From assembly GCA_963809895.1 (NCBI GenBank), contig CAWELD010000003.1, positions 2,944,001 through 3,008,000 of the forward strand: 64,000 bases of DNA. Direction: 5' to 3'. Positions 1 to 64,000 of this stretch are shown here, piece by piece. This DNA is from an uncultured Gemmatimonadales bacterium. GTDB taxonomy: Bacteria > Gemmatimonadota > Gemmatimonadetes > Longimicrobiales > Gaopeijiaceae. The first letter of the stretch is position 1. Each line of letters opens with the position of its first letter. Position numbers and translations under genes: made by a program. Under the pieces are notes generated by a model. It ran no database searches. It was not told where the DNA came from and worked only from the letters and a program-made list of their open reading frames with translations.

Positions 1-698
1 AAGACCAGGAGCGCACCGTGCTCGTGGCACAGGGCCCGGAGGCCTGCGAGGAAGCCGTCGACGGGAGGGATGCACCCCATGTTGCCCGCGACGGGCTCGA
101 CGAAGACGGCCGCGATCTCCCCCGGTGCGCGCTGAAGAGGGCCTCCACCCCGGCGAGATCGTTGTAGTCCGCCACCAGTGTGTCCGAGGCCGCTCCGGCC
201 GTCACGCCGGGGCTGGACGGCGTACCCAGGGTGGCCGCGCCCGAGCCGGCCTCCACCAGGAAGCTGTCCGCGTGCCCGTGGTACCCGCCCCGGAACTTCA
301 CGACCCGGTCGCGACCTGTGGCCGCCCGCGCCAGGCGGAGCGCGCTCATGGTGGCTTCGGTGCCCGAGCTCACGAGGCGAACCACCTCGAGGCCGGGCAC
401 CCGGGCGACGAGCGTCTCCGCGAGGAGCACCTCGCCTTCCGTGGGGGCTCCGTACGACGTGCCGGCCTCCACGGCGTCGAGGAGCGCCCGCGACACCGCG
501 GGGTGGGCGTGGCCGAGGAGCATCACGCCCCAGGAGCCCACGTAGTCGAGGTAGCGGTTGCCGTCCACGTCGTACAGGAACGCGCCGCCGGCGGAACGGA
601 TGAAGCGGGGTCCCCCCCACGCCTTTGAAGGCGCGCACGGGGCTGTTGACTCCACCGGGGATGACCTTGGCTCCTGAGCTCTTCGAGGCGGTGGTGGT
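1..698 (-). CDS. hemL: Glutamate-1-semialdehyde 2,1-aminomutase, partial (5' end lost in poly-G, 3' end beyond window edge, frameshift near 610-620)
   Basis: Manual minus-strand translation gives [19 protein letters not shown].. [67 protein letters not shown]; heme operon context. Confidence 0.9.
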
Positions 699-1385
<687 letters not shown>

Positions 1386-1389
<4 letters not shown>

Positions 1390-2298
1390 GGGCCCAAGCA
1401 GCGCTGCGGTGACGGCCCCGTCCAGTCTCCGGCCTCCAGCAGCGTGGTCACCCCAAACTCCCGGAGGATGACTTCGGCGCAGCGCTCGCCGACGGCATCG
1501 GCCTCCGTGACGGAGCCGGACGTTTCCCGGTCAGCCGTCACCCGGCGTGATCACGGAGGTGCGGAGCGTGAGCCCTCGGCCGTACCGATGCGATACAGCC
1601 CACCGGGGCCTGACAGCCCGCGCCCAGTCTGCGCAGACACGCTCGCTCCGCGTCTCCGAAGCGCGTCCACGGTGGTCCAGCGCTGGCCGCCCCGGCGCGC
1701 ACGTACTGGCGCTGATCTTCGCAGATGGGGCAGGACGTCGGGAGCGGAACTCGGTGATTCGCGCCCCCATCCCCAGTCGCAGCAGTCCGGCCGCCGCGAG
1801 CACGGCGGCATCGACGCGGCCCTCGTCCACCGCCTTCAGCCTCGTCGGCACGTTCCCTCGCAGGTCTTCCAGCACGAGGTCGGGACGGGCGAGCCCCAGG
1901 AAGCTCTTGCGGCGTACGCTGGCTGTGCCGATCCGGCTGCCGCCGGGGAGATCGGCGAAGCCCACGCCGGCGCTGCCGACCAGGACGTCGCGAGGGTCTT
2001 CTCGCGCAAGGACCGCCCCCAACCCGAGGCCAGGCGGAAACACCGTTGCCAGATCCTTGCAGGAGTGGACGGCGATGTCCACCCGATCGGTCAGGAGGGC
2101 ATCTTCGATCTCCTTCGTGAAGAAGGACTGGCCCACGTTTGGTCCCAGGGGCAGGTCCACGATGCGATCGCCTGAGGTCGTGATCTCCACGATCTCGACT
2201 CCGAGCCCCGGATTCGCGTCCAGGAGACGCGTCCGGACCTGACGTGCCTGCACCAGCGCCAGACGGGAGCCCCGCGTGCCGAGACGGATCCGGCTCAC
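1386..2298 (-). CDS. hemC: Hydroxymethylbilane synthase (several indels in the 3' half; 3' end approximate)
   Basis: IRLGTRGSRLALVQA, FTKEIEDALL..VDIAVHSCKDL, REDPRD, LRGNVPTRL; cofactor motif GCQAPVG present in a shifted frame near 1600-1625. Confidence 0.9.
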
Positions 2299-3596
2299 GA
2301 CGCCCGCTCCGTGCCGAGAATCACGGGCTCTCCGTCCGAGGCGACGCCGAAGAGAGCCTCGGCGGCCCGGAGCACACCCCGACCTTCCACCGTCCGGACG
2401 TCGGCTTCTCTGAGCGCACGCGTGGGCTCGTGCAGGAGCGTCCGCGCCAACGACCGCGCGAAGCGCTGCAGGGTCTCGCGCTGCTCGGGCTCCAGGCCCC
2501 GGGCGTGACGGCGAGCCGCCTCTCGTGCCTGCTCGAGCACGCGCTCACTCACGGCTCGTACTACCGGAGCTGCGGCGCGGGCTCGGGCCCAACGCACGAA
2601 GCGATCGACCTCCTCGGCGACGACGGCTCTGGCCACTGGAACCTGTGCCGCCCTGGTCTGCCGAACGGCCGCAACGCGCTCGTGAACCGCCTGCAGGTCG
2701 AGCACCTCGACGCCCACGAACTGTGCGAGCCGAGGATCGATCACGCGCGGATGGGAAAGATCCACGACGTACCGACGTGCGGGTGCGGCGGCCTGCCAAG
2801 CGGACGCCGTGTCGCAGTCTACCAGGTAGTCCGGCGATGCGGCGGCGCCCACCAGCAGGTCCGTGTCCCGCAGGAGCCGCGGGAGCTCGGCGAGCGCGTG
2901 CGATGTGCCCGTGCCGAGCTCACGTACGAGCTGCCGGGCTCGCTCGGGGGTACGGTTGACGATGCGCAGCCGGGAGACGCCCGCCTTCACCAGGAGCCGT
3001 GCGACCAGCCCGGCCGTGTCTCCGGCACCCACGACCACGGCCCTGCGATCCTCCAGGGTCCCGCCGCGCCTTCGAACGAGGTCCAGGGCGGCGCTGGCGA
3101 TGGAAGCGGCGCCCCGACCGATCTCCGTCTCCGTTCGTACACGCTTGCCCGTGGACACGGCCATCTCGATGAGTCGATGCAGGACGGGCCCCAGGGTGTC
3201 GGCCGCATCGGGCTCGGGAAGCATATCCCTCACCTGACCCAGGATCTGGGCCTCGCCCTGCACGACCGAATCCAGGCCCGCCGCCACCGCGAACAGATGA
3301 TCCGCCACCGCTTCGGCACCCGTGCGAAAGTACGAGTGACGCGCGAGCTCCCGGACGGGCAACCCCGTCTCCCGGGACGTGAACCGCCCCAGGACCGCCC
3401 GCACGCTCTCGGGCTCGTCGGCCACGCCGTACACCTCGAAACGACCGCACGTCACCAGGGCCGCGCCCTCGGCGAGGTGGCCTTTCCGCGTCATACGACC
3501 CAGGACGGTGAGGAGCCGGTCCGGATCCACATGCATGCGCTCCCGCAGGGGCGTGGACGCCGTGCTGTGGCTGGTGCCGAGGAGGAAGAGCTCCAT
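2295..3596 (-). CDS. hemA: Glutamyl-tRNA reductase
   Basis: GTSHSTA..RE, TCGRFEVY (catalytic Cys), AAGLDSVVQGEAQILGQVR, VVGAGDT, NRT, LLHEPT. Confidence 0.95.
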   Translation of the reverse strand: MELFLLGTSHSTASTPLRERMHVDPDRLLTVLGRMTRKGHLAEGAALVTCGRFEVYGVADEPESVRAVLGRFTSRETGLPVRELARHSYFRTGAEAVADHLFAVAAGLDSVVQGEAQILGQVRDMLPEPDAADTLGPVLHRLIEMAVSTGKRVRTETEIGRGAASIASAALDLVRRRGGTLEDRRAVVVGAGDTAGLVARLLVKAGVSRLRIVNRTPERARQLVRELGTGTSHALAELPRLLRDTDLLVGAAASPDYLVDCDTASAWQAAAPARRYVVDLSHPRVIDPRLAQFVGVEVLDLQAVHERVAAVRQTRAAQVPVARAVVAEEVDRFVRWARARAAAPVVRAVSERVLEQAREAARRHARGLEPEQRETLQRFARSLARTLLHEPTRALREADVRTVEGRGVLRAAEALFGVASDGEPVILGTERAS

Positions 3597-3611
3597 GTGC
3601 GATCGCGTGAC

Positions 3612-5338
<1,727 letters not shown>

Positions 5339-5455
5339 GGATGCGTCGACCTTTCAAGCTTGTGACTCCGCGAGAACGCCACAATTGGGGATTCTACTGG
5401 CGAGGCATCCGTAGTTTCACCGAGTCCGGGAGAGAGCTTCGACCCTCAATGCAGC

Positions 5456-6460
5456 GTGACCGCGCGACCCGCTTCGCACGCCGCCTCGAGGGTGCTAGCT
5501 TCCAGCCGGAGCCGGCGACGCCCCACGACCGGATCGACTCCCTTGGACGAAACCTTCCACCGCGGCATTCGCTCGGCCCAGGCCGGCCTGCTGGTCAACA
5601 CGCTGCTGGCCATCACGAAGTTTCTGGCCGGCCTGCTGGGCAACAGCTACGCCCTCATCGCCGACGCGGTGGAGTCCACGGCGGACATCTTCTCGTCGCT
5701 GATCGTCTGGGGCGGGCTGCAGGTCGCGCGCCGGGATGCCGACGAGCTGTACCCCTTCGGCTATGGGAAAGCAGAGTCCCTCGCGGCGTCGGCGGTGTCG
5801 CTCATGTTGTTGGGCGCGGCGGTGGCCATCTCCGTCGAATCCATCGGGGAGATCCGCACGCCCCATCACGCGCCGGCCCCCTGGACCCTGGCGGTCCTGG
5901 TCGCGGTGATGCTCGTGAAATGGCTTCTGTCGAAGAGGGTTCACGCGGTGGGCGTCGGCATCGGCAGCACGGCGGTGCAGGCCGACGCGGGCCATCACCT
6001 GAGTGACGCCCTCACCTCGGCCGCGGCCTTCGTCGGGATCTCCATCGCCCTCATCGGCGGACCGGGCTGGGAGCAGGCCGACGACTGGGGAGCGCTGGCC
6101 GCCTCCCTGGTCATCGCCTACAACGGCGTCAAGCTGCTGCGGCCTGCCGTCCACGACCTCATGGACCGGATTCCCGCCGAAGCCGTGGTGCGGCGGCTGG
6201 AGGATGCCGCCCGGGGCGTGCCCGACGTGCTGGACATCGAGAAGACGGCGGTGAGGAAGTCGGGGCTGGTCTACCGGGTGACGCTGCATGTGCAGACCCA
6301 TCCCGAGATGTCGCTGGAGGACGCGCACATCCTGAGTGGCAAGGTGAAGACCGCCATCATGGCCGCCGAGCCCCAGGTGTCGTCGGTCCTGATCCACATG
6401 GAGCCCTACGATCCCCCCGACGCCGACCCCTCACGCGATGAGCCGCCCTCAGCCCCCTGA
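5456..6460 (+). CDS. Cation diffusion facilitator (FieF-like) transporter
   Basis: About 6 TM helices, ALIADAVES.AD, PFGYGKAE, ADAGHHLSD, C-terminal dimerisation domain ending IHMEP. Confidence 0.9.
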   Translation: MTARPASHAASRVLASSRSRRRPTTGSTPLDETFHRGIRSAQAGLLVNTLLAITKFLAGLLGNSYALIADAVESTADIFSSLIVWGGLQVARRDADELYPFGYGKAESLAASAVSLMLLGAAVAISVESIGEIRTPHHAPAPWTLAVLVAVMLVKWLLSKRVHAVGVGIGSTAVQADAGHHLSDALTSAAAFVGISIALIGGPGWEQADDWGALAASLVIAYNGVKLLRPAVHDLMDRIPAEAVVRRLEDAARGVPDVLDIEKTAVRKSGLVYRVTLHVQTHPEMSLEDAHILSGKVKTAIMAAEPQVSSVLIHMEPYDPPDADPSRDEPPSAP

Positions 6461-7385
6461 CCCGGCCTCACGCGAGAGCGCCTTCCATCGCTCGGGCATG
6501 GTCACCAGGCTCGCCGGGTCCACGCTGGTGCGCCCGTAGCGCACGACCCAGTGGAGGTGGGGACCGGTCACCCGTCCGGTGGCACCCACCAGCCCGATGG
6601 GTGTCCCTGCCTGCACCGTATCGCCCACGGCCACGAGCTGCTTGCTCAGGTGGAAGTAACCGCTGAGGAGCCCGCCGCCGTGGTTGAGGTAGACGATGTT
6701 GCCCGCAAGCAGGAACGAATCCACCAGCGCCACCACGCCGCGAGTCGCCGCACGCACCGTGTCGCCGGGATCGCCGTCCAGGTCGAGGCCCATGTGGCGG
6801 CTCGAGATCTGGCCGTTGAACTCGCGCCCGCCGCCGAACTCGCTGGTGACCCGGGCGTTGCGGGGCAACCTGACGTCATCGGTCCACAGCCGGGGCGTCC
6901 GGTGCGCCTGCCGTGATACCTCCGCAGCCTTGGCCTGGTCACGGGCCAGCCGAGCGGCTGCCGCCGAGTCCAGCGGCGAGCCGAACTCCGGGGCCACCGT
7001 GAGCTTCTCGTGGGTGAAGGTCCCCGTGGCCACGGGAACATCGGCCTCGGCCCGCTGCTCCCCGACCCCCGCCGAGGTCACCGTCACCGTTACCGCCAGG
7101 CTGCCCGTGGCGTCGACAGGCACGGGCGCCAGGCTCTCCCAGGCCCCGTCGGCGGTGCGGACGAAATGGAGCTCCTCACCGGCCACCCGGCCCGCCACCG
7201 TCGCCGCCTCCGATCCGTCAGCGAGCTCCACGCGCACCACGAAGAGCTGGCCCTGACGCGGGTGCTCGGGGCTCCACCGCAGGGCGGGCGGCGCCGGGGG
7301 TGCCGCAGCGCGCCGAGACGCCGCAGGACGAGGCGGCGGCGCCCACGACCAGCACCAGAGTGGCGGACAAGGCCAGGGATCGCAT
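6449..7385 (-). CDS. M23 family metallopeptidase, secreted; 1-nt frameshift near 7300-7330 separates the signal peptide from the body
   Basis: HMGLD and TGPHLHW zinc motifs; signal-like MRSLALSATLVLVVGAAA in the adjacent frame. Confidence 0.85.
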
Positions 7386-7538
7386 GATCATGCTCGACAG
7401 TACGCGTACGGTCCCGGTGAGCCAAGCGGAGACGGGCGACACGCGGAGCGTACGGGAGCCGTCGGTGTACGCCCGCGAGCCTACCGCTCGGAGCGGGAGG
7501 GCACCTCGCAGACCCCGAACCCATCCACGGGAGGATCG

Positions 7539-8417
7539 ATGCGCGTCGCATTTCTCGGACTCGGGAGCATGGGCCTCCCCATGGCCCGCAATCTCGCCCG
7601 CTCGGACCACGACCTGGTGGTCTGGAACCGCACGCGGGCCAAGGCCGAGGACGTGGCGGGGGCGCAGGTGGCCGATTCTCCCGAGGCGGCCGCCGAGGGC
7701 GCCGACCTCGTGCTGACCATGCTGTCCGGCGACGACGCGGTGGAGGCGGTGATGTTCGGCGACGAAGGAGCGGCCGCGAGCATGCGAGAGGGAGCCGTGC
7801 ACGCATCCATGAGCACCATCAGCGTCGAGTACTCCCGCCACCTGGCTCAAGCCCACGGTGAGCGCGAGCAACGGTACGTCGCGGCGCCGGTCTTCGGCCG
7901 GCCCGACATGGCCGCGAGCGCCGCACTCCGCATCGTGGCCGCCGGACGGCCCGCTGCCATCGACGCCTGCCGCCCGGCCTTCGACGTGCTCGGCCAGGCC
8001 GTCATCGAGGTGGGCTCCGAGCCGGAGAAGGCCAACGTGGTGAAGCTCACCGGCAACTTCATGCTCGCCTCCGCCATCGAGGCCATGGCCGAGGCCTACA
8101 CCCTGGTGCGCTCCTACGGCGTCGACGTGGAGCTCTTCCACCAGACCATGGCGCAGGGCCTGTTCGCGTCTCCCATCTACCAGGGGTACGGAGGGATGAT
8201 CGCCAGGCAGGAGTACGAACCGGCGGGCTTCGCGCTGCGCCACGGACTCAAGGACGTGCGCTTCGCCCTGCGCGCCGCAGACGACAACCAGGTGCCCATG
8301 CCCTTCGCCAGCGCCGTGCACGACCGACTGCTCTCCGGCGCCGCCCGCGGATGGAGCGACTCGGACTGGGCCGCCCTGGGAAGGGTGGCCGCCGCCGACT
8401 CGGGCCAGGAGGGCTGA
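7539..8417 (+). CDS. NAD(P)-dependent beta-hydroxyacid dehydrogenase / imine reductase-like oxidoreductase
   Basis: GLGSMGLPMA..WNRT, MSTIS, APVFGRP, VKLTGN; GGAGG SD upstream. Confidence 0.9.
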   Translation: MRVAFLGLGSMGLPMARNLARSDHDLVVWNRTRAKAEDVAGAQVADSPEAAAEGADLVLTMLSGDDAVEAVMFGDEGAAASMREGAVHASMSTISVEYSRHLAQAHGEREQRYVAAPVFGRPDMAASAALRIVAAGRPAAIDACRPAFDVLGQAVIEVGSEPEKANVVKLTGNFMLASAIEAMAEAYTLVRSYGVDVELFHQTMAQGLFASPIYQGYGGMIARQEYEPAGFALRHGLKDVRFALRAADDNQVPMPFASAVHDRLLSGAARGWSDSDWAALGRVAAADSGQEG

Positions 8418-8435
8418 GACACGCCGCGGCGCCGT

Positions 8436-11108
8436 CTACTCCCTCAGCGCGGTGGCCGGATCGATGCGGGTCGCCCGCGCGGCGGGAAGCCAGCACGCCG
8501 CCATGGCCACCGACGCCAGGAGCCCGGCGGTCGCCGCGTAGATCCACGGATCCAGGGGATCCACGCCGAAGAGGAGTCCCCGGGTCACGCCGCTGAGCGC
8601 GGCGGCGGCCAGGAGACCGAGGGTGACGGCGAGGAGCACGAGGCGGAGTCCCTGCCCCAGCACGTGGCGGCGCACGTCACCGGGCGCCTGCCCCAGCGCC
8701 ATGCGCACCCCGATCTCCCGCACCCGGCGGCTCACCACGAAGGACAGCACGCCGTAGATCCCCACCGACGCCAGCACGAGGGCGGCCACGCCGAAGAAGG
8801 TCATGAGCGTCAGGGCGAGCCGCGTCGGAGCCAGCGATTCCCGGGCCAGGTCGCGCAGGGTGACCAGGTCCTCGATGGGCGTCCCGGGGGCGAGCCGCTT
8901 CACGACGGCGCGCACGGAGGGGGCCAACGCGGCAGGATCGCCCGAGGACCGCACCACGACGCTGAAGCGCGCGGACCCCGAGAGCGGGAAGTAGATCTGG
9001 GTGAGCACGGCCCTGGACAGGTCGTGGAGGCGCAGGTGCTCCACCACGCCCACGACCTGCGCGTAGCGGATGTTCTCGGGGAAGTCGTCGGAATTCACCT
9101 GCAGGCGCCGGCCCACGGGGTCGAGGTCGCCGAATGCCGTCCGCGCCAGCCGGTCGTCGATGATGATGCGACCTCCCGCTCTTGCGTCGGCCGTGGTGAA
9201 GTCTCGTCCCGCCATCAGGCGCGCGCCCATGGCGTCGAAGAAGCCCGGCGAGATGAAGCGCTGGTCGGCCGTGACGCTCTCCCAGTTGGACGCGGTCTCC
9301 TCGTCGTAGGCGTACGGCTGGAGGGAACCCGAGCCCGTGAGGGGGAGTTGATCCACCTCCGCAACTCCCAAGACCGAAGGCAGCGCCTCGAGCGCGTCGC
9401 CGAGCTCCCGCCGGAAGGCATCCCGGGCTTCCCCGTCGGGGAAGGCGGCGATGGGCAGCGAGAGCCTGAAGGTCAATCGGCCGTCCAGGGCGTAGCCCGG
9501 ATCCACGCGCGTCAGCTCCCGGAAGCTCTGGACCATGAGCGCGGTGCCCACCAGGAGCACCAGACTGGCGGCGATCTCGGCGACCACCAACCCATTCCTG
9601 AGACGACGGCTGGCACGGTCCTCCCCGCCCCGCGAGAACCCGTGCAGCGTCCCTCCCGGGTCACGACGGGCAGCGCGCAGTCCCGGCACCAGCCCGAACA
9701 CCAGGGCGCTCGTCGCCGCAGCCGCCACCGCGAAGCCCAGGACCCGCAGATCGATGCCTACGTTCTCCAGCCTCGGCACGCTGCCCGCGCCCAGGCGTGC
9801 CAGCAGCTCCAGTCCCCCGGCGGACAGCGCCACGCCGAACACGGCTCCCAGGCCCGCGAGCAAGGCGCTCTCCACCAGCACCAGACGCACGAGCCCCCAC
9901 CGCCCGGCGCCGAGCGCCGCCCGTAGATCCAGCTCGGCCGACCGTACCTGACCCCGGACCGTGACGAGATTGGCCACGTTCGCGCACGCGATCAGGAGCA
10001 CGAATCCCACGGCACCGAAGAGGAGCATGAGCGTCTGGCGCGCCCCCTTCACCACGTCGTCGAGGAGGGGCACCACCCGGGCCTCGAGCTTCGACGCGGC
10101 GTGCACGGGGTTCTCGGCCCGGAGCTGCGCGGCCATGGCGTCGAGCTCGTCCTGAGCCTGTTCGAAGGTCGCGCCCTGGCGGATCCTCCCGAACCCGGTG
10201 AAGGCCGTGAAGTTACGGGCCTGGAGCCGGGCCGGGTCGATCCGCAGCGGCGTCCAGATCTCCGCGTCGCGCAGCAGAAACGCCTCGGCCGGGAGCTGGA
10301 GGTGGAAGCCCTCCGGCAGCACGCCCACCACCTCCATGCTGGTCCCCGCGACCGGAATCAGCCGCCCGATGATGGACGGATCGGCGCCGAAGCGCCGCTC
10401 CCAGATGCGGTGGCTCAGGATCACCACCCAGGCGGCACCGGGCTGGTCCTCCTGGGCCGTGAAGGTGCGACCCAGCACCGGCGCGACGCCGAAGAAGTCG
10501 AAGAAGCCGGCCTCCACGGCACCCACGTCGACGACCTCGGGATCGTCGGCCCCGCCCAGAATCCACTCCCGGCCCGACGCCAGGGTGAAATCCTCGAAGA
10601 CCTGACTGCGGGCGCGGTAGTCGTAGAGGTCCAGCGGGTGGAGCGCCGGCAGGTTCTGGGCGCCGTCTCCGAACTCGTGCCAGAGGAGCCCGATGCGGTC
10701 GGCGGCACGGTACGGCAGCGGCCTGAGCAATACGCCGTTCACCACCGAGAAGATCGTGGTGTTGGCCCCGATTCCCAGCGCCAACGTGAGCACGGCCACC
10801 AACGTGAAGCCCGGACGCCGAGCCAGCGCCCGCACGCCGAAAACCAGATCCTGCCAGAGCCCACCCGTCATCGTCCACCCTCCCCTCGTCCACGTTCGGC
10901 GCAGCCCCGCGGCGCGCAGCGCCAGCCCCCGACGCAGCACGTCCAGGGTCGCTCCCGTGAGAATTCGCGCGCGGGTCACCGGGCCCGCCCCCTGGAGCTC
11001 GTCTGCCAGCAGCGCCGCCATCTCGTCGGCGTGGCGCCGCCGGAACTCCCGGGGCAGGACCCGGGCCGCCAGTCGCCACACGGCGGGCGCCCGCCCTGTC
11101 CGGCCCAT
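8436..11108 (-). CDS. ADOP-type duplicated ABC permease (MacB_PCD/FtsX x2) with N-terminal prefix
   Basis: [63 protein letters not shown] overlap with padR. Confidence 0.92.
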
Positions 11109-11440
11109 CAGGCCTCGCCCAGCCGCCGGCGGGCGGTGCCCGCGATCGCCGCCAGTCGTCGCGCCTCGTCGGCCAGTGCCTTCCGACCCGCAGGCGTGAT
11201 CCGGTAGTAGCGTCGACGCTCGCTCACGCCCGCCGGCCGCTCGCCACCTTCGAGCTCCTCGATCCATCCTTCGTCCGCCAGCGCGTCCAGCGTGCCGTAC
11301 AGCGTCGCCGGCCACAGGTGCAGGGCACCGTTCGTCTGCTTCTGCACGTCTCGCACGATCCCCGACCCGTGCAGGTCGCGTCCGGCCAGGGCGGTGAGGA
11401 TGTGGAAACGGTGGGGCGAGAGGATGTCGGAGTCGGTCAT
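11108..11440 (-). CDS. PadR-family transcriptional regulator
   Basis: [31 protein letters not shown]. Confidence 0.92.
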
Positions 11441-11451
11441 GGCGCCTCATA

Positions 11452-11506
11452 TGCTATGATTGCATATAATACGACACAATAGCACGGAGGATTTCGCCGG
11501 GGCAAG
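11452..11506 (-). promoter_or_regulatory. Putative promoter of padR(11440): TTGCCC-18-TATTGT (extended -10) overlapping an AT-rich TGCTAT..ATAGCA inverted repeat
   Basis: Read from sequence; AT-rich island in GC-rich DNA. Confidence 0.5.
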
Positions 11507-11554
11507 CCGGGCACCGGAGCGGGGCCGCTCCGACCCGGCACGAACCCGTGTCCC

Positions 11555-11598
11555 TTGACTATTGACCATTTGTCACTAATCATGACTCATGGTCAATA
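11555..11598 (+). promoter_or_regulatory. Putative promoter/operator of padR(11589): TTGACT -35 and perfect inverted repeat TATTGACCAT-N19-ATGGTCAATA spanning the start codon
   Basis: Arms at 11560-11569 and 11589-11598; two TGAC-N5-GTCA boxes. Confidence 0.65.
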
Positions 11599-11960
11599 AC
11601 GAGACGGTCTCCGAGCGACTTCCCCTGAATCCCGACGTCTTCCAGATCCTGCTGGCGCTGGAGGACCGGGAACGCCATGGCTACGCGATCCTGAAGGAGA
11701 TCGAGCGCGCGACCGAGGGTGGGCTCACCCTCTCTCCCTCGCCGTTCTACCGGAAGCTCAAGCGCATGGAGGAAGACGGGCTCCTGGCGGAGGCCGACGA
11801 ACGGCCCGACCCGGAGTTGGACGACGAGCGGCGCCGGTACTATCGCCTTACGAGGCTGGGCCGGGAGATCCTGGAGGCGGAGGCGCTCCGCATCGTTCAG
11901 TTGGCCGGAGAGGAACGCCTCGTCCGCCTCGCTCGAGCCCGTGCCTCGGGCGCCGGGTGA
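11589..11960 (+). CDS. PadR-family transcriptional regulator
   Basis: FQILLAL..ERHGYAILKEI..DDERRRYYRLT.LGR. Confidence 0.93.
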   Translation: MVNNETVSERLPLNPDVFQILLALEDRERHGYAILKEIERATEGGLTLSPSPFYRKLKRMEEDGLLAEADERPDPELDDERRRYYRLTRLGREILEAEALRIVQLAGEERLVRLARARASGAG

Positions 11961-14617
11961 TCCTGCGTCTGGCGGGTCTCTGGCTCCGGGGGCTGGTGGC
12001 GCTCTACCCGCCGGGCTTTCGCACCGCCGTCGGGGGCGAGCTCTCACGCCTGCTGCGTGACCAGGCCAGGGATGCGCACCGACGGGGCCCGGGTGCGCTG
12101 GGGTGGTACGTGACACGGGAAACCATCGTGTGTCTCCGGGATGCGGTCCTGGAGTGGCACGCTGCGCTCATGGAGACCGCGAACGGTGAATCGGGAGGTG
12201 GGGTGATGCGGTGGGAAAGCTGGCTACACGATCTGCGGTTGTCGGTCCGGGGACTGCTGAGGCGCCCGGGATACTCGGTCCCGGTGCTCCTGACGCTGGC
12301 GCTGGGGATCGGCGCGAGCACGGCCATGTTCGACGTTCTCCACGGCGTCGTGCTGGCTCCCCTGCCCTATCCCCACCCGGACCGCCTCGTGGAGGTCTTT
12401 CCGGCGGACCCGGATCGCGGGGTACTCTACGTGCCGTTCTCGCTCCCGGACGTGCAGGACTGGGAGGAGCGCTCGCGGACACTGGCGGCCATGGGGGGCT
12501 ACACCACGCTGCCGTCAGACCTGATCCTCACCGGTGGCGCCGACGCCGTCGAGGTGCCCACGGCCTTCGTGACGCCGGGGTTCTTCACGGCGCTCGGCAC
12601 CGAGCCGCAGTTGGGCCGGACCTTCCGCCCGGCCGACGACGACGGGGACAACCGCGTGGTGGTGGTGAGCCACGGATTCTGGCAGCGCCGCTTCGGCAGC
12701 GACCCCTCGGCGGTCGGCCGCACGTTGGAGCTGTCGGGCGGGAGCTACCGGGTCGTGGGGGTGATGCCGCCCGAAGTGGCGTTCCCCGATCCGGACGTCG
12801 ACGTGTGGGTGCTCCTGTCCACCATCCCGGCGTCATCGATCCCACTCCAGATCCGGGGTGTGCGCCTGCTTCAGGCCATCGCACGCCTGGCTCCGGGCGT
12901 GACGCTGGACGATGCCAGGGGCGAGCTGTCGAGCATCGCCGCCGACCTCGCCGCGACCTATCCCGACTCCAACGAGCGCGTGCCAGGGGCCACGGTGCGC
13001 CCCCTCCGTGAGGGCCTGGTGGGCGATGTCGCGGGGGCTCTGAGGCTCCTCATGGCGGCCGGGGCCGTCATCCTCCTCATCATGTGCGCGAACCTGGCCA
13101 ACCTCGCCCTGGTGAGGGAGACCCGCAGGGCGCCCGACATGGCCGTGCGCAGCGCCCTCGGCGCCAGCCGGCGGCAGCGCGTGATGGGGGTCCTGACGGA
13201 GAACCTCGTGCTCGCGGTGGTCGGGGGAGCGTTGGGTCTGGCCCTGGCGGTCTGGGGCACCGACCTGCTCATGGCCCGGAGCGCCCAAACGCTCCCCCGG
13301 GCCGGCGAGGTGGGGCTCGACTGGACGGTCGGGGGCTTCGCGCTGCTGGTTTCGCTGGCGGCGGGATTCGCCTTCGCCCTGATTCCGGGCCTCCGGGCCG
13401 GGGGCACCGACCTCTCCCTGGCGCTCCGCGAGGGTGGGCAGCGCGCCACGGGTCGGGGGGGTGGCGCACTGGTGGCATCGCAGGTCGCCCTGGCGGTGGT
13501 CCTCCTCGTGGGCGCAGGGCTCCTCGCCCGCAGCCTGGCGGCGCTGGGCCGGGTGGATCCCGGCTTCGATCCGGAGGGGCTCGTGGTGGCCGCCATCAAC
13601 TTCCCCTCGTCCCGATACCCGGACCGACCGGCCTACCTGGCGCGTTACGACGCGACGCTCGAGGGCCTCCAGGCCCTTCCCGGTGTGGCGAGCGCGGCCT
13701 CCATCCGGCGCTTCCCCTTCCGTGGAGAGGGCGAAGCGATGCGCTGGAGGGTGCCGGACGATCCGCAGAGCCCTGAAGACGGGCTCGAGGGCTCACTGCT
13801 GCAGGTGAGCTCGGGAATCTTCGCCACCCTGGACGTTCCCTTCCTCGAGGGCGGCACGTTCTCGGCGATCGACGATCGGGACGGGCGCTCCGTGGTGGTC
13901 GTGAACCGGACCCTCGCCCGCGCCGCCTTCGGGTCGGGGCCGGCGGTCGGACGCTACGTGGACATCGGCCTCGAGGAGCCGCTGGAAGTGGTGGGCGTCG
14001 TGGACGATCTCCGCCAGCAGAGCCTGGTGGACGAAGTTCCGCCGACCTTCTATGTGCCCGAGCACTTGAACCCACGCCGCGGCGCCGCCTTCGTCCTGCG
14101 CACGTCGGACGGAGTCGAGGGCGTGCTCCGAGGCGTGCGCGACCTGGTCCGGACTCAGGACCCCGACCAGCCCATCACCGAGCTCACCACCGCGTCGGCG
14201 GTCCTGAGCCGCGAGCTCGCCCGTCCGCGCTTCTTCGCGCTCCTGCTCACGCTCTTCGCCGTCCTGGCACTGGCACTGTGCGCCGTGGGCGTGTACGGCG
14301 TCGTCTCCTTCGGCGTGTCGCGCCGGCGGCGCGAGATGGGGATTCGCATGGCGGTGGGAGCCAGCGGCCGCGATGTGGTGGTGGAGGTCGTGCGCGGAGG
14401 ACTGAGGCCCCTGCTCGTGGGGATCGTCGCCGGTGGTGCCGTGGCCCTGTTCGCGGTCCGGAGCATGGAGGCGCTGTTGTACGGGGTGGGGCTCTACGAC
14501 CCTCTCGCCTACGCGACCGGCGTGCTGATCATCGGTGCCGTGGGCCTGGCGGCATGCTCCATCCCGGCGCTGCGAGCCGCGCGTACGCGCCCCGTGGAGG
14601 TTCTGACGGAAGCGTAG
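11957..14617 (+). CDS. ADOP-type duplicated ABC permease with N-terminal prefix
   Basis: [45 protein letters not shown] overlap with padR. Confidence 0.92.
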   Translation: MILRLAGLWLRGLVALYPPGFRTAVGGELSRLLRDQARDAHRRGPGALGWYVTRETIVCLRDAVLEWHAALMETANGESGGGVMRWESWLHDLRLSVRGLLRRPGYSVPVLLTLALGIGASTAMFDVLHGVVLAPLPYPHPDRLVEVFPADPDRGVLYVPFSLPDVQDWEERSRTLAAMGGYTTLPSDLILTGGADAVEVPTAFVTPGFFTALGTEPQLGRTFRPADDDGDNRVVVVSHGFWQRRFGSDPSAVGRTLELSGGSYRVVGVMPPEVAFPDPDVDVWVLLSTIPASSIPLQIRGVRLLQAIARLAPGVTLDDARGELSSIAADLAATYPDSNERVPGATVRPLREGLVGDVAGALRLLMAAGAVILLIMCANLANLALVRETRRAPDMAVRSALGASRRQRVMGVLTENLVLAVVGGALGLALAVWGTDLLMARSAQTLPRAGEVGLDWTVGGFALLVSLAAGFAFALIPGLRAGGTDLSLALREGGQRATGRGGGALVASQVALAVVLLVGAGLLARSLAALGRVDPGFDPEGLVVAAINFPSSRYPDRPAYLARYDATLEGLQALPGVASAASIRRFPFRGEGEAMRWRVPDDPQSPEDGLEGSLLQVSSGIFATLDVPFLEGGTFSAIDDRDGRSVVVVNRTLARAAFGSGPAVGRYVDIGLEEPLEVVGVVDDLRQQSLVDEVPPTFYVPEHLNPRRGAAFVLRTSDGVEGVLRGVRDLVRTQDPDQPITELTTASAVLSRELARPRFFALLLTLFAVLALALCAVGVYGVVSFGVSRRRREMGIRMAVGASGRDVVVEVVRGGLRPLLVGIVAGGAVALFAVRSMEALLYGVGLYDPLAYATGVLIIGAVGLAACSIPALRAARTRPVEVLTEA

Positions 14618-14702
14618 GCGCTCGTATGCGGTCGGTGACGTTGCGGCTCACGGCGGGACGGGCCAGGATGCGGGGCGTGGCCCACGCACTCCGGGAGAGC
14701 CC

Positions 14703-17381
14703 ATGAATCGCGCCCTCATCGTCGCACTCCTCGGTCTGGCCAGCGCTGTGGGCTGCACGTCGCCACGCACTCCCGCTCCCGCAGACGCCCAGACGGTACG
14801 GCCCGGGGGGACGCCCGCCGGCGCACCTCCGGCCTACCGGAACCTCTCGCTGCCGGTGGAGGCACGCGCACGGGATCTGGTGGGACGCATGACCCTCGAG
14901 GAGAAGGTCTCCCAGACCCGCTATGACGCGCCGGCGATCGCCCGTCTGGAAATCCCCGCCTACAACTGGTGGAGCGAGGCGCTCCACGGCGTGGCCCGGG
15001 CCGGCAAGGCCACGGTCTTTCCGCAGGCCATCGGACTGGCGGCGACCTTCGACGACTCCCTGGTCCTCGCCGTCGCGCGTGCCACCGCCGACGAAGCTCG
15101 CGCGAAACACGCCGCGTTCGTGAGCCGGGGGCTTCGGGACATCAACCAGGGGCTCACCTTCTTCACCCCCAACATCAACATCTTCCGGGATCCCCGCTGG
15201 GGGCGCGGCCAGGAGACCTTCGGCGAGGACCCCTTCCTCACCGCGCGCATGGGCGTGGCCTTCGTGCGCGGCCTGCAGGGGGACGACCCGCGCTGGCTCG
15301 AGACCCTGGCCACGGCGAAGCACTACGCCGTGCACAACGGGCCCGAGCCCGAGCGGCACGAGATGAACATGGAGCCCAGTGAGCAGGACCTGTGGGCCAC
15401 CTACCTGCCGGCGTTCCAGGCCACGGTGCAGGAAGCCGGGGTGGCGTCGGTCATGTGCGCCTACAGCGCCTTCCGGGGTCTGCCGGACTGCGCGAACGAT
15501 GCCCTGCTGGGAGACATCCTGCGAGATCGCTGGGGCTTCCGGGGCTACGTGGTGAGCGATTGCTGGGCGCTGAACGACTTCTACAAGACCCACGGCTTCA
15601 CGCGAACGCAGGTGGAGGCCGCGGCGCTGGCGCTCAGGGCGGGCACGGATCTGAACTGTGGGGATTCCTATCCGAAGCTCGTCGACGCGGTCCGGAGCGG
15701 GCTCGTGGACGAGGGCGCGGTGGATCGGGCCGTGGTGCGCCTCATGGAGGCCCGGCTCCGTCTGGGCCTCTTCCAGGAGCCCGGCGCCCTGCCCTGGGAC
15801 ACGATCCCCTACGATGTCGTGGCCGGGCCTCGCCATGGCGCCCTGGCGCTGGAGGCGGCGCGCAAGTCCCTGGTGCTCCTCAAGAACGACGGAGTGCTCC
15901 CCTTCGAGGGCGATCCCGGTACCGTCGCCGTGCTGGGACCCGACGCCCGGGCCTACGACGTGCTGGTCAGCGAGTACAACGGGACGCCGCGGTCGCCGAG
16001 TTATCCCGTGGACGCCATCCGCGCCCGTGCAGAAGCCGCAGGCGGGCGGGTGCTCTTCGCGGAAGGGAGCGAGCTCGCCCGGGGAGTGCCGCGGCTCACC
16101 ACGATCCCGTCCAGCGCGCTCACACCCGCCAGTGGCCCCGGCGGCGGACTCCGGGGCGAGTACTTCGCAGGTGCCGCCTTCGACAGCGGTCCCCATCTCA
16201 CCCGCCTGGACTCCGTGGTGGACTTCACCTGGCTCGACGACACGCCCGTCAGCGGTCTCCTGGCCGATACGTTCTCGGTTCGCTGGGCCGGATTCCTCAC
16301 CCCACCCGAGTCGGGAGACTATCGGATCGGCCTGACGGCGATGACCGGCGCCCGGATGTGGTTCCAGGACACGCTCAGGCTCGAGTTCCAGGACCGCTTC
16401 GTGCCCCCCACGCGGTCTTTCGACGCGCACCTCGAAGCGGGCATGTCGTATCGCCTCCGCATCGAGTACCGGAACTCGGGTCCCAATCCCGAGGCCCATC
16501 TGGAATGGACCCGGCTCGACCGGGACAGGCGCGCGGAGGCGCTGGCGGCCGTGCGTGCCGCGGACCGGGTCGTCCTGGTGCTGGGCCTGTCCCCGAACCT
16601 GGAGGGTGAGGAGAACGACGTGGGCGTGCCGGGCTTTCAGGGCGGAGACCGGACCACGCTGTCGTTGCCGGCCCCTCAGGAGGAGCTGCTCCGCGACGTA
16701 GTGACGTTGGGCAAGCCCACCGTGCTGGTGTTGGCCTCGGGAAGCGCGCTGGCCGTGCCGTGGGCGGCGGAGAACGTCGATGCGATCCTGCAGGCGTGGT
16801 ACCCGGGTGAGGCCGGAGGCCGGGCCATCGCCGACGTTCTCTTCGGCGATGCGGTACCGGCAGGCCGGCTACCGGTGACCCTGTACCGATCCGTGGAGGA
16901 TCTCCCAGACTTCGCCGACTACTCCATGGATGGTCGCACGTATCGGTACTTCCGGGGCGAGCCGCTCTACCCGTTCGGCTACGGGCTCAGCTACACGACG
17001 TTCGGCTATTCGGGGCTGCGGGTTCCCGACACTCTTTCCGGCAACCCGTCCGACACGCTGTGGGTGGACGTCACGAATTCCGGCAACCGCGCCGCCGACG
17101 AGGTCGTACAGCTCTACGTGGAGCATCCCGACGCGCCCTTCCGCGTACCGGTTCGGGAGCTCAGGGGCTTCCGCCGCGTCCATCTCGCGCCGGGAGACAC
17201 CCGAACCGTCGGCTTCGCGCTGGACCGGTCGGTGCTCGGCGTGGTCGATCCCCAGGGCCGCAGCGTCGTGCTCCAGGGTGACGTGATCCTGTCCGTCGGC
17301 GGACAACAGCCCGGGCAGGAGGGGCGGCTGCGCGCTTCGACCACTCAGGTGTTGAGCGCCAGAGCCCGGGTGACGCGCTGA
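14703..17381 (+). CDS. GH3 beta-glucosidase/xylosidase with PA14 insert and Fn3-like domain; probable lipoprotein
   Basis: WWSEALHG, RDPRWGRGQETFGEDP, KHYAVH, VVSDC nucleophile motif, AWYPGEAGG; SAVGC lipobox-like. Confidence 0.93.
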   Translation: MNRALIVALLGLASAVGCTSPRTPAPADAQTVRPGGTPAGAPPAYRNLSLPVEARARDLVGRMTLEEKVSQTRYDAPAIARLEIPAYNWWSEALHGVARAGKATVFPQAIGLAATFDDSLVLAVARATADEARAKHAAFVSRGLRDINQGLTFFTPNINIFRDPRWGRGQETFGEDPFLTARMGVAFVRGLQGDDPRWLETLATAKHYAVHNGPEPERHEMNMEPSEQDLWATYLPAFQATVQEAGVASVMCAYSAFRGLPDCANDALLGDILRDRWGFRGYVVSDCWALNDFYKTHGFTRTQVEAAALALRAGTDLNCGDSYPKLVDAVRSGLVDEGAVDRAVVRLMEARLRLGLFQEPGALPWDTIPYDVVAGPRHGALALEAARKSLVLLKNDGVLPFEGDPGTVAVLGPDARAYDVLVSEYNGTPRSPSYPVDAIRARAEAAGGRVLFAEGSELARGVPRLTTIPSSALTPASGPGGGLRGEYFAGAAFDSGPHLTRLDSVVDFTWLDDTPVSGLLADTFSVRWAGFLTPPESGDYRIGLTAMTGARMWFQDTLRLEFQDRFVPPTRSFDAHLEAGMSYRLRIEYRNSGPNPEAHLEWTRLDRDRRAEALAAVRAADRVVLVLGLSPNLEGEENDVGVPGFQGGDRTTLSLPAPQEELLRDVVTLGKPTVLVLASGSALAVPWAAENVDAILQAWYPGEAGGRAIADVLFGDAVPAGRLPVTLYRSVEDLPDFADYSMDGRTYRYFRGEPLYPFGYGLSYTTFGYSGLRVPDTLSGNPSDTLWVDVTNSGNRAADEVVQLYVEHPDAPFRVPVRELRGFRRVHLAPGDTRTVGFALDRSVLGVVDPQGRSVVLQGDVILSVGGQQPGQEGRLRASTTQVLSARARVTR

Positions 17382-17593
17382 CGCAGGCGCAGCCTCCGCC
17401 ACCGGCTCCAGACCCCGCCACTGGTCGAAGAGATCGTCGCGAAAGGCCAGGCGCTCCGGCCCTGCGAGTCATGGACCTCCGAGCGTATTTCAGATAGCGT
17501 TCGGGACCTTACCGGTCGGCCCCGCGGCTTCGGCCTCCGGACGCGGCGGCGGCCGAGCCCGCTACACCGGTTTCGACCGTCAAGGAGAGGATC

Positions 17594-20500
17594 ATGCTTC
17601 CGTCCCGTTCGAGGGCGAGCATCGTACTATACCTGCTGGCGCTGGCTACCCTGCTCTCCGCGGCGCCCGCCGCGGCCCAGACGAAGCTCCTGCGCTTCCC
17701 CGACATCCACGGCGACCGCGTCGTGTTCACCTACGCCGGCGACCTGTGGACCGCGTCGGCCGACGGGGGCACGGCCACCCGCCTCACCGCGCATCCGGGA
17801 CTGGAGCTGTTCGCCAGGTTCTCGCCCGACGGTCGCTGGATCGCCTTCACGGGCCAGTACGACGGCGACGAGCAGGTCTACGTGATTCCCGCCAGCGGCG
17901 GCGAGCCCCGGCAACTCACCTTCTACCCGGCGCAGGGTCCGCTTCCTCCCCGCTGGGGCTACGACAACCAGGTGTACGGGTGGACCCCCGACGGCACCGC
18001 GGTCCTCTTCCGCACGCTGCGCGACGGCTGGGACCTGGGCGACAACCGTCTGTACACGGTGCCCGCCGACGGTGGACTGCCCACGTCGCTACCCATGCCC
18101 CAATCGGGAGCCGGCGACCTGTCCCCCGACGGCCGGCGCATCGTCTACTCGCCGCTCTTCCGGGATTTTCGCGCCTGGAAGCGCTATCAGGGTGGATGGG
18201 CGGAGGACCTGTGGGTGTTCGACCTGGCCACCCACGATGCGCGCAACATCACCAACAACGTTCGCACCGACCGCGACCCCATGTGGATCGGGGACCGCAT
18301 CTACTTCGCCTCCGATCGCGACGACAAGCTCAACCTCTACTCGGTGGCCACCGACGGCAGCGACCTGCAGCAACTCACGCACGAGACCACCTGGGACGTG
18401 CGTTGGCCCAGCGCCGACGAGAACGGCCGGATCGTCTACGAGCTGGGGGGTGCGCTGCACGTGCTGGACACGGGCTCCGGCGCGGACCGGACCCTGGAGA
18501 TCACGGTCCCCGATGACCAGCTGGCAGCCCGGCCCCATCACGAGGCGCTCGCAGGCTACATCGAGGATGCAGGGCTGAGCCCGGACGGGAAACGGGCAGT
18601 CTTCGTGGCTCGTGGCGATATCTTCACGGCCCCTCAGGAGTACGGGCCGACACGCAACCTGACCCACAGCTCGTCGGCACACGACAAAGGCGCCCGCTGG
18701 TCTCCCGATGGCAGCAAGATCGCCTTCATCTCGGACATGAGCGGCGAGGAGGAGCTCTACCTCATCGACCAGGACGGGAGTGGGGAGCCGGAACGCCTGA
18801 CCACCGACGGATCCATGATGCGCTACACCCCCACCTGGTCGCCCGACGGCTCCCGTCTGGCGTTCTCGGACAAGGACGGTCGGCTCTGGTCACTGGAGGT
18901 GGCCAACCACCGGCTGACGCAGGTGGCCCGGGACTCGGCGGGGAGCGTGAGCGACCAGACGTGGTCACCGGATAGCCGCTGGCTGACCTTCAGCCTCTCT
19001 CATCCCAGCGGATTCCGCTCGGTGTACGTGTGGAACGTCGAGGACGGCTCGCTGCATGCAGTGACCGACCCGCTCTCCAATTCGTACGAGCCCGTGTTCG
19101 GGACCGAGGGCCACTACCTCTTCTTCCTGAGCGACCGGGAGTACGCACCGCAGGTCAGCACCCTGGAGTGGGACTACGCCACGGACCGCACCACCGGCAT
19201 CTTCGCCCTCGCCCTGAACACCGATGCGCCGGCGCTCTTCCCGCCCCGGAGCGACGAGGCGAACCAAGACGATCAGGCCAGCGGTGGCGCCACAGCCACC
19301 GAAGGCGACCAGGCGGAAGCCCAGGATTCGGGCCAGGCCCACGTCAACATCGACTTCGACGGCATCGGCGCGCGCATCATCCGCGTACCGGTCACCCCGG
19401 ACAACTACAGCGGCCTCAACGCCGTGAAGGGCAACCTGCTGTACATGAAGACCGGCCCGTTTTTCTACGGCCGCTCGTCGGGCCAGCAGCCCGACCTGAT
19501 GATCTTCAACCTGAAGGACCGCAAGGCCACGACCCTCGCGGCAGGCGCGGCGGGCTACACCGTGTCACCGGACGGGAGCAAGCTCCTGGTCATCCAGGGA
19601 GGAGCGTTCCGGCTCCTCGATCCCAGGCCCGGTGCCAGCTCCACGCAGAGCGTGTCCACCGACGGCCTGCAGGCGGAGATCGATCCGCGGCAGGAGTGGG
19701 CGGAGATCTTCGACGAGGTGTGGCGCCGGTTCCGGGACTTCTTCTACGTGCCGAACATGAACGGCTACGACTGGCAGGCCATTCGCGACCGGTACGAACC
19801 GTTGCTTCAGTACGTCGGCCACCGCTCGGACCTGGACTACATCCTCAACGAGATGATCGCCGAGCTGAGCAACTCCCACACCTACATCGCCGGCGGTGAC
19901 TACGAGATCCCGGACCGACCCGACGTCGCGCTACCCGGCGCCCGTTTCGAACTCGATTCCGCCACTGGACGCTATCGCATCGCCAAGATCTTCGAGGGCG
20001 ACAACGCCGAGCCCACGTACCGCTCGCCCCTCACCCAGGTGGGGGTGGACGCCCATGTCGGCGACTATGTCCTGGCCATCGACGGACGGGAGCTCACCGC
20101 CTCGGACAACCCGTACGACCTGCTGCAGTACAAGGGCGGCCATGCCGTAACCCTGTCGCTCAACGACCGCCCCACCACGGAGGGCGCCCGCCAGGTGACG
20201 TACGATCCTGTCTCGAGCGAGACCAAGCTGGTCTACAAGGCATGGGTGGACGCCAACCGGCGCAGGGTCGATGAGATGACCGACGGTCGGATCGGATATC
20301 TCCACGTCCCCGACATGGGGGCCGACGGTTTGAGCGAGTTCATCAAGTGGTATTACCCGCAGGTGCGGAAGGAAGGGCTCATCATCGACGACCGGGGCAA
20401 CGGAGGCGGCAACGTCTCCTCCATGCTCATCGAGCGCCTGAGCCGCACGCTCCTGGCCGCCGGCTACTCACGCAACAGCGACTACCCCAGCACGTACCCC

Positions 20501-20914
20501 CGGGGCCCGGTCTTCTACGGCTCGTTGGTGACCCTGCTCAACGAGACCTCGGCCTCCGACGGCGACATCTTCCCGGCCATGTTCAAACAGGCCGGCCTCG
20601 GCCCCCTCATCGGCAAGCGCTCCTGGGGCGGCGTCACCGGGATCACGAGCCACGGTCCCCTCATCGACGGTGGCACGGTGAACGTGCCCGAATTCGGCTT
20701 CGTCAGCGTCGACGGACAGTGGGTCATCGAAGGCCACGGCGTGGAGCCGGACATCGAGGTCGACAACGACCCCGCCTCGGTGCTCGAGGGGCGGGATCCC
20801 CAGCTCGAGCGCGCGGTCCAGGAGATCCTGCGCATGATCCAGGAAAACCCCAAGGAGCTGCCCTCACGCCCGGCGCCGCCGGTGCGGGCGCCCGGAGGCG
20901 GCGGCGGCCGATAG
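17594..20914 (+). CDS. Tricorn-like S41 protease (PD40 propellers, PDZ, S41 domain), secreted
   Basis: Signal peptide, repeated (W/F)SPDG, DDRGNGGG, SASDGD, IGKRSWGG, EGHGVEPDI. Confidence 0.93.
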   Translation: MLPSRSRASIVLYLLALATLLSAAPAAAQTKLLRFPDIHGDRVVFTYAGDLWTASADGGTATRLTAHPGLELFARFSPDGRWIAFTGQYDGDEQVYVIPASGGEPRQLTFYPAQGPLPPRWGYDNQVYGWTPDGTAVLFRTLRDGWDLGDNRLYTVPADGGLPTSLPMPQSGAGDLSPDGRRIVYSPLFRDFRAWKRYQGGWAEDLWVFDLATHDARNITNNVRTDRDPMWIGDRIYFASDRDDKLNLYSVATDGSDLQQLTHETTWDVRWPSADENGRIVYELGGALHVLDTGSGADRTLEITVPDDQLAARPHHEALAGYIEDAGLSPDGKRAVFVARGDIFTAPQEYGPTRNLTHSSSAHDKGARWSPDGSKIAFISDMSGEEELYLIDQDGSGEPERLTTDGSMMRYTPTWSPDGSRLAFSDKDGRLWSLEVANHRLTQVARDSAGSVSDQTWSPDSRWLTFSLSHPSGFRSVYVWNVEDGSLHAVTDPLSNSYEPVFGTEGHYLFFLSDREYAPQVSTLEWDYATDRTTGIFALALNTDAPALFPPRSDEANQDDQASGGATATEGDQAEAQDSGQAHVNIDFDGIGARIIRVPVTPDNYSGLNAVKGNLLYMKTGPFFYGRSSGQQPDLMIFNLKDRKATTLAAGAAGYTVSPDGSKLLVIQGGAFRLLDPRPGASSTQSVSTDGLQAEIDPRQEWAEIFDEVWRRFRDFFYVPNMNGYDWQAIRDRYEPLLQYVGHRSDLDYILNEMIAELSNSHTYIAGGDYEIPDRPDVALPGARFELDSATGRYRIAKIFEGDNAEPTYRSPLTQVGVDAHVGDYVLAIDGRELTASDNPYDLLQYKGGHAVTLSLNDRPTTEGARQVTYDPVSSETKLVYKAWVDANRRRVDEMTDGRIGYLHVPDMGADGLSEFIKWYYPQVRKEGLIIDDRGNGGGNVSSMLIERLSRTLLAAGYSRNSDYPSTYPRGPVFYGSLVTLLNETSASDGDIFPAMFKQAGLGPLIGKRSWGGVTGITSHGPLIDGGTVNVPEFGFVSVDGQWVIEGHGVEPDIEVDNDPASVLEGRDPQLERAVQEILRMIQENPKELPSRPAPPVRAPGGGGGR

Positions 20915-20919
20915 CGGAA

Positions 20920-20944
20920 TCCCCGAGACCGACGCACTCGGGGA
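20920..20944 (+). terminator. GC-rich hairpin after the tricorn gene, possible terminator (no U-tract)
   Basis: TCCCCGAG-N9-CTCGGGGA. Confidence 0.35.
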
Positions 20945-21041
20945 GCCCATGACCGAGGTCCGGGGCGAGAGCGGCCGCACGGGATCCCTCCGGAACCAGT
21001 AGCGCCATCGGCTTCGCGAGGCGCGGCATCCCCTCGCTGCG

Positions 21042-21070
21042 TGAGACGCCTCTGAGACGCGTGTGAGACG
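21042..21070 (+). promoter_or_regulatory. Three identical TGAGACG heptamers at 11-bp period (direct-repeat regulator site)
   Basis: Copies at 21042, 21053 and 21064, ending 64 nt before ATG 21135. Confidence 0.65.
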
Positions 21071-21134
21071 GCCTCGCACCAGTTGCATTGGGGACGAGCG
21101 ACCCATCCGGTTCCTTCTCGGAGCGAGGCGAGGC

Positions 21135-22517
21135 ATGCCCAATCACAAAGGCCTGGTGGAGATCCAGGACAGTGCGAACAACCCGACCATCGTTCTCGAC
21201 GGGGAGACCGGCGATGTGGTCGCTGGCGGCTCCGGCCAGGACGGGCTCCTGGTGGCTAGCGACGGCGCGGGCAACGAGCGAGTTCGAGTGGACGGGTCGA
21301 CGGGAACGGTGGAGGTGCTCTCGCCGAGCGGCGATCCGGTGGTCCTCGTGGACGGCACCGAAGGAGACGTGGTCATCTACCGCATGGTCGGGGGCGCCAA
21401 CCGCGAGGCTCTCCGCTTCGATGCCAGCTCCGCCGCCCTCACCCTGGGGGCACAGGACTGCGAAGGCGACCTGCTGATACGGGATCAGGCCGGACGAACG
21501 GTCCTCCGTTTCGATGCCTCTTCGTCGGCCCTGTACGTGGGCGCGGAGGGGAACGAAGGCGACATCGTGGTCCGGAACGGCAACGGAGACTATGCCTTCC
21601 AGGTGGACGGCAACACCGGCAACCTGTGGGTTCGCCGCCGGATCGGCCGAACGCTCCGCAACGTGCTCCACTTCGATGCCGTCCACGCCGCGCTCTACAT
21701 CGGGTGTCAGGGCAACGAAGGCGACCTCATCATCCAGGACGGAGGAGGCCGGGACGTCTTCCGTTTCGATTCCAACCGGGCGGCCCTCTACCTGGGCCAG
21801 ACCGGCAACGAGGGCGATCTCATCGTGCGCGACGGTGGAGGCAGACAGGTCTTCCACTTCGACTCCAGCCATGCCGCTCTCTATCTCGGGGCCGACGGGA
21901 ACGAGGGGGACCTGATCATCCGGGACGGTGATGGACGGGACGTCTTCCGATTCGACGCCAACTACGCGCTTCTCGACGTCGGCGCGGCCGGGAACGAGGG
22001 CGACATCCGGGTCCGGGACAACGACGGAGACGTGCGTATCCACCTGGACGGCAACTCCGGAGACATCAAGCTCCTGGGCGCCGACTGTGCCGAGGACTTC
22101 GAGGTCGACACGCCCGACGCGGCCGAAGACGGAACGGTCCTGGTCATCAACGACGACGGGCGCCTGGAGCCCAGCGCCCACGCCTACGATCGGCGGGTGG
22201 CAGGCGTGATCTCGGGAGCCGGGGGCTACCGCCCCGGACTGATCCTCGACCGGAAACCCGGCCAGGGCGCGAACGGACGGTCCGACACCGCACCTCCGGG
22301 ACGACGTCCCATCGCCCTCACCGGCAAGGTCTTCTGCTGGGTGGACGCCGCTTACGGACCCATCGGTGTGGGCGACCTTCTCACGACTTCGGACACCCCC
22401 GGCCACGCCATGCGCGCCGCCGATCCCCTGAGGGCCTTCGGTGCCGTCATCGGGAAGGCGCTCGGCCGCCTGGAGCGTGGGCGTGGCCTGGTGCCGGTCC
22501 TGGTCGCTCTCCAATAG
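21135..22517 (+). CDS. Beta-repeat fibre-like protein (460 aa) with a putative C-terminal autocleaving intramolecular-chaperone domain
   Basis: Six 31-aa repeats FDxxxAALYLGxxGNEGDLIIRDGxGRxVFx, then GA-DCAEDF..VAGVIS..ALTGKV..GDLLTTS..G.AM; GAGG SD; no signal peptide. Confidence 0.7.
   Translation: MPNHKGLVEIQDSANNPTIVLDGETGDVVAGGSGQDGLLVASDGAGNERVRVDGSTGTVEVLSPSGDPVVLVDGTEGDVVIYRMVGGANREALRFDASSAALTLGAQDCEGDLLIRDQAGRTVLRFDASSSALYVGAEGNEGDIVVRNGNGDYAFQVDGNTGNLWVRRRIGRTLRNVLHFDAVHAALYIGCQGNEGDLIIQDGGGRDVFRFDSNRAALYLGQTGNEGDLIVRDGGGRQVFHFDSSHAALYLGADGNEGDLIIRDGDGRDVFRFDANYALLDVGAAGNEGDIRVRDNDGDVRIHLDGNSGDIKLLGADCAEDFEVDTPDAAEDGTVLVINDDGRLEPSAHAYDRRVAGVISGAGGYRPGLILDRKPGQGANGRSDTAPPGRRPIALTGKVFCWVDAAYGPIGVGDLLTTSDTPGHAMRAADPLRAFGAVIGKALGRLERGRGLVPVLVALQ
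21417..22043 (+). repeat. Intragenic 93-bp (31-aa) repeats: two copies, a 23-aa spacer, then four copies
   Basis: Recurrent TTCGA(T/C)...GGCAACGA(A/G)GGCGA(C/T)CT-like units. Confidence 0.85.
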
Positions 22518-22528
22518 GAGCCGGAGAC

Positions 22529-23248
22529 ATGGCATCGATTCGTAGCCTGGCCGCCTGCATGGGGCTCTCCGGAGACCTCTCCGTTCTCGGAGACCTCTTC
22601 GGGTTCTTCCGGCGACAGGTGCCCCCCGATCCCACCGGGGCTGCCACCCAGGTCTCGCTCAAGACCCAACTCCAACGCCTGGGCGGACGCCATCACCACC
22701 TCAACGTCATCGCCGTCGGCGTCGATCAGTTCACGGACAGCGACGACATCCAGGTGGACTACGCCATCTACCGTCTGAGGACGATCTGGAGCCAGGTGTC
22801 GTTGGGTGTGGGTCGAATCCAGCATTGGGGTGTGGATACCGCCGATGCGGGGGGGCTGGACACACCCACGTCCAAGGGCGATCTGGAAGACATCACCGAC
22901 AGCTGGACCGTCGCCAACGACGGCATCGACATGTTCATCCCCCACAACATGAACATCCCCAGCGACGGAGGAATCATCCTGGGCCGGTCGGCCATCGACG
23001 GCCCCTGCGAGGACAAGGACGACAAGGGGATGAACGGGTCCACCGCCGGGCTGTGGGGTAGTGAGCAGACGGCGCGCACCTTCGCCCACGAGCTGGGCCA
23101 CTACCTGGGCCTCGAACACAAGAATGGGAGCCCGAGCAATCTGATGTGCCAGAGTGGCAAGGCCAGCAGTACGCGCAATTCGGTGAACCTCACCAGTGGC
23201 CAGGGAAGTGACATGCGCGACCACTGCCTGGTCCGAGGGGGATGCTGA
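22529..23248 (+). CDS. Metzincin zinc metalloprotease (pappalysin/M43-like)
   Basis: HELGHYLGLEH at 23087-23119, Met-turn NLM, C-terminal LTSGQGSDM; no signal peptide. Confidence 0.82.
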   Translation: MASIRSLAACMGLSGDLSVLGDLFGFFRRQVPPDPTGAATQVSLKTQLQRLGGRHHHLNVIAVGVDQFTDSDDIQVDYAIYRLRTIWSQVSLGVGRIQHWGVDTADAGGLDTPTSKGDLEDITDSWTVANDGIDMFIPHNMNIPSDGGIILGRSAIDGPCEDKDDKGMNGSTAGLWGSEQTARTFAHELGHYLGLEHKNGSPSNLMCQSGKASSTRNSVNLTSGQGSDMRDHCLVRGGC

Positions 23249-24270
23249 TGATGACACGGAAGCCGACCCACGGTGGCGGTGACTTTCTGCACGCGGAAGC
23301 CTACGAGCTCGAGGAGCTCCGTTCCGCCGTGTTCCAGGGCTCGGATCGCCTGCCCCGTCCGCTGGCCCTGGGGCTGCTCGCCCGCAAGGCCTATCCCGAA
23401 AAGACCGACGACTTCGCGCGACTGCTCATGAACGACGATGAGCCTCCGGGCCTCCGTAAGGTGGCCGCCCACGAGTTGGCCCGCATGGACGCGCCCGAGG
23501 CCACGACCCTGCTTCGGGAAGCGCTCTCGGTCCGCGACCCGCTGGTGAAGCAGGACGTGATCGCGGCGCTGGCCCGGGTGGGCGGCGACGAGGAGTTGAA
23601 GGCGGTGCGTGGCTTCCGCGACCGCAAGACGGGAGACGTCGCTCGATCCGCGCAGTGGACGTCGCAACTGTTGACCTACCTGACCGGCGCCCGGGGGAAC
23701 GGTGTGCCGATGCCGCCGCGACGCACCTGGCGGCCGGCCGATGAACGGCGAGCCCAGCCCGTCGAGGTCGCGAAGGCGCGCGGCAAGCGCCTCGAGGCCG
23801 CTCTGGACGGGGCGCGTCAGGCGATCCCGGCGGCCGGGCTGAGCCCGGAGGGGGGCCTGGCCCTGACGTGCGGGGACCGAGAGATGGTGCTCCTGCTGCG
23901 AGAGGGAATCTCGCAGGGTGGTGCCCAGGCCTTGCGGGACTCCCGAACCGTGGCGGCGGTGATCACCGAGCGCCACACCCTCGAAGACGAGAGCTGGGAG
24001 ATCCGCTTCCTCGTCCTCACCGAACCCTCGGACGACGAGACCGCGCTACGGGTCCTGGTGTGCACGCCCCGCGGCGTCGTGCGCTTCGTGGGAACGCTCG
24101 CCCTGAAGGGCGACACCCCAGGAGCCTTCGAGCTCGTGGGCGTCGACGGGCCCGGCGCCATCCCCCTCCTGGCGGACGGGGTGTTGGACGAGGGCGTCGT
24201 CCGCTTCGACCGGCTCCTGGCGGAGCAGCGCACCCGGCCCGGAAGTGGACGCGGGGTGCGGAAGCGCTGA
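23242..24270 (+). CDS. HEAT/PBS-repeat protein with an unrecognised beta-rich C-terminal domain
   Basis: LRKVAAHELARM..LLREALSVRDPLVKQDVIAALARVGG; ATGs at 23242/23248 overlap the protease stop. Confidence 0.7.
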   Translation: MLMMTRKPTHGGGDFLHAEAYELEELRSAVFQGSDRLPRPLALGLLARKAYPEKTDDFARLLMNDDEPPGLRKVAAHELARMDAPEATTLLREALSVRDPLVKQDVIAALARVGGDEELKAVRGFRDRKTGDVARSAQWTSQLLTYLTGARGNGVPMPPRRTWRPADERRAQPVEVAKARGKRLEAALDGARQAIPAAGLSPEGGLALTCGDREMVLLLREGISQGGAQALRDSRTVAAVITERHTLEDESWEIRFLVLTEPSDDETALRVLVCTPRGVVRFVGTLALKGDTPGAFELVGVDGPGAIPLLADGVLDEGVVRFDRLLAEQRTRPGSGRGVRKR

Positions 24271-24364
24271 ACCATTCCGACGCCCGGGTGACTCGCGGCG
24301 CATCCTTCCCTTACATTGGCGCTCGCGGAGCCGCACGGCAGCATCCCTCTCACCCGGGCGTCCC

Positions 24365-26019
24365 GTGGCATCCAACTCCGTCCATCTGGATCGGGGCCGA
24401 CGCGCCTTCGAACAGCGATCGTGGGAGCTCGCCCACGACGCCCTGCGGGCAGCGCACGACGCCGGTCCGCTGGCGCCCGCCGACCTCTGGCGCCTCGCGC
24501 TCACCGCGTACCTGCTCGGTCTCGCCGAGGAGTTCGTCGACACCGCGCAGGAGGCCTACAAGGCATGCCTGCTGGAGGAGGACGGCCCCGCGGCCGCCCG
24601 CTGCGCCTTCTGGCTCGGATTCCACCTCGCCAATCGCGGCGACATCGCCCAGGCCAGCGGCTGGTTCGGCCGAGCGGGACGTCTGCTGGACGAGTTCGGG
24701 GGCGAACATCCGGAGCGCGGCTACCTTCTCATTCCCGCCGGATATCGGCGCTTCGTGGAGGGCGCCTACGAGGACTCGGCGACCATCGCGGCGCAGGCGC
24801 TGCGACATCGGACGACGTTTCGGCGAAGCGGATCTGGTCGCGCTGGCTCTGCACCTCCAGGGTCGTGCACGCCTGCGGCAGGCCCGGATCGACGAGGGCC
24901 TGGCGCTGCTGGACGAGGCCATGGTGGACGTGTCCACCGGTGAGCTCTCGCCACAGACCACCGGCCTCGTCTACTGCAGCGTGATCGGCGCATGCCGGGA
25001 AGTCCAGGCGCTGGGACGCGCTCACGAGTGGACCGCGGCCCTCAGCGAATGGTGCGAAGCTCAGCCGGACATGGTCGCGTACACGGGCGAGTGCCGGGTC
25101 TACCGGGCCGAGATCCTCCGCCTGCGCGGCGAGTGGCGCGATGCCATGAACGAGGCCAGGCGCGCCTCGGACCGGTTCGCCAAGGGCTCGGAGCCCGCAT
25201 CCGCGGGATCTGCCCTCTACCAGCAGGGGGAGATCCATCGCCTGCGCGGCGCGTTCGCCGCCGCGGAGGAAGCCTACAAGGCGGCCAGCCTCGAAGGTCG
25301 GGAGCCTCAGCCGGGGCTGGCGCTCCTGCGGCTGGCCCAGGGCGACGACGAGTCGGCCCTGGCCGCCATCCGGCGTGCGTTGGCAGGAACGCGCGAGCCG
25401 CGGCGGCGTGTGGCGCTCCTGCCGGCCGCCATCGAGATCCTGCTCGACGCCGGCGAGATCGCGGAGGCCCGAACCGTTCAGGACGAGCTCCGTCGGGATC
25501 GCCGACGCGTGCGCGCCGGGACTGGTGGGTGCCACGGTGCTGCAGATGGAGGGTGCCATCGCGCTGCGGGCCGGCGACGCCGACGGTGCCTTGGCACCTC
25601 TGCGCCGCGCCTGGAAGGCGTGGCGCTCCATCAACGCGCCCTACGAGGCAGCGCGCACCCGGGTGCTGCTGGGTCGGGCTTGCCTGGAGATGGGCGATCA
25701 GGACACGGCCGCAATGGAGATGGAGGCGGCCCGAGCGACCTTCGAGCGACTGGGCGCCACGCCCGATCTCGCCCGACTCGACGCGCTCACCCGGCAGCGA
25801 CGACCTGCCCCCCGTCACGGCCTCACATCGCGGGAGCTCGAGGTCCTCTCCCTCGTGGCGACGGGGCGGACCAACCGCGCCATCGGCCAGGAGCTGAGCA
25901 TCAGCGAGAAGACCGTCGCGCGCCACCTCGCCAACATCTTCACGAAGTTGGACGTTTCCTCGCGCACCGCCGCCACGGCCTACGCGTACGAGCACGGCCT
26001 CCTGGAGCCGTCTACATAG
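24365..26019 (+). CDS. TPR-like / LuxR C-terminal HTH regulator; two frameshifts (near 24805 and 25495)
   Basis: [73 protein letters not shown] across three frames. Confidence 0.85.
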
Positions 26020-26161
26020 AACGACCCATGCGCCGCACGTTCCGAAAAATGGGTGATTCGCCCGAAGCGGCGGCCGGGAGAGCCTTCGTAGCGTAGACGT
26101 GGACCTGCGGCAGCGGACCGAGCAGAACCGCAGGCGCACATCGGCAGCGCGAGGAGGCAGC

Positions 26162-27322
26162 ATGTACGACCCACCCCAACGAATCGAGACGCTGGTGATC
26201 GGCGCGGGACAGGCCGGACTCTCGGTGGGATACCATCTGTCGAGGCTCGACCGCCCCTTCCTGATCCTCGACGGCCGCGACCGGATCGGCGATGCGTGGC
26301 GGGAGCGTTGGGATTCCCTCCGGCTGTTCACCCCCGCACGGTTCGACGGTCTCGATGGGATGCCGTTCCCTGCCCCACCCTTCCATTTCCCGACCAAGGA
26401 CGAGATGGCGGACTACCTGGAGGCGTACGCGTCGCGCTTCAGGCTCCCCGTGCAGACCGGCGTCAGGGTGGAACGCCTCTCACGGCGGGGGGATCACTTC
26501 CTGGTGGAGGCCGGCGAGGAATCCTGGAAGGCGGACAACGTCGTGGTGGCGATGGCGAACTATCAGGAGCCCCGGACCCCCGACTTCGCCCGGGAGCTCG
26601 ACCCCGACATCGTGCAGTTGCATTCCGCCGCGTATCGCAATCCCGGGCAGCTCGCCGAGGGTCCAGTGCTCCTGGTGGGTGCCGGCAACTCGGCTTCCGA
26701 GATCGCACGCGAGCTGGCGCCGCTTCACGAGGTCTGGATGTCGGGGCGGAACACCGGGGAGCTTCCTTTCCGCGTCGCCGGCTGGGTGGGGCGGGCCGGG
26801 ATGGTCAAGCTGGTCCTGCGCGTGCTCTTCCATCGTGTGCTCACGGTCCGCACTCCCATGGGCCGCGCCATGCGCAAGAAGGTGCTCCACAAGGGGGGAC
26901 CCCTCATCCGGGTGAAGATGCGCGATCTGAAGCGACAGGGCGTCAAGCGCGGGCCACGCGTGCGGAGCGTCGAAGACGGGAAGCCCATGCTGGACGACGG
27001 CAGGGTCCTGGACGTGGCCAACGTCATCTGGTGCACCGGCTACCGGCCGGGGTTCGACTGGATCGACCTCCCGGTCTTCGAGGGCGAGGATCCCCGTCAG
27101 GAAAGCGGCGTCGTGCCCGAACAACCCGGGCTCTACTTCGTGGGACTCCACTTCCTGCATGCGCTGTCGTCGAGCATGATCCACGGCGTGGGTCGAGACG
27201 CGCAGCGTGTGGCGGCCGCCATCGCGGCGGGGGCCAGGCGCGAGGGCCTCAGCGAAGGGCGCGGGTCGGCTCCGTCGCCCGCACCAGCCGAGCGGGAGCC
27301 CATGCCGCAGCCACGGCCGTGA
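26162..27322 (+). CDS. Flavin-containing monooxygenase (CzcO-like FAD/NAD(P)-binding protein)
   Basis: VIGAGQAG, WDSLRLFTP, QLHSAAYRNP, VGAGNS, IWCTGY; GAGGAGG SD. Confidence 0.88.
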   Translation: MYDPPQRIETLVIGAGQAGLSVGYHLSRLDRPFLILDGRDRIGDAWRERWDSLRLFTPARFDGLDGMPFPAPPFHFPTKDEMADYLEAYASRFRLPVQTGVRVERLSRRGDHFLVEAGEESWKADNVVVAMANYQEPRTPDFARELDPDIVQLHSAAYRNPGQLAEGPVLLVGAGNSASEIARELAPLHEVWMSGRNTGELPFRVAGWVGRAGMVKLVLRVLFHRVLTVRTPMGRAMRKKVLHKGGPLIRVKMRDLKRQGVKRGPRVRSVEDGKPMLDDGRVLDVANVIWCTGYRPGFDWIDLPVFEGEDPRQESGVVPEQPGLYFVGLHFLHALSSSMIHGVGRDAQRVAAAIAAGARREGLSEGRGSAPSPAPAEREPMPQPRP

Positions 27323-29846
27323 CCAGGAGAAGCCCGGCGAACGCCGCCAGGGCGAGGGGATCGGCGGGGTCCACCCCGGGCAGCACGCTGTCCAGGTACC
27401 GATGCAGCGGCCAGTAGACGAGCAGGCCCAGCGCCGCACCGGCTCCGACGGTGGCGAAGGTGCCCGCGAGCACGCGACCCACGAGTCGTCCGACGGGCGC
27501 TCCCAGCGCCATGCGAACACCCATCTCGTGATGCCTCAACCGGGCCTCGTACAGCAAGGTTCCCGCCAGCCCCGCGCACGCCAGCACCAGCGCAGCGGCC
27601 GCGAAGAAGGCCAGAACGAGGGCGAAGAACCGGAACCGCGCCCAGGATTCCCCCATCACGTCCGTCATGGGCCGCAGGTCGTCCACCACGGCACGGGGCG
27701 CCACTTCCGCCACCGCCGATCGCACCACTTCCATGGCGGGTGGCGCGGCCGCGCGCAGCACGAAGGTCAGCCCCGACGCCCACGCGCCCCGGGGGGCGTA
27801 CGGAAGGTAGAATTCCGGCTCCACGGGCTGATCGGCCCCCCAATGGTGCACATCGGCGATGACACCCACCACGCGCAGATCGATGGATGCGAAGCGTAGC
27901 GGACGGTCCACCGCGTCTCCGTCCGGGAAGAGCTGCTCCGCGGCGGTTTCGTTCAGCACGATGGGCACGACACCGTCGGAGCGGTCCCCGGCGCCGAAAC
28001 CACCGCCCGCCACGAAGTCGATGCCCAACGCCCCGAAGTAGCCGGGCACCACCGGATCGACCCAGGCGCGGTCGATCTCCCGGTCGCGGTCGACGAGCTC
28101 GCCGAGCCAGCAGCAGCGGTTGCCTCCGCTGATCTGGAAGGGCACGGTGAGCCCGGCCCCCACCACCGACACCCCCGGCAGCGCAGCGAGCCGGTCGCGA
28201 ACACGCGCGGCGTTCACGGCGCGTTCGTCTTCCGTGGCATCGCGCCCGACATTGATGCCCACGGCGTAGGCGTTCTCGGGCACGAATCCGGGATCCAGCG
28301 ACATGAGGCCGGTGAGACCACGGATCACCGCGAGGGAGCCGACGAGCAGCAACGAGGCCATGGCCGCTTCGCCGACCACCAGCCAGCGGCCTCCCATCGC
28401 GCGGGTGCGCCCGCGACTTCCGGCCTGCGCTCGGCGCAGAAGCGATGCCGGTGCGACCCGCGCTCCACGCCAGGCCGGCACCAGGCCCGCCACCACCCCG
28501 GTGACCATCGCCATGGCGAGCCCGACCCCGGCCATCGGCAGGTTCAAGGCCACATGGTCCATCCCCGGCAGGCGCCCCGGCTCGAGCGCCTTCACGGCGT
28601 CCACGCCCAGCACGGCCAGCACCAGCCCCAGCAGCCCTCCGCCCAGCGCCAGCAGCACCGCCTCCGCGAGAAGCTGGGCCACGATGGCCGTGTGGCCCCC
28701 TCCCAACGCCCGCCGCGCCGCGAACTCGCCCTGGCGGGCCTCACCCCGGGCCAGCAGCAAGCTGCCCGCATTGCCGCAAGCCACCAGCAGCAGGAGCGTC
28801 GCCCCCGCCAGGAGCACCAGGAGCGGCCCCCGGGCATCACCGTTGGTGGCCTCCGCCAGCGTCTCCGGTGAAAAAGTGCGCCGAGGTGAGCCGTCGTCTT
28901 CGGCGTAGGTATCGGGGAACTCCCGCGCGAAGTCCCGGGCGCGCTCCAGCAGTTGTGCGGCCGCGTCGTCGAGGCTCGCCCCGGGCGCCAGCCGACCCAC
29001 CACGTTGAAGCTGCGGTCGTGGCGGGTCAGGTCGGGATCCGTGGGATCCACCGGTACCCACAGCTCCACGCCACCCCCCGTCAGCGCGACGGGCGCCTGG
29101 AAGTCCGGCGCCAGAATCCCCACGACCTCCACCGGCGCACCGTCCACGGACACCGTCGAGCCCACCAGGTCGGGATCGGCGCCCCAGCGCCGCTCCCAGG
29201 CGTCGTGGCCGACGACCGCCACCCTCCGGCCTTCGCGGTATTCAGCGCCGGACGGCAGGCGCCCCCGCTCCGCCCGCGCGCCCAGGAGCTCCAGAAGATG
29301 CTCACTCACGCGCGCCCCTTCGATGTCCCGGGGCACGTCGTCGGTCAGGGTGAAGGTCTGTCCGGAGGCTGCGGCCAGAGTCTCGAAGGCCGGCACCGTC
29401 CGGGTCCAGTCCTGGAAGTCGGGCCAACTGTGCGCGCCGTCCTGCACCACGGCCAGCCGGTCCGGCTGAGGATACGGAAGACGACGCAACAGCACGCCGT
29501 CCACCACGGACAGCACGGTGAGCGTAGCCCCCAGACCCAGCGCCAACAGCCCCACCACCCCGGCGTTGACGCCCCGATCGCGCACCACCGAGCGAACTGC
29601 CTGCCGGACCGCGTTCCCCATCCCCATGCCGCCCCCCCGCCCCCACCACTCCTCCACGGCTCCCCTGAGCACCCCGATCCATCCTCGCCACGCCACGCCC
29701 AGCGCGGCGGCGGATCCACCGCGTGCACGTGCGTCACGCACGGTGCGTCGAAAGAGCGCCACGCTCTCCTCGCCGTGCTCCCTCCGGAAGCTCCGGGGCA
29801 GCAGCAGGAGGAGGGCTCGGTAGACCCACGCCGCCAGGCGGGTCAT
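27249..29846 (-). CDS. ADOP-type duplicated ABC permease (divergent) with N-terminal prefix
   Basis: LALGLGATLTVLSVVDGVLLRRLPY, LLVACGNAGSL, LDPGF, EMGVRMALGA; ATGA overlap with padR; 74-nt convergent overlap with the monooxygenase. Confidence 0.9.
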   Translation of the reverse strand: MTRLAAWVYRALLLLLPRSFRREHGEESVALFRRTVRDARARGGSAAALGVAWRGWIGVLRGAVEEWWGRGGGMGMGNAVRQAVRSVVRDRGVNAGVVGLLALGLGATLTVLSVVDGVLLRRLPYPQPDRLAVVQDGAHSWPDFQDWTRTVPAFETLAAASGQTFTLTDDVPRDIEGARVSEHLLELLGARAERGRLPSGAEYREGRRVAVVGHDAWERRWGADPDLVGSTVSVDGAPVEVVGILAPDFQAPVALTGGGVELWVPVDPTDPDLTRHDRSFNVVGRLAPGASLDDAAAQLLERARDFAREFPDTYAEDDGSPRRTFSPETLAEATNGDARGPLLVLLAGATLLLLVACGNAGSLLLARGEARQGEFAARRALGGGHTAIVAQLLAEAVLLALGGGLLGLVLAVLGVDAVKALEPGRLPGMDHVALNLPMAGVGLAMAMVTGVVAGLVPAWRGARVAPASLLRRAQAGSRGRTRAMGGRWLVVGEAAMASLLLVGSLAVIRGLTGLMSLDPGFVPENAYAVGINVGRDATEDERAVNAARVRDRLAALPGVSVVGAGLTVPFQISGGNRCCWLGELVDRDREIDRAWVDPVVPGYFGALGIDFVAGGGFGAGDRSDGVVPIVLNETAAEQLFPDGDAVDRPLRFASIDLRVVGVIADVHHWGADQPVEPEFYLPYAPRGAWASGLTFVLRAAAPPAMEVVRSAVAEVAPRAVVDDLRPMTDVMGESWARFRFFALVLAFFAAAALVLACAGLAGTLLYEARLRHHEMGVRMALGAPVGRLVGRVLAGTFATVGAGAALGLLVYWPLHRYLDSVLPGVDPADPLALAAFAGLLLVTAVAAAWAPARLVRATEPTRALR

Positions 29847-30202
29847 CCCAACACCGCCTCGCCTTCCTGGATCAGGTGCGCCTCCCGGGCCACCGCCGTG
29901 AGCCGGGCCAGGCGAGCCGCTTCGGCCGCGACCACGGCCCGCCCCAGCTCCGTGAGCTCGAAGTAGCGCCGCTGCTCGAGGGGAGCGTCGGGGTCCTGGG
30001 GCCGATCCGCCTCGTCCACGATTCCGTCGCGCCGCAGGCGCTTCAGCGACCGATAGAGATTCGCCGGGTCGAGTCCCACCTCGTCGCCCACACGGTCTCG
30101 AACGGCACCCAGGATGCCGTACCCGTGCAAGGGACCCTCCACCAATGCCAGAAGGATGAGGAAGTCGCGCGGACTCAACGGAAGATGCTCGAGAGGTTTC
30201 AT
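29843..30202 (-). CDS. PadR-family transcriptional regulator
   Basis: FLILLAL.EGPLHGYGI..LDPANLYRSLKRL..RRYFELTELGR. Confidence 0.93.
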   Translation of the reverse strand: MKPLEHLPLSPRDFLILLALVEGPLHGYGILGAVRDRVGDEVGLDPANLYRSLKRLRRDGIVDEADRPQDPDAPLEQRRYFELTELGRAVVAAEAARLARLTAVAREAHLIQEGEAVLG

Positions 30203-30210
30203 GGTCAGCC

Positions 30211-30239
30211 AGGATAGAGTGTCGATTGACCAGTGTCAA
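30211..30239 (-). promoter_or_regulatory. Sigma70-type promoter TTGACA-17-TATCCT, 8 nt before the padR ATG (near-leaderless), with palindrome TTGACACTGGTCAA over the -35
   Basis: -35 at 30239-30234, -10 at 30216-30211; no SD. Confidence 0.7.
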
Positions 30240-30331
30240 GTGACTGTGGTAGATCGACGATGGCGCGCTTGCGTCGGCCTCGGTGGCCCGGTTCTTTGGG
30301 AGCCCTGTGGATACCCCGTCCGGAGGGCAGG

Positions 30332-32462
30332 ATGAAGATCGCCGTTCGCCGTCTCGTCGCCGCCGCCGTCTGCCTCAGCGCCTGCGCTCCCGCCTATCCC
30401 CCACCGCCCGAGTCCCGAGTGGCGACGGTGGTGGATACGCTGCACGGCGTGGCGTTCGCCGACGATTATCGGTGGCTCGAGGACCAGGACGCTCCGGAAA
30501 CCCGCGCCTGGATCGCGGCCCAGAACACCTACGCGGAGCAGATCGTGGGCGAGCCGGCGCTGCGGGAGCGCCTCCGTGCCCGCCTGCGCGAGCTGGTGGA
30601 TCGCGACGACGTGGGCACCGCCCGCCGCGCCGGCGACTACGAGTACTTCTCCATGGTCCGCGAAGGTGAGGAGATGGGCCGGGTCTACCGCCGACCGACC
30701 CAGGACGGCGCCGCGCTCGACGAACCCTCCGTGGACGGGGACTACGAGGTGGTACTGGATCCCGCGGACTTCGACCCGGACTACCGGGTCACGGTTTCCA
30801 TGGGCGATTTCTCTCCGGACGGCCGCTACATGATGTACACCGTGCGCCAGGGCGGCGCCGACGAGATCGCGGTGCACGTGCGTGACCTGCTCACCGGCCA
30901 GGACCTGCCCGACAGCCTCCCCGACGCGCTGTACGGGGGATTGGAATGGGACGACGACGGCCAGGGCTACACCTACGTCCACCGGGACCGATACCAGGGT
31001 CCGCGGATCCGTCACCATGCGCTGGGCGCCGGCCCGGCCGACGACGAGTTGGTCTGGGGCGAGGGCTATCCCCCGACCACCTTCGTCGGCATGAACGACA
31101 CGCCGGATGGCCGCTGGCGCCTCTACAACGTCAACTTCGGCTGGGCGCGGGCCGACTGGTTCATCCAGGACGCGCGCATCGGGCGGCTCCATCCGACCGC
31201 TGGTCGCGGGAATCCCGGCGCACTTTCAGGTCCGCTACCGCCAGGGGCGCCTGTACGTCCTCACCGATTGGAACGCCTCCAACTACCGCCTCATGGTGGC
31301 GGACCCCGAACAGTCCGACCCGGCGTCGTGGACCGAGCTGATTCCCGAGGCCGACGACCTGCTCGAAGGCTACACCTTCATCGGTGACCGCATCTACGCC
31401 ACCTACCTCCACGACGTGGCGGACCGCATCCGCGTCTTCGAGACCGACGGGACGCCCGCAGGTGACATCGAGGTACCGGACAACTCGAGCGTGACCATCC
31501 GTGGAGCCGACGACGGACAGGCCGAGCTCACCGTCAGCGGATATCTCCGCCCTTCACGCACCTGGACCCTCGATCTCGCCGACGGCACGCGCACGCTCAC
31601 CGACTCTTCCGAGGTCCCCTTCGACACCGCGGGAGTCATGGTCACGAAAACCTTCTTCACCTCGGCCGACGGCACGCGGGCCCCCATGTACGTCATGCAC
31701 CGCCGGGGTCTGGTGCTCGACGGCACCAATCCCACCATCCTGAACGGCTATGGCGGGTTCAACGTCGCCATCAAGCCCGGCTTCTCCGCCAACGCCGCGG
31801 CCTGGGTGGAGATGGGTGGGGTCTACGCCGTCGCGACGCTCCGGGGCGGCAACGAATACGGCGAGGAATGGCACCGGGCGGGCATGCTGGAGAACAAGCC
31901 CAACGTCTTCGCCGACTTCATCGCCGCCGCCGAGCACCTGATCGCCGAGGGCTACACCGACCCGGACCACCTGGGGATCTCCGGAGCCAGCAACGGAGGC
32001 CTGTTGGTGGGCGCCGCCCTGACCCTGCGGCCCGACCTCTTCCGGGCCGTGCTGTGCGGGTTTCCCGATCTGGACATGATCCGCTTCTGGGATTTCCAGG
32101 ACCGCAACAACATGCCCGCCCTCTTGGAGTACGGAGACGCCCGCAACGCGGACCAGTTCGAAGCCATCCGCACCTACTCGCCCTATCAGGCGGTGCGGGA
32201 CGGCGTGGACTACCCGGCGGTCATGCTCTCCACCGGCGATCTGGACACCCGGGTGCCACCGCTGCAGGCCCGGCGCATGACCGCGCGCCTGCAGGCCGCC
32301 ACGAGCTCCGGGCTACCGGTGATCCTCTTCTACGACGAGATGGGAGGCCACGCCGCCGGCCGCGGTCAGCCCACGAGCATGCGCGTGGAGAGCATGGCCC
32401 GCGGGCTGACCTTCATGGCCGAGCAGCTGGGACTGACGGCTACAGACCCAGCTTCTCCCTGA
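30332..32462 (+). CDS. Prolyl oligopeptidase (S9A), lipoprotein; one frameshift near 31180
   Basis: LSAC lipobox, DDYRWLED, GYGGFN, GASNGGLL, DTRV, GH. Confidence 0.92.
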
Positions 32463-33309
32463 CGAAGCGACGCACGAACGCCGCCGGGGGATTGTGCGCC
32501 CGGGCCATGTCGTAGGCCTTGCGGTAGAGCTCGTTGGCCTCGTCCGTCCGTCCCATGCGCTCCCAGGTCATGGCCAGCAGCGTGTTCATGAACGGATCGT
32601 TCTGGTTGCCGCGCATCTCCACGGTGGTGGTCAGGTCGGCCTCGGCCTTCTCCAGGTCGCCTGTGAAGAGCGCCACGTAGCCCGTGAGGTACGGGAAGAA
32701 GCGCTCCTGCTGCGCCGCCATCTCCGGATCGCCGTCCAGCGCCGCCCGGGCGGCTGCGATCTGGCGCTGCGCTTCTTCGGCATCCCCCCGGCGGGCCGCG
32801 ATCCGTCCCAGGGCGTGGGCCAGGCGGTAGTCCCACAACGACGCGGGATGCGTGCGTGGCTCGGGCTCCTTCAGGCCCAGCTCGTGGCCACGACGATACC
32901 ACTCCTCCGCCGTATCCAGGTCCCCCACGTCCACGCACACGCGCGCTCCTTCGTCGGCCATCTCGCCTTCCTGATAGAAGGCGTTCTGGGGATCGGCCTC
33001 CTCCTGCGTGCGCCAGTAGTCGATGACCATCTGCTCGTAGCGGATGGTGTTGGCGCAGTCGCCGGCGAAGGCGTACGACATGGCCATGGCACGCTGCACC
33101 TGGGCCCGGTCCGCCGGGTCCGAGACCGTGTCCAGCACGGACTGATAGATGGCCAGCGCCTGCTCGGTGGCGCCGTCGCGATCGAGCTGCGCCGCATCAT
33201 TGAGCGGCCCGGAGCCTCGCTGGGCCTGCAGCGGTGACACGGCCGCCACGGCGAAGGCGCACACCACGGCAACGCTCAGGATGAAGGGAAGGCGATTCGG
33301 GCGAGCCAT
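32440..33309 (-). CDS. Secreted tetratricopeptide-repeat protein
   Basis: Signal peptide, TPR-like helices, GGAGGAG SD. Confidence 0.75.
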   Translation of the reverse strand: MARPNRLPFILSVAVVCAFAVAAVSPLQAQRGSGPLNDAAQLDRDGATEQALAIYQSVLDTVSDPADRAQVQRAMAMSYAFAGDCANTIRYEQMVIDYWRTQEEADPQNAFYQEGEMADEGARVCVDVGDLDTAEEWYRRGHELGLKEPEPRTHPASLWDYRLAHALGRIAARRGDAEEAQRQIAAARAALDGDPEMAAQQERFFPYLTGYVALFTGDLEKAEADLTTTVEMRGNQNDPFMNTLLAMTWERMGRTDEANELYRKAYDMARAHNPPAAFVRRFVREKLGL

Positions 33310-33510
33310 GGCGTCTCCTCCTCTCTCGGGGATCCACGTGGGCGAGGATCCCCACTATACAAGGCCTGGCGGTCCGTGCGCGACAGACCGCAGCGAGGGC
33401 GCGACCAGGGAGCGGCGTGCCGGGCCCCACTTTCTCATCGGCGGAGCCCCGATCTACCTTGCCCCCGGTTTCGTACCCTGGGCCCCACACCTTCCAGCGA
33501 GGAATTGGCC

Positions 33511-34329
33511 ATGGAGCGACCGCTGATCCGCGCCCTGACCCCCACGATCGGCGCGGAGATCCTCGGGATCGACCTGGACGATCTCGACGACGCCGGACTG
33601 GAGCTCATCCGGGATGCGCTGGCCCGGCATCTGGTGGTCTTCTTCCGCGATCAGGACATCTCCATCGAGGCCCACAAGGCGTTGGGTGCACACTTCGGCA
33701 CGCTGGACGTGCATCCCAACGACCCCGGGCTCGAGGGGCACCCGGAGGTCATGATCATCCACGCCGACGCCAGCTCCAGGCGGGTCGCCGGAGAGATGTG
33801 GCACTCCGACGTGTCGTGCGCCGAGCAGCCGCCCATGGGATCCATCCTCCACCTCTTCGAGCTGCCCGAAAGCGGCGGCGACACGCTCTTCGCCAACATG
33901 TACGCGGCGTACGAGGCGTTGTCGGAGCGGATGCGGGGATTCCTGGACGGCCTCACGGCGATCCACGACGGCGGGCCCTACTACCGGCAGGTGAACGCCA
34001 TCCTGGGTCGGGACGACGGTGGCCGGAGCTATCCCAGCGCCGAGCACCCCGTGGTTCGCACCCATCCCGTCACCGGCCGACGGTGCCTGTTCGTGAACTC
34101 CATGTTCACCACGCGGATCGTCGGCCTGCCCACGGCCGAGAGCGACGCCATCCTGGCTTTCCTCTTCCAGCACGTGCGCAATCCGGTCTTCCAGTGCCGC
34201 TTCCGCTGGGAACGCCACTCCATGGCATTCTGGGACAACCGCTGCACCCAGCACTTCGCGGTCTGGGACTACTTTCCCCAGACGCGCTCGGGATATCGCG
34301 TGACGATCCGGGGCGAGCGGCCCGAGTAG
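33511..34329 (+). CDS. TauD/TfdA-family Fe(II)/2-oxoglutarate dioxygenase
   Basis: IGAEI.GIDL, WHSD, GGDTLF, HPVVRTHPVTGR, WDNRCTQH. Confidence 0.92.
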   Translation: MERPLIRALTPTIGAEILGIDLDDLDDAGLELIRDALARHLVVFFRDQDISIEAHKALGAHFGTLDVHPNDPGLEGHPEVMIIHADASSRRVAGEMWHSDVSCAEQPPMGSILHLFELPESGGDTLFANMYAAYEALSERMRGFLDGLTAIHDGGPYYRQVNAILGRDDGGRSYPSAEHPVVRTHPVTGRRCLFVNSMFTTRIVGLPTAESDAILAFLFQHVRNPVFQCRFRWERHSMAFWDNRCTQHFAVWDYFPQTRSGYRVTIRGERPE

Positions 34330-34363
34330 GGCCCGACCCCACGAATGCCGTGGCCGTGCCGGC

Positions 34364-35833
34364 TCAGCCCACGGGTCGGCGCATGAGCGCCTCGATCTCG
34401 TCGATGTCCCGGGGAGCCGTGCTGATGCGGCGGAGCCCCGTGGGTGTGACCACGTAGTCGTCTTCGATCCGGACGCCGGTGTTCTCGTAGCGCGCCACCG
34501 CATCGCGCACCGCCGCGATGAATCTCCGGTTGCGCGGGGTGTCCGGGAGTGCGTTCAGCGAGGCCGTGGCGATGTAGATGCCGGGCTCGATGGTGAAGAC
34601 GTCGCCCACGCGGTACGTGCCGTCGCGGCCGTAGTACTGGGCCGGATCGTGCACCTCGAGGCCGATGCCGTGGCTGATGCCGTGGATCGTCCACAGGTTG
34701 GCCTGCAAGCACGAGCTCGGCTGCCGCTGGCAGTCGGCGGCCCACGGCGGATCGAACATGGCATCGGCCGACTCCACGAGGCCCAGCTCCGCCAGACCAC
34801 GGGCGCGCACCACCACCGACGAGTCCTGCGCCGCAGCCTGCGACAGACCGGGCCCCGAATTCCTCTCGGCGGCGGCCTGGGCGTCGCGCACGAGCTGGTA
34901 GATCGCTCGCTGCTCCTGCGTGAAGGTCCCGCTCACCGGAATGGTACGCGTGATGTCCGCGGCGTAGCCCCGGTACTCGGCCCCCGCGTCCATGACCACC
35001 AGGTCGCCGGGGCGTGCCTCGGCCATGTCCTCCATGTAGTGGAGCTGGGTGCCGTTCGGGCCGGCACCGACGATGGAGCCGTAGGCGACGCGCTCGGCAC
35101 CCAGGCGGGTGAAGGTGCTCTCCAGGGCCGCCCGCAGCTCGTACTCGTGGCGTGGGTCGGGCACCCGCATGGCGGCCAGGTGGCCCTCGGAGCTGATGTG
35201 CGCGGCCTTCTCCAGCAGCTCGATCTCCGCGGGACTCTTTCGGGCTCGCAGGGCGTCCACGAGGGGGTGGGCATCCTCCACGGTGAGGTCGGAGTGGCGC
35301 TCTCGGAGGCGGCGCACGAAGGACTGGCCCCGGGTCAGGGAATCCTCGGCGGCGAAGTCGGCGGCCTGGAAGTCGGCCAGGGCGAAGAAGGGCAGCCCCG
35401 AATCCGCCAGTGAATCGAGGACGGGACGGAGCGCGGCGAAGGAGCGACCTCCTACGCCGAGGCTGTCCTGGACGGTCGTGGAATCTGGCCGCCGACCGTA
35501 GTAGAAGGCCCTGCGGGGGTCCACCGGCGTCAGGAAGAGCGTGGACTCTCCGTTGCCCCCATGGACGACCATGACGAAGGCTGCGTCGGGCTCGTCGAGC
35601 CCGGTCAGATAGTGAAACGCCGGGAGCTGGAAGAATGGACCGCGATCCGTGATCGGGGTCGGGGCCCCGAAGGCGACCACTACCCCGTCACCCACCCGAG
35701 CCGCCAGGGAATCCCGCCGGGCCGCGTATTCGGCCGGCGTGATCTGCGCCTGGGCGGTGCGCACGGCTCCGACGGAGAGCGCCCCCGCGATGAGGGCAAG
35801 GCCAGCCGCACCGCGGATATCGAGAGCCTGCAT
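34364..35833 (-). CDS. Aminopeptidase P (M24B), secreted
   Basis: RARKSPAEI, LHY, MDAGAEY.GYAADITRT, HGISHGIGLEVHD, TIEPGIY, GVRIEDD; signal peptide. Confidence 0.92.
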   Translation of the reverse strand: MQALDIRGAAGLALIAGALSVGAVRTAQAQITPAEYAARRDSLAARVGDGVVVAFGAPTPITDRGPFFQLPAFHYLTGLDEPDAAFVMVVHGGNGESTLFLTPVDPRRAFYYGRRPDSTTVQDSLGVGGRSFAALRPVLDSLADSGLPFFALADFQAADFAAEDSLTRGQSFVRRLRERHSDLTVEDAHPLVDALRARKSPAEIELLEKAAHISSEGHLAAMRVPDPRHEYELRAALESTFTRLGAERVAYGSIVGAGPNGTQLHYMEDMAEARPGDLVVMDAGAEYRGYAADITRTIPVSGTFTQEQRAIYQLVRDAQAAAERNSGPGLSQAAAQDSSVVVRARGLAELGLVESADAMFDPPWAADCQRQPSSCLQANLWTIHGISHGIGLEVHDPAQYYGRDGTYRVGDVFTIEPGIYIATASLNALPDTPRNRRFIAAVRDAVARYENTGVRIEDDYVVTPTGLRRISTAPRDIDEIEALMRRPVG

Positions 35834-36011
35834 GGATCGAGTCCTCCTGGAGGGTTGAGCGCGAGATGGCAATGTAGGGATACCGCGAAGTCACGACAGG
35901 ATCCCAGGCACCGCTTGCGGCGCGAGAGCGACGCCAGTCATTTCCCGCCGGCGCCGCGGCGGCAGGCCGCGGGCGCGGCACGAATCCCCCAGCCGAGAGC
36001 CGAGCGCCGTC

Positions 36012-37358
36012 ATGACGACGACTCCGGGTAACGCACCCGAGCTGCGCCGCTCCATCCGGACCGTGCACGCCACGTCCATGGTGGTGGGCACCATCATCGG
36101 CGCCTCGATCTTCGTGCAGCCCTCGGAGATCACGGGCCAGGTCCCGTCGCTGGCCGGCATCTTCGGGGTGTGGGTGTCGGCCGGCCTTCTCACCCTCTTC
36201 GGCGCCCTGGCGTGCGCCGAGCTCGCGTCGGCCTTCCCCGCCACGGGCGGTGTCTACGTCTTCCTCCGTGAGACCTGGGGACGCCCGCTGGGATTCCTGT
36301 GGGGCTGGGCCATGTTCTGGAGCATGCACTCCGGCATCATCGCGGCCATCGCCGTGGTGTTCGCGCGCTACGTCGGGTTCTTCACTCCTCTGGGCACGCT
36401 GGGAACCCGCCTGGTCGCGGTCGGGGCCATCCTCGCCCTGTCGGCCGTCAACTACGTGGGCGTGCGGGCCGGGAGCCGGCTCCAGACCGCCTTCACCGTG
36501 GCCAAGGTCGGGGCCGTGATCGTCATCACGGTCCTGGCCTTCGCGTTGGGAGGCCGGGTCAGCGGCCATTTCGTGCCGGCGAGCGACGCCGCCGCCGGAG
36601 TGACCCTCCAGGACTTCGCCATGGCCGTGGCGGCAGGGCTGTTCGCCTTCGGCGGATGGCACATGGTGACGTACAGCGCGGGAGAGACGGAAGACGCGCG
36701 GCGCACCATCCCCCGAGCCCTGCTGTGGGGAACGCTCACGGTCACCGCCTGTTACATGGCCCTCAATGCCGCCTACCTGTACGTCCTGCCGCTGGATACG
36801 GTGGCGAGCTCGACCCGGGTCGCCGCAGACGCCGCGGAGCGCCTGGTCGGTCCCCGGGGCGCCGCGGCCATCTCGGGCCTCGTGGTCTTCTCCTCCTTCG
36901 GTGCGCTCAGCGGAATCGTGCTCGTCGGACCGCGTGTCTATCTGTCCATGGCCCGTGACGGACTTCTCTTCCGATGGTTGGGTGACGTGCATCCACGCTT
37001 TCGCACGCCGCACCGGGCCGTGGCGCTGCAAGCGGTGTGGGCCAGCGTGCTGGCGGCGACGGGAACGTACCGCGGTCTCTTCACCCGCGTCATCTACACG
37101 GAGTGGATCTTCTTCGGGCTGATGGCGGCCGGACTCTTCGTGCTGCGGCGCCGGGGCGGGTACTCGCCCTCCTACCGCATGTGGGGATACCCCTGGTCCA
37201 CGGCCCTCTTCGTGGCCATCAGTTTCCTGGTGGTGGCCAATCACCTCCGCGCCGCCCCCACGGAGAGCGTCACGGGACTCCTCATCGTCGCCGCGGGCCT
37301 ACCGGTCTACATGTTGTGGCCGAAGCCCGCCCCTTCACCGAGCCGGAGCGCCGAATGA
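36012..37358 (+). CDS. APC-family amino acid permease (LAT-like)
   Basis: VGTIIGASIF, AELAS..P.TGG.YVFL, FAFGGW, 12 TM pattern. Confidence 0.92.
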   Translation: MTTTPGNAPELRRSIRTVHATSMVVGTIIGASIFVQPSEITGQVPSLAGIFGVWVSAGLLTLFGALACAELASAFPATGGVYVFLRETWGRPLGFLWGWAMFWSMHSGIIAAIAVVFARYVGFFTPLGTLGTRLVAVGAILALSAVNYVGVRAGSRLQTAFTVAKVGAVIVITVLAFALGGRVSGHFVPASDAAAGVTLQDFAMAVAAGLFAFGGWHMVTYSAGETEDARRTIPRALLWGTLTVTACYMALNAAYLYVLPLDTVASSTRVAADAAERLVGPRGAAAISGLVVFSSFGALSGIVLVGPRVYLSMARDGLLFRWLGDVHPRFRTPHRAVALQAVWASVLAATGTYRGLFTRVIYTEWIFFGLMAAGLFVLRRRGGYSPSYRMWGYPWSTALFVAISFLVVANHLRAAPTESVTGLLIVAAGLPVYMLWPKPAPSPSRSAE

Positions 37359-38332
37359 TCATCGATTTCCACAACCACTTCTATCCCGGCGCCTATCTGG
37401 ACGCGGTCAAGCGAGGTCCGTCGAACGTCCGCTACGAAGAGGACGCGGCCGGCAATCCCGTGCTTCATTATCCCGGGGACTACAACGTGGCGGTGCCCGG
37501 GCACCGAGACCCCGCCTACCGCGCGTCGGTGCTGCGGGAGCACGGCGTGGACCGCCAGGTGCTCACCTTCACCTCACCCGGCACACACTTCGAGGAACCC
37601 GAGCTGGCGGTGAAGCTGGCCCGTCAGGTGAACGACGCCTTTGCCGGGCTCGTCCGCAAGAAGGGCCCCTACCTGGCCCTGGCGACCCTGCCGCTCAACG
37701 ATCCGGCAGCCAGCGTGGAGGAGCTGGAGCGCGCCATGAGCGAGCTGGATCTTCCCGGGGCCATGCTCTTCAGCAACGTGAACGGGATCCCGCTGGCGGA
37801 CCCCCGCTACGAGCCTTTGTGGCAGACCGCGGACCGGTTGGGCGCGGTCCTCTACATCCACCCGATCCATCCCGTGGGCGTGGAGGCCATGACCGAGTAC
37901 TGGCTCATGCCCCTGGTGGGATTCCTCACCGACACCACGCTGGCCGCGGCGCACCTGGTCTACGCCGGGGTTCCGGAGCGTCACCCGGGGATCACCTGGG
38001 CCCTCGGCCACCTCGGGGGCGCGATCCCCTATCTCGCCGAGCGCCTGGACCGGGGCTTCGAGGCCTTCGCCGCCTGCCGCGCCAACATCGACCGCCCGCC
38101 CACGGAGTACCTGCGGGAATTCTACCTCGACACGGTCAACTTCGACCCCGCCGCCCTGCGCCTGGCCATCGAGTTCGCCGGCGCCGACCACCTGCTGGCG
38201 GGTAGCGACTACCCCCACATGATCGGGAGCATCCCGAAGATGCTCGCTTCGATCCGCAGCCTGGGCCTGGCCGCGGCCGACGAGGCCGCCATCCTGGGCG
38301 GCAACGCGGCGCGCATCCTGGGGGTAGGCTAG
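37355..38332 (+). CDS. Amidohydrolase_2 family protein (ACMSD-like decarboxylase/hydratase)
   Basis: IDFHNH, YIHP, HLGGAIP, GSDYP; ATGA overlap with the permease. Confidence 0.88.
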   Translation: MIIDFHNHFYPGAYLDAVKRGPSNVRYEEDAAGNPVLHYPGDYNVAVPGHRDPAYRASVLREHGVDRQVLTFTSPGTHFEEPELAVKLARQVNDAFAGLVRKKGPYLALATLPLNDPAASVEELERAMSELDLPGAMLFSNVNGIPLADPRYEPLWQTADRLGAVLYIHPIHPVGVEAMTEYWLMPLVGFLTDTTLAAAHLVYAGVPERHPGITWALGHLGGAIPYLAERLDRGFEAFAACRANIDRPPTEYLREFYLDTVNFDPAALRLAIEFAGADHLLAGSDYPHMIGSIPKMLASIRSLGLAAADEAAILGGNAARILGVG

Positions 38333-40035
38333 CCTCCGCCCAACCCCACCCGGTCCAGTAGCGCCCGGAAGCGGGGCGACGACCGCAGGGGAGCGTACAC
38401 CGGGCGTACACCCAACCAGACCAGGTCCAGGGAGCGCTCGTCGGCCGCGGCTTCGAGCAGATCGAGGGCGGCCTCGTGATCGCCCATGCCGAGCTTCACC
38501 TGCGCGACGAGCGCGGGAGAGACGTAGTGGTCCGCGGCTCGACGCTCCAGCTCGTCGGCTGCTGGAGGCCGCTGGCCCGAGGCGAGGGCCTGAGCATGGG
38601 CCAGGGCGGCGAGGACCTCGCTGCTCCGGTTGGTGAGCTCCAGCGCTTGCTCCAGGACTTCTTGCGCCCGCCCGGAATCCCCCGTTTCCTGATAAGCCAT
38701 GCCCAGGAAGAAGCGGGCCAGGCCGAACTCCGGATAGAGCTCGGCGGCGTGCGACAGCTCCTCGATGGCGCGCGGCGTCTCGCCGGCGTAGAGCGAGATG
38801 ATGCCACGAGATGCGGCCACGACGGGCGACAGCGGGTCCAGCGCCGCCGCCTCGGCCAGTGCGCGTCTGGCTTCTTCGAAGCGTCGGAGCGGTGTGAGCA
38901 GATGGGTCGCCAGCCACTGATGGGTCTGCGCGTGGGTCGGTTGCACTTCGAGCGCCCGCCCGAAATCCCGTTCAGCGCCCGCCCAGTCCCAGTCGTAGAG
39001 ACCGCGCACGGCCGCCAGCGCCGTCAACGCCTCCACCACCTGCGAATCCAGCTCCAGCGCCCGGCGGGCGGCGTTCCTCGCCGAGGGCATGACCTCGCTC
39101 GGCGCCTGGAGCCCGTACAGGCCGAGGATGAACCACGTGTCGGCCTTCCCGGCCTGAGCCAGCGCGAACTCCGGATCCCGTGCCAGGGCGTCGTCGAAGT
39201 AGTCGAGGCTCCTGCGCAGACTCTCCTCGGTGCGGCGATTCCAGAGGTGCCGGCCCTTCAGGTAGAGCTCCCAGGCCTCTACGTCGTCGGTGGGCCGGCG
39301 ATCCAGACGGTCGTTCTCCTGCGGCGACAGCTCGGCGGCCAGCGCGGCAGCGATGCGCCGCGCCACGTCGGACTGGATGGCGAAGATGTCCTCGAGATGC
39401 CGGTCGTAGCGCTCCGCCCACAGATGGCGGTCGTTGGCCGCATCGATGAGCTGCGCGGAGATCCGCACCCGTTCGCCGGCACGTCGCACGCTCCCCTCGA
39501 GCACGTTGCGCACCCCGAGCTCCCTGGCGATGTCTCCCACCGAGCGATCCGTCGTCCGGAACCGCATCACCGAGGTGCGCGAGATCACCTGGAGCTCGTG
39601 GATGCGTGACAGGACGTTGATGATCTCCTCCGTGACCCCGTCCGAGAAGTATTCGTTGTCCGCGTCACCGGTGAGATTCGTGAACGGGAGCACCGCGATG
39701 GATCGCTCGGGGGCGGGCTCCACGGCCTCGGCAGCGGCCGCTACCTCGGCCGGGTGCGAGGCCTCCCGCGAGACCCGCGCCCGTTCGTCCGACACGAGAC
39801 CCTCGTCGGTGAGCTCGAAAGCCCATGCCATGGCGACGGCCACCGGAAAGCCCGCCGCCATCAAGACGATGACCACGGTCATGGTCACCTCGGGGAGGTG
39901 GAGGGGCTCCACGAGCAGATCCACGACCTGAAGCACCACGAACGCCACGACAGCGTAGGTGGCGCCCACCTTGAGCACCTGCCTGCGCTTCAACTCTCCC
40001 AGAAGAGGGGGGCGACGGCGGGGGGAACGAGCCAT
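38329..40035 (-). CDS. Membrane-anchored TolB-like (SIAVLPF) domain plus TPR protein
   Basis: ELKRRQV..two TM helices..AWAFELT; SIAVLPFTNL..YFSDGVTEEII; LEGSVRRAG; HLWAERYD; TPRs. Confidence 0.85.
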   Translation of the reverse strand: MARSPRRRPPLLGELKRRQVLKVGATYAVVAFVVLQVVDLLVEPLHLPEVTMTVVIVLMAAGFPVAVAMAWAFELTDEGLVSDERARVSREASHPAEVAAAAEAVEPAPERSIAVLPFTNLTGDADNEYFSDGVTEEIINVLSRIHELQVISRTSVMRFRTTDRSVGDIARELGVRNVLEGSVRRAGERVRISAQLIDAANDRHLWAERYDRHLEDIFAIQSDVARRIAAALAAELSPQENDRLDRRPTDDVEAWELYLKGRHLWNRRTEESLRRSLDYFDDALARDPEFALAQAGKADTWFILGLYGLQAPSEVMPSARNAARRALELDSQVVEALTALAAVRGLYDWDWAGAERDFGRALEVQPTHAQTHQWLATHLLTPLRRFEEARRALAEAAALDPLSPVVAASRGIISLYAGETPRAIEELSHAAELYPEFGLARFFLGMAYQETGDSGRAQEVLEQALELTNRSSEVLAALAHAQALASGQRPPAADELERRAADHYVSPALVAQVKLGMGDHEAALDLLEAAADERSLDLVWLGVRPVYAPLRSSPRFRALLDRVGLGGG

Positions 40036-41678
40036 CAGCCCGATGCCAGGTAGGCGTGGACCAGGTGGACCGCCACCGAGCCTTCACCCACCGCCGAGGC
40101 CACCCGCTTCACCGACTCCGACCGTACGTCGCCCACGGCGAACACCCCCGGCATGCTGGTCTCCAGCAGCATGGGATCGCGCTCCAGGCTCCAGTGGCCG
40201 CTGGCGGCCAGATCGGAGCCCGCGCACACGAAGCCACCCTCGTCGCGAATGACCACGCCCTTGAGCCAGTCGGTGCGTGGCCGAGCGCCGATGAAGACGA
40301 ACATCGCCGCGGCATCCACTTCGGCCTGACCGGCCGGCGTGCTCAGGGTGACGCTGGCGAGGCGCTCCGTGCCGCGCACCGCCTCCACCTTCGTCTCCAG
40401 CATCACGCGAATGCCCTCGGTGTTCTTCACCTGCTCCACCAGGTAGCTGGACATGCGCTTGTAGAGGCTGTCGGATCGCACCACCAGGAGAACCTCCTCG
40501 GCGAAGCGAGCCAGGTGGACCGCCGCCTGACCCGCCGAGTTGGCGCCCCCCACCACCACGACGCGCTCGCCCTCCAGCCGGGCGGCCTCGGACACGGTGG
40601 ATCCGTAATAGACGCCCCGGCCCACCAGCTCCTCCATACCGGGCGCGCCGAGCTCCCGGTACTGGACTCCCGTGGCAACGATCACCGCGGAGCAGCGCAG
40701 GAGCTGGCCGTCGTCCAGGCGCACCACGCGGTAGGGATCGTCCCGGTCCAGGCCCACCACGCGACGGGGGGTGATGAAGTGGGCTCCGAAGCGTCGGGCC
40801 TGGGTGAGCGCACGCCGGGCCAGATCGGATCCGCTCACCCCCTGTGGAAATCCCAGGTAGTTCTCGATCCGGGAGCTGGTGCCGGCCTGACCACCCGGCG
40901 CCTCGGCCTCCACCACGGCCGTGTTCAGACCCTCGGAGGCGCCGTAGACGGCGGCAGCGAGGCCGGCAGGACCCGCGCCGACCACGACCAGGTCGTAGAA
41001 CTCGGCGTCGGCCTTCGGTTGCATGCCCACCGCTTCGGCCACCATGTCGGGAGACGGGCACGCCAGCACGCTGCCGTCCTCCAGAACCACCAGGGGCAGA
41101 CGGGCGTCTTCCGCAGCCTCGACGAGCTGCATCGCTTCCGGGCTCCGCCCCACCTCGAGCCAGCGGAACGGCACCTGATTTCGTGCCAGGAACTCCCGCA
41201 GGCGGTGGGACTCCACCGACCAGCGATCCCCCACCAGCCGCAGCCCGATCTCGCGGGGCCGACGACCGGCCGACTGCCAATCGTCCAGGAGGTCGTCCAG
41301 GACGGGGTAGAGCTTCTCCTCGGGGGGATCCCACGGCTTCAAGATGTAGTAGTCCACCCGCGCCCGATTGATGGCGTCGATGGCGGCCTGCGTGTCGGCG
41401 TACGCCGTGAGGAGCACGCGGCGGGTACCTACGAACGCCTCGCCCACGCGGGCGAGAAGCTCGGTCCCTTCCATGCCGGGCATGCGCTGATCGGCCACGA
41501 CCAGCGCCACCTGCTCCCCGCGCAGCGCCACTCGATTCAGCAGGTCCAGCGCCTCGGCGCCGGAGCGTGCGGGCACGACCCGATAGCGCGAGGAATACTG
41601 ACTGCGCAGATCACGTTGCACGGCGCCGAGGACCTCGGGATCGTCGTCCACGACCAGGATGTTCGGGCGCTCGGTCAC
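40035..41678 (-). CDS. Response-regulator receiver / glutaredoxin-like / thioredoxin-reductase-like flavoprotein fusion
   Basis: VVDDD..ADQRMP..LTAY..KPW; GAGPAGL; SSRIENYLGFP; GGANSAG; GVFAVGDVR; coupled to both neighbours. Confidence 0.9.
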   Translation of the reverse strand: MTERPNILVVDDDPEVLGAVQRDLRSQYSSRYRVVPARSGAEALDLLNRVALRGEQVALVVADQRMPGMEGTELLARVGEAFVGTRRVLLTAYADTQAAIDAINRARVDYYILKPWDPPEEKLYPVLDDLLDDWQSAGRRPREIGLRLVGDRWSVESHRLREFLARNQVPFRWLEVGRSPEAMQLVEAAEDARLPLVVLEDGSVLACPSPDMVAEAVGMQPKADAEFYDLVVVGAGPAGLAAAVYGASEGLNTAVVEAEAPGGQAGTSSRIENYLGFPQGVSGSDLARRALTQARRFGAHFITPRRVVGLDRDDPYRVVRLDDGQLLRCSAVIVATGVQYRELGAPGMEELVGRGVYYGSTVSEAARLEGERVVVVGGANSAGQAAVHLARFAEEVLLVVRSDSLYKRMSSYLVEQVKNTEGIRVMLETKVEAVRGTERLASVTLSTPAGQAEVDAAAMFVFIGARPRTDWLKGVVIRDEGGFVCAGSDLAASGHWSLERDPMLLETSMPGVFAVGDVRSESVKRVASAVGEGSVAVHLVHAYLASG

Positions 41679-43324
41679 GAAGCCTCCTCCCCAGATTGTT
41701 GCTGTACGGGCAGGCGCACGGTGAAGACCGTACGTCCCGGCTCGGATTCCACGAACATCGCCCCTTCGTGGCGGTCCACCACGATCTGATAGGAAATATT
41801 GAGACCGAGACCGGTCCCCTCGCCGGGTTGCTTGGTGGTCACGAAGGGATCGAATACGCGGTCCAGGATCTCCGGAGGGATGCCCGGACCGTCGTCGGCA
41901 ATGGTCACCAGGATATGGTCTCCCCCGGTCCATGTGCGAATGGTGAGGGTTCCCGACCCGTTCATGGCCTCGGCGGCATTGGCGATCAGGTTGGTCCAGA
42001 CCTGGTTGAGCTCACCCGGGAATCCGAGGATGCCCGGAAGCGACGGCGCCCTGTCGCGCACTACTTCGATGCCGGACAACTTGTTGCGCAGGATGACAAG
42101 GGTGTCGTCCAGACCGCCCTCGATATCCACCTCGCCGACCTCGGCCCGGTCCATGTGGGAGTACCCCTTGAGCGCGCCCACGATCTGGGAGATCCTGCCC
42201 GCGCTCGTGCGCACGTCGCCCAGGAGGTTTCGAGCTCGTGCCACGTCGGCGATCCACCGAAGCGCCGCGGTGATCTGTCGTCGTCTGTACCGCTCGGCCG
42301 CCGCGTCCAACGCCTCGGCGTCGAACCCCAGGGCGGCCAGGTCGCTGGCCAGCTCCCAGGCGTCCTCCACGGCGCCCATCTCCAACCAGCGCGCCACGCG
42401 CTCTTCCCGGTCTCCTCGCTCCAGGGCATCGACCTCGTCGGCCGCGCCGGCGTTGGAGCGCACCCACTCGAGACCCTCGGGGCTGATTCCGAAACGGAGG
42501 AGCGCGATGCCGTCCTCCACCAAACGGTCGATGACCTGCGTGAGGTGGCCGGTGGCTCGAGCCGCCGCCGCCGCGGGATTGTTCAGTTCGTGCGCCACTC
42601 CGGCGCTGAGCTGTCCCAGCGTCACCAACCGCTCCTGCTGGCGCAGCAGGGCTTCCTGCTCCAGATAGGCGCGTTCCACCTCGCGCAGGCGCTCCTGCTC
42701 CCGAGCCAGCCGCCGGTTCACGACCACGAAACGATGCGTCGCCCAATACGCCACCAGCGACACGGCCGCCACGTTGAGGAAGGAGAACACGTCCAGCGCC
42801 AGCGGCGGCAACACCGGATGCCGGAACGGAAGGCCGCCCACCCAAACGGTGACGGCGATGGCGACGATGAAGGCGAGGAGTGTCGTCGCTGCCCACTCCG
42901 GCCCCAGGACGAGAAGCGCGGCAATGGGCGCCAGAAGCGACCACAGCGCCACGATACCGGATGCCATCAACCCGCCCAGGTAGATGCTCAGGGCGGCGGG
43001 AACGACCAGAATGAGGCCAATCTCTACCGCCCCGAACAGCGACAGCCGGCGATGTCTGCGAAACGCCAGCGCGTTCAGCATCGACGCCACCGAGAATCCG
43101 TACGGGAGCAGGGCCGCACCCACGATCCCCAGGGCGAGGTAGATGGATCCCCACACGATGCCGGCGATCCCCACCGTCCACGCGAAGACGCGAATGACCG
43201 CGGAGGCGACGCGCGGATCCACGGACGACCCCCGAACACGCGCGTCGCCAGCCGGGTGCGCATCCGCGCCCGATCGTCTGGCTTGCGCGCGCGACCGTTC
43301 CGTCCCGCTTGAAGGCGTGCTCAT
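41675..43324 (-). CDS. Membrane sensor histidine kinase (HisKA/HATPase)
   Basis: About 6 TM helices; GVAHELNNP, QVWTNLIANA, DDGPGI, FDPFVTTK, GTGLGL. Confidence 0.92.
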   Translation of the reverse strand: MSTPSSGTERSRAQARRSGADAHPAGDARVRGSSVDPRVASAVIRVFAWTVGIAGIVWGSIYLALGIVGAALLPYGFSVASMLNALAFRRHRRLSLFGAVEIGLILVVPAALSIYLGGLMASGIVALWSLLAPIAALLVLGPEWAATTLLAFIVAIAVTVWVGGLPFRHPVLPPLALDVFSFLNVAAVSLVAYWATHRFVVVNRRLAREQERLREVERAYLEQEALLRQQERLVTLGQLSAGVAHELNNPAAAAARATGHLTQVIDRLVEDGIALLRFGISPEGLEWVRSNAGAADEVDALERGDREERVARWLEMGAVEDAWELASDLAALGFDAEALDAAAERYRRRQITAALRWIADVARARNLLGDVRTSAGRISQIVGALKGYSHMDRAEVGEVDIEGGLDDTLVILRNKLSGIEVVRDRAPSLPGILGFPGELNQVWTNLIANAAEAMNGSGTLTIRTWTGGDHILVTIADDGPGIPPEILDRVFDPFVTTKQPGEGTGLGLNISYQIVVDRHEGAMFVESEPGRTVFTVRLPVQQQSGEEAS

Positions 43325-43541
43325 AGACCCCGGTGATACGGGCCGCCCCCATCGGCGTCAAGGGAGTGACGCGGTGGATCCCTGGCCTGCACCCGATGCC
43401 CTCGGCGGCGAGGTAGCGTGGAAGAGACTCGCACGGCCGCCCCCCACCATCCATCTTGTGACGCACGTTATTATTGGAATTCGAAGTTGAGTCCGCGGCA
43501 TCGGGCCTCGCGGAAGCCCCCCCAACGTTGCTGAGGACACC

Positions 43542-43946
43542 GTGATCACGTTGGTGTCGCGCTGGAAGCTCCGTAGCGGCTGTCCAGCGGTACTGGCGTC
43601 TGCCCTGGAGGAGCTGGGGCGGGAGGTAGCCGCCCAGGAGCCGGGCACGTGGATGTACCTCGTGAACCTCCCGGCGCGGCCACCCCTGGACGCAGGCAAC
43701 CATCCGAGACACCCTCCGCCGCCTCACATCGAGCCTGTTCAGCAGATGGAGGTGGTCTTCCTGGAGGTGTACGAGGACGCCCGGGCCTTCGCGGCGCATG
43801 TGAACGGGCCCGTGTTCACCTCCTTCCTCCGGGACCATCTCCAGCACTTCTACGAAGATCCGGACAAGCCGGGCTGGCCATCCACGGACACGACCTTCTA
43901 CGACCGGTTGGTGACGGTGGGGCGCCCGGGTCCCGGAACCCCATGA
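43542..43946 (+). CDS. ABM-like (dimeric alpha/beta barrel) protein
   Basis: EPGT..Y..VFLEVYED..AFAAH; GAGGA SD. Confidence 0.65.
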   Translation: MITLVSRWKLRSGCPAVLASALEELGREVAAQEPGTWMYLVNLPARPPLDAGNHPRHPPPPHIEPVQQMEVVFLEVYEDARAFAAHVNGPVFTSFLRDHLQHFYEDPDKPGWPSTDTTFYDRLVTVGRPGPGTP

Positions 43947-44322
43947 CCGGGACCGACGTCGAGAAGACCTGCGAGATCAAGGACTGCGGGTACGTGGACC
44001 GCATGGCGCCATCAACGCCGTCGCGGCGAAGGATTCGGCCTTCATCCACCGCGACACCTACATGGACATCTACCTGGACAGCTTCTGGCAGGAGGGCACC
44101 AGCTTCCAGCGGGGGATGGCCGACTTCCGCTACATCTACTGGGGCGAGTACTACAACAGCCTGCTGTTCGTGAAGAACAAGTACGACCCCAACAACGTGT
44201 TCCGCTTCGAGCAGAGCGTCTCGCCTTTCCCCGACCACCCGGGGGTGAGGACGACCGACGAGCCCTCCATGTTCTCGGATCCGATCATCACGTACGAGCC
44301 CTGGTCGAAGAGCTTCGTGTAA
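43943..44322 (+). pseudogene. Relic of a BBE-like FAD-linked oxidase with internal deletions
   Basis: Coupled ATG at 43943; out-of-frame junction near 44000 to GAINAVAAKDSAFIHRD..YWGEYYNSL..VKNKYDPNNVFRFEQSV; FAD-binding domain absent. Confidence 0.7.
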
Positions 44323-44327
44323 CCGGC

Positions 44328-47300
44328 TCACCGCCTGCGAATGAGGAGCGTCCGGATCTCCCAGGGGCTCAGGGTCAGTTCTGCCGTGGCGCCATCCGCC
44401 GCGGTCCATGCACCCTGGGGCCGTTCGAGAAGGTCGGCGTCCTGCCATTCGAAGGGCCAGGGCAGCGTCAGGCGCGCCGTGGAGGCCGCTCCGTGGCGCT
44501 CCACCAATCGGACCACGTAGGCGTTACCCTCTTCGGCCATCTTCAATGCGCCGAGCTCGGCGCCCTCCACCGCCGCGAAGCCCCGCGCCCTGGCGTTGCC
44601 GTCGTGACGCGGAACCTCGAACGCCACGAGGGGCTTGTTGAGATCCTCGGCTGCGGCCTCCGTGGCTCCGGAGCGCCAATCGCCGTCGTGGACCACCAGG
44701 GCGTAGCGGAAACGGTGCGTCCCCTGGTCTGCTGCCGTGTCGGGATACGTGGCGGCCTTCAGCAGGGTGAGGCGCACCGTGTCGCCCCGCACGTCGTATC
44801 CGTACTTGGAGTCGTTTACCAGACTCACGCCCCACCCGCCGGCGCTGGCGTCGACCCAACGCTGCATGGCCACTTCGTAGCGGGCGCTGTCCTTGACGGT
44901 GGTGGGGACCGCCGGCCGTCCGATGGCACCATAGGGGATCTCGGCCCACACGCTGTCCGCGTGCACGGCCAGCGGGAAGGACGCCTTCAGAAGGTGGTGA
45001 TCGGTGTGCCAGTCGGCCGTGGTCTCGAACTCCACACGGGTCGAGCCCCGGGGAATGCGGATGCGCTGGTCGTACGAGCCGTGGGCGTCGGCGCGGTGCA
45101 CCTCCACCTGGACGCCCAACGCGTCCTCGGTGACCGCGCCGACCCGGACCGTGTCGGCCACCGGCGTCCAGGGACCGTCGACGCTGTCGATGTTCCAGGC
45201 GTCCCACTGGAGGGGCCGATCCTCCATGGTGGCCAGCCGATTCCCGCCACCCCCCGGCATGAGGACCTCACGGCCGCGATCCTTGTCCACCACCCGGCTC
45301 AACTCACCGGTGCTCCGGTCCACCTCCACGAGAAGGTGGTCGGTCTCGAGGACGGCCGGCGCTCCGATCTCGGGGGATGCCGGGGACGCCGCCGCAGGGG
45401 CCTGCCCATCCACATCCTCGGCGAAGACCACCCGGCCCCCGGTGGCGGGGACGTCGTCGACCTCGAAGCGGAGCCTGCCGTCCCGGACCACCGAGGGTAG
45501 GGGCCGGCCGGCGCCATCGGTGACCCGTGCCGATGCGCCGTCCCACGGGACCGCCACCTGGCCCGAACGCGCATGGCCCGAAGGATTGAGCACCAGGAGC
45601 GGACGGGTGCCGTCACCGGGTGGCCGGGTGTCGAGCCCCGACGCGATGCGCTCCGCCGCCCGCTCCAGCGCAAGCTCGGCCAGGCGCTGCGCGTCCCGGT
45701 AGTCTGCCGCGGCGTCCCGATAGATGTCGCCGATGCCGGAGCCCGGCAGGATGTCGTGGAACTGGTTGAAGAGCGTACGCTCCCACGCCTGCGTGAGCGC
45801 ACCGCCGGGGTAGTTGTACCAGGTGTCGTCGTCCACGGGCAGTGACGCTGCGTGGGTCGCCAGCGCCTCGGCCGTGACCAGCAGGTTCTCCATGCGGCGG
45901 TTCCAGGCCTTCTCATCCGCCTGGCTGGTATAGACGCCGCGGTGATACTCGAGATAGAGCTCGTCATCGATGACTGGAGCCGAGGAGCCGCCCTCCGCTT
46001 CCATCCGCTGAAGTGCCGGCTCGGGGAGGGTGCCCGTCAGCGTCGGATAGGTCGGCACCCGCGCCAACGCCCGCCGCCGGTCCATCATCTCCATGGTGGG
46101 GCCACCTCCGTGATCGCCCACGCCGTAGAGGACCAGCATGCGGCCACCGGCGGTGCTGTCCCGACTGGCGATCCACTGCTCGCCCAGACGGTCCGGCTCC
46201 AGGTGGTGCGAATACCCGTACGGGATGTACGTGAGGATGCGGGTGCCGTCCCGTCCCTGCCACCAGAAGAGGTTCCGGTCGGCGCTCCACTCGTCGGTGT
46301 CGTTCCAGCGGAGCTTCTGCGTGACGAAGTAGTCGAATCCCGACTTCCGGAAGATCTGGGGCAGCGTCCAGGCGTAGCCGAAGGTGTCGGGGATCCACGC
46401 CACCCGGGCCGTAGCGCCGAAGAGCCGCAGGAAGGTGCGCTGCCCGTACAGTCCCTGCCGCACCAGCGCTTCACCCGACGGCAGGTTCACGTCGGGCTCC
46501 ACCCACCAGCCGCCCACCGGGGCCCAGCGTCCTTCCTTCGCCAACCTCTGGATGCGCTCCAGGAGCTCGGGTTCGTAGGACTCCAGCCAGACGTAGTACT
46601 GGGCCGCGGATCCGGCGAAGGTCGCCTCGGGATACTTGGCCAGAAGCTTGGTCGCCGACCGCCAGGTGTTGCGAACCACGTCGATCGTCTCGGGCCAGCG
46701 CCAGAGCCAGGCGGCATCGATGTGGGAATTGCCCACCAGGTCCACCGAGTCGGCGGCCATGGCCTGCACGGCGGGCTCCAGCCGCGCCATCCACTGTTCG
46801 ACCAGCGCGCGGTAGGCCCCCTTGTGGGGATCGTCGCTGGCCGCCAGCAGCTCCATGGCCACCCGTACGCCCGGCACGGTGGCCGCATCGTCCCCGAGAA
46901 AGAAGCGAGCCCAACGCGCGCCCTCCTCCATCTCGAACCAGCCGGCGTCGGACACCACCAGTCGGGGAGGATTCCACCATTCCGGGCCGGCAGGCCGGAC
47001 CGCCACGCGAAGGCTGTCGCCGGCCGCGCACGGGCCGCACAGCGGAACCCGTCCGCGAGCGTCGCGGACGCGCGGCGCGCCGTTCACGGCGAAGGTCGTG
47101 CCCTCGGGAAACTCGGCCGCGTCCATATCCAGGTGGAGGTCGCCGAGCACATCCGGGACGCGGCTGTGGAAGGACAGTTCTTCGAGCCGGCGCCTCACGG
47201 TCGCGTCGATCCCGTAGGCGTCCGCCGCGGGCAGCGAATCCCACTCGCCCGCCTGGTCCCGCCACTGCCACCCCCGGACCTCCAGGGGCCGACCCAGCGT

Positions 47301-48281
47301 GGCCAGCACCGCGCCGGCGTTGAGCGGCCGCTCATAGCTCCTTCCGCCGGCGCGTGCGTGGACCTGCCCGCCGGCCTTCGCCGCCTGCACCAGCTCGGAC
47401 CAGTCCGTCGCCAGCTCCACGTCGGCCTTCTGCCCGTCGGGGGCCGGCGGCAGCGTCGCCGTCTGACCGCCGATCTGCACCGTGGCCTCGCCGTCGAGAC
47501 CCCCCCAGCGGCGGGCCCCCAGCGTCACCGGCACCTCCACGGTCCCGGCCCCGGCATCCAGGACGGCCGTGCCCGAGAAGGCGGGCATGGACAGCGTCAG
47601 CGCCGGTGCGGGGGCGCCGGCCACGGCCACCGCGGATGGCCGCTCCGCCGTGAGCCCCAGGTCGGCCACCGGGTCCTGGCTCCCGGCCAGGACGCGACCG
47701 CCGAGCCCGAACCCGCCTCCGCGGTTCACCACCTTGAGCAGCAGCCGATTCGCACCCGCGGCGAGCCGTACCGTCGCGGTATCGGTACCGCTCCCCACGC
47801 CACGCGCGACCTCGTGGTCCACCACCAACGTGCCGTTCACCCAGACTCGGAGGTCGTCGTCGGACTCGAAGGCGAGAGTGACCGTGCGATCGTCGGGGCT
47901 GGTCACCCAGGCGAAAGCATACGCCGCGGCGTTCGCCACGGGCGAGATGCCCTCCAGGACCGGCAGGAGATCCAGACGTCCGAAGTGGTCGGTGTCGGCT
48001 TCCGCCCGCACCCACGAGCGGTCGCCCACGGCCTGGCCCGGATGGGGAGCCACGGCGGCCTCGTCCGGGAGGTAGGCGTGGCTCACGCGATCCGGGCCGT
48101 CCACTATGGCCCAGGTGCCCAGGACGAGCCACTCCGGAATGGGCCGGTCGAGCCCGGTGGCTGCGGTCTGGGCAGCCGCGGCAACGGCCCCCGGCCCTGC
48201 AGCCGCGATGAAGAACGAGGCGAGGAAAAGCAGCCGTGGCCCGAGTATTCTCATCTTCCGCGTGGCGCTCTCGATTCTCAT
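44328..48281 (-). CDS. GH38 alpha-mannosidase, secreted, with a long N-terminal extension (PA14-like)
   Basis: SHIDAAWLW, WIPDTFG, YGVGDHGGGP, ELYLEYHRG, NQFHDILPGS; signal peptide. Confidence 0.92.
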   Translation of the reverse strand: MRIESATRKMRILGPRLLFLASFFIAAAGPGAVAAAAQTAATGLDRPIPEWLVLGTWAIVDGPDRVSHAYLPDEAAVAPHPGQAVGDRSWVRAEADTDHFGRLDLLPVLEGISPVANAAAYAFAWVTSPDDRTVTLAFESDDDLRVWVNGTLVVDHEVARGVGSGTDTATVRLAAGANRLLLKVVNRGGGFGLGGRVLAGSQDPVADLGLTAERPSAVAVAGAPAPALTLSMPAFSGTAVLDAGAGTVEVPVTLGARRWGGLDGEATVQIGGQTATLPPAPDGQKADVELATDWSELVQAAKAGGQVHARAGGRSYERPLNAGAVLATLGRPLEVRGWQWRDQAGEWDSLPAADAYGIDATVRRRLEELSFHSRVPDVLGDLHLDMDAAEFPEGTTFAVNGAPRVRDARGRVPLCGPCAAGDSLRVAVRPAGPEWWNPPRLVVSDAGWFEMEEGARWARFFLGDDAATVPGVRVAMELLAASDDPHKGAYRALVEQWMARLEPAVQAMAADSVDLVGNSHIDAAWLWRWPETIDVVRNTWRSATKLLAKYPEATFAGSAAQYYVWLESYEPELLERIQRLAKEGRWAPVGGWWVEPDVNLPSGEALVRQGLYGQRTFLRLFGATARVAWIPDTFGYAWTLPQIFRKSGFDYFVTQKLRWNDTDEWSADRNLFWWQGRDGTRILTYIPYGYSHHLEPDRLGEQWIASRDSTAGGRMLVLYGVGDHGGGPTMEMMDRRRALARVPTYPTLTGTLPEPALQRMEAEGGSSAPVIDDELYLEYHRGVYTSQADEKAWNRRMENLLVTAEALATHAASLPVDDDTWYNYPGGALTQAWERTLFNQFHDILPGSGIGDIYRDAAADYRDAQRLAELALERAAERIASGLDTRPPGDGTRPLLVLNPSGHARSGQVAVPWDGASARVTDGAGRPLPSVVRDGRLRFEVDDVPATGGRVVFAEDVDGQAPAAASPASPEIGAPAVLETDHLLVEVDRSTGELSRVVDKDRGREVLMPGGGGNRLATMEDRPLQWDAWNIDSVDGPWTPVADTVRVGAVTEDALGVQVEVHRADAHGSYDQRIRIPRGSTRVEFETTADWHTDHHLLKASFPLAVHADSVWAEIPYGAIGRPAVPTTVKDSARYEVAMQRWVDASAGGWGVSLVNDSKYGYDVRGDTVRLTLLKAATYPDTAADQGTHRFRYALVVHDGDWRSGATEAAAEDLNKPLVAFEVPRHDGNARARGFAAVEGAELGALKMAEEGNAYVVRLVERHGAASTARLTLPWPFEWQDADLLERPQGAWTAADGATAELTLSPWEIRTLLIRRR

Positions 48282-48461
48282 TCGTGGTGCCTCTCGCTCG
48301 ACGTACCCCTGCGCGATCCGGTGCGCGAAGCTGCGTCCTCGCCGGGGAGCCGCACAAGCGGGGGCGCGGCGCAAGGTGCACGATCAAGAAGCTGGCGTGG
48401 TTGCCAGCGAGCCCGACATAGTGGGCCACTCCGTTCGCCCCCCACCTCCGGGAACGAGCTC

Positions 48462-50897
48462 ATGAACGCGCTGTTCAAGGACCTGCAGGTCGCCACCCGC
48501 GTGCTGCTGAAGAACCGCCTCTTCACCGTCGTGGCCGTCGCCACCCTGGCGCTGGCCATCGGGGCGAACACGGCGATCTTCTCGGTGGTGGACGGGGTCC
48601 TGCTGCGCCCACTCCCGTATCCGAATGCCGACCGGCTCGTGTACGTGACCCTGGGGGCGCTACCGCAGGTGGGGACCGGAGAGCTGCCCTTCTCCGACCG
48701 CGGCTATTGGCATTTCGTCAACAATAACCACGTCTACGACAAGTTCGGTGCCTACCAGGCCGGCAACACCCAGTGGCCGCTGACCGCCGACGGTCCGCCG
48801 CTGCAGGTGAACGTCGCCGGCATGTCGTTGAGCGCGTACGAGGCCCTGGGCACCGTGCCCCAACGGGGTCGCCTGCCCACGGCTGAGGAGGACGTACCCG
48901 ACGCTTCGTGGGTGGTGCTCATCAGCGACGGGCTGTGGGAAACGCGATACGGCCGCGACCCCGCCATCATCGGAACCTCCATCGAACTGAACGGCGCCCC
49001 CCGGGAGGTCATCGGCATCATGCCGGCGGGATACGACTTCCCGACGCCCGAGACCGACGTGTGGCTTCCGCTGCACCTGAATCCCGCCAGCGAGAACTTC
49101 GGCGGACACCACCTCTTCGCCATCGGGCGCCTTGCGGACGGCATTACGCCGGAAGCGGCAGTCACCGACGCCGAAAGCCTCATCAAGCGCTTCGACGAGG
49201 CGGGGTACGGCCCGCAATGGCTCACGGGAGTCTTCAGCGGCAAGGCCTTCGTGCGTGGCCTCCGGGAACAGATCGTGGGAGACTCGCGGCGGCCCCTGCT
49301 CATCCTCCTGGGAACCGTGGGCTTCGTGCTCCTCATCGCGTGCAGCAACGTCGCGAATCTGCTCATGGTCAGGGCCGAGGCGCGCACCCGCGAGAACGCG
49401 GTGCGCATGGCCCTGGGCTCGGGCCGCGGGCGACTGGCGCGCTACGTGATGGCGGAGAGCGTCCTGCTGGCGGTCGCCGGCGGCATCGCGGGGATCTTCC
49501 TGGCTTGGGTGGGCACGCGGGCGCTGGTGGCGGCGGGGCCCGCGAGCATTCCCAGGCTCGACGCCATCGGCATCAACGGCACCGTGCTGGCTTATACCGC
49601 GGTCATCTCCCTGGTGGCAGGGATCCTCTTCGGGACCATTCCCGGGATCCGGTCGGGATCCATCAAGGCCATGCGCACCCTCAACGACGGCGGTCGAGGC
49701 TCAACCGTGGGCAAGGAGCGTAACCGGACCCGAAACATCCTGGTGGTGGGTCAGGTGGCGCTGGCCCTCATCCTGCTCGTGGGCTCGGGACTGATGGTGC
49801 GGAGCTTTCAACAGCTTCGTTCCGTCGATCCCGGCTTCGATGCCCCAGGGCTCATGACCTTCCGTCTGTCGCCGCCCCCGTCCAAGTATCCGGACGCCGA
49901 AGCGACGGCACGCTTCTACGATCAGCTCATCCAGCGCCTGGAGGAGATCCCCGGCGTCTCCTCCGCCGCAGGGATCGATGCGCTCCCGCTCACGGGGGGA
50001 GGCGCGATCCTCGCCACGAGCATCGAGGACTTTCCCACACCCGAGGGTGAATTCCCGCCGGTGTTCAGCGTACGGCGCGTGACCCCGGGTTACTTCCGCA
50101 CCATGGGGATCCCCGTGGTGGAGGGCCGTGAATTCACGCCTGACGACCACAATGCCCGCATGGGCACCCTGCTCATCAGCGCGTCACTCAAGCGCCAATA
50201 CTGGCCCGATGAGAGCGGGCTCGGGAAACGCCTGACCCCGTCCAGCGCGCCGGCACGCTCGGTGGGCGTCGTGGGTGATGTTCACGACACGGGGCTGGAC
50301 GCGCCGCCCGAGCAGTTCATCTACAAGCCCATGCTGGACTCCGTGGGAGGCGGCGTGCGGCCTCTCATGATGGTGGTCCGCACGGATGGGGATCCCGAGG
50401 CGCTGGTGCCGGGCATCCGCTCCACCGTCGAGGCCATGGATCCCGATCTGCCCATCACCAACCTGCGTTCCATGCAGGACATCGTGGGCGCCTCGTTGAG
50501 CCGCACGACCTTCACCATGTATCTCCTGATCCTGGCGGCGGTCATCGCCCTCTTCCTGGGCTCGGTGGGTATCTACGGCATGCTCTCCTACGTCGCCACG
50601 CAGCGTACGGCCGAGATGGGCGTGCGTTTCGCCCTGGGGGCCGATCCGGGGATGGTGAGGCGGATCTTCCTCACGCAGGGCCTGAAGCTGGCGGGGGCCG
50701 GCGTGGTCCTGGGACTCGTGGGAGCTCTGGCCCTGGGGGGCGTCATGAGCTCGCTGCTCTACGGGATCAGGCCCACGGATCCCCTGACGCTGGCCGCGGT
50801 GTCGGTGGCCTTCCTTGCCGTGGCCACGCTGGCGAGCCTGGTCCCCGCGCGACGTGCCGCCAGAACGTCACCGGCGGTGGCCCTGCGGGCGGACTGA
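48462..50897 (+). CDS. ADOP-type duplicated ABC permease without prefix domain and without adjacent padR
   Basis: [65 protein letters not shown]. Confidence 0.92.
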   Translation: MNALFKDLQVATRVLLKNRLFTVVAVATLALAIGANTAIFSVVDGVLLRPLPYPNADRLVYVTLGALPQVGTGELPFSDRGYWHFVNNNHVYDKFGAYQAGNTQWPLTADGPPLQVNVAGMSLSAYEALGTVPQRGRLPTAEEDVPDASWVVLISDGLWETRYGRDPAIIGTSIELNGAPREVIGIMPAGYDFPTPETDVWLPLHLNPASENFGGHHLFAIGRLADGITPEAAVTDAESLIKRFDEAGYGPQWLTGVFSGKAFVRGLREQIVGDSRRPLLILLGTVGFVLLIACSNVANLLMVRAEARTRENAVRMALGSGRGRLARYVMAESVLLAVAGGIAGIFLAWVGTRALVAAGPASIPRLDAIGINGTVLAYTAVISLVAGILFGTIPGIRSGSIKAMRTLNDGGRGSTVGKERNRTRNILVVGQVALALILLVGSGLMVRSFQQLRSVDPGFDAPGLMTFRLSPPPSKYPDAEATARFYDQLIQRLEEIPGVSSAAGIDALPLTGGGAILATSIEDFPTPEGEFPPVFSVRRVTPGYFRTMGIPVVEGREFTPDDHNARMGTLLISASLKRQYWPDESGLGKRLTPSSAPARSVGVVGDVHDTGLDAPPEQFIYKPMLDSVGGGVRPLMMVVRTDGDPEALVPGIRSTVEAMDPDLPITNLRSMQDIVGASLSRTTFTMYLLILAAVIALFLGSVGIYGMLSYVATQRTAEMGVRFALGADPGMVRRIFLTQGLKLAGAGVVLGLVGALALGGVMSSLLYGIRPTDPLTLAAVSVAFLAVATLASLVPARRAARTSPAVALRAD

Positions 50898-50970
50898 GCG
50901 ACCCGGCTCGGCCCGCCCCCGGGAGCCCGCGGTCAGGGCGGCGACGGCCGACCGGACGCCCTCCGCCGGA

Positions 50971-53832
50971 CTACCGGATGGGGCCTCCTTTGTGCACCTG
51001 CGGCACCCCGTACCGCATCCAGTCCGGCTCCGGAGCACCCATGAGGTAGTGGTCGAAGAACTGCTTCATGCGGATCTGGAAGTCGATCTGGTTCGGCTTG
51101 CGCGACAGGTGGTGCGGCTCATCGGGATAGGACAGCAGGATGACCTGCTTGCCGTTGCGCCGGGCCGCGTTGTACAGCTCCAGCCCCTGGTGCCAGTCCA
51201 CCGCGTTGTCGGCAGTCCCGTGCAGGATCATGAAGGGCGTGGTGATGTTGGGCACGTTGTAGAGGGCCGACTGATCCTCGTACAGGTCGGTGCTGTTCCA
51301 CGGCGTCACGTTCTCGCCCATGCGCACCTGCCCCACCTCCGTGATCCCCTGTTGCACCGTGCCGCTGCCGGGATAGAGCTCGTCGTAGAAGCTGATGAGG
51401 TTGGTCGGAGGAGCTCCGGTCACGATGGCCGCGAACATGTCGGTCTGGGTGAGGATGTACGACGACTGGTATCCGCCCCAACTGTGCCCCTGGAGCCCGA
51501 TGTGCTCGGGGTCCGCGTAGCCCAGGTCGATGACCTTCTGAACAGCGCTGGTCACGCAGTCCAGCGCCGAAGAGCCGGGCTTGCCGATCTCGTAGACCAC
51601 GTCGGGCTGGAGGACGAGATAGCCGTTGCTCGCATAGGTGGACATCTGGGGTCGGTCGTCGAACCTGGGCATGGAGAACTCGTGCTCGGTGTCCGACATG
51701 ATCTCGTAGAAGTACACGAGCATGGGATAGCGCTTGCCCGGCTCGTAGCCCGCCGGAAGCGTGAGGGTGCCCTGAAGGCGCTGTCCCTTGCTGTTGGTGT
51801 AGTCGATGAGGACCTTCTTGCCCCACGCGTACTCCGAGAGGAACGGGTCGGCGTCGGTCACCTTCACCGGATTCCGGAAGGAGGTGTCGCTGGTCCAGTA
51901 GTCCGGGAACTCCTGGAAGGTCTGCTCCGTGAAGATCACCCGGTCCGCGTCGTCGGCCTTGGACACCTGCCCGATCATCTTGTCGTCGTAGATCAGGGGC
52001 GTCGGCGACTTGCCGGGCTCGAGCCTCCAGTAGCCCGACTTCTTGGTCCACACGCCGTAGGCCGACAGGGTCAGGGGCTTCGACAGGTCGATCCCGTGGT
52101 CGTCGGAGCGGCCACCACCCCCGAAACGGCCGAAGCCGCCTCGTCCGCCTCCAGCGAGGTCGAGCCGAACCACGCGCAGTTGGATCTCCTGCTCGGCGCC
52201 CACCCCCTTCGTGAGATTCTGTGGCGCGCCATCGCCCTCCAGCGGAAGGCGCCACACGTCGTACTTGTCGTAGACCAACACCGATCGGCCGTCGCTCGAC
52301 CACCCTGCCAGGCCCCAGATGGGCCGCTCGTAGTCGTGATCGTCGTCGGTGTTCACGAAGTCCATGCCGCCGTCCACCTGGTGGCTGGTCCCGGAGCGGG
52401 CGTCGTAGGCCTGGATGTGCCCGTCCTGCAGATAGAGGAACCAGCGGCTGTCCGGTGACGTGCCCATGGTGCGCCACAGCTCGCGCGCGATGAGCGAGCG
52501 TTCCCCGCTGGTCGTGTTCACGCGGTAGTAGTCGGCGTGGCTCCCGCCCCAGGCCACCTCACCCCGATAGGTCGTGTCGTTGCGGCCCACGCCCCACGAG
52601 CCGTCGGCCACGGTCTGTACGCTGGTCATGGCGCTGTCCGCCAGTTGCACGAAGCGCCCCGAAGGCACCAGCACGGCAGCGGACAGGGTGGCCCTGAGCT
52701 CCCGCTGGAGCCGCACGATCTGCACCGATTGGACCTCCGCGTCCTTCCAGTGCCAGATGTCCACGTTGGCCGCGGGATCGTCGCTCTCCGGAAGCTTCTC
52801 CTCCTGCTGCTTGATCCCCACGAACAGCCGCGAACGATCCGGGCTCCACTCCGGCGTCGAGTACTCGCTGAGCACGTACCCGTCCGGGAAATCGCTGGCT
52901 TCGGTCGGATCGTACACGGTCTTCTTGCCACCGCTCGCGCCCAGCCCCGTCCACGCCAGCAGCACGTTGGCCTTCTGCTTCATGCCCTCGACCTCGTGGC
53001 CGCGCAGGGCGGCGAGCGCATCACCCTCGTCGCTCCAGGCCAGCCCGTCGAAGTCGGCTGCTGCCACGTCCAGCGCGCGGGTCGTTCCGGTCGCCATGTC
53101 CACCAGATAGACGCCATTGCCGAGCTGGTCCGCGGCATCCACGGTGTAGGCCAGCAGGCCCCCCGCATCGTCGAAGGCGTACTGGCCCACGTTGCCGATG
53201 TTGCGCGTCACGCCCGTGGCCAGCTCTCTCACCAGCAGGTCCGAGCCGTCGCGGGTCGTATCGGCCCGTGATGCCTTGGCCAGGTGGATGGCCAGGTACT
53301 TCGAATCGTCGGAGAAGGCGAACGCCTGCGGGTTGGGCGCCTCCCAGGTCTCGCCGCTGGCCAGATCGCGCAGCTCGAAGCGACGCTGGGCGCCACTCCC
53401 ACCTCCGGCGCCACCCCGTCCGCCCGGTGCCGGCGCGCCCCCGCCGCGACGCGCGCCCCGACCGTTCCCTTCCGGCGGACTCACGTAGTAGCCCACCCAA
53501 CGGGAATCCCCGGAGAACGTCGGCTGCGAGCCCCGCGGGATCGTGTAGGTCCGGTCCGAGTCCAGGGCCCGCACGAAAAGCGTGTCCTCGCCGTCGTTGG
53601 GACTGTAGGCGTAGGTCATCCAGGCGCCGTCCGCCGACAGCCCCGTGCCCGTGATGCGCTTCCAGCGCCCGTAGTCGTCGACGTTGAGGACACGCGGCGT
53701 CGAGTCCGACGAGGCCGCGGTGGCCGGGGCCGGTGGTGTGGCCGTGGCCTGAGCGGCGGCCGAGGCCGAGGGAACGAAAACGCAGGCGAACGCTGCGAAG
53801 GCAACGGTGATGGACCCGAGGATGCGGCGCAT
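50971..53832 (-). CDS. S9 family peptidase (acylaminoacyl/dipeptidyl type), secreted
   Basis: GLQGHSWGGY, HGTADNAV, YPDEPHH; signal peptide. Confidence 0.9.
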   Translation of the reverse strand: MRRILGSITVAFAAFACVFVPSASAAAQATATPPAPATAASSDSTPRVLNVDDYGRWKRITGTGLSADGAWMTYAYSPNDGEDTLFVRALDSDRTYTIPRGSQPTFSGDSRWVGYYVSPPEGNGRGARRGGGAPAPGGRGGAGGGSGAQRRFELRDLASGETWEAPNPQAFAFSDDSKYLAIHLAKASRADTTRDGSDLLVRELATGVTRNIGNVGQYAFDDAGGLLAYTVDAADQLGNGVYLVDMATGTTRALDVAAADFDGLAWSDEGDALAALRGHEVEGMKQKANVLLAWTGLGASGGKKTVYDPTEASDFPDGYVLSEYSTPEWSPDRSRLFVGIKQQEEKLPESDDPAANVDIWHWKDAEVQSVQIVRLQRELRATLSAAVLVPSGRFVQLADSAMTSVQTVADGSWGVGRNDTTYRGEVAWGGSHADYYRVNTTSGERSLIARELWRTMGTSPDSRWFLYLQDGHIQAYDARSGTSHQVDGGMDFVNTDDDHDYERPIWGLAGWSSDGRSVLVYDKYDVWRLPLEGDGAPQNLTKGVGAEQEIQLRVVRLDLAGGGRGGFGRFGGGGRSDDHGIDLSKPLTLSAYGVWTKKSGYWRLEPGKSPTPLIYDDKMIGQVSKADDADRVIFTEQTFQEFPDYWTSDTSFRNPVKVTDADPFLSEYAWGKKVLIDYTNSKGQRLQGTLTLPAGYEPGKRYPMLVYFYEIMSDTEHEFSMPRFDDRPQMSTYASNGYLVLQPDVVYEIGKPGSSALDCVTSAVQKVIDLGYADPEHIGLQGHSWGGYQSSYILTQTDMFAAIVTGAPPTNLISFYDELYPGSGTVQQGITEVGQVRMGENVTPWNSTDLYEDQSALYNVPNITTPFMILHGTADNAVDWHQGLELYNAARRNGKQVILLSYPDEPHHLSRKPNQIDFQIRMKQFFDHYLMGAPEPDWMRYGVPQVHKGGPIR

Positions 53833-53957
53833 GAGGACTCCAGGAGCGTGCCGGAGCGGAAGGGATTGATCCGGCGCCATGATGCAAGTCCCGGGGGATC
53901 ACGACAAGGCACAGGTGAGGGCCCGGGAGTCCGCGTGCGACTCCGGGCGCCTCCCGG

Positions 53958-54755
53958 CTACAGACCCTCGCCCTCGGGAAGCAGGCGGTGGAGCTCCCGG
54001 CGCCACCGGTCCGTCAGCTTCGAAATCGCGCTCGCGTCGGCATCCCAGACCGAGAGCCACACTGTGAGGTCCCTCTGTGGGGATCCCATAGCCGCCGGCT
54101 CGAGGCTCACGCGCAGGAGCCCTCCTTCCGGCTCGTTGGTCACCACGGCATGCTGCACACCCGGAACCCGATCGAATACGTCGCCGTCGACCCCCGACAG
54201 CCCGGCGGCTCCGGCCGGAAAAAGACGGGCCCACACCTCTTCGGACGGGAGGTTCGATCTGCGACGCAGGTAGACGACGTCGCGGTCCATCCCAGGGAAC
54301 CGCTCCAGGTAGTGCTTGAGCGAACGAAGCTCGAAACTCCATCCGCGGACCGTCCCCTCCACCCACGCATCCCAGGAGGCGTCGTCGGGGAATCCCGAGG
54401 TGACGACCCGAAGGCGCGTCGTGCCGCCTCGCCCGGTCAGATGGTAATCCGTCACCTGAAGGACGTCGTGGTCGTGGGCATGGAACGCCCAGCCGGTGCG
54501 CAGATGGACCGGGGGATCCCAGGCCAGGATCCGGAGCTCTCCAACGAACTCGTTCTTCCAGGAGAGTCGCATGACGCCGCCCTCGCCCGGCTCCACGCTG
54601 GCCTCCAACGGGAACCAGCGCTCCAACTCGCGAGCCTCGGTGAGCGCTCGCCAGACCCGCTCCGGAGGTGCATTGATGGTGACTTCACCAGTAGCGTTGC
54701 GCGTTCCGGTCACCTTCCCGGTATGGTTGCCTCGGTCTCGGGCAGCCATGGTCAT
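53958..54755 (-). CDS. SRPBCC/AHSA1-domain protein
   Basis: INAPPERVWRALT..LERWF; overlaps the stop of the upstream HTH gene. Confidence 0.85.
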   Translation of the reverse strand: MTMAARDRGNHTGKVTGTRNATGEVTINAPPERVWRALTEARELERWFPLEASVEPGEGGVMRLSWKNEFVGELRILAWDPPVHLRTGWAFHAHDHDVLQVTDYHLTGRGGTTRLRVVTSGFPDDASWDAWVEGTVRGWSFELRSLKHYLERFPGMDRDVVYLRRRSNLPSEEVWARLFPAGAAGLSGVDGDVFDRVPGVQHAVVTNEPEGGLLRVSLEPAAMGSPQRDLTVWLSVWDADASAISKLTDRWRRELHRLLPEGEGL

Positions 54756-55387
54756 GTCCCTGGTTCGGGGTGAGCAAGCGAATTCGCGGCGTCCTCATCC
54801 TTCTGGTGCACCGCGGTCACAACGCGGAACGCCCGACTGTCCGGCCCGGGCTGATGGTATCGAGCCACGACACCGGCCACAGTCTGGCTGAGCTCCGACA
54901 GGAAGCTCCGGAACTCGTCGGGTGTGGCCAGACTCACGGTGACGTCCAGACTCCCCGTCGCGAGACGGACCCCTTCCGCATGAGCTCGCTCCTGGAGCGA
55001 TACGACCTCCTGGATGACTCGCGAAGCGAGCGCAACCACGTAAGAGGCGGACAGCGAATCCCCCGAGGGCTCGAGGCCCGCGGAAAGCGAGCCGAGGGTC
55101 GCAGGATCCACGACGAAGTGCCGGGCAGACACCCGGAAGACCTTCTCCCGACCGCGCCGCATACCCTCATGTGGAACCGGCTCCAGGACGCCCGCCTCCT
55201 CCAGCGCACGCAAGTGGTAGTTGAGCCGCTGACGTTTCTCCCCCAGCCGACGAGCGAGTCCAGCGGCCGAGTCCGGGCGCCGGCGAAGCTCCTCCACCAG
55301 CCCGCGGCGCTCGGGATCCATGAGCAACGCGGCACCCGCAGGGTCGCGCAGCACGTGCAGCTCGGGGAGTGTGACGGGAGCATCCAT
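54752..55387 (-). CDS. ArsR-like winged-helix regulator (alternative start 55423)
   Basis: LMDPERR..SAAGLARRLGEKRQRLNYHLRALEEAG. Confidence 0.85.
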   Translation of the reverse strand: MDAPVTLPELHVLRDPAGAALLMDPERRGLVEELRRRPDSAAGLARRLGEKRQRLNYHLRALEEAGVLEPVPHEGMRRGREKVFRVSARHFVVDPATLGSLSAGLEPSGDSLSASYVVALASRVIQEVVSLQERAHAEGVRLATGSLDVTVSLATPDEFRSFLSELSQTVAGVVARYHQPGPDSRAFRVVTAVHQKDEDAANSLAHPEPGT

Positions 55388-55427
55388 GCAGATCTCTACG
55401 GCGATATCCTCCAGAGTCCTCATAGCG

Positions 55428-55456
55428 ATTCTAGGTATGACAAATTTGTTTGTCAA
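55428..55456 (-). promoter_or_regulatory. Near-consensus promoter TTGACA-17-TAGAAT with palindrome TGACAAA-N4-TTTGTCA (probable autorepressor operator)
   Basis: -35 at 55456-55451, -10 at 55433-55428, inverted repeat 55438-55455. Confidence 0.75.
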
Positions 55457-55556
55457 GTCGCTGACTTGGCTCCGCCGCGCGATCGCGCGTATCCTGGCGG
55501 TTGGGCCCTCGGCCCACGGCACTCGGATACAGACCGCCCTCAACGGGGAGCGAGCC

Positions 55557-57452
55557 TTGAACGATCCCGCCAATACCGGATCACCCCTGAACACGAGTCC
55601 GCATGCCAGCCCACCAGGTGCGCGGATCGTCTGGCACATGGTGTCCGTCCTCGCCGTGGCAACAGTCCCGGGCCAACTCCGATTCGGGCAAGCCTTCTGG
55701 GACCTTCCGGCACCGCTGACGACGCAGGTCGTTGCCATGGTGGCGGCATATCTGGCTCTCGCTCTTTCCGTGAGCTTCATCCGCCGAAGGAGCGTGCGCG
55801 CGATCGCGGCGATCCCTGTCGGCCTGGTCTGCTTCGGCCTGGCCTACCTCGCTCTCGAGAGCAACCCCGACATTCAGGTGTCCCGTGTGTTGGTGGCCCT
55901 CACGACCGGCCTGGCGATCGGCTTCGCGGTGTTGCAGACCATGATCGCCCGCCATCCGGCCGCGCCGACCGCTGCTGCGTCCGCGGGTCTGCTCGCCTTT
56001 CTCCTCCTCGGGCCCCAGCTCGGCAGCGCGGATCGGCTGGCCGACGAGCCGCCGCGTCTCATCGCCACCTCCAACCACGTGGTCAAGGCCATTCAACTCA
56101 ACGGTGTCGTGCCTCCTCCCCAGGTGGACGGTGGAGCCATCGCAGCCTTCGAGGACGGCTTCCTGGTCCTGACGGGAGGGGGGCGTTTCTACCGGGTGTC
56201 TCCCGATGCCCCGGGGGATTCCGTGCGCGTCGCAGAGATCTCACTGCCCTCTCCCTTGAATCGCGAGGCCTATCTCGCGACCCAGCCGGACCCATCAACT
56301 GCCCCCAGGTTGCGAGCCACAGACCTCCTGGTGGACACCGCACCGCCGCAGGCCCGACTTCTGGTTGCGCACCAGTATTGGAACATCGACCAGGCGTGCT
56401 ACACGATCCGCGTCTCGAGCCTCTCACTGGAAGCCCTCCGTGGAGGCGCCGGGTCATGGACGACGCTCTTCGAGACGAGCCCCTGCATTCCCATGGGGCC
56501 ACCTCTGGACGATATCCGCACCGGCGGACGGCTCGCGCTGTTGGGCAACGGCGACATCCTGCTGAGCGTGGGCGACATGGGCTACGACGGGCTGGGTTCG
56601 CCCGACCTGCCGCAGGATCCGGACGCGGACTACGGCAAGGTCATCGCCGTCGGGTCCGATGGCACTTCCCGCGTCTTCAGCACGGGTCACCGCAACCCCC
56701 AGGGGCTCACGGTTGATCGTACCGGCCGGATCTGGCTCACCGAGCACGGGCCCGAGGGTGGCGACGAGATCAACCTGGTGGAGGAGGGCGCAAACTACGG
56801 GTGGCCCCTGGTAAGCTACGGTACGGACTACGAGCTGGATTATTGGCCACCCGCCATGGGGCGGCGCGACCACGGACCGTTCACCGAGCCCCGCTACGCC
56901 TTCGTTCCATCGATCGGCATTTCGCAGGTCATCGAGGTCGGTCCCGGGCCCTTTCCCGAATGGGAGGGCGACCTCCTGGTGTCCTCGCTCCGCGCCGAGA
57001 GCCTCTACCGAGTGCGTCTCGAGAACGAGCGGGTCCTGTTCGCGGAGCCCATTCGTGTGAACCGGCGTGTGCGGGACCTGGCGCAGGGCGTGTCCGGAGA
57101 TATCGTGATCTGGGCCGACACCGGCGACCTGATCCTACTCACCGCCGCCGATCCCGTCGCCGACGGCGAGTTCCTCTACGGCCTGTGCGCGGGTTGCCAC
57201 GACGATCCTTCCGGAGCCGGATCTCTGGGTCCCGACCTGACGGGGATCCTCAACCGGCCCGTCGCCACTCGTACCGGCTACCCCTATTCGGCCGCTCTGC
57301 AGCGATTGGGCGGCCGCTGGACCGAGGAGCGCCTGAGTGCCTTCCTGCGGAATCCACAGTCGTTTGCTCCCGGCACACGCATGGAGTTCGGAGGACTTCC
57401 GGACGCCGAACAGCGATCCGTGCTCATCGAGTACCTGCGCGGCCTCCGGTAG
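55557..57452 (+). CDS. Membrane-anchored PQQ-type glucose/sorbosone dehydrogenase-like propeller fused to a class I cytochrome c (start uncertain)
   Basis: About 4 TM helices; GHRNPQGL, TEHGPEGGDEIN, NYGWP; CAGCH and PGTRMEFGG; TTG with GGGGAG SD. Confidence 0.85.
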   Translation: MNDPANTGSPLNTSPHASPPGARIVWHMVSVLAVATVPGQLRFGQAFWDLPAPLTTQVVAMVAAYLALALSVSFIRRRSVRAIAAIPVGLVCFGLAYLALESNPDIQVSRVLVALTTGLAIGFAVLQTMIARHPAAPTAAASAGLLAFLLLGPQLGSADRLADEPPRLIATSNHVVKAIQLNGVVPPPQVDGGAIAAFEDGFLVLTGGGRFYRVSPDAPGDSVRVAEISLPSPLNREAYLATQPDPSTAPRLRATDLLVDTAPPQARLLVAHQYWNIDQACYTIRVSSLSLEALRGGAGSWTTLFETSPCIPMGPPLDDIRTGGRLALLGNGDILLSVGDMGYDGLGSPDLPQDPDADYGKVIAVGSDGTSRVFSTGHRNPQGLTVDRTGRIWLTEHGPEGGDEINLVEEGANYGWPLVSYGTDYELDYWPPAMGRRDHGPFTEPRYAFVPSIGISQVIEVGPGPFPEWEGDLLVSSLRAESLYRVRLENERVLFAEPIRVNRRVRDLAQGVSGDIVIWADTGDLILLTAADPVADGEFLYGLCAGCHDDPSGAGSLGPDLTGILNRPVATRTGYPYSAALQRLGGRWTEERLSAFLRNPQSFAPGTRMEFGGLPDAEQRSVLIEYLRGLR

Positions 57453-57590
57453 ACTCCCACGCCCGGGCCGGAGCCCGAGAAGGAGCCTGCACGAGACCAG
57501 ACACTTGCGACGGGCATCCCTCCCTGGTTCCCTTCTCAGACCACCACCACGTCCCGACCCTCCGTCCTAGACCGTCCGGAGTAGCGTCCC

Positions 57591-60545
57591 ATGCACAGGA
57601 AGATCCTCAGCGCCTTCGTCACCGCGAGCCTGCTGGCGGCGCCCGCCGTGGCCGCCGGCCAGAACGCGCCCATGATGTCCGAGGTGGACCCCGCCCTCCT
57701 GCAGGGCATGAGCTACCGCCTGGTGGGCCCAATGCAGGGTGGTCGGGTCACGACGGTGACCGGGGTACCCTCCCAGGCCCGCACCTTCTACATGGGCGTC
57801 GCGTCGGGCGGCCTCTTCCGCACGACGGACGGAGGCGAGAGCTGGGAGCCCATCACCGACGGCCAGGTACCGTTGGGCTCGAGCGGATCCGTGGCCGTGG
57901 CCGACACCGATCCGAACGTCATCTACTACGGCACCGGGTCCGACGGGCTCCGCAGCAACGTCTCCACCGGGCGTGGCGTGTACAAGACCACCGACGGAGG
58001 CGAAACCTGGTCCTTCGCGGGACTCCGTGACGTGGGCCAGATCGGCGCCGTCCGGATCCATCCGAGTGACCCGAACACGGTCTGGGTCGCGGCGGTGGGC
58101 GACGCCTTCAAGCCCTCGGCCCAGCGCGGGATCTACAAGACCACCGACGGCGGACAGACCTGGCGAAACCTGCTCTTCATCTCGGACAGCACGGGCGCCA
58201 TGGACGTGGAGATCCAGCCCGGCAATCCCGACGTGGTCTACGCCTGGATGAGCCGCATCGAGCGAAAGCCCTGGACCATCATCAGCGGGTCGCACGAGGG
58301 CGGCTTCTTCAAGAGTACCGACGGGGGTGAGCACTTCGAGCACATCGACAACGGCCTCCCCCAGGACCTCATCGGCAAGGGCAATCTGGCGGTGACGGCC
58401 GCGAATCCGAATCGCATCTACGCCCTCATCGAGGCCAAGCCGGGCGGCGGGCTCTACCGCTCCGACGACGCCGGCGAAAGTTGGACCATGGTCAACGATG
58501 ACGGCGCCATCGTCCAGCGGCCCTTCTACTACACGACGCTGGGGGCGGACCCCACCGACGCCGACATCGTCTACGCGGGCGCGGAGAGCTTCTTCAAGTC
58601 CACGGACGGCGGCCGCACCCTGAACCGGTTCCCGACTCCCCACGGCGACAATCACGACATCTGGATCAATCCCAACGACAACCGGATCATGATCCAGTCC
58701 AACGACGGTGGGGCCAACGTCTCCTTCGACGGCGGCGAGACCTGGTCGACCCAATACAACCAGCCCACGTCGGAGATCTATGGGATCCACATCGACCAGC
58801 ACTTCCCCTTCCGGCTCTACGGCGCGCAGCAGGACGACGGCACGCACATCATCTCCAGCGTGGCCGACGGCGGCGAGCGCAACGTGGACTGGTGGAGTGG
58901 TCCCGGTTGTGAGACCGGACCCGTGGTACCGCACCCGGACAAGCCCAACATCGTGTACGGCTCGTGCAAGGGTCAGTACGAGGTCCTGGACCTGGAGACC
59001 GGCCAGGCCAAGCAGTACTGGGTGGGCGGACAGTCCCTCTACGGGAATCCCGCCCGCGACCTGATCTACCGCTTCCAGCGCGTCTCGCCCATGGAGACGT
59101 CACCCCACGATCCCGACGTCCTCTATTACGGGTCGCAGTACCTGCACCGCACCAGTGACATGGGCGTGACCTGGGAGACGATCTCACCGGACCTGACGGC
59201 CAACGACCCCTGCTGTCAGGGCGTGAGCGGTGAGCCCATCACCCGCGACGTCACGGGCGAGGAGTTCTACAGCACGCTCTACGCCATCGCCGAGTCCCCG
59301 CATCAGGCAGGGGTCATCTGGACGGGCGCCAACGACGGCCCCTTCCACGTCACCCGTGACGACGGGGTCACCTGGACCGACGTCACGCCGCCGGACCTGC
59401 CCGAGGGCGGACGAGTAGCGTTCATCGACGTGTCTCCCCACCGCCGGGGATCTGCCTACTACGCCGTGTACCGCTACCTGCTCGGCGATTACGCCCCCTA
59501 CATCTACCGCACCGACGACTACGGAGAGAGCTGGACACTCCTGACCCCGGGCGACAACGGAATCCCCGGAGACACGCCGACGCGCGTGGTACGCGAGGAT
59601 CCGGATCGGGAGGGCCTCCTCTACGCCGGCACCGAGTTCGGGCTGTACGTGTCGTTCGACAACGGCGGACACTGGCAGCCGCTGCAGCTCAACCTGCCCA
59701 GGGTTCCCATCAACGACATCCAGGTCCACGGCGAGGACCTGATCGTCGCCACCCAGGGCCGCGCCATCTGGATGCTGGACGACCTGTCGCCGCTTCACCA
59801 GATCACGCCACGGACGAGCGTGGCCGAGGCCCACCTGTACGCGCCGCGTGACGGCTACCGGACCGCCACGGCGCCGCAGCTCCTGGGCCCGATGATCAAC
59901 TACTATCTGCCTGGCGCGCCCTCCGGCGAGGTCACCGTCGACATCCTCGACGGGTCGGGCAACACGGTGAACTCCTACAGCAGCGAGGATCGCGCGCCCA
60001 GCCAGGGCGGCCGTTTCGGCGGCTTCGGCCGTCGCGGTCCACCGCCGCCCACGGTCACCACCGATGTCGGCTTCAACCGTCTGGTGTGGAACGTGCGAGA
60101 CGAGGACGGGCTTCCGGTGCCACCCGGACGCTACACCGCCCGCCTCACCGTGAACGGGTCCATCCAGGAACAGCCCTTCGACGTCCTCATCGACCCCCGG
60201 GTCGCTGACGGCGGCGTGACCGTGGCGGACCTGCGCGAGCAGTATCAGCACAACCGCCGCATGAACGCCATGTCTCAGGAGGTGCAGGCGCTGGTACGTC
60301 GGGTGCAACAGGCCCTGGATCAGGGTGACGCCTCGATGCGGGAGCGCCTGGCGCCGGTGGTGGACCAGTTGATGACGCCGGAGGTCCGTTACAGCAAACC
60401 CGGTCTGCAGGACCAGATCAACTATCTGCGGGGCATGACGATCCGCACGGACCAGAAGGTCGGCCGCGACGCGCTGGAGCGCTACGAGACGCTCCGTCAG
60501 CAACTCGACGAGCTCACCGCCGAGGTGGACCGGATCCTGGGCTGA
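57591..60545 (+). CDS. Secreted sortilin/VPS10-like BNR (Asp-box) repeat protein
   Basis: Many (S/T)xDGGx(S/T)W boxes; signal peptide; HGDNHDIWI. Confidence 0.88.
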   Translation: MHRKILSAFVTASLLAAPAVAAGQNAPMMSEVDPALLQGMSYRLVGPMQGGRVTTVTGVPSQARTFYMGVASGGLFRTTDGGESWEPITDGQVPLGSSGSVAVADTDPNVIYYGTGSDGLRSNVSTGRGVYKTTDGGETWSFAGLRDVGQIGAVRIHPSDPNTVWVAAVGDAFKPSAQRGIYKTTDGGQTWRNLLFISDSTGAMDVEIQPGNPDVVYAWMSRIERKPWTIISGSHEGGFFKSTDGGEHFEHIDNGLPQDLIGKGNLAVTAANPNRIYALIEAKPGGGLYRSDDAGESWTMVNDDGAIVQRPFYYTTLGADPTDADIVYAGAESFFKSTDGGRTLNRFPTPHGDNHDIWINPNDNRIMIQSNDGGANVSFDGGETWSTQYNQPTSEIYGIHIDQHFPFRLYGAQQDDGTHIISSVADGGERNVDWWSGPGCETGPVVPHPDKPNIVYGSCKGQYEVLDLETGQAKQYWVGGQSLYGNPARDLIYRFQRVSPMETSPHDPDVLYYGSQYLHRTSDMGVTWETISPDLTANDPCCQGVSGEPITRDVTGEEFYSTLYAIAESPHQAGVIWTGANDGPFHVTRDDGVTWTDVTPPDLPEGGRVAFIDVSPHRRGSAYYAVYRYLLGDYAPYIYRTDDYGESWTLLTPGDNGIPGDTPTRVVREDPDREGLLYAGTEFGLYVSFDNGGHWQPLQLNLPRVPINDIQVHGEDLIVATQGRAIWMLDDLSPLHQITPRTSVAEAHLYAPRDGYRTATAPQLLGPMINYYLPGAPSGEVTVDILDGSGNTVNSYSSEDRAPSQGGRFGGFGRRGPPPPTVTTDVGFNRLVWNVRDEDGLPVPPGRYTARLTVNGSIQEQPFDVLIDPRVADGGVTVADLREQYQHNRRMNAMSQEVQALVRRVQQALDQGDASMRERLAPVVDQLMTPEVRYSKPGLQDQINYLRGMTIRTDQKVGRDALERYETLRQQLDELTAEVDRILG

Positions 60546-60776
60546 GTCCACCGTCGCGCCCGTCGCTTCGAGGGCAAGCGGGGTGGCGTGGCCGGAGCGC
60601 GCTGACGTGGAGCGCGCCGGGTCACCTCACCCCGCTCGCCAACACTCGGACCGCCTCAGGCGACAAGAGTGGTGGACCCCTGCGGCAGAAGGCCTGCCCT
60701 CTTCGACTCGCTCGATCCGGACAGGATCCCTCCCCGAGGTCCTGAGTCCATCGAGTCTCGAGTCTGGAGAGATGTC

Positions 60777-62321
60777 ATGAAGCGTGCACGGATGCTGACG
60801 TTGAGCATCGCGACGTCGTTCCTCGTGGCCGTCCCGGCCGCAGCCCAACGCCCACCGCAGGGTGGCGGGGGCGGAGGGCAGTCCGAGGGCGTAGCGGCGA
60901 AGGAGAACGTCTCCACCACCCACCACACCGCCAACATCGGCGGCGAGCAGATCGCCTATACGGCCAACACCGGGACCATGGTCCTGCACGGACCCGACGG
61001 AGAGCCCCGGGCCACGGTCTTCTACATCGCCTACACGCGCGATGGGGAGGACGCCGCCGACCGCCCGGTGACCTTCTTCTTCAACGGGGGTCCGGGGTCG
61101 GCGTCCATCTGGCTGGACATGGGCATCATGAGCCCCAAGCACCCGGAGATGGGGCCCGAGGGCTCGCAGCCGGCGCCGCCCTATGCCCTGGTGGACAACC
61201 CCAACTCGCCTCTGGACGTGACCGATCTGGTCCAGGTGGACGCCATGATGACCGGCTATTCGCGGCCCGGCGAGGGCGTGCCGGCCTCGGACTACACGGG
61301 CCAGCGCAACGACATCGCCATGTTCGCCGAGTTCATCCGCGATTATCTGGACAAGTACGATCGCTGGGCCTCGCCCAAGTACCTGTTCGGCGAGAGCTAC
61401 GGCACCTTCCGCTCGGCCGGCCTCGCCAGCGAGCTGCAGGACGGCGAAGGCATCGAGCTGAACGGCATCATGCTCCTGGGCACCGTGCTGGACCTCGGTT
61501 ACATCGCGCCGTCGCCGACCAACGACATCGGCTACTCCAACTATCTGCCGACGTACACCGCCACGGCCTGGTACCACAAGAAGCTCCCGGCCGACCTTCA
61601 GAGCGAGAGCCTGGAAGACGTCGTGCAGCAGTCCCGGGACTACGCCTTCGGGGACTACATGACCGCGCTGGCCGCGGGCAACGCGCTGACGACGGCGGAA
61701 CGACGGGCGGTGGCCCAGAAGCTCGCCCGGCTCACCGGCGTATCGGAGGAGTTCATCCTCAACACCAACCTCCGCATCGACGCCGGGACGTACCGCACCG
61801 AGCTGCTCCGGGACCAGCGGGAGACGGTGGGCCGCTACGACAGTCGCATGATCGGCATCAACGGCAACGCGGCCAGCCAGCGCCAGGACTACGACCCGTC
61901 CGACGTGGCGCCGTCGAGCGCGTTCATGGCGGCCTTCATGCAATACCTGCACAACGACCTGGGCTTCCGCACCGACCTGCAGTACTACATGGGCGGGCAC
62001 ACCGGTCGCTGGGACTACGGCGGCGCCGGCTACGGGGGCTACCCGAACACGGTGGAGTCGCTGCGGCTGGCCATGGCCAAGGACCCCTATCTGCGGGTGA
62101 TGGTGGGATCCGGCTACTACGACATGGCCACGCCCTTCGCCAACGCGGAGTACACCTTCCGCCACATGGGCTTCGACCAGACCTACAAGGACCGGGTGGA
62201 GTTCACCTACTACGAGAGCGGGCACATGGCCTATCTGAACCAGGCCTCGGCCCGCAAGCTCAAGCAGGACATCACCAACTTCATCACCTCCACCAAGCAG
62301 CCGGCGACGGTGTCGCACTGA
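60777..62321 (+). CDS. S10 serine carboxypeptidase, secreted
   Basis: FNGGPGSAS, GESYG, GYYDMATP, SGHM; signal peptide. Confidence 0.92.
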   Translation: MKRARMLTLSIATSFLVAVPAAAQRPPQGGGGGGQSEGVAAKENVSTTHHTANIGGEQIAYTANTGTMVLHGPDGEPRATVFYIAYTRDGEDAADRPVTFFFNGGPGSASIWLDMGIMSPKHPEMGPEGSQPAPPYALVDNPNSPLDVTDLVQVDAMMTGYSRPGEGVPASDYTGQRNDIAMFAEFIRDYLDKYDRWASPKYLFGESYGTFRSAGLASELQDGEGIELNGIMLLGTVLDLGYIAPSPTNDIGYSNYLPTYTATAWYHKKLPADLQSESLEDVVQQSRDYAFGDYMTALAAGNALTTAERRAVAQKLARLTGVSEEFILNTNLRIDAGTYRTELLRDQRETVGRYDSRMIGINGNAASQRQDYDPSDVAPSSAFMAAFMQYLHNDLGFRTDLQYYMGGHTGRWDYGGAGYGGYPNTVESLRLAMAKDPYLRVMVGSGYYDMATPFANAEYTFRHMGFDQTYKDRVEFTYYESGHMAYLNQASARKLKQDITNFITSTKQPATVSH

Positions 62322-62424
62322 ATCGCGCGGGCGCGGCGCGGCCCATCGGTCGCGTCGCGCCGCGGCGTGCGGGGCCGGGCGCGCGTGCTGCCGGCCCAGC
62401 TCCGACGTGGGAGGACGCCTCCGC

Positions 62425-63024
62425 TCAGGAACCCGGCGTGTCTCTCGCCGACTCCTCTCCCTGGTACGCGAGGGCGTGCAACAGATACGCCCGGGCCCGC
62501 GCCCATTCGCGCTCCACGGTGCGAGAAGACGTGCCCAGGGCGGCCGCGGTCTCGGGCACGGTCATCCCCCCGAAATACCGGCACTCGACGATGCGGGACA
62601 TGCGCTGGCTCTTGGCCTCGAGCTTCAGGAGCGCGTCCTCGACGGCCAGGATGTCGGCGATGTCCGCGTCCACGGCGGCGGTGTTCTCGTCGAGCGGGAC
62701 CTGCACCCGCGTGCCGCCACGCTTCTCCGCGTGACGTTTTCGGGCGAAGTCGATGAGGATCCGGCGCATGGCCTTCGAGCAGAAGGCGAAGAACTGCGCC
62801 TTGCCGCGGCGACTCCACGAGTCGAGGCCCGCCAGTTTGACGTAGGCTTCGTGGACCAGGACGGTCGTATCCAGGATCTCGTCACGACCTACGCGAGCCA
62901 GGTGCCGGTGCGCCATCTGGCGAAGGTCGTCATAGACGAGCTCGATGAGGCGGTCGAAGGCCTCCTCCTCTCCCTCGCTCCACCGCGATACGAGGCGGGT
63001 GATCTCGCTGGCTTCCTGGCTCAT
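62425..63024 (-). CDS. ECF sigma factor of the kinase-associated type
   Basis: LVYDDLRQMA, TTVLVHEAY, AMRRILID.AR, RYFGG, RTVEREW..ARA. Confidence 0.9.
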   Translation of the reverse strand: MSQEASEITRLVSRWSEGEEEAFDRLIELVYDDLRQMAHRHLARVGRDEILDTTVLVHEAYVKLAGLDSWSRRGKAQFFAFCSKAMRRILIDFARKRHAEKRGGTRVQVPLDENTAAVDADIADILAVEDALLKLEAKSQRMSRIVECRYFGGMTVPETAAALGTSSRTVEREWARARAYLLHALAYQGEESARDTPGS

Positions 63025-63151
63025 GGTAGATCAAGGTACTGGCTTCCATTTCTCGCCGCGAAGCGACTCGCTCGGTAGCTTGTGACGTGTGGATGGCGTG
63101 GGTGACGGCCGGCCCCCGCCACGGACCCTCCCCCAGCGGCCCGTCGAGCCC

Positions 63152-64000
63152 GTGGATCGCGAATCCCTCTGGAACCGATGGGATGAGATCGATGGCCTTC
63201 TCGAGCAGGCGCTCGAGCGGCCAGTCGAGGAGCGCGACGCCTTCCTGACGAGGGCGTGCGCCGACGATCCCGAGCTGCTTCGGATTCTCCGAACCCTGGT
63301 CGGGGCCGCGCGCCGCGAAGGCGGCCCCGACCCGCCGGGCCCCGCTCTCCTCGGCGCCGCTCTGGGGGGCGACGGCCGGGAGGAGCACGCCGACGCCCTG
63401 CTCGGGGCCACCGTGGGCCCCTATCGCCTGGTGGGAATCCTGGGAACCGGTGGAATGGGCGTGGTCTATCTCGCAGAGCGCGCGGACGGCGTCTTCGAGC
63501 GACAGGTCGCCGTCAAGGTGCTCCACCGCTCCCTCGACGCGCCCGACATCCGCCACCGCTTCAGGCTCGAGCGCCAGATCCTGGCGTCTCTCAACCACCC
63601 GGGCATCGCCCAGATGATCGACGGGGGCGTCACCGACGACGGGCGGCCCTACCTGGTGATGGAGCACGTCGAGGGAATCCCCATCGACCGATACGCCGAC
63701 GGGCGGGGCCTGACCATCGATGAGCGCATCCGGCTGGTGATCGCCACGGCCGACGCCGTGGAGTACGCCCACCGCCACATGGTCATCCACCGGGACCTCA
63801 AGCCCAGCAACATCCTCGTGACCGACGAGGGCCGGGTGAAGCTCCTGGACTTCGGGATCGCCAAGCTGTTGGCGGACCGAGAGGAGGCCGAGGCGCTGAC
63901 ACGGCCCGGGGCCCGTTTCGTCACACCCGAGTACGCGGCCCCCGAGCAGCTCCTGGGCGAGCCCATGACGACGCAGAGCGATGTCTACGCCCTGACGGTG
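63152..64000 (+). CDS. Hanks-type Ser/Thr protein kinase, truncated by window end (alternative start 63089)
   Basis: Manual translation: RWDEIDGLLEQALE..LGTGGMGVVY, VAVKVL, HRDLKPSN, LLDFGIAK, TPEYAAPEQ. Confidence 0.92.
   Translation, partial: MDRESLWNRWDEIDGLLEQALERPVEERDAFLTRACADDPELLRILRTLVGAARREGGPDPPGPALLGAALGGDGREEHADALLGATVGPYRLVGILGTGGMGVVYLAERADGVFERQVAVKVLHRSLDAPDIRHRFRLERQILASLNHPGIAQMIDGGVTDDGRPYLVMEHVEGIPIDRYADGRGLTIDERIRLVIATADAVEYAHRHMVIHRDLKPSNILVTDEGRVKLLDFGIAKLLADREEAEALTRPGARFVTPEYAAPEQLLGEPMTTQSDVYALTV

Follow-up and report, generated by a model that had tools for sequence, protein, structure and literature searches.

A phage-like fibre gene, a tagged metzincin gene and a HEAT-repeat gene: apparently one example of a widespread bacterial module with exchangeable cargos

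Introduction

The locus studied here raises the question of what a fibre-like protein, a zinc protease and a HEAT-repeat protein, encoded one after the other in a bacterial chromosome, do together. The initial annotation regarded them as a dedicated module. This idea of a dedicated, conserved module held, but the organising feature had been missed, namely that the place of the protease can be taken by many other tagged cargos. The trio exemplifies a bacterial module that is widespread and has apparently gone undescribed: a gene for a phage-like fibre and, behind it, one for a tagged enzyme that differs between loci. No description of it was found in the main texts of the open-access literature, and the supplements of eCIS catalogues could list these genes.

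Results

Layout of the locus

The three genes lie in a window of 64,000 nucleotides, the whole stretch of DNA that was analysed (Table 1). The fibre and protease genes are separated by 11 nt carrying GGAG, and the protease and HEAT genes overlap as TGATG; direct reading of the sequence confirmed these junctions and the coordinates. The ATG at 21135 was chosen as fibre start over an upstream GTG at 21063 because homologues begin at the ATG position. The trio was also said to be without signal peptides, which agrees with a proxy, N-terminal hydrophobicity (0.81, 1.72 and 0.02, versus 2.66 and 2.59 for two secreted-looking neighbours). The window likewise held no phage or secretion genes, as judged from ORF starts and Pfam scans of five neighbouring ORFs. 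Three short contigs from one metatranscriptome, 98–99% alike (fibre; protease-HEAT junction; HEAT), were set aside as a sign of expression, since DNA is a possible source and a silent control was lacking.

Table 1. Coordinates of the trio and its features
Feature	Position	Strand	Remark
Three TGAGACG heptamers, 11-bp period, 64 nt 5' of the fibre start	21042..21070	+	
Gene for the fibre (460 aa), which has a short strand at the N-terminus, GNEGD beta repeats of 31 aa, the tip strand GDIxLxGA and, at the C-terminus, a chaperone domain	21135..22517	+	
Fibre residues 317-460: beta-tulip domain, an intramolecular chaperone of the G2 type; self-cleavage predicted between A316 and D317	22083..22514	+	3gqh_A structural match
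Gene for the cargo, a metzincin zinc protease of 239 aa that is rich in Cys; HELGHYLGLEH 187-197, Met206	22529..23248	+	
Tag at the protease N-terminus (residues 1-52); S-[LIV]-x occurs three times, at S3, S18 and S43	22529..22684	+	common to unrelated cargo enzymes
Partner gene, 340 aa: HEAT repeats (~20-146) and alpha/beta domain (~170-325)	23248..24270	+	

The heptamers upstream, beginning at 21042, 21053 and 21064, form the sole perfect threefold 7-mer array with an 11-bp period in the 5.3-Mb genome, which holds one degenerate copy of it elsewhere (C3:187820). They are likely the operator of a winged-helix activator. The array that had been noted is real and unique in the genome, but is not a conserved part of the module: among 40 upstream regions with a callable start, drawn from 145 fibres, three have a phased array, each time of other heptamers (0 of 400 shuffles).

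The fibre and its chaperone end

The shaft consists of 31-residue GNEGD repeats, which begin within about 35 residues of the start, and the predicted structure is all-beta. Judging from the structure model, the fibre ends in a self-cleaving chaperone fold of the phi29 gp12 type. Residues 317..458 align with 3gqh_A (phi29 gp12) 692..854 (Z 14.4, rmsd 2.7, 117 aligned residues, 21% identity), and unrelated folds follow at Z of about 7; this established the fold and bore out the earlier reading of a beta-repeat shaft with a D-x-A-E end of the phage-spike type. The motif, here D-C-A-E at residues 317-320, presumably opens the released domain in the Peptidase G2 / phi29 gp12 type, with Glu as the catalytic residue. 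D317 aligns with residue 692, the first of the crystallised gp12 fragment, and D317 and E320 are invariant in both alignments (88 and 45 sequences). Cleavage between A316 and D317 is predicted from this fold match. The fibre itself has no match to PF11962 (Peptidase_G2), which is matched at E ≤0.01 by 17 of 88 homologues, and by 6 of 45 in the second alignment. In total, 3473 of 7997 scored sequences are homologues at E ≤0.001. Three unrelated repeat types all have the tip strand GDIxL ahead of the cleavage motif; where a listed G2 fibre lacks a tagged neighbour, its end differs in 7 of 8 cases. Foldseek matches of the fibre to Rhs, teneurin and Tc shells (TM about 0.1, rmsd >30) represent generic beta sheet, and sequence matches to designed propellers were discarded.

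The protease and its HEAT-repeat partner

The metzincin call was sustained: the protease matches Pfam Reprolysin_5 and Reprolysin_3, both over cut-off, and its catalytic motif is established, with H187, E188, H191 and H197 invariant and M206 nearly so in 44 sequences. No named subfamily of the metzincin clan (M12B/M43/M10-like) could be assigned, as NCBIfam scores are far below cut-offs, and the best solved relative (E 6.5e-4) covers the zinc site only. Two cysteines (C160 and C233) are invariant and two more (C10 and C239) are conserved at 90% or above; judging from this pattern, they would fit an oxidising site of action. A cysteine switch propeptide is not our main reading of residues 1-52, a segment also found on non-proteases.

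The third gene product, rightly described as a HEAT-repeat protein, matches HEAT_2 at residues 61-135 (E 3.7e-14), and the structure model adds an alpha/beta C-terminal domain. This domain had no structural or family match among the matches listed, for which the full-length protein was the query and which the HEAT part filled. The putative role of the protein as inhibitor or chaperone of the protease is one that we favour slightly. Its gene follows metzincins only, a point that counts against our model.

Conservation of the trio

Among the 76 GTDB loci of the metzincin family, the HEAT gene lies beside the metzincin in all 68 with at least 600 nt downstream, and a fibre gene does so in 68 of the 72 with at least 700 nt upstream, across many phyla. 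The intact trio is present in 61 of 65 informative loci; the gene order is established across phyla, and the failure to co-occur that would have spoken against a module was not seen. Loci with a frameshift in the HEAT or protease gene (L016, L020, L055, L067) counted towards presence but were left out of alignment A3; motif-only matches (L077-L096) were excluded altogether. In the window's own phylum, the module is present in 3 of 301 genomes. These 76 loci share no other neighbours, be they lysis or export genes or recurring defence genes, and the lack of a lysis or export gene counts against our model.

The 72 loci comprise 56 with a G2 fibre and a tag, 12 with an unrelated fibre ending in a coiled coil and a tag, and four with neither. 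In these four, the metzincin starts directly at the catalytic domain. The tag is found on unrelated enzymes beside such fibres and is missing where no fibre gene was found. Against this counts that the four loci are all actinobacterial and may represent a single loss, and that one of them (L074) has just 1 kb upstream.

The terminal tag and the exchangeable cargos

The gene after G2 fibres encodes a variable cargo, such as metzincins, phosphoesterases, and nuclease-like, M23, C25 and pore-former-like proteins, with Pfam matches to Metallophos, Phosphoesterase, Exo_endo_phos, Peptidase_M23, C25, M6/reprolysin-like and, weakly, Nakanori-like families. Because most cargos have no Pfam match, the label "effector" is drawn from a minority of them. 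Most cargos carry a terminal tag of about 45 residues, in which an S-[LIV]-R repeat occurs three times. At least two S/T-hydrophobic-R/K motifs occur in the terminal 65 residues of 40 of the 83 automatically called genes behind G2 fibres, compared with 76 of 1986 ORFs of the genome. A profile of 40 tags from outside this metzincin family ranked metzincin residues 1-58 first of the 1986 ORFs (12.1 bits; next ORF 6.4), and 36 of 40 held-out tags fell within the top 1% of 3970 background termini. The tag is established, and what is new is the variable cargo gene after G2 fibres with its common terminal tag; by sequence, residues 1-52 of the metzincin are such a tag. The tag switches between the N- and C-terminus (L098, L099, L204), and some loci have several cargos in a row. 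The source genome has one fibre and one tagged gene. Counting against the rule, 14 of 69 metagenome fibre loci have no tag match within 1.5 kb, and the 55 matches are partly circular.

Neither a solved chain nor any recurring PHROG matched the tag profile. Among 1.84 billion representatives, 65 matched; the match was nearly always N-terminal, and most were metzincins or fragments. The zinc motif is present in 25 of the 65, and one is a clear false match (P0308). The cargo list was therefore not widened.

Discussion

Proposed mechanism

We propose a free fibre with a tagged protease and a HEAT partner, in which the tag docks on the freed fibre tip and the particle acts outside the cell, and we give this model as a whole even credence. 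The fibre would trimerise and then cut off its C-terminal chaperone. The protease tag would cap the freed tip in the manner of phage gp37-gp38, each fibre chain taking up one repeat of the tag. The fibre-plus-enzyme particle would be released without a signal peptide, by lysis or alongside a contractile system, and may hydrolyse matrix or neighbouring cells or act as an antagonist against them. In the producer, the HEAT protein would keep the protease quiet, as inhibitor or folding partner. That the tag binds the fibre at all is quite probable; given binding, the cleaved C-terminal tip is a somewhat better candidate than the N-terminal end; and action outside the cell is probable. Since neither a chaperone nor a cleaved tip is present in the 12 coiled-coil fibres, tip-capping needs a second binding site there, which counts against the model. 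A processing role of the protease, as once suggested, is unlikely, since a self-cleaving domain is already part of the fibre and enzymes other than proteases occupy the same position.

Alternative explanations

The tag may bind elsewhere, on an open N-terminal beta-helix rung or on an uncleaved beta-tulip serving as docking base like capsid decoration proteins. The fibre C-terminal domain also matches such proteins (Z 8-11), which belong to the beta-tulip family reviewed in PMC7602432. Moreover, the coiled-coil fibres still have tagged cargos, and three of the four fibre types share a similar short starting strand; GVxGxS-type fibres, however, begin differently. Since the top structural match is to the gp12 fragment that is released, with the register kept from residue one on, and since both motif residues are invariant, we consider binding elsewhere rather improbable.

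Somewhat less improbable, though still unlikely, is an orphan accessory cassette of a contractile injection system, whose fibre would join eCIS or T6SS particles in trans and bring the tagged enzyme to a target surface. The eCIS tube family PF06841 occurs in 35 of 50 carrier genomes against a background of 6–13%, and in each phylum compared (carriers 11/19, 7/8 and 10/13; phylum samples 21/200, 20/150 and 13/200); in the window's own phylum it occurs in 29 of 300 genomes and in both other carriers. These are raw counts, in which kin are non-independent and genome size and habitat uncontrolled, and 26 of the 76 loci, mostly on short contigs, lie outside the 50-genome tallies. One eCIS tail fibre (L220) ends in a similar DFAE domain, and one operon (L109; 1 of 50 carriers) lies about 7 kb from an eCIS locus. 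The search for eCIS and T6SS loci that had been advised found a full T6SS in the source genome (95% complete) and no match to tube, sheath, Pvc16 or DUF4157. An eCIS is thus not required by the trio, which had been suggested as cargo of a remote injection system, although carriers are enriched for it. T6SS occurs in only 10 of 50 carriers, and 15 of 50 are without the tube family, including a genome titled complete (L056/G041) that is also without TssC. Among cultured carriers, Actinosynnema sp. CS-041913 and Roseobacter sp. EG26 have eCIS markers, and Altibacter lentus and Phycicoccus sp. HDW14 do not. The 76 loci share no eCIS neighbours, and 20 stretches around eCIS tubes contain no tagged gene or close fibre. 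The T6SS region has no tagged gene either, and the tag was rejected as an eCIS loading signal; known loading sequences are disordered and unconserved (10.64898/2026.05.27.728243).

An intracellular device for defence or sensing, in which the fibre detects phage parts and frees a toxic protease from its HEAT inhibitor, would suit the lack of signal peptides by proxy, the patchy spread in the own phylum and the tightly coupled partner. Nothing in the PADLOC 2.0 search of anti-phage systems supported this earlier suggestion, the trio matching only a generic HEAT stretch of a 1972-position model. Defence genes do not recur nearby, and the conserved cysteines and the M23, C25 and pore-former-like cargos better suit extracellular targets, so that we hold it improbable. 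A prophage remnant or chance neighbourhood could draw on the phage-type chaperone fold and on close fibres in four IMG/VR contigs (L097-L100). However, each of these precedes a tagged cargo, IMG/VR has no full-length metzincin relative, and the fibre has no match in 50,697 phage records and no meaningful PHROG match; this reading, refuted by the synteny counts, is extremely improbable.

Returning to the model of a free fibre with a tagged cargo, we give slightly less than even credence to a wider reading, in which it represents a polymorphic effector system of a new class, present in bacteria and archaea. In such a minimal two-part particle, a domesticated phage fibre would carry on its tip any enzyme with the 45-residue three-repeat tag. 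The exchangeable cargos would number dozens, with inhibitors specific to the cargo, and the system would work without a secretion machine of its own and might arm eCIS in trans. If true, this would be a new carrier-and-tag logic for bacterial competition and foraging and would account for the "hypothetical" fibre-like proteins, which number thousands, and for the unusual genes beside them; the tag would be a sequence marker for unknown effector enzymes.

Comparison with known systems

Polymorphic toxin-immunity systems combine a constant trafficking module, variable enzymatic cargo and a cargo-specific downstream partner. The present module resembles them in all three respects and in the several cargos that sometimes stand in a row; it differs in that the carrier is a new short tag plus a separate fibre gene, and the toxicity of its cargos is putative. 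With phi29 gp12 (PF11962, PDB 3GQH) the fibre shares the C-terminal fold, register and D-x-A-E motif, but it is chromosomal and non-phage, a short shaft without a virion-attachment or enzyme domain.

Known eCIS have phage-derived fibres with chaperone ends and signal-less cargos including metalloproteases (PMC12923769, PMC8213781, PMC8894135). Their tail fibres and DUF4157 cargos occur in the same habitats and often the same genomes as our module. The operon of the module is not linked to eCIS genes and is also found in their absence; in place of a loading sequence that is disordered, it has a tag that is ordered and conserved. The MAT fibres of Bdellovibrio, in the portion of PMC10769870 consulted, are likewise bacterial and phage-like, and trimeric as is predicted here, with or without a self-cleaving chaperone, and exchange modules. 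They carry signal peptides and S74 chaperones, share a conserved domain of 130 aa at the N-terminus and are about 1000 aa long, and that portion describes no tagged enzyme partner; in contrast, the present fibre has low N-terminal hydrophobicity and a G2-type end, without the SDxxxK of S74.

A further close arrangement is that of T-even gp37-gp38. In Salmonella phage S16 (PDB 6F45), the gp37 trimer is capped by gp38, whose three helices lie in three symmetric pockets (PMC6851490). Here too, a gene for a beta-helix, predicted to be trimeric, precedes one for a single chain predicted to cap it, with a variable C-terminal functional domain. However, this module is non-phage, its partner is an enzyme and not an adhesin, its tag is N- or C-terminal, and its chaperone is of the G2 and not the S74 type. 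The gp38 attachment domain has three Trp, and the S-[LIV]-R tag showed no sequence similarity to S16 gp38 1-48 (hhalign probability 0.04), a point against the model. If the model is true, the assembly principle of the phage tail tip was re-invented in cells with a different sequence.

Conservation of the module

The fibre-metzincin-HEAT operon of this genome (G000) is a real and conserved module. Re-reading the sequence confirmed all three genes, the junctions between them and the upstream heptamer array as described in the initial annotation. A GTDB scan with the protease yielded 102 stretches, of which 80 were kept and 76 are true family members; by record title these loci belong to Actinomycetota, Acidobacteriota, Pseudomonadota, Bacteroidota, Verrucomicrobiota, Cyanobacteria, Chloroflexota, Gemmatimonadota and Nitrospira. 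The HEAT gene adjoins the protease in all 68 loci with enough downstream DNA, and the fibre gene in 68 of the 72 with enough upstream DNA. All three genes stand together in 61 of 65 informative loci, and no other conserved neighbours were found around them in the 76 loci.

The trio had been proposed as an undescribed system, and no description of the module was found in the literature searched (supplements aside). It is not described in the consulted passages of PMC12923769, PMC8213781, PMC8894135, 10.64898/2026.05.27.728243, PMC10769870, PMC7602432, PMC6851490 and PMC3239186. It is apparently undescribed so far; the new part appears to be the carrier-and-tag arrangement. The individual folds are all known already.

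Genomic setting

Each of the three genes occurs once in G000 (5.33 Mb, 95% complete). GC and GC3 of the operon are near those of its neighbours, the first two genes being slightly lower (0.83 vs 0.87–0.89). The neighbours are a tricorn protease, a GH3 glycosidase, a frameshifted LuxR-TPR regulator and a flavin oxidoreductase. The perfect heptamer array is unique in G000 and is not conserved among relatives. Because a degenerate copy precedes the gene of a 442-aa protein, which has no Pfam match, the two transcription units may share a small regulon.

Features of the window, of G000 contig C3 and of related loci
Feature	Location	Description
G stretch	window 699-1284	586 consecutive G; most likely an assembly artefact
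Heptamer array	window 21042-21070	TGAGACG x3, 11-bp period
P0001, fibre	window 21135-22517, +	460 aa
P0002, metzincin	window 22529-23248, +	239 aa
Protein 3, HEAT	window 23248-24270, +	340 aa
LuxR-TPR regulator gene	window 24245-26019	Split in two frames, TPR and GerE parts on separate ORFs; true frameshift or assembly error
Prolyl-oligopeptidase-like gene	window 30233-32462	Apparently in two frames
Degenerate array copy (L229)	G000:C3:187820-189227	Ahead of the 442-aa protein gene
442-aa protein gene	G000:C3:187902	Ser/Gly-rich, signal-less; convergent with gene for an 851-aa protein of unrecognised kind
T6SS cluster (L118, L119)	G000:C3:3382000-3412500	Seemingly complete, ~415 kb from operon; TssB/C, Hcp, ClpV, VgrG, PAAR-like gene; accompanied by Ser/Thr kinase and FHA genes
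eCIS-locus tail fibre	L220:2186-5170	Ends in G2-like DFAE domain and coiled coil; no Pfam match
Fourth fibre type	L005, L031, L055-L057, L060, L062-L066, L068	Replaces G2 fibre upstream of protease; RRALVHD...YPGG repeats, C-terminal coiled coil

The fibre

Homologues of P0001 numbered 3473 out of 7997 candidates scored; no fibre relatives were found among GenBank phages. Its AlphaFold model is an all-beta chain (mean pLDDT 88.5) composed of 31-residue repeats. In structure comparison, the best match to residues 317-458 was the C-terminal fragment that phi29 gp12 releases, starting at gp12 residue 692 (Z 14.4, rmsd 2.7); beta-tulip capsid decoration proteins came next (Z 8-11). Trimeric spikes matched the N-terminal part only moderately (Z 6-7). 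Among aligned homologues neither D317 nor E320 varies, and in gp12 the Glu three residues after the Asp is presumably catalytic. P0001 is predicted to cut itself at A316/D317 and to form a trimeric beta-helix.

At least four unrelated shaft types are swapped among fibres beside the protease. Those with GNEGD, GVxGxS and GNVGIGT repeats all terminate in the G2 domain and the fourth type in a coiled coil; a Pfam scan of two fibres of this last type gave no match. L114 and L117 (genomes G019 and G032) encode more remote G2-ended fibres, which begin with signal-peptide-like sequences and have no tagged gene beside them; G019 holds seven such distant matches.

A shared tag on variable cargos

We also reversed the search, collecting loci by fibre homology and inspecting the downstream gene. 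This gene is highly variable, yet it usually carries at its start or end about 45 residues in which a hydrophobic-S-[LIV]-[RK] motif occurs three times, every copy leading into a short stretch that is helix-like in pattern. Three tests support this tag at the sequence level. Motif counts, which involve no training, are positive for 40 of 83 genes behind fibres as against 76 of 1986 genome ORFs. A profile of 40 tags outside the P0002 protease family, other metzincin subfamilies included, ranks P0002 residues 1-58 first in G000, and in five-fold cross-validation with near kin grouped, 36 of the 40 fall within the top 1% of background termini. A tag match lies within 1.5 kb in 55 of 69 fibre loci from metagenomes, a partly circular figure.

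Most cargos have no Pfam match. The others include calcineurin-like and other phosphoesterases, exo/endonuclease-phosphatase, peptidases (M23, C25, M6-like, reprolysin-like) and one weak match to a Nakanori-like pore-former fold. A cargo family of 400–430 aa without Pfam match recurs in seven loci (L121, L127, L160, L175, L189, L203, L206), and some operons have two tagged genes (L002, L003, L008, L022, L146, L194, L199). In L134, L145, L146, L163 and L176 the fibre is followed by a 164-aa protein of unrecognised kind and a tagged M6-like metzincin; L145 and L146 encode acidic proteins, and their neighbourhoods look haloarchaeal. The tag is entirely missing from the four fibre-less protease loci, which may represent one event, and it therefore seems tied to the fibre rather than to catalysis or HEAT.

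The metzincin and its partner

Among 846 candidates, 336 are homologues of P0002, the best 120 being full-length with 58–89% identity; no full-length relatives were found in IMG/VR. The family keeps the zinc motif and Met-turn, and family profiles and comparison to solved structures placed it in no named metzincin subfamily. Protein 3 evolves fast (17–36% identity across GTDB relatives). Its predicted structure is confident (pLDDT 92.7), with two domains, and no match was found for the C-terminal one. HEAT genes, long or short, were found only behind cargos that are metzincins. Another group of metzincins has the 164-aa partner instead, a pattern suggestive of cargo-specific inhibitors.

Injection systems and proposed mechanism

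The initial annotation had suggested looking for eCIS and T6SS loci in the genome. G000 encodes a T6SS, as do 10 of 50 carriers; no eCIS marker was found in this 95% complete assembly. In a tally of 50 of the 76 loci (some counts include the unpublished genomes G043, G207, G368, G438, G498, G524 and G574), carriers have the eCIS-type tube family 5 to 12 times as often as phylum samples do. Physical attachment could account for this, but a common lifestyle or common lysis is no less plausible; no linkage of the operon to eCIS loci was found, and no tagged genes were found at the eCIS loci surveyed. An eCIS tail fibre like that of L220 is a possible ancestor of the stand-alone fibres. Release of fibre and cargo through lysis would be the simplest route, since the proteins lack signal peptides and no export gene is conserved nearby.

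We propose that the fibre trimer would fold with the aid of its C-terminal chaperone domain and then shed it, and that the bared three-fold tip would take the three tag repeats of a single cargo chain. We commit to this tip capping as our reading of the tag-fibre relation. The strand just ahead of the cut site is conserved in tagged systems and missing from most G2 fibres without tagged neighbours, which favours the cleaved end as the tag-binding end; the coiled-coil-ended fibres call for caution. PMC6851490 offers a precedent in gp37-gp38 of phage S16; the likeness to our tag is one of analogy only, the sequences of gp38 and the tag being unrelated.
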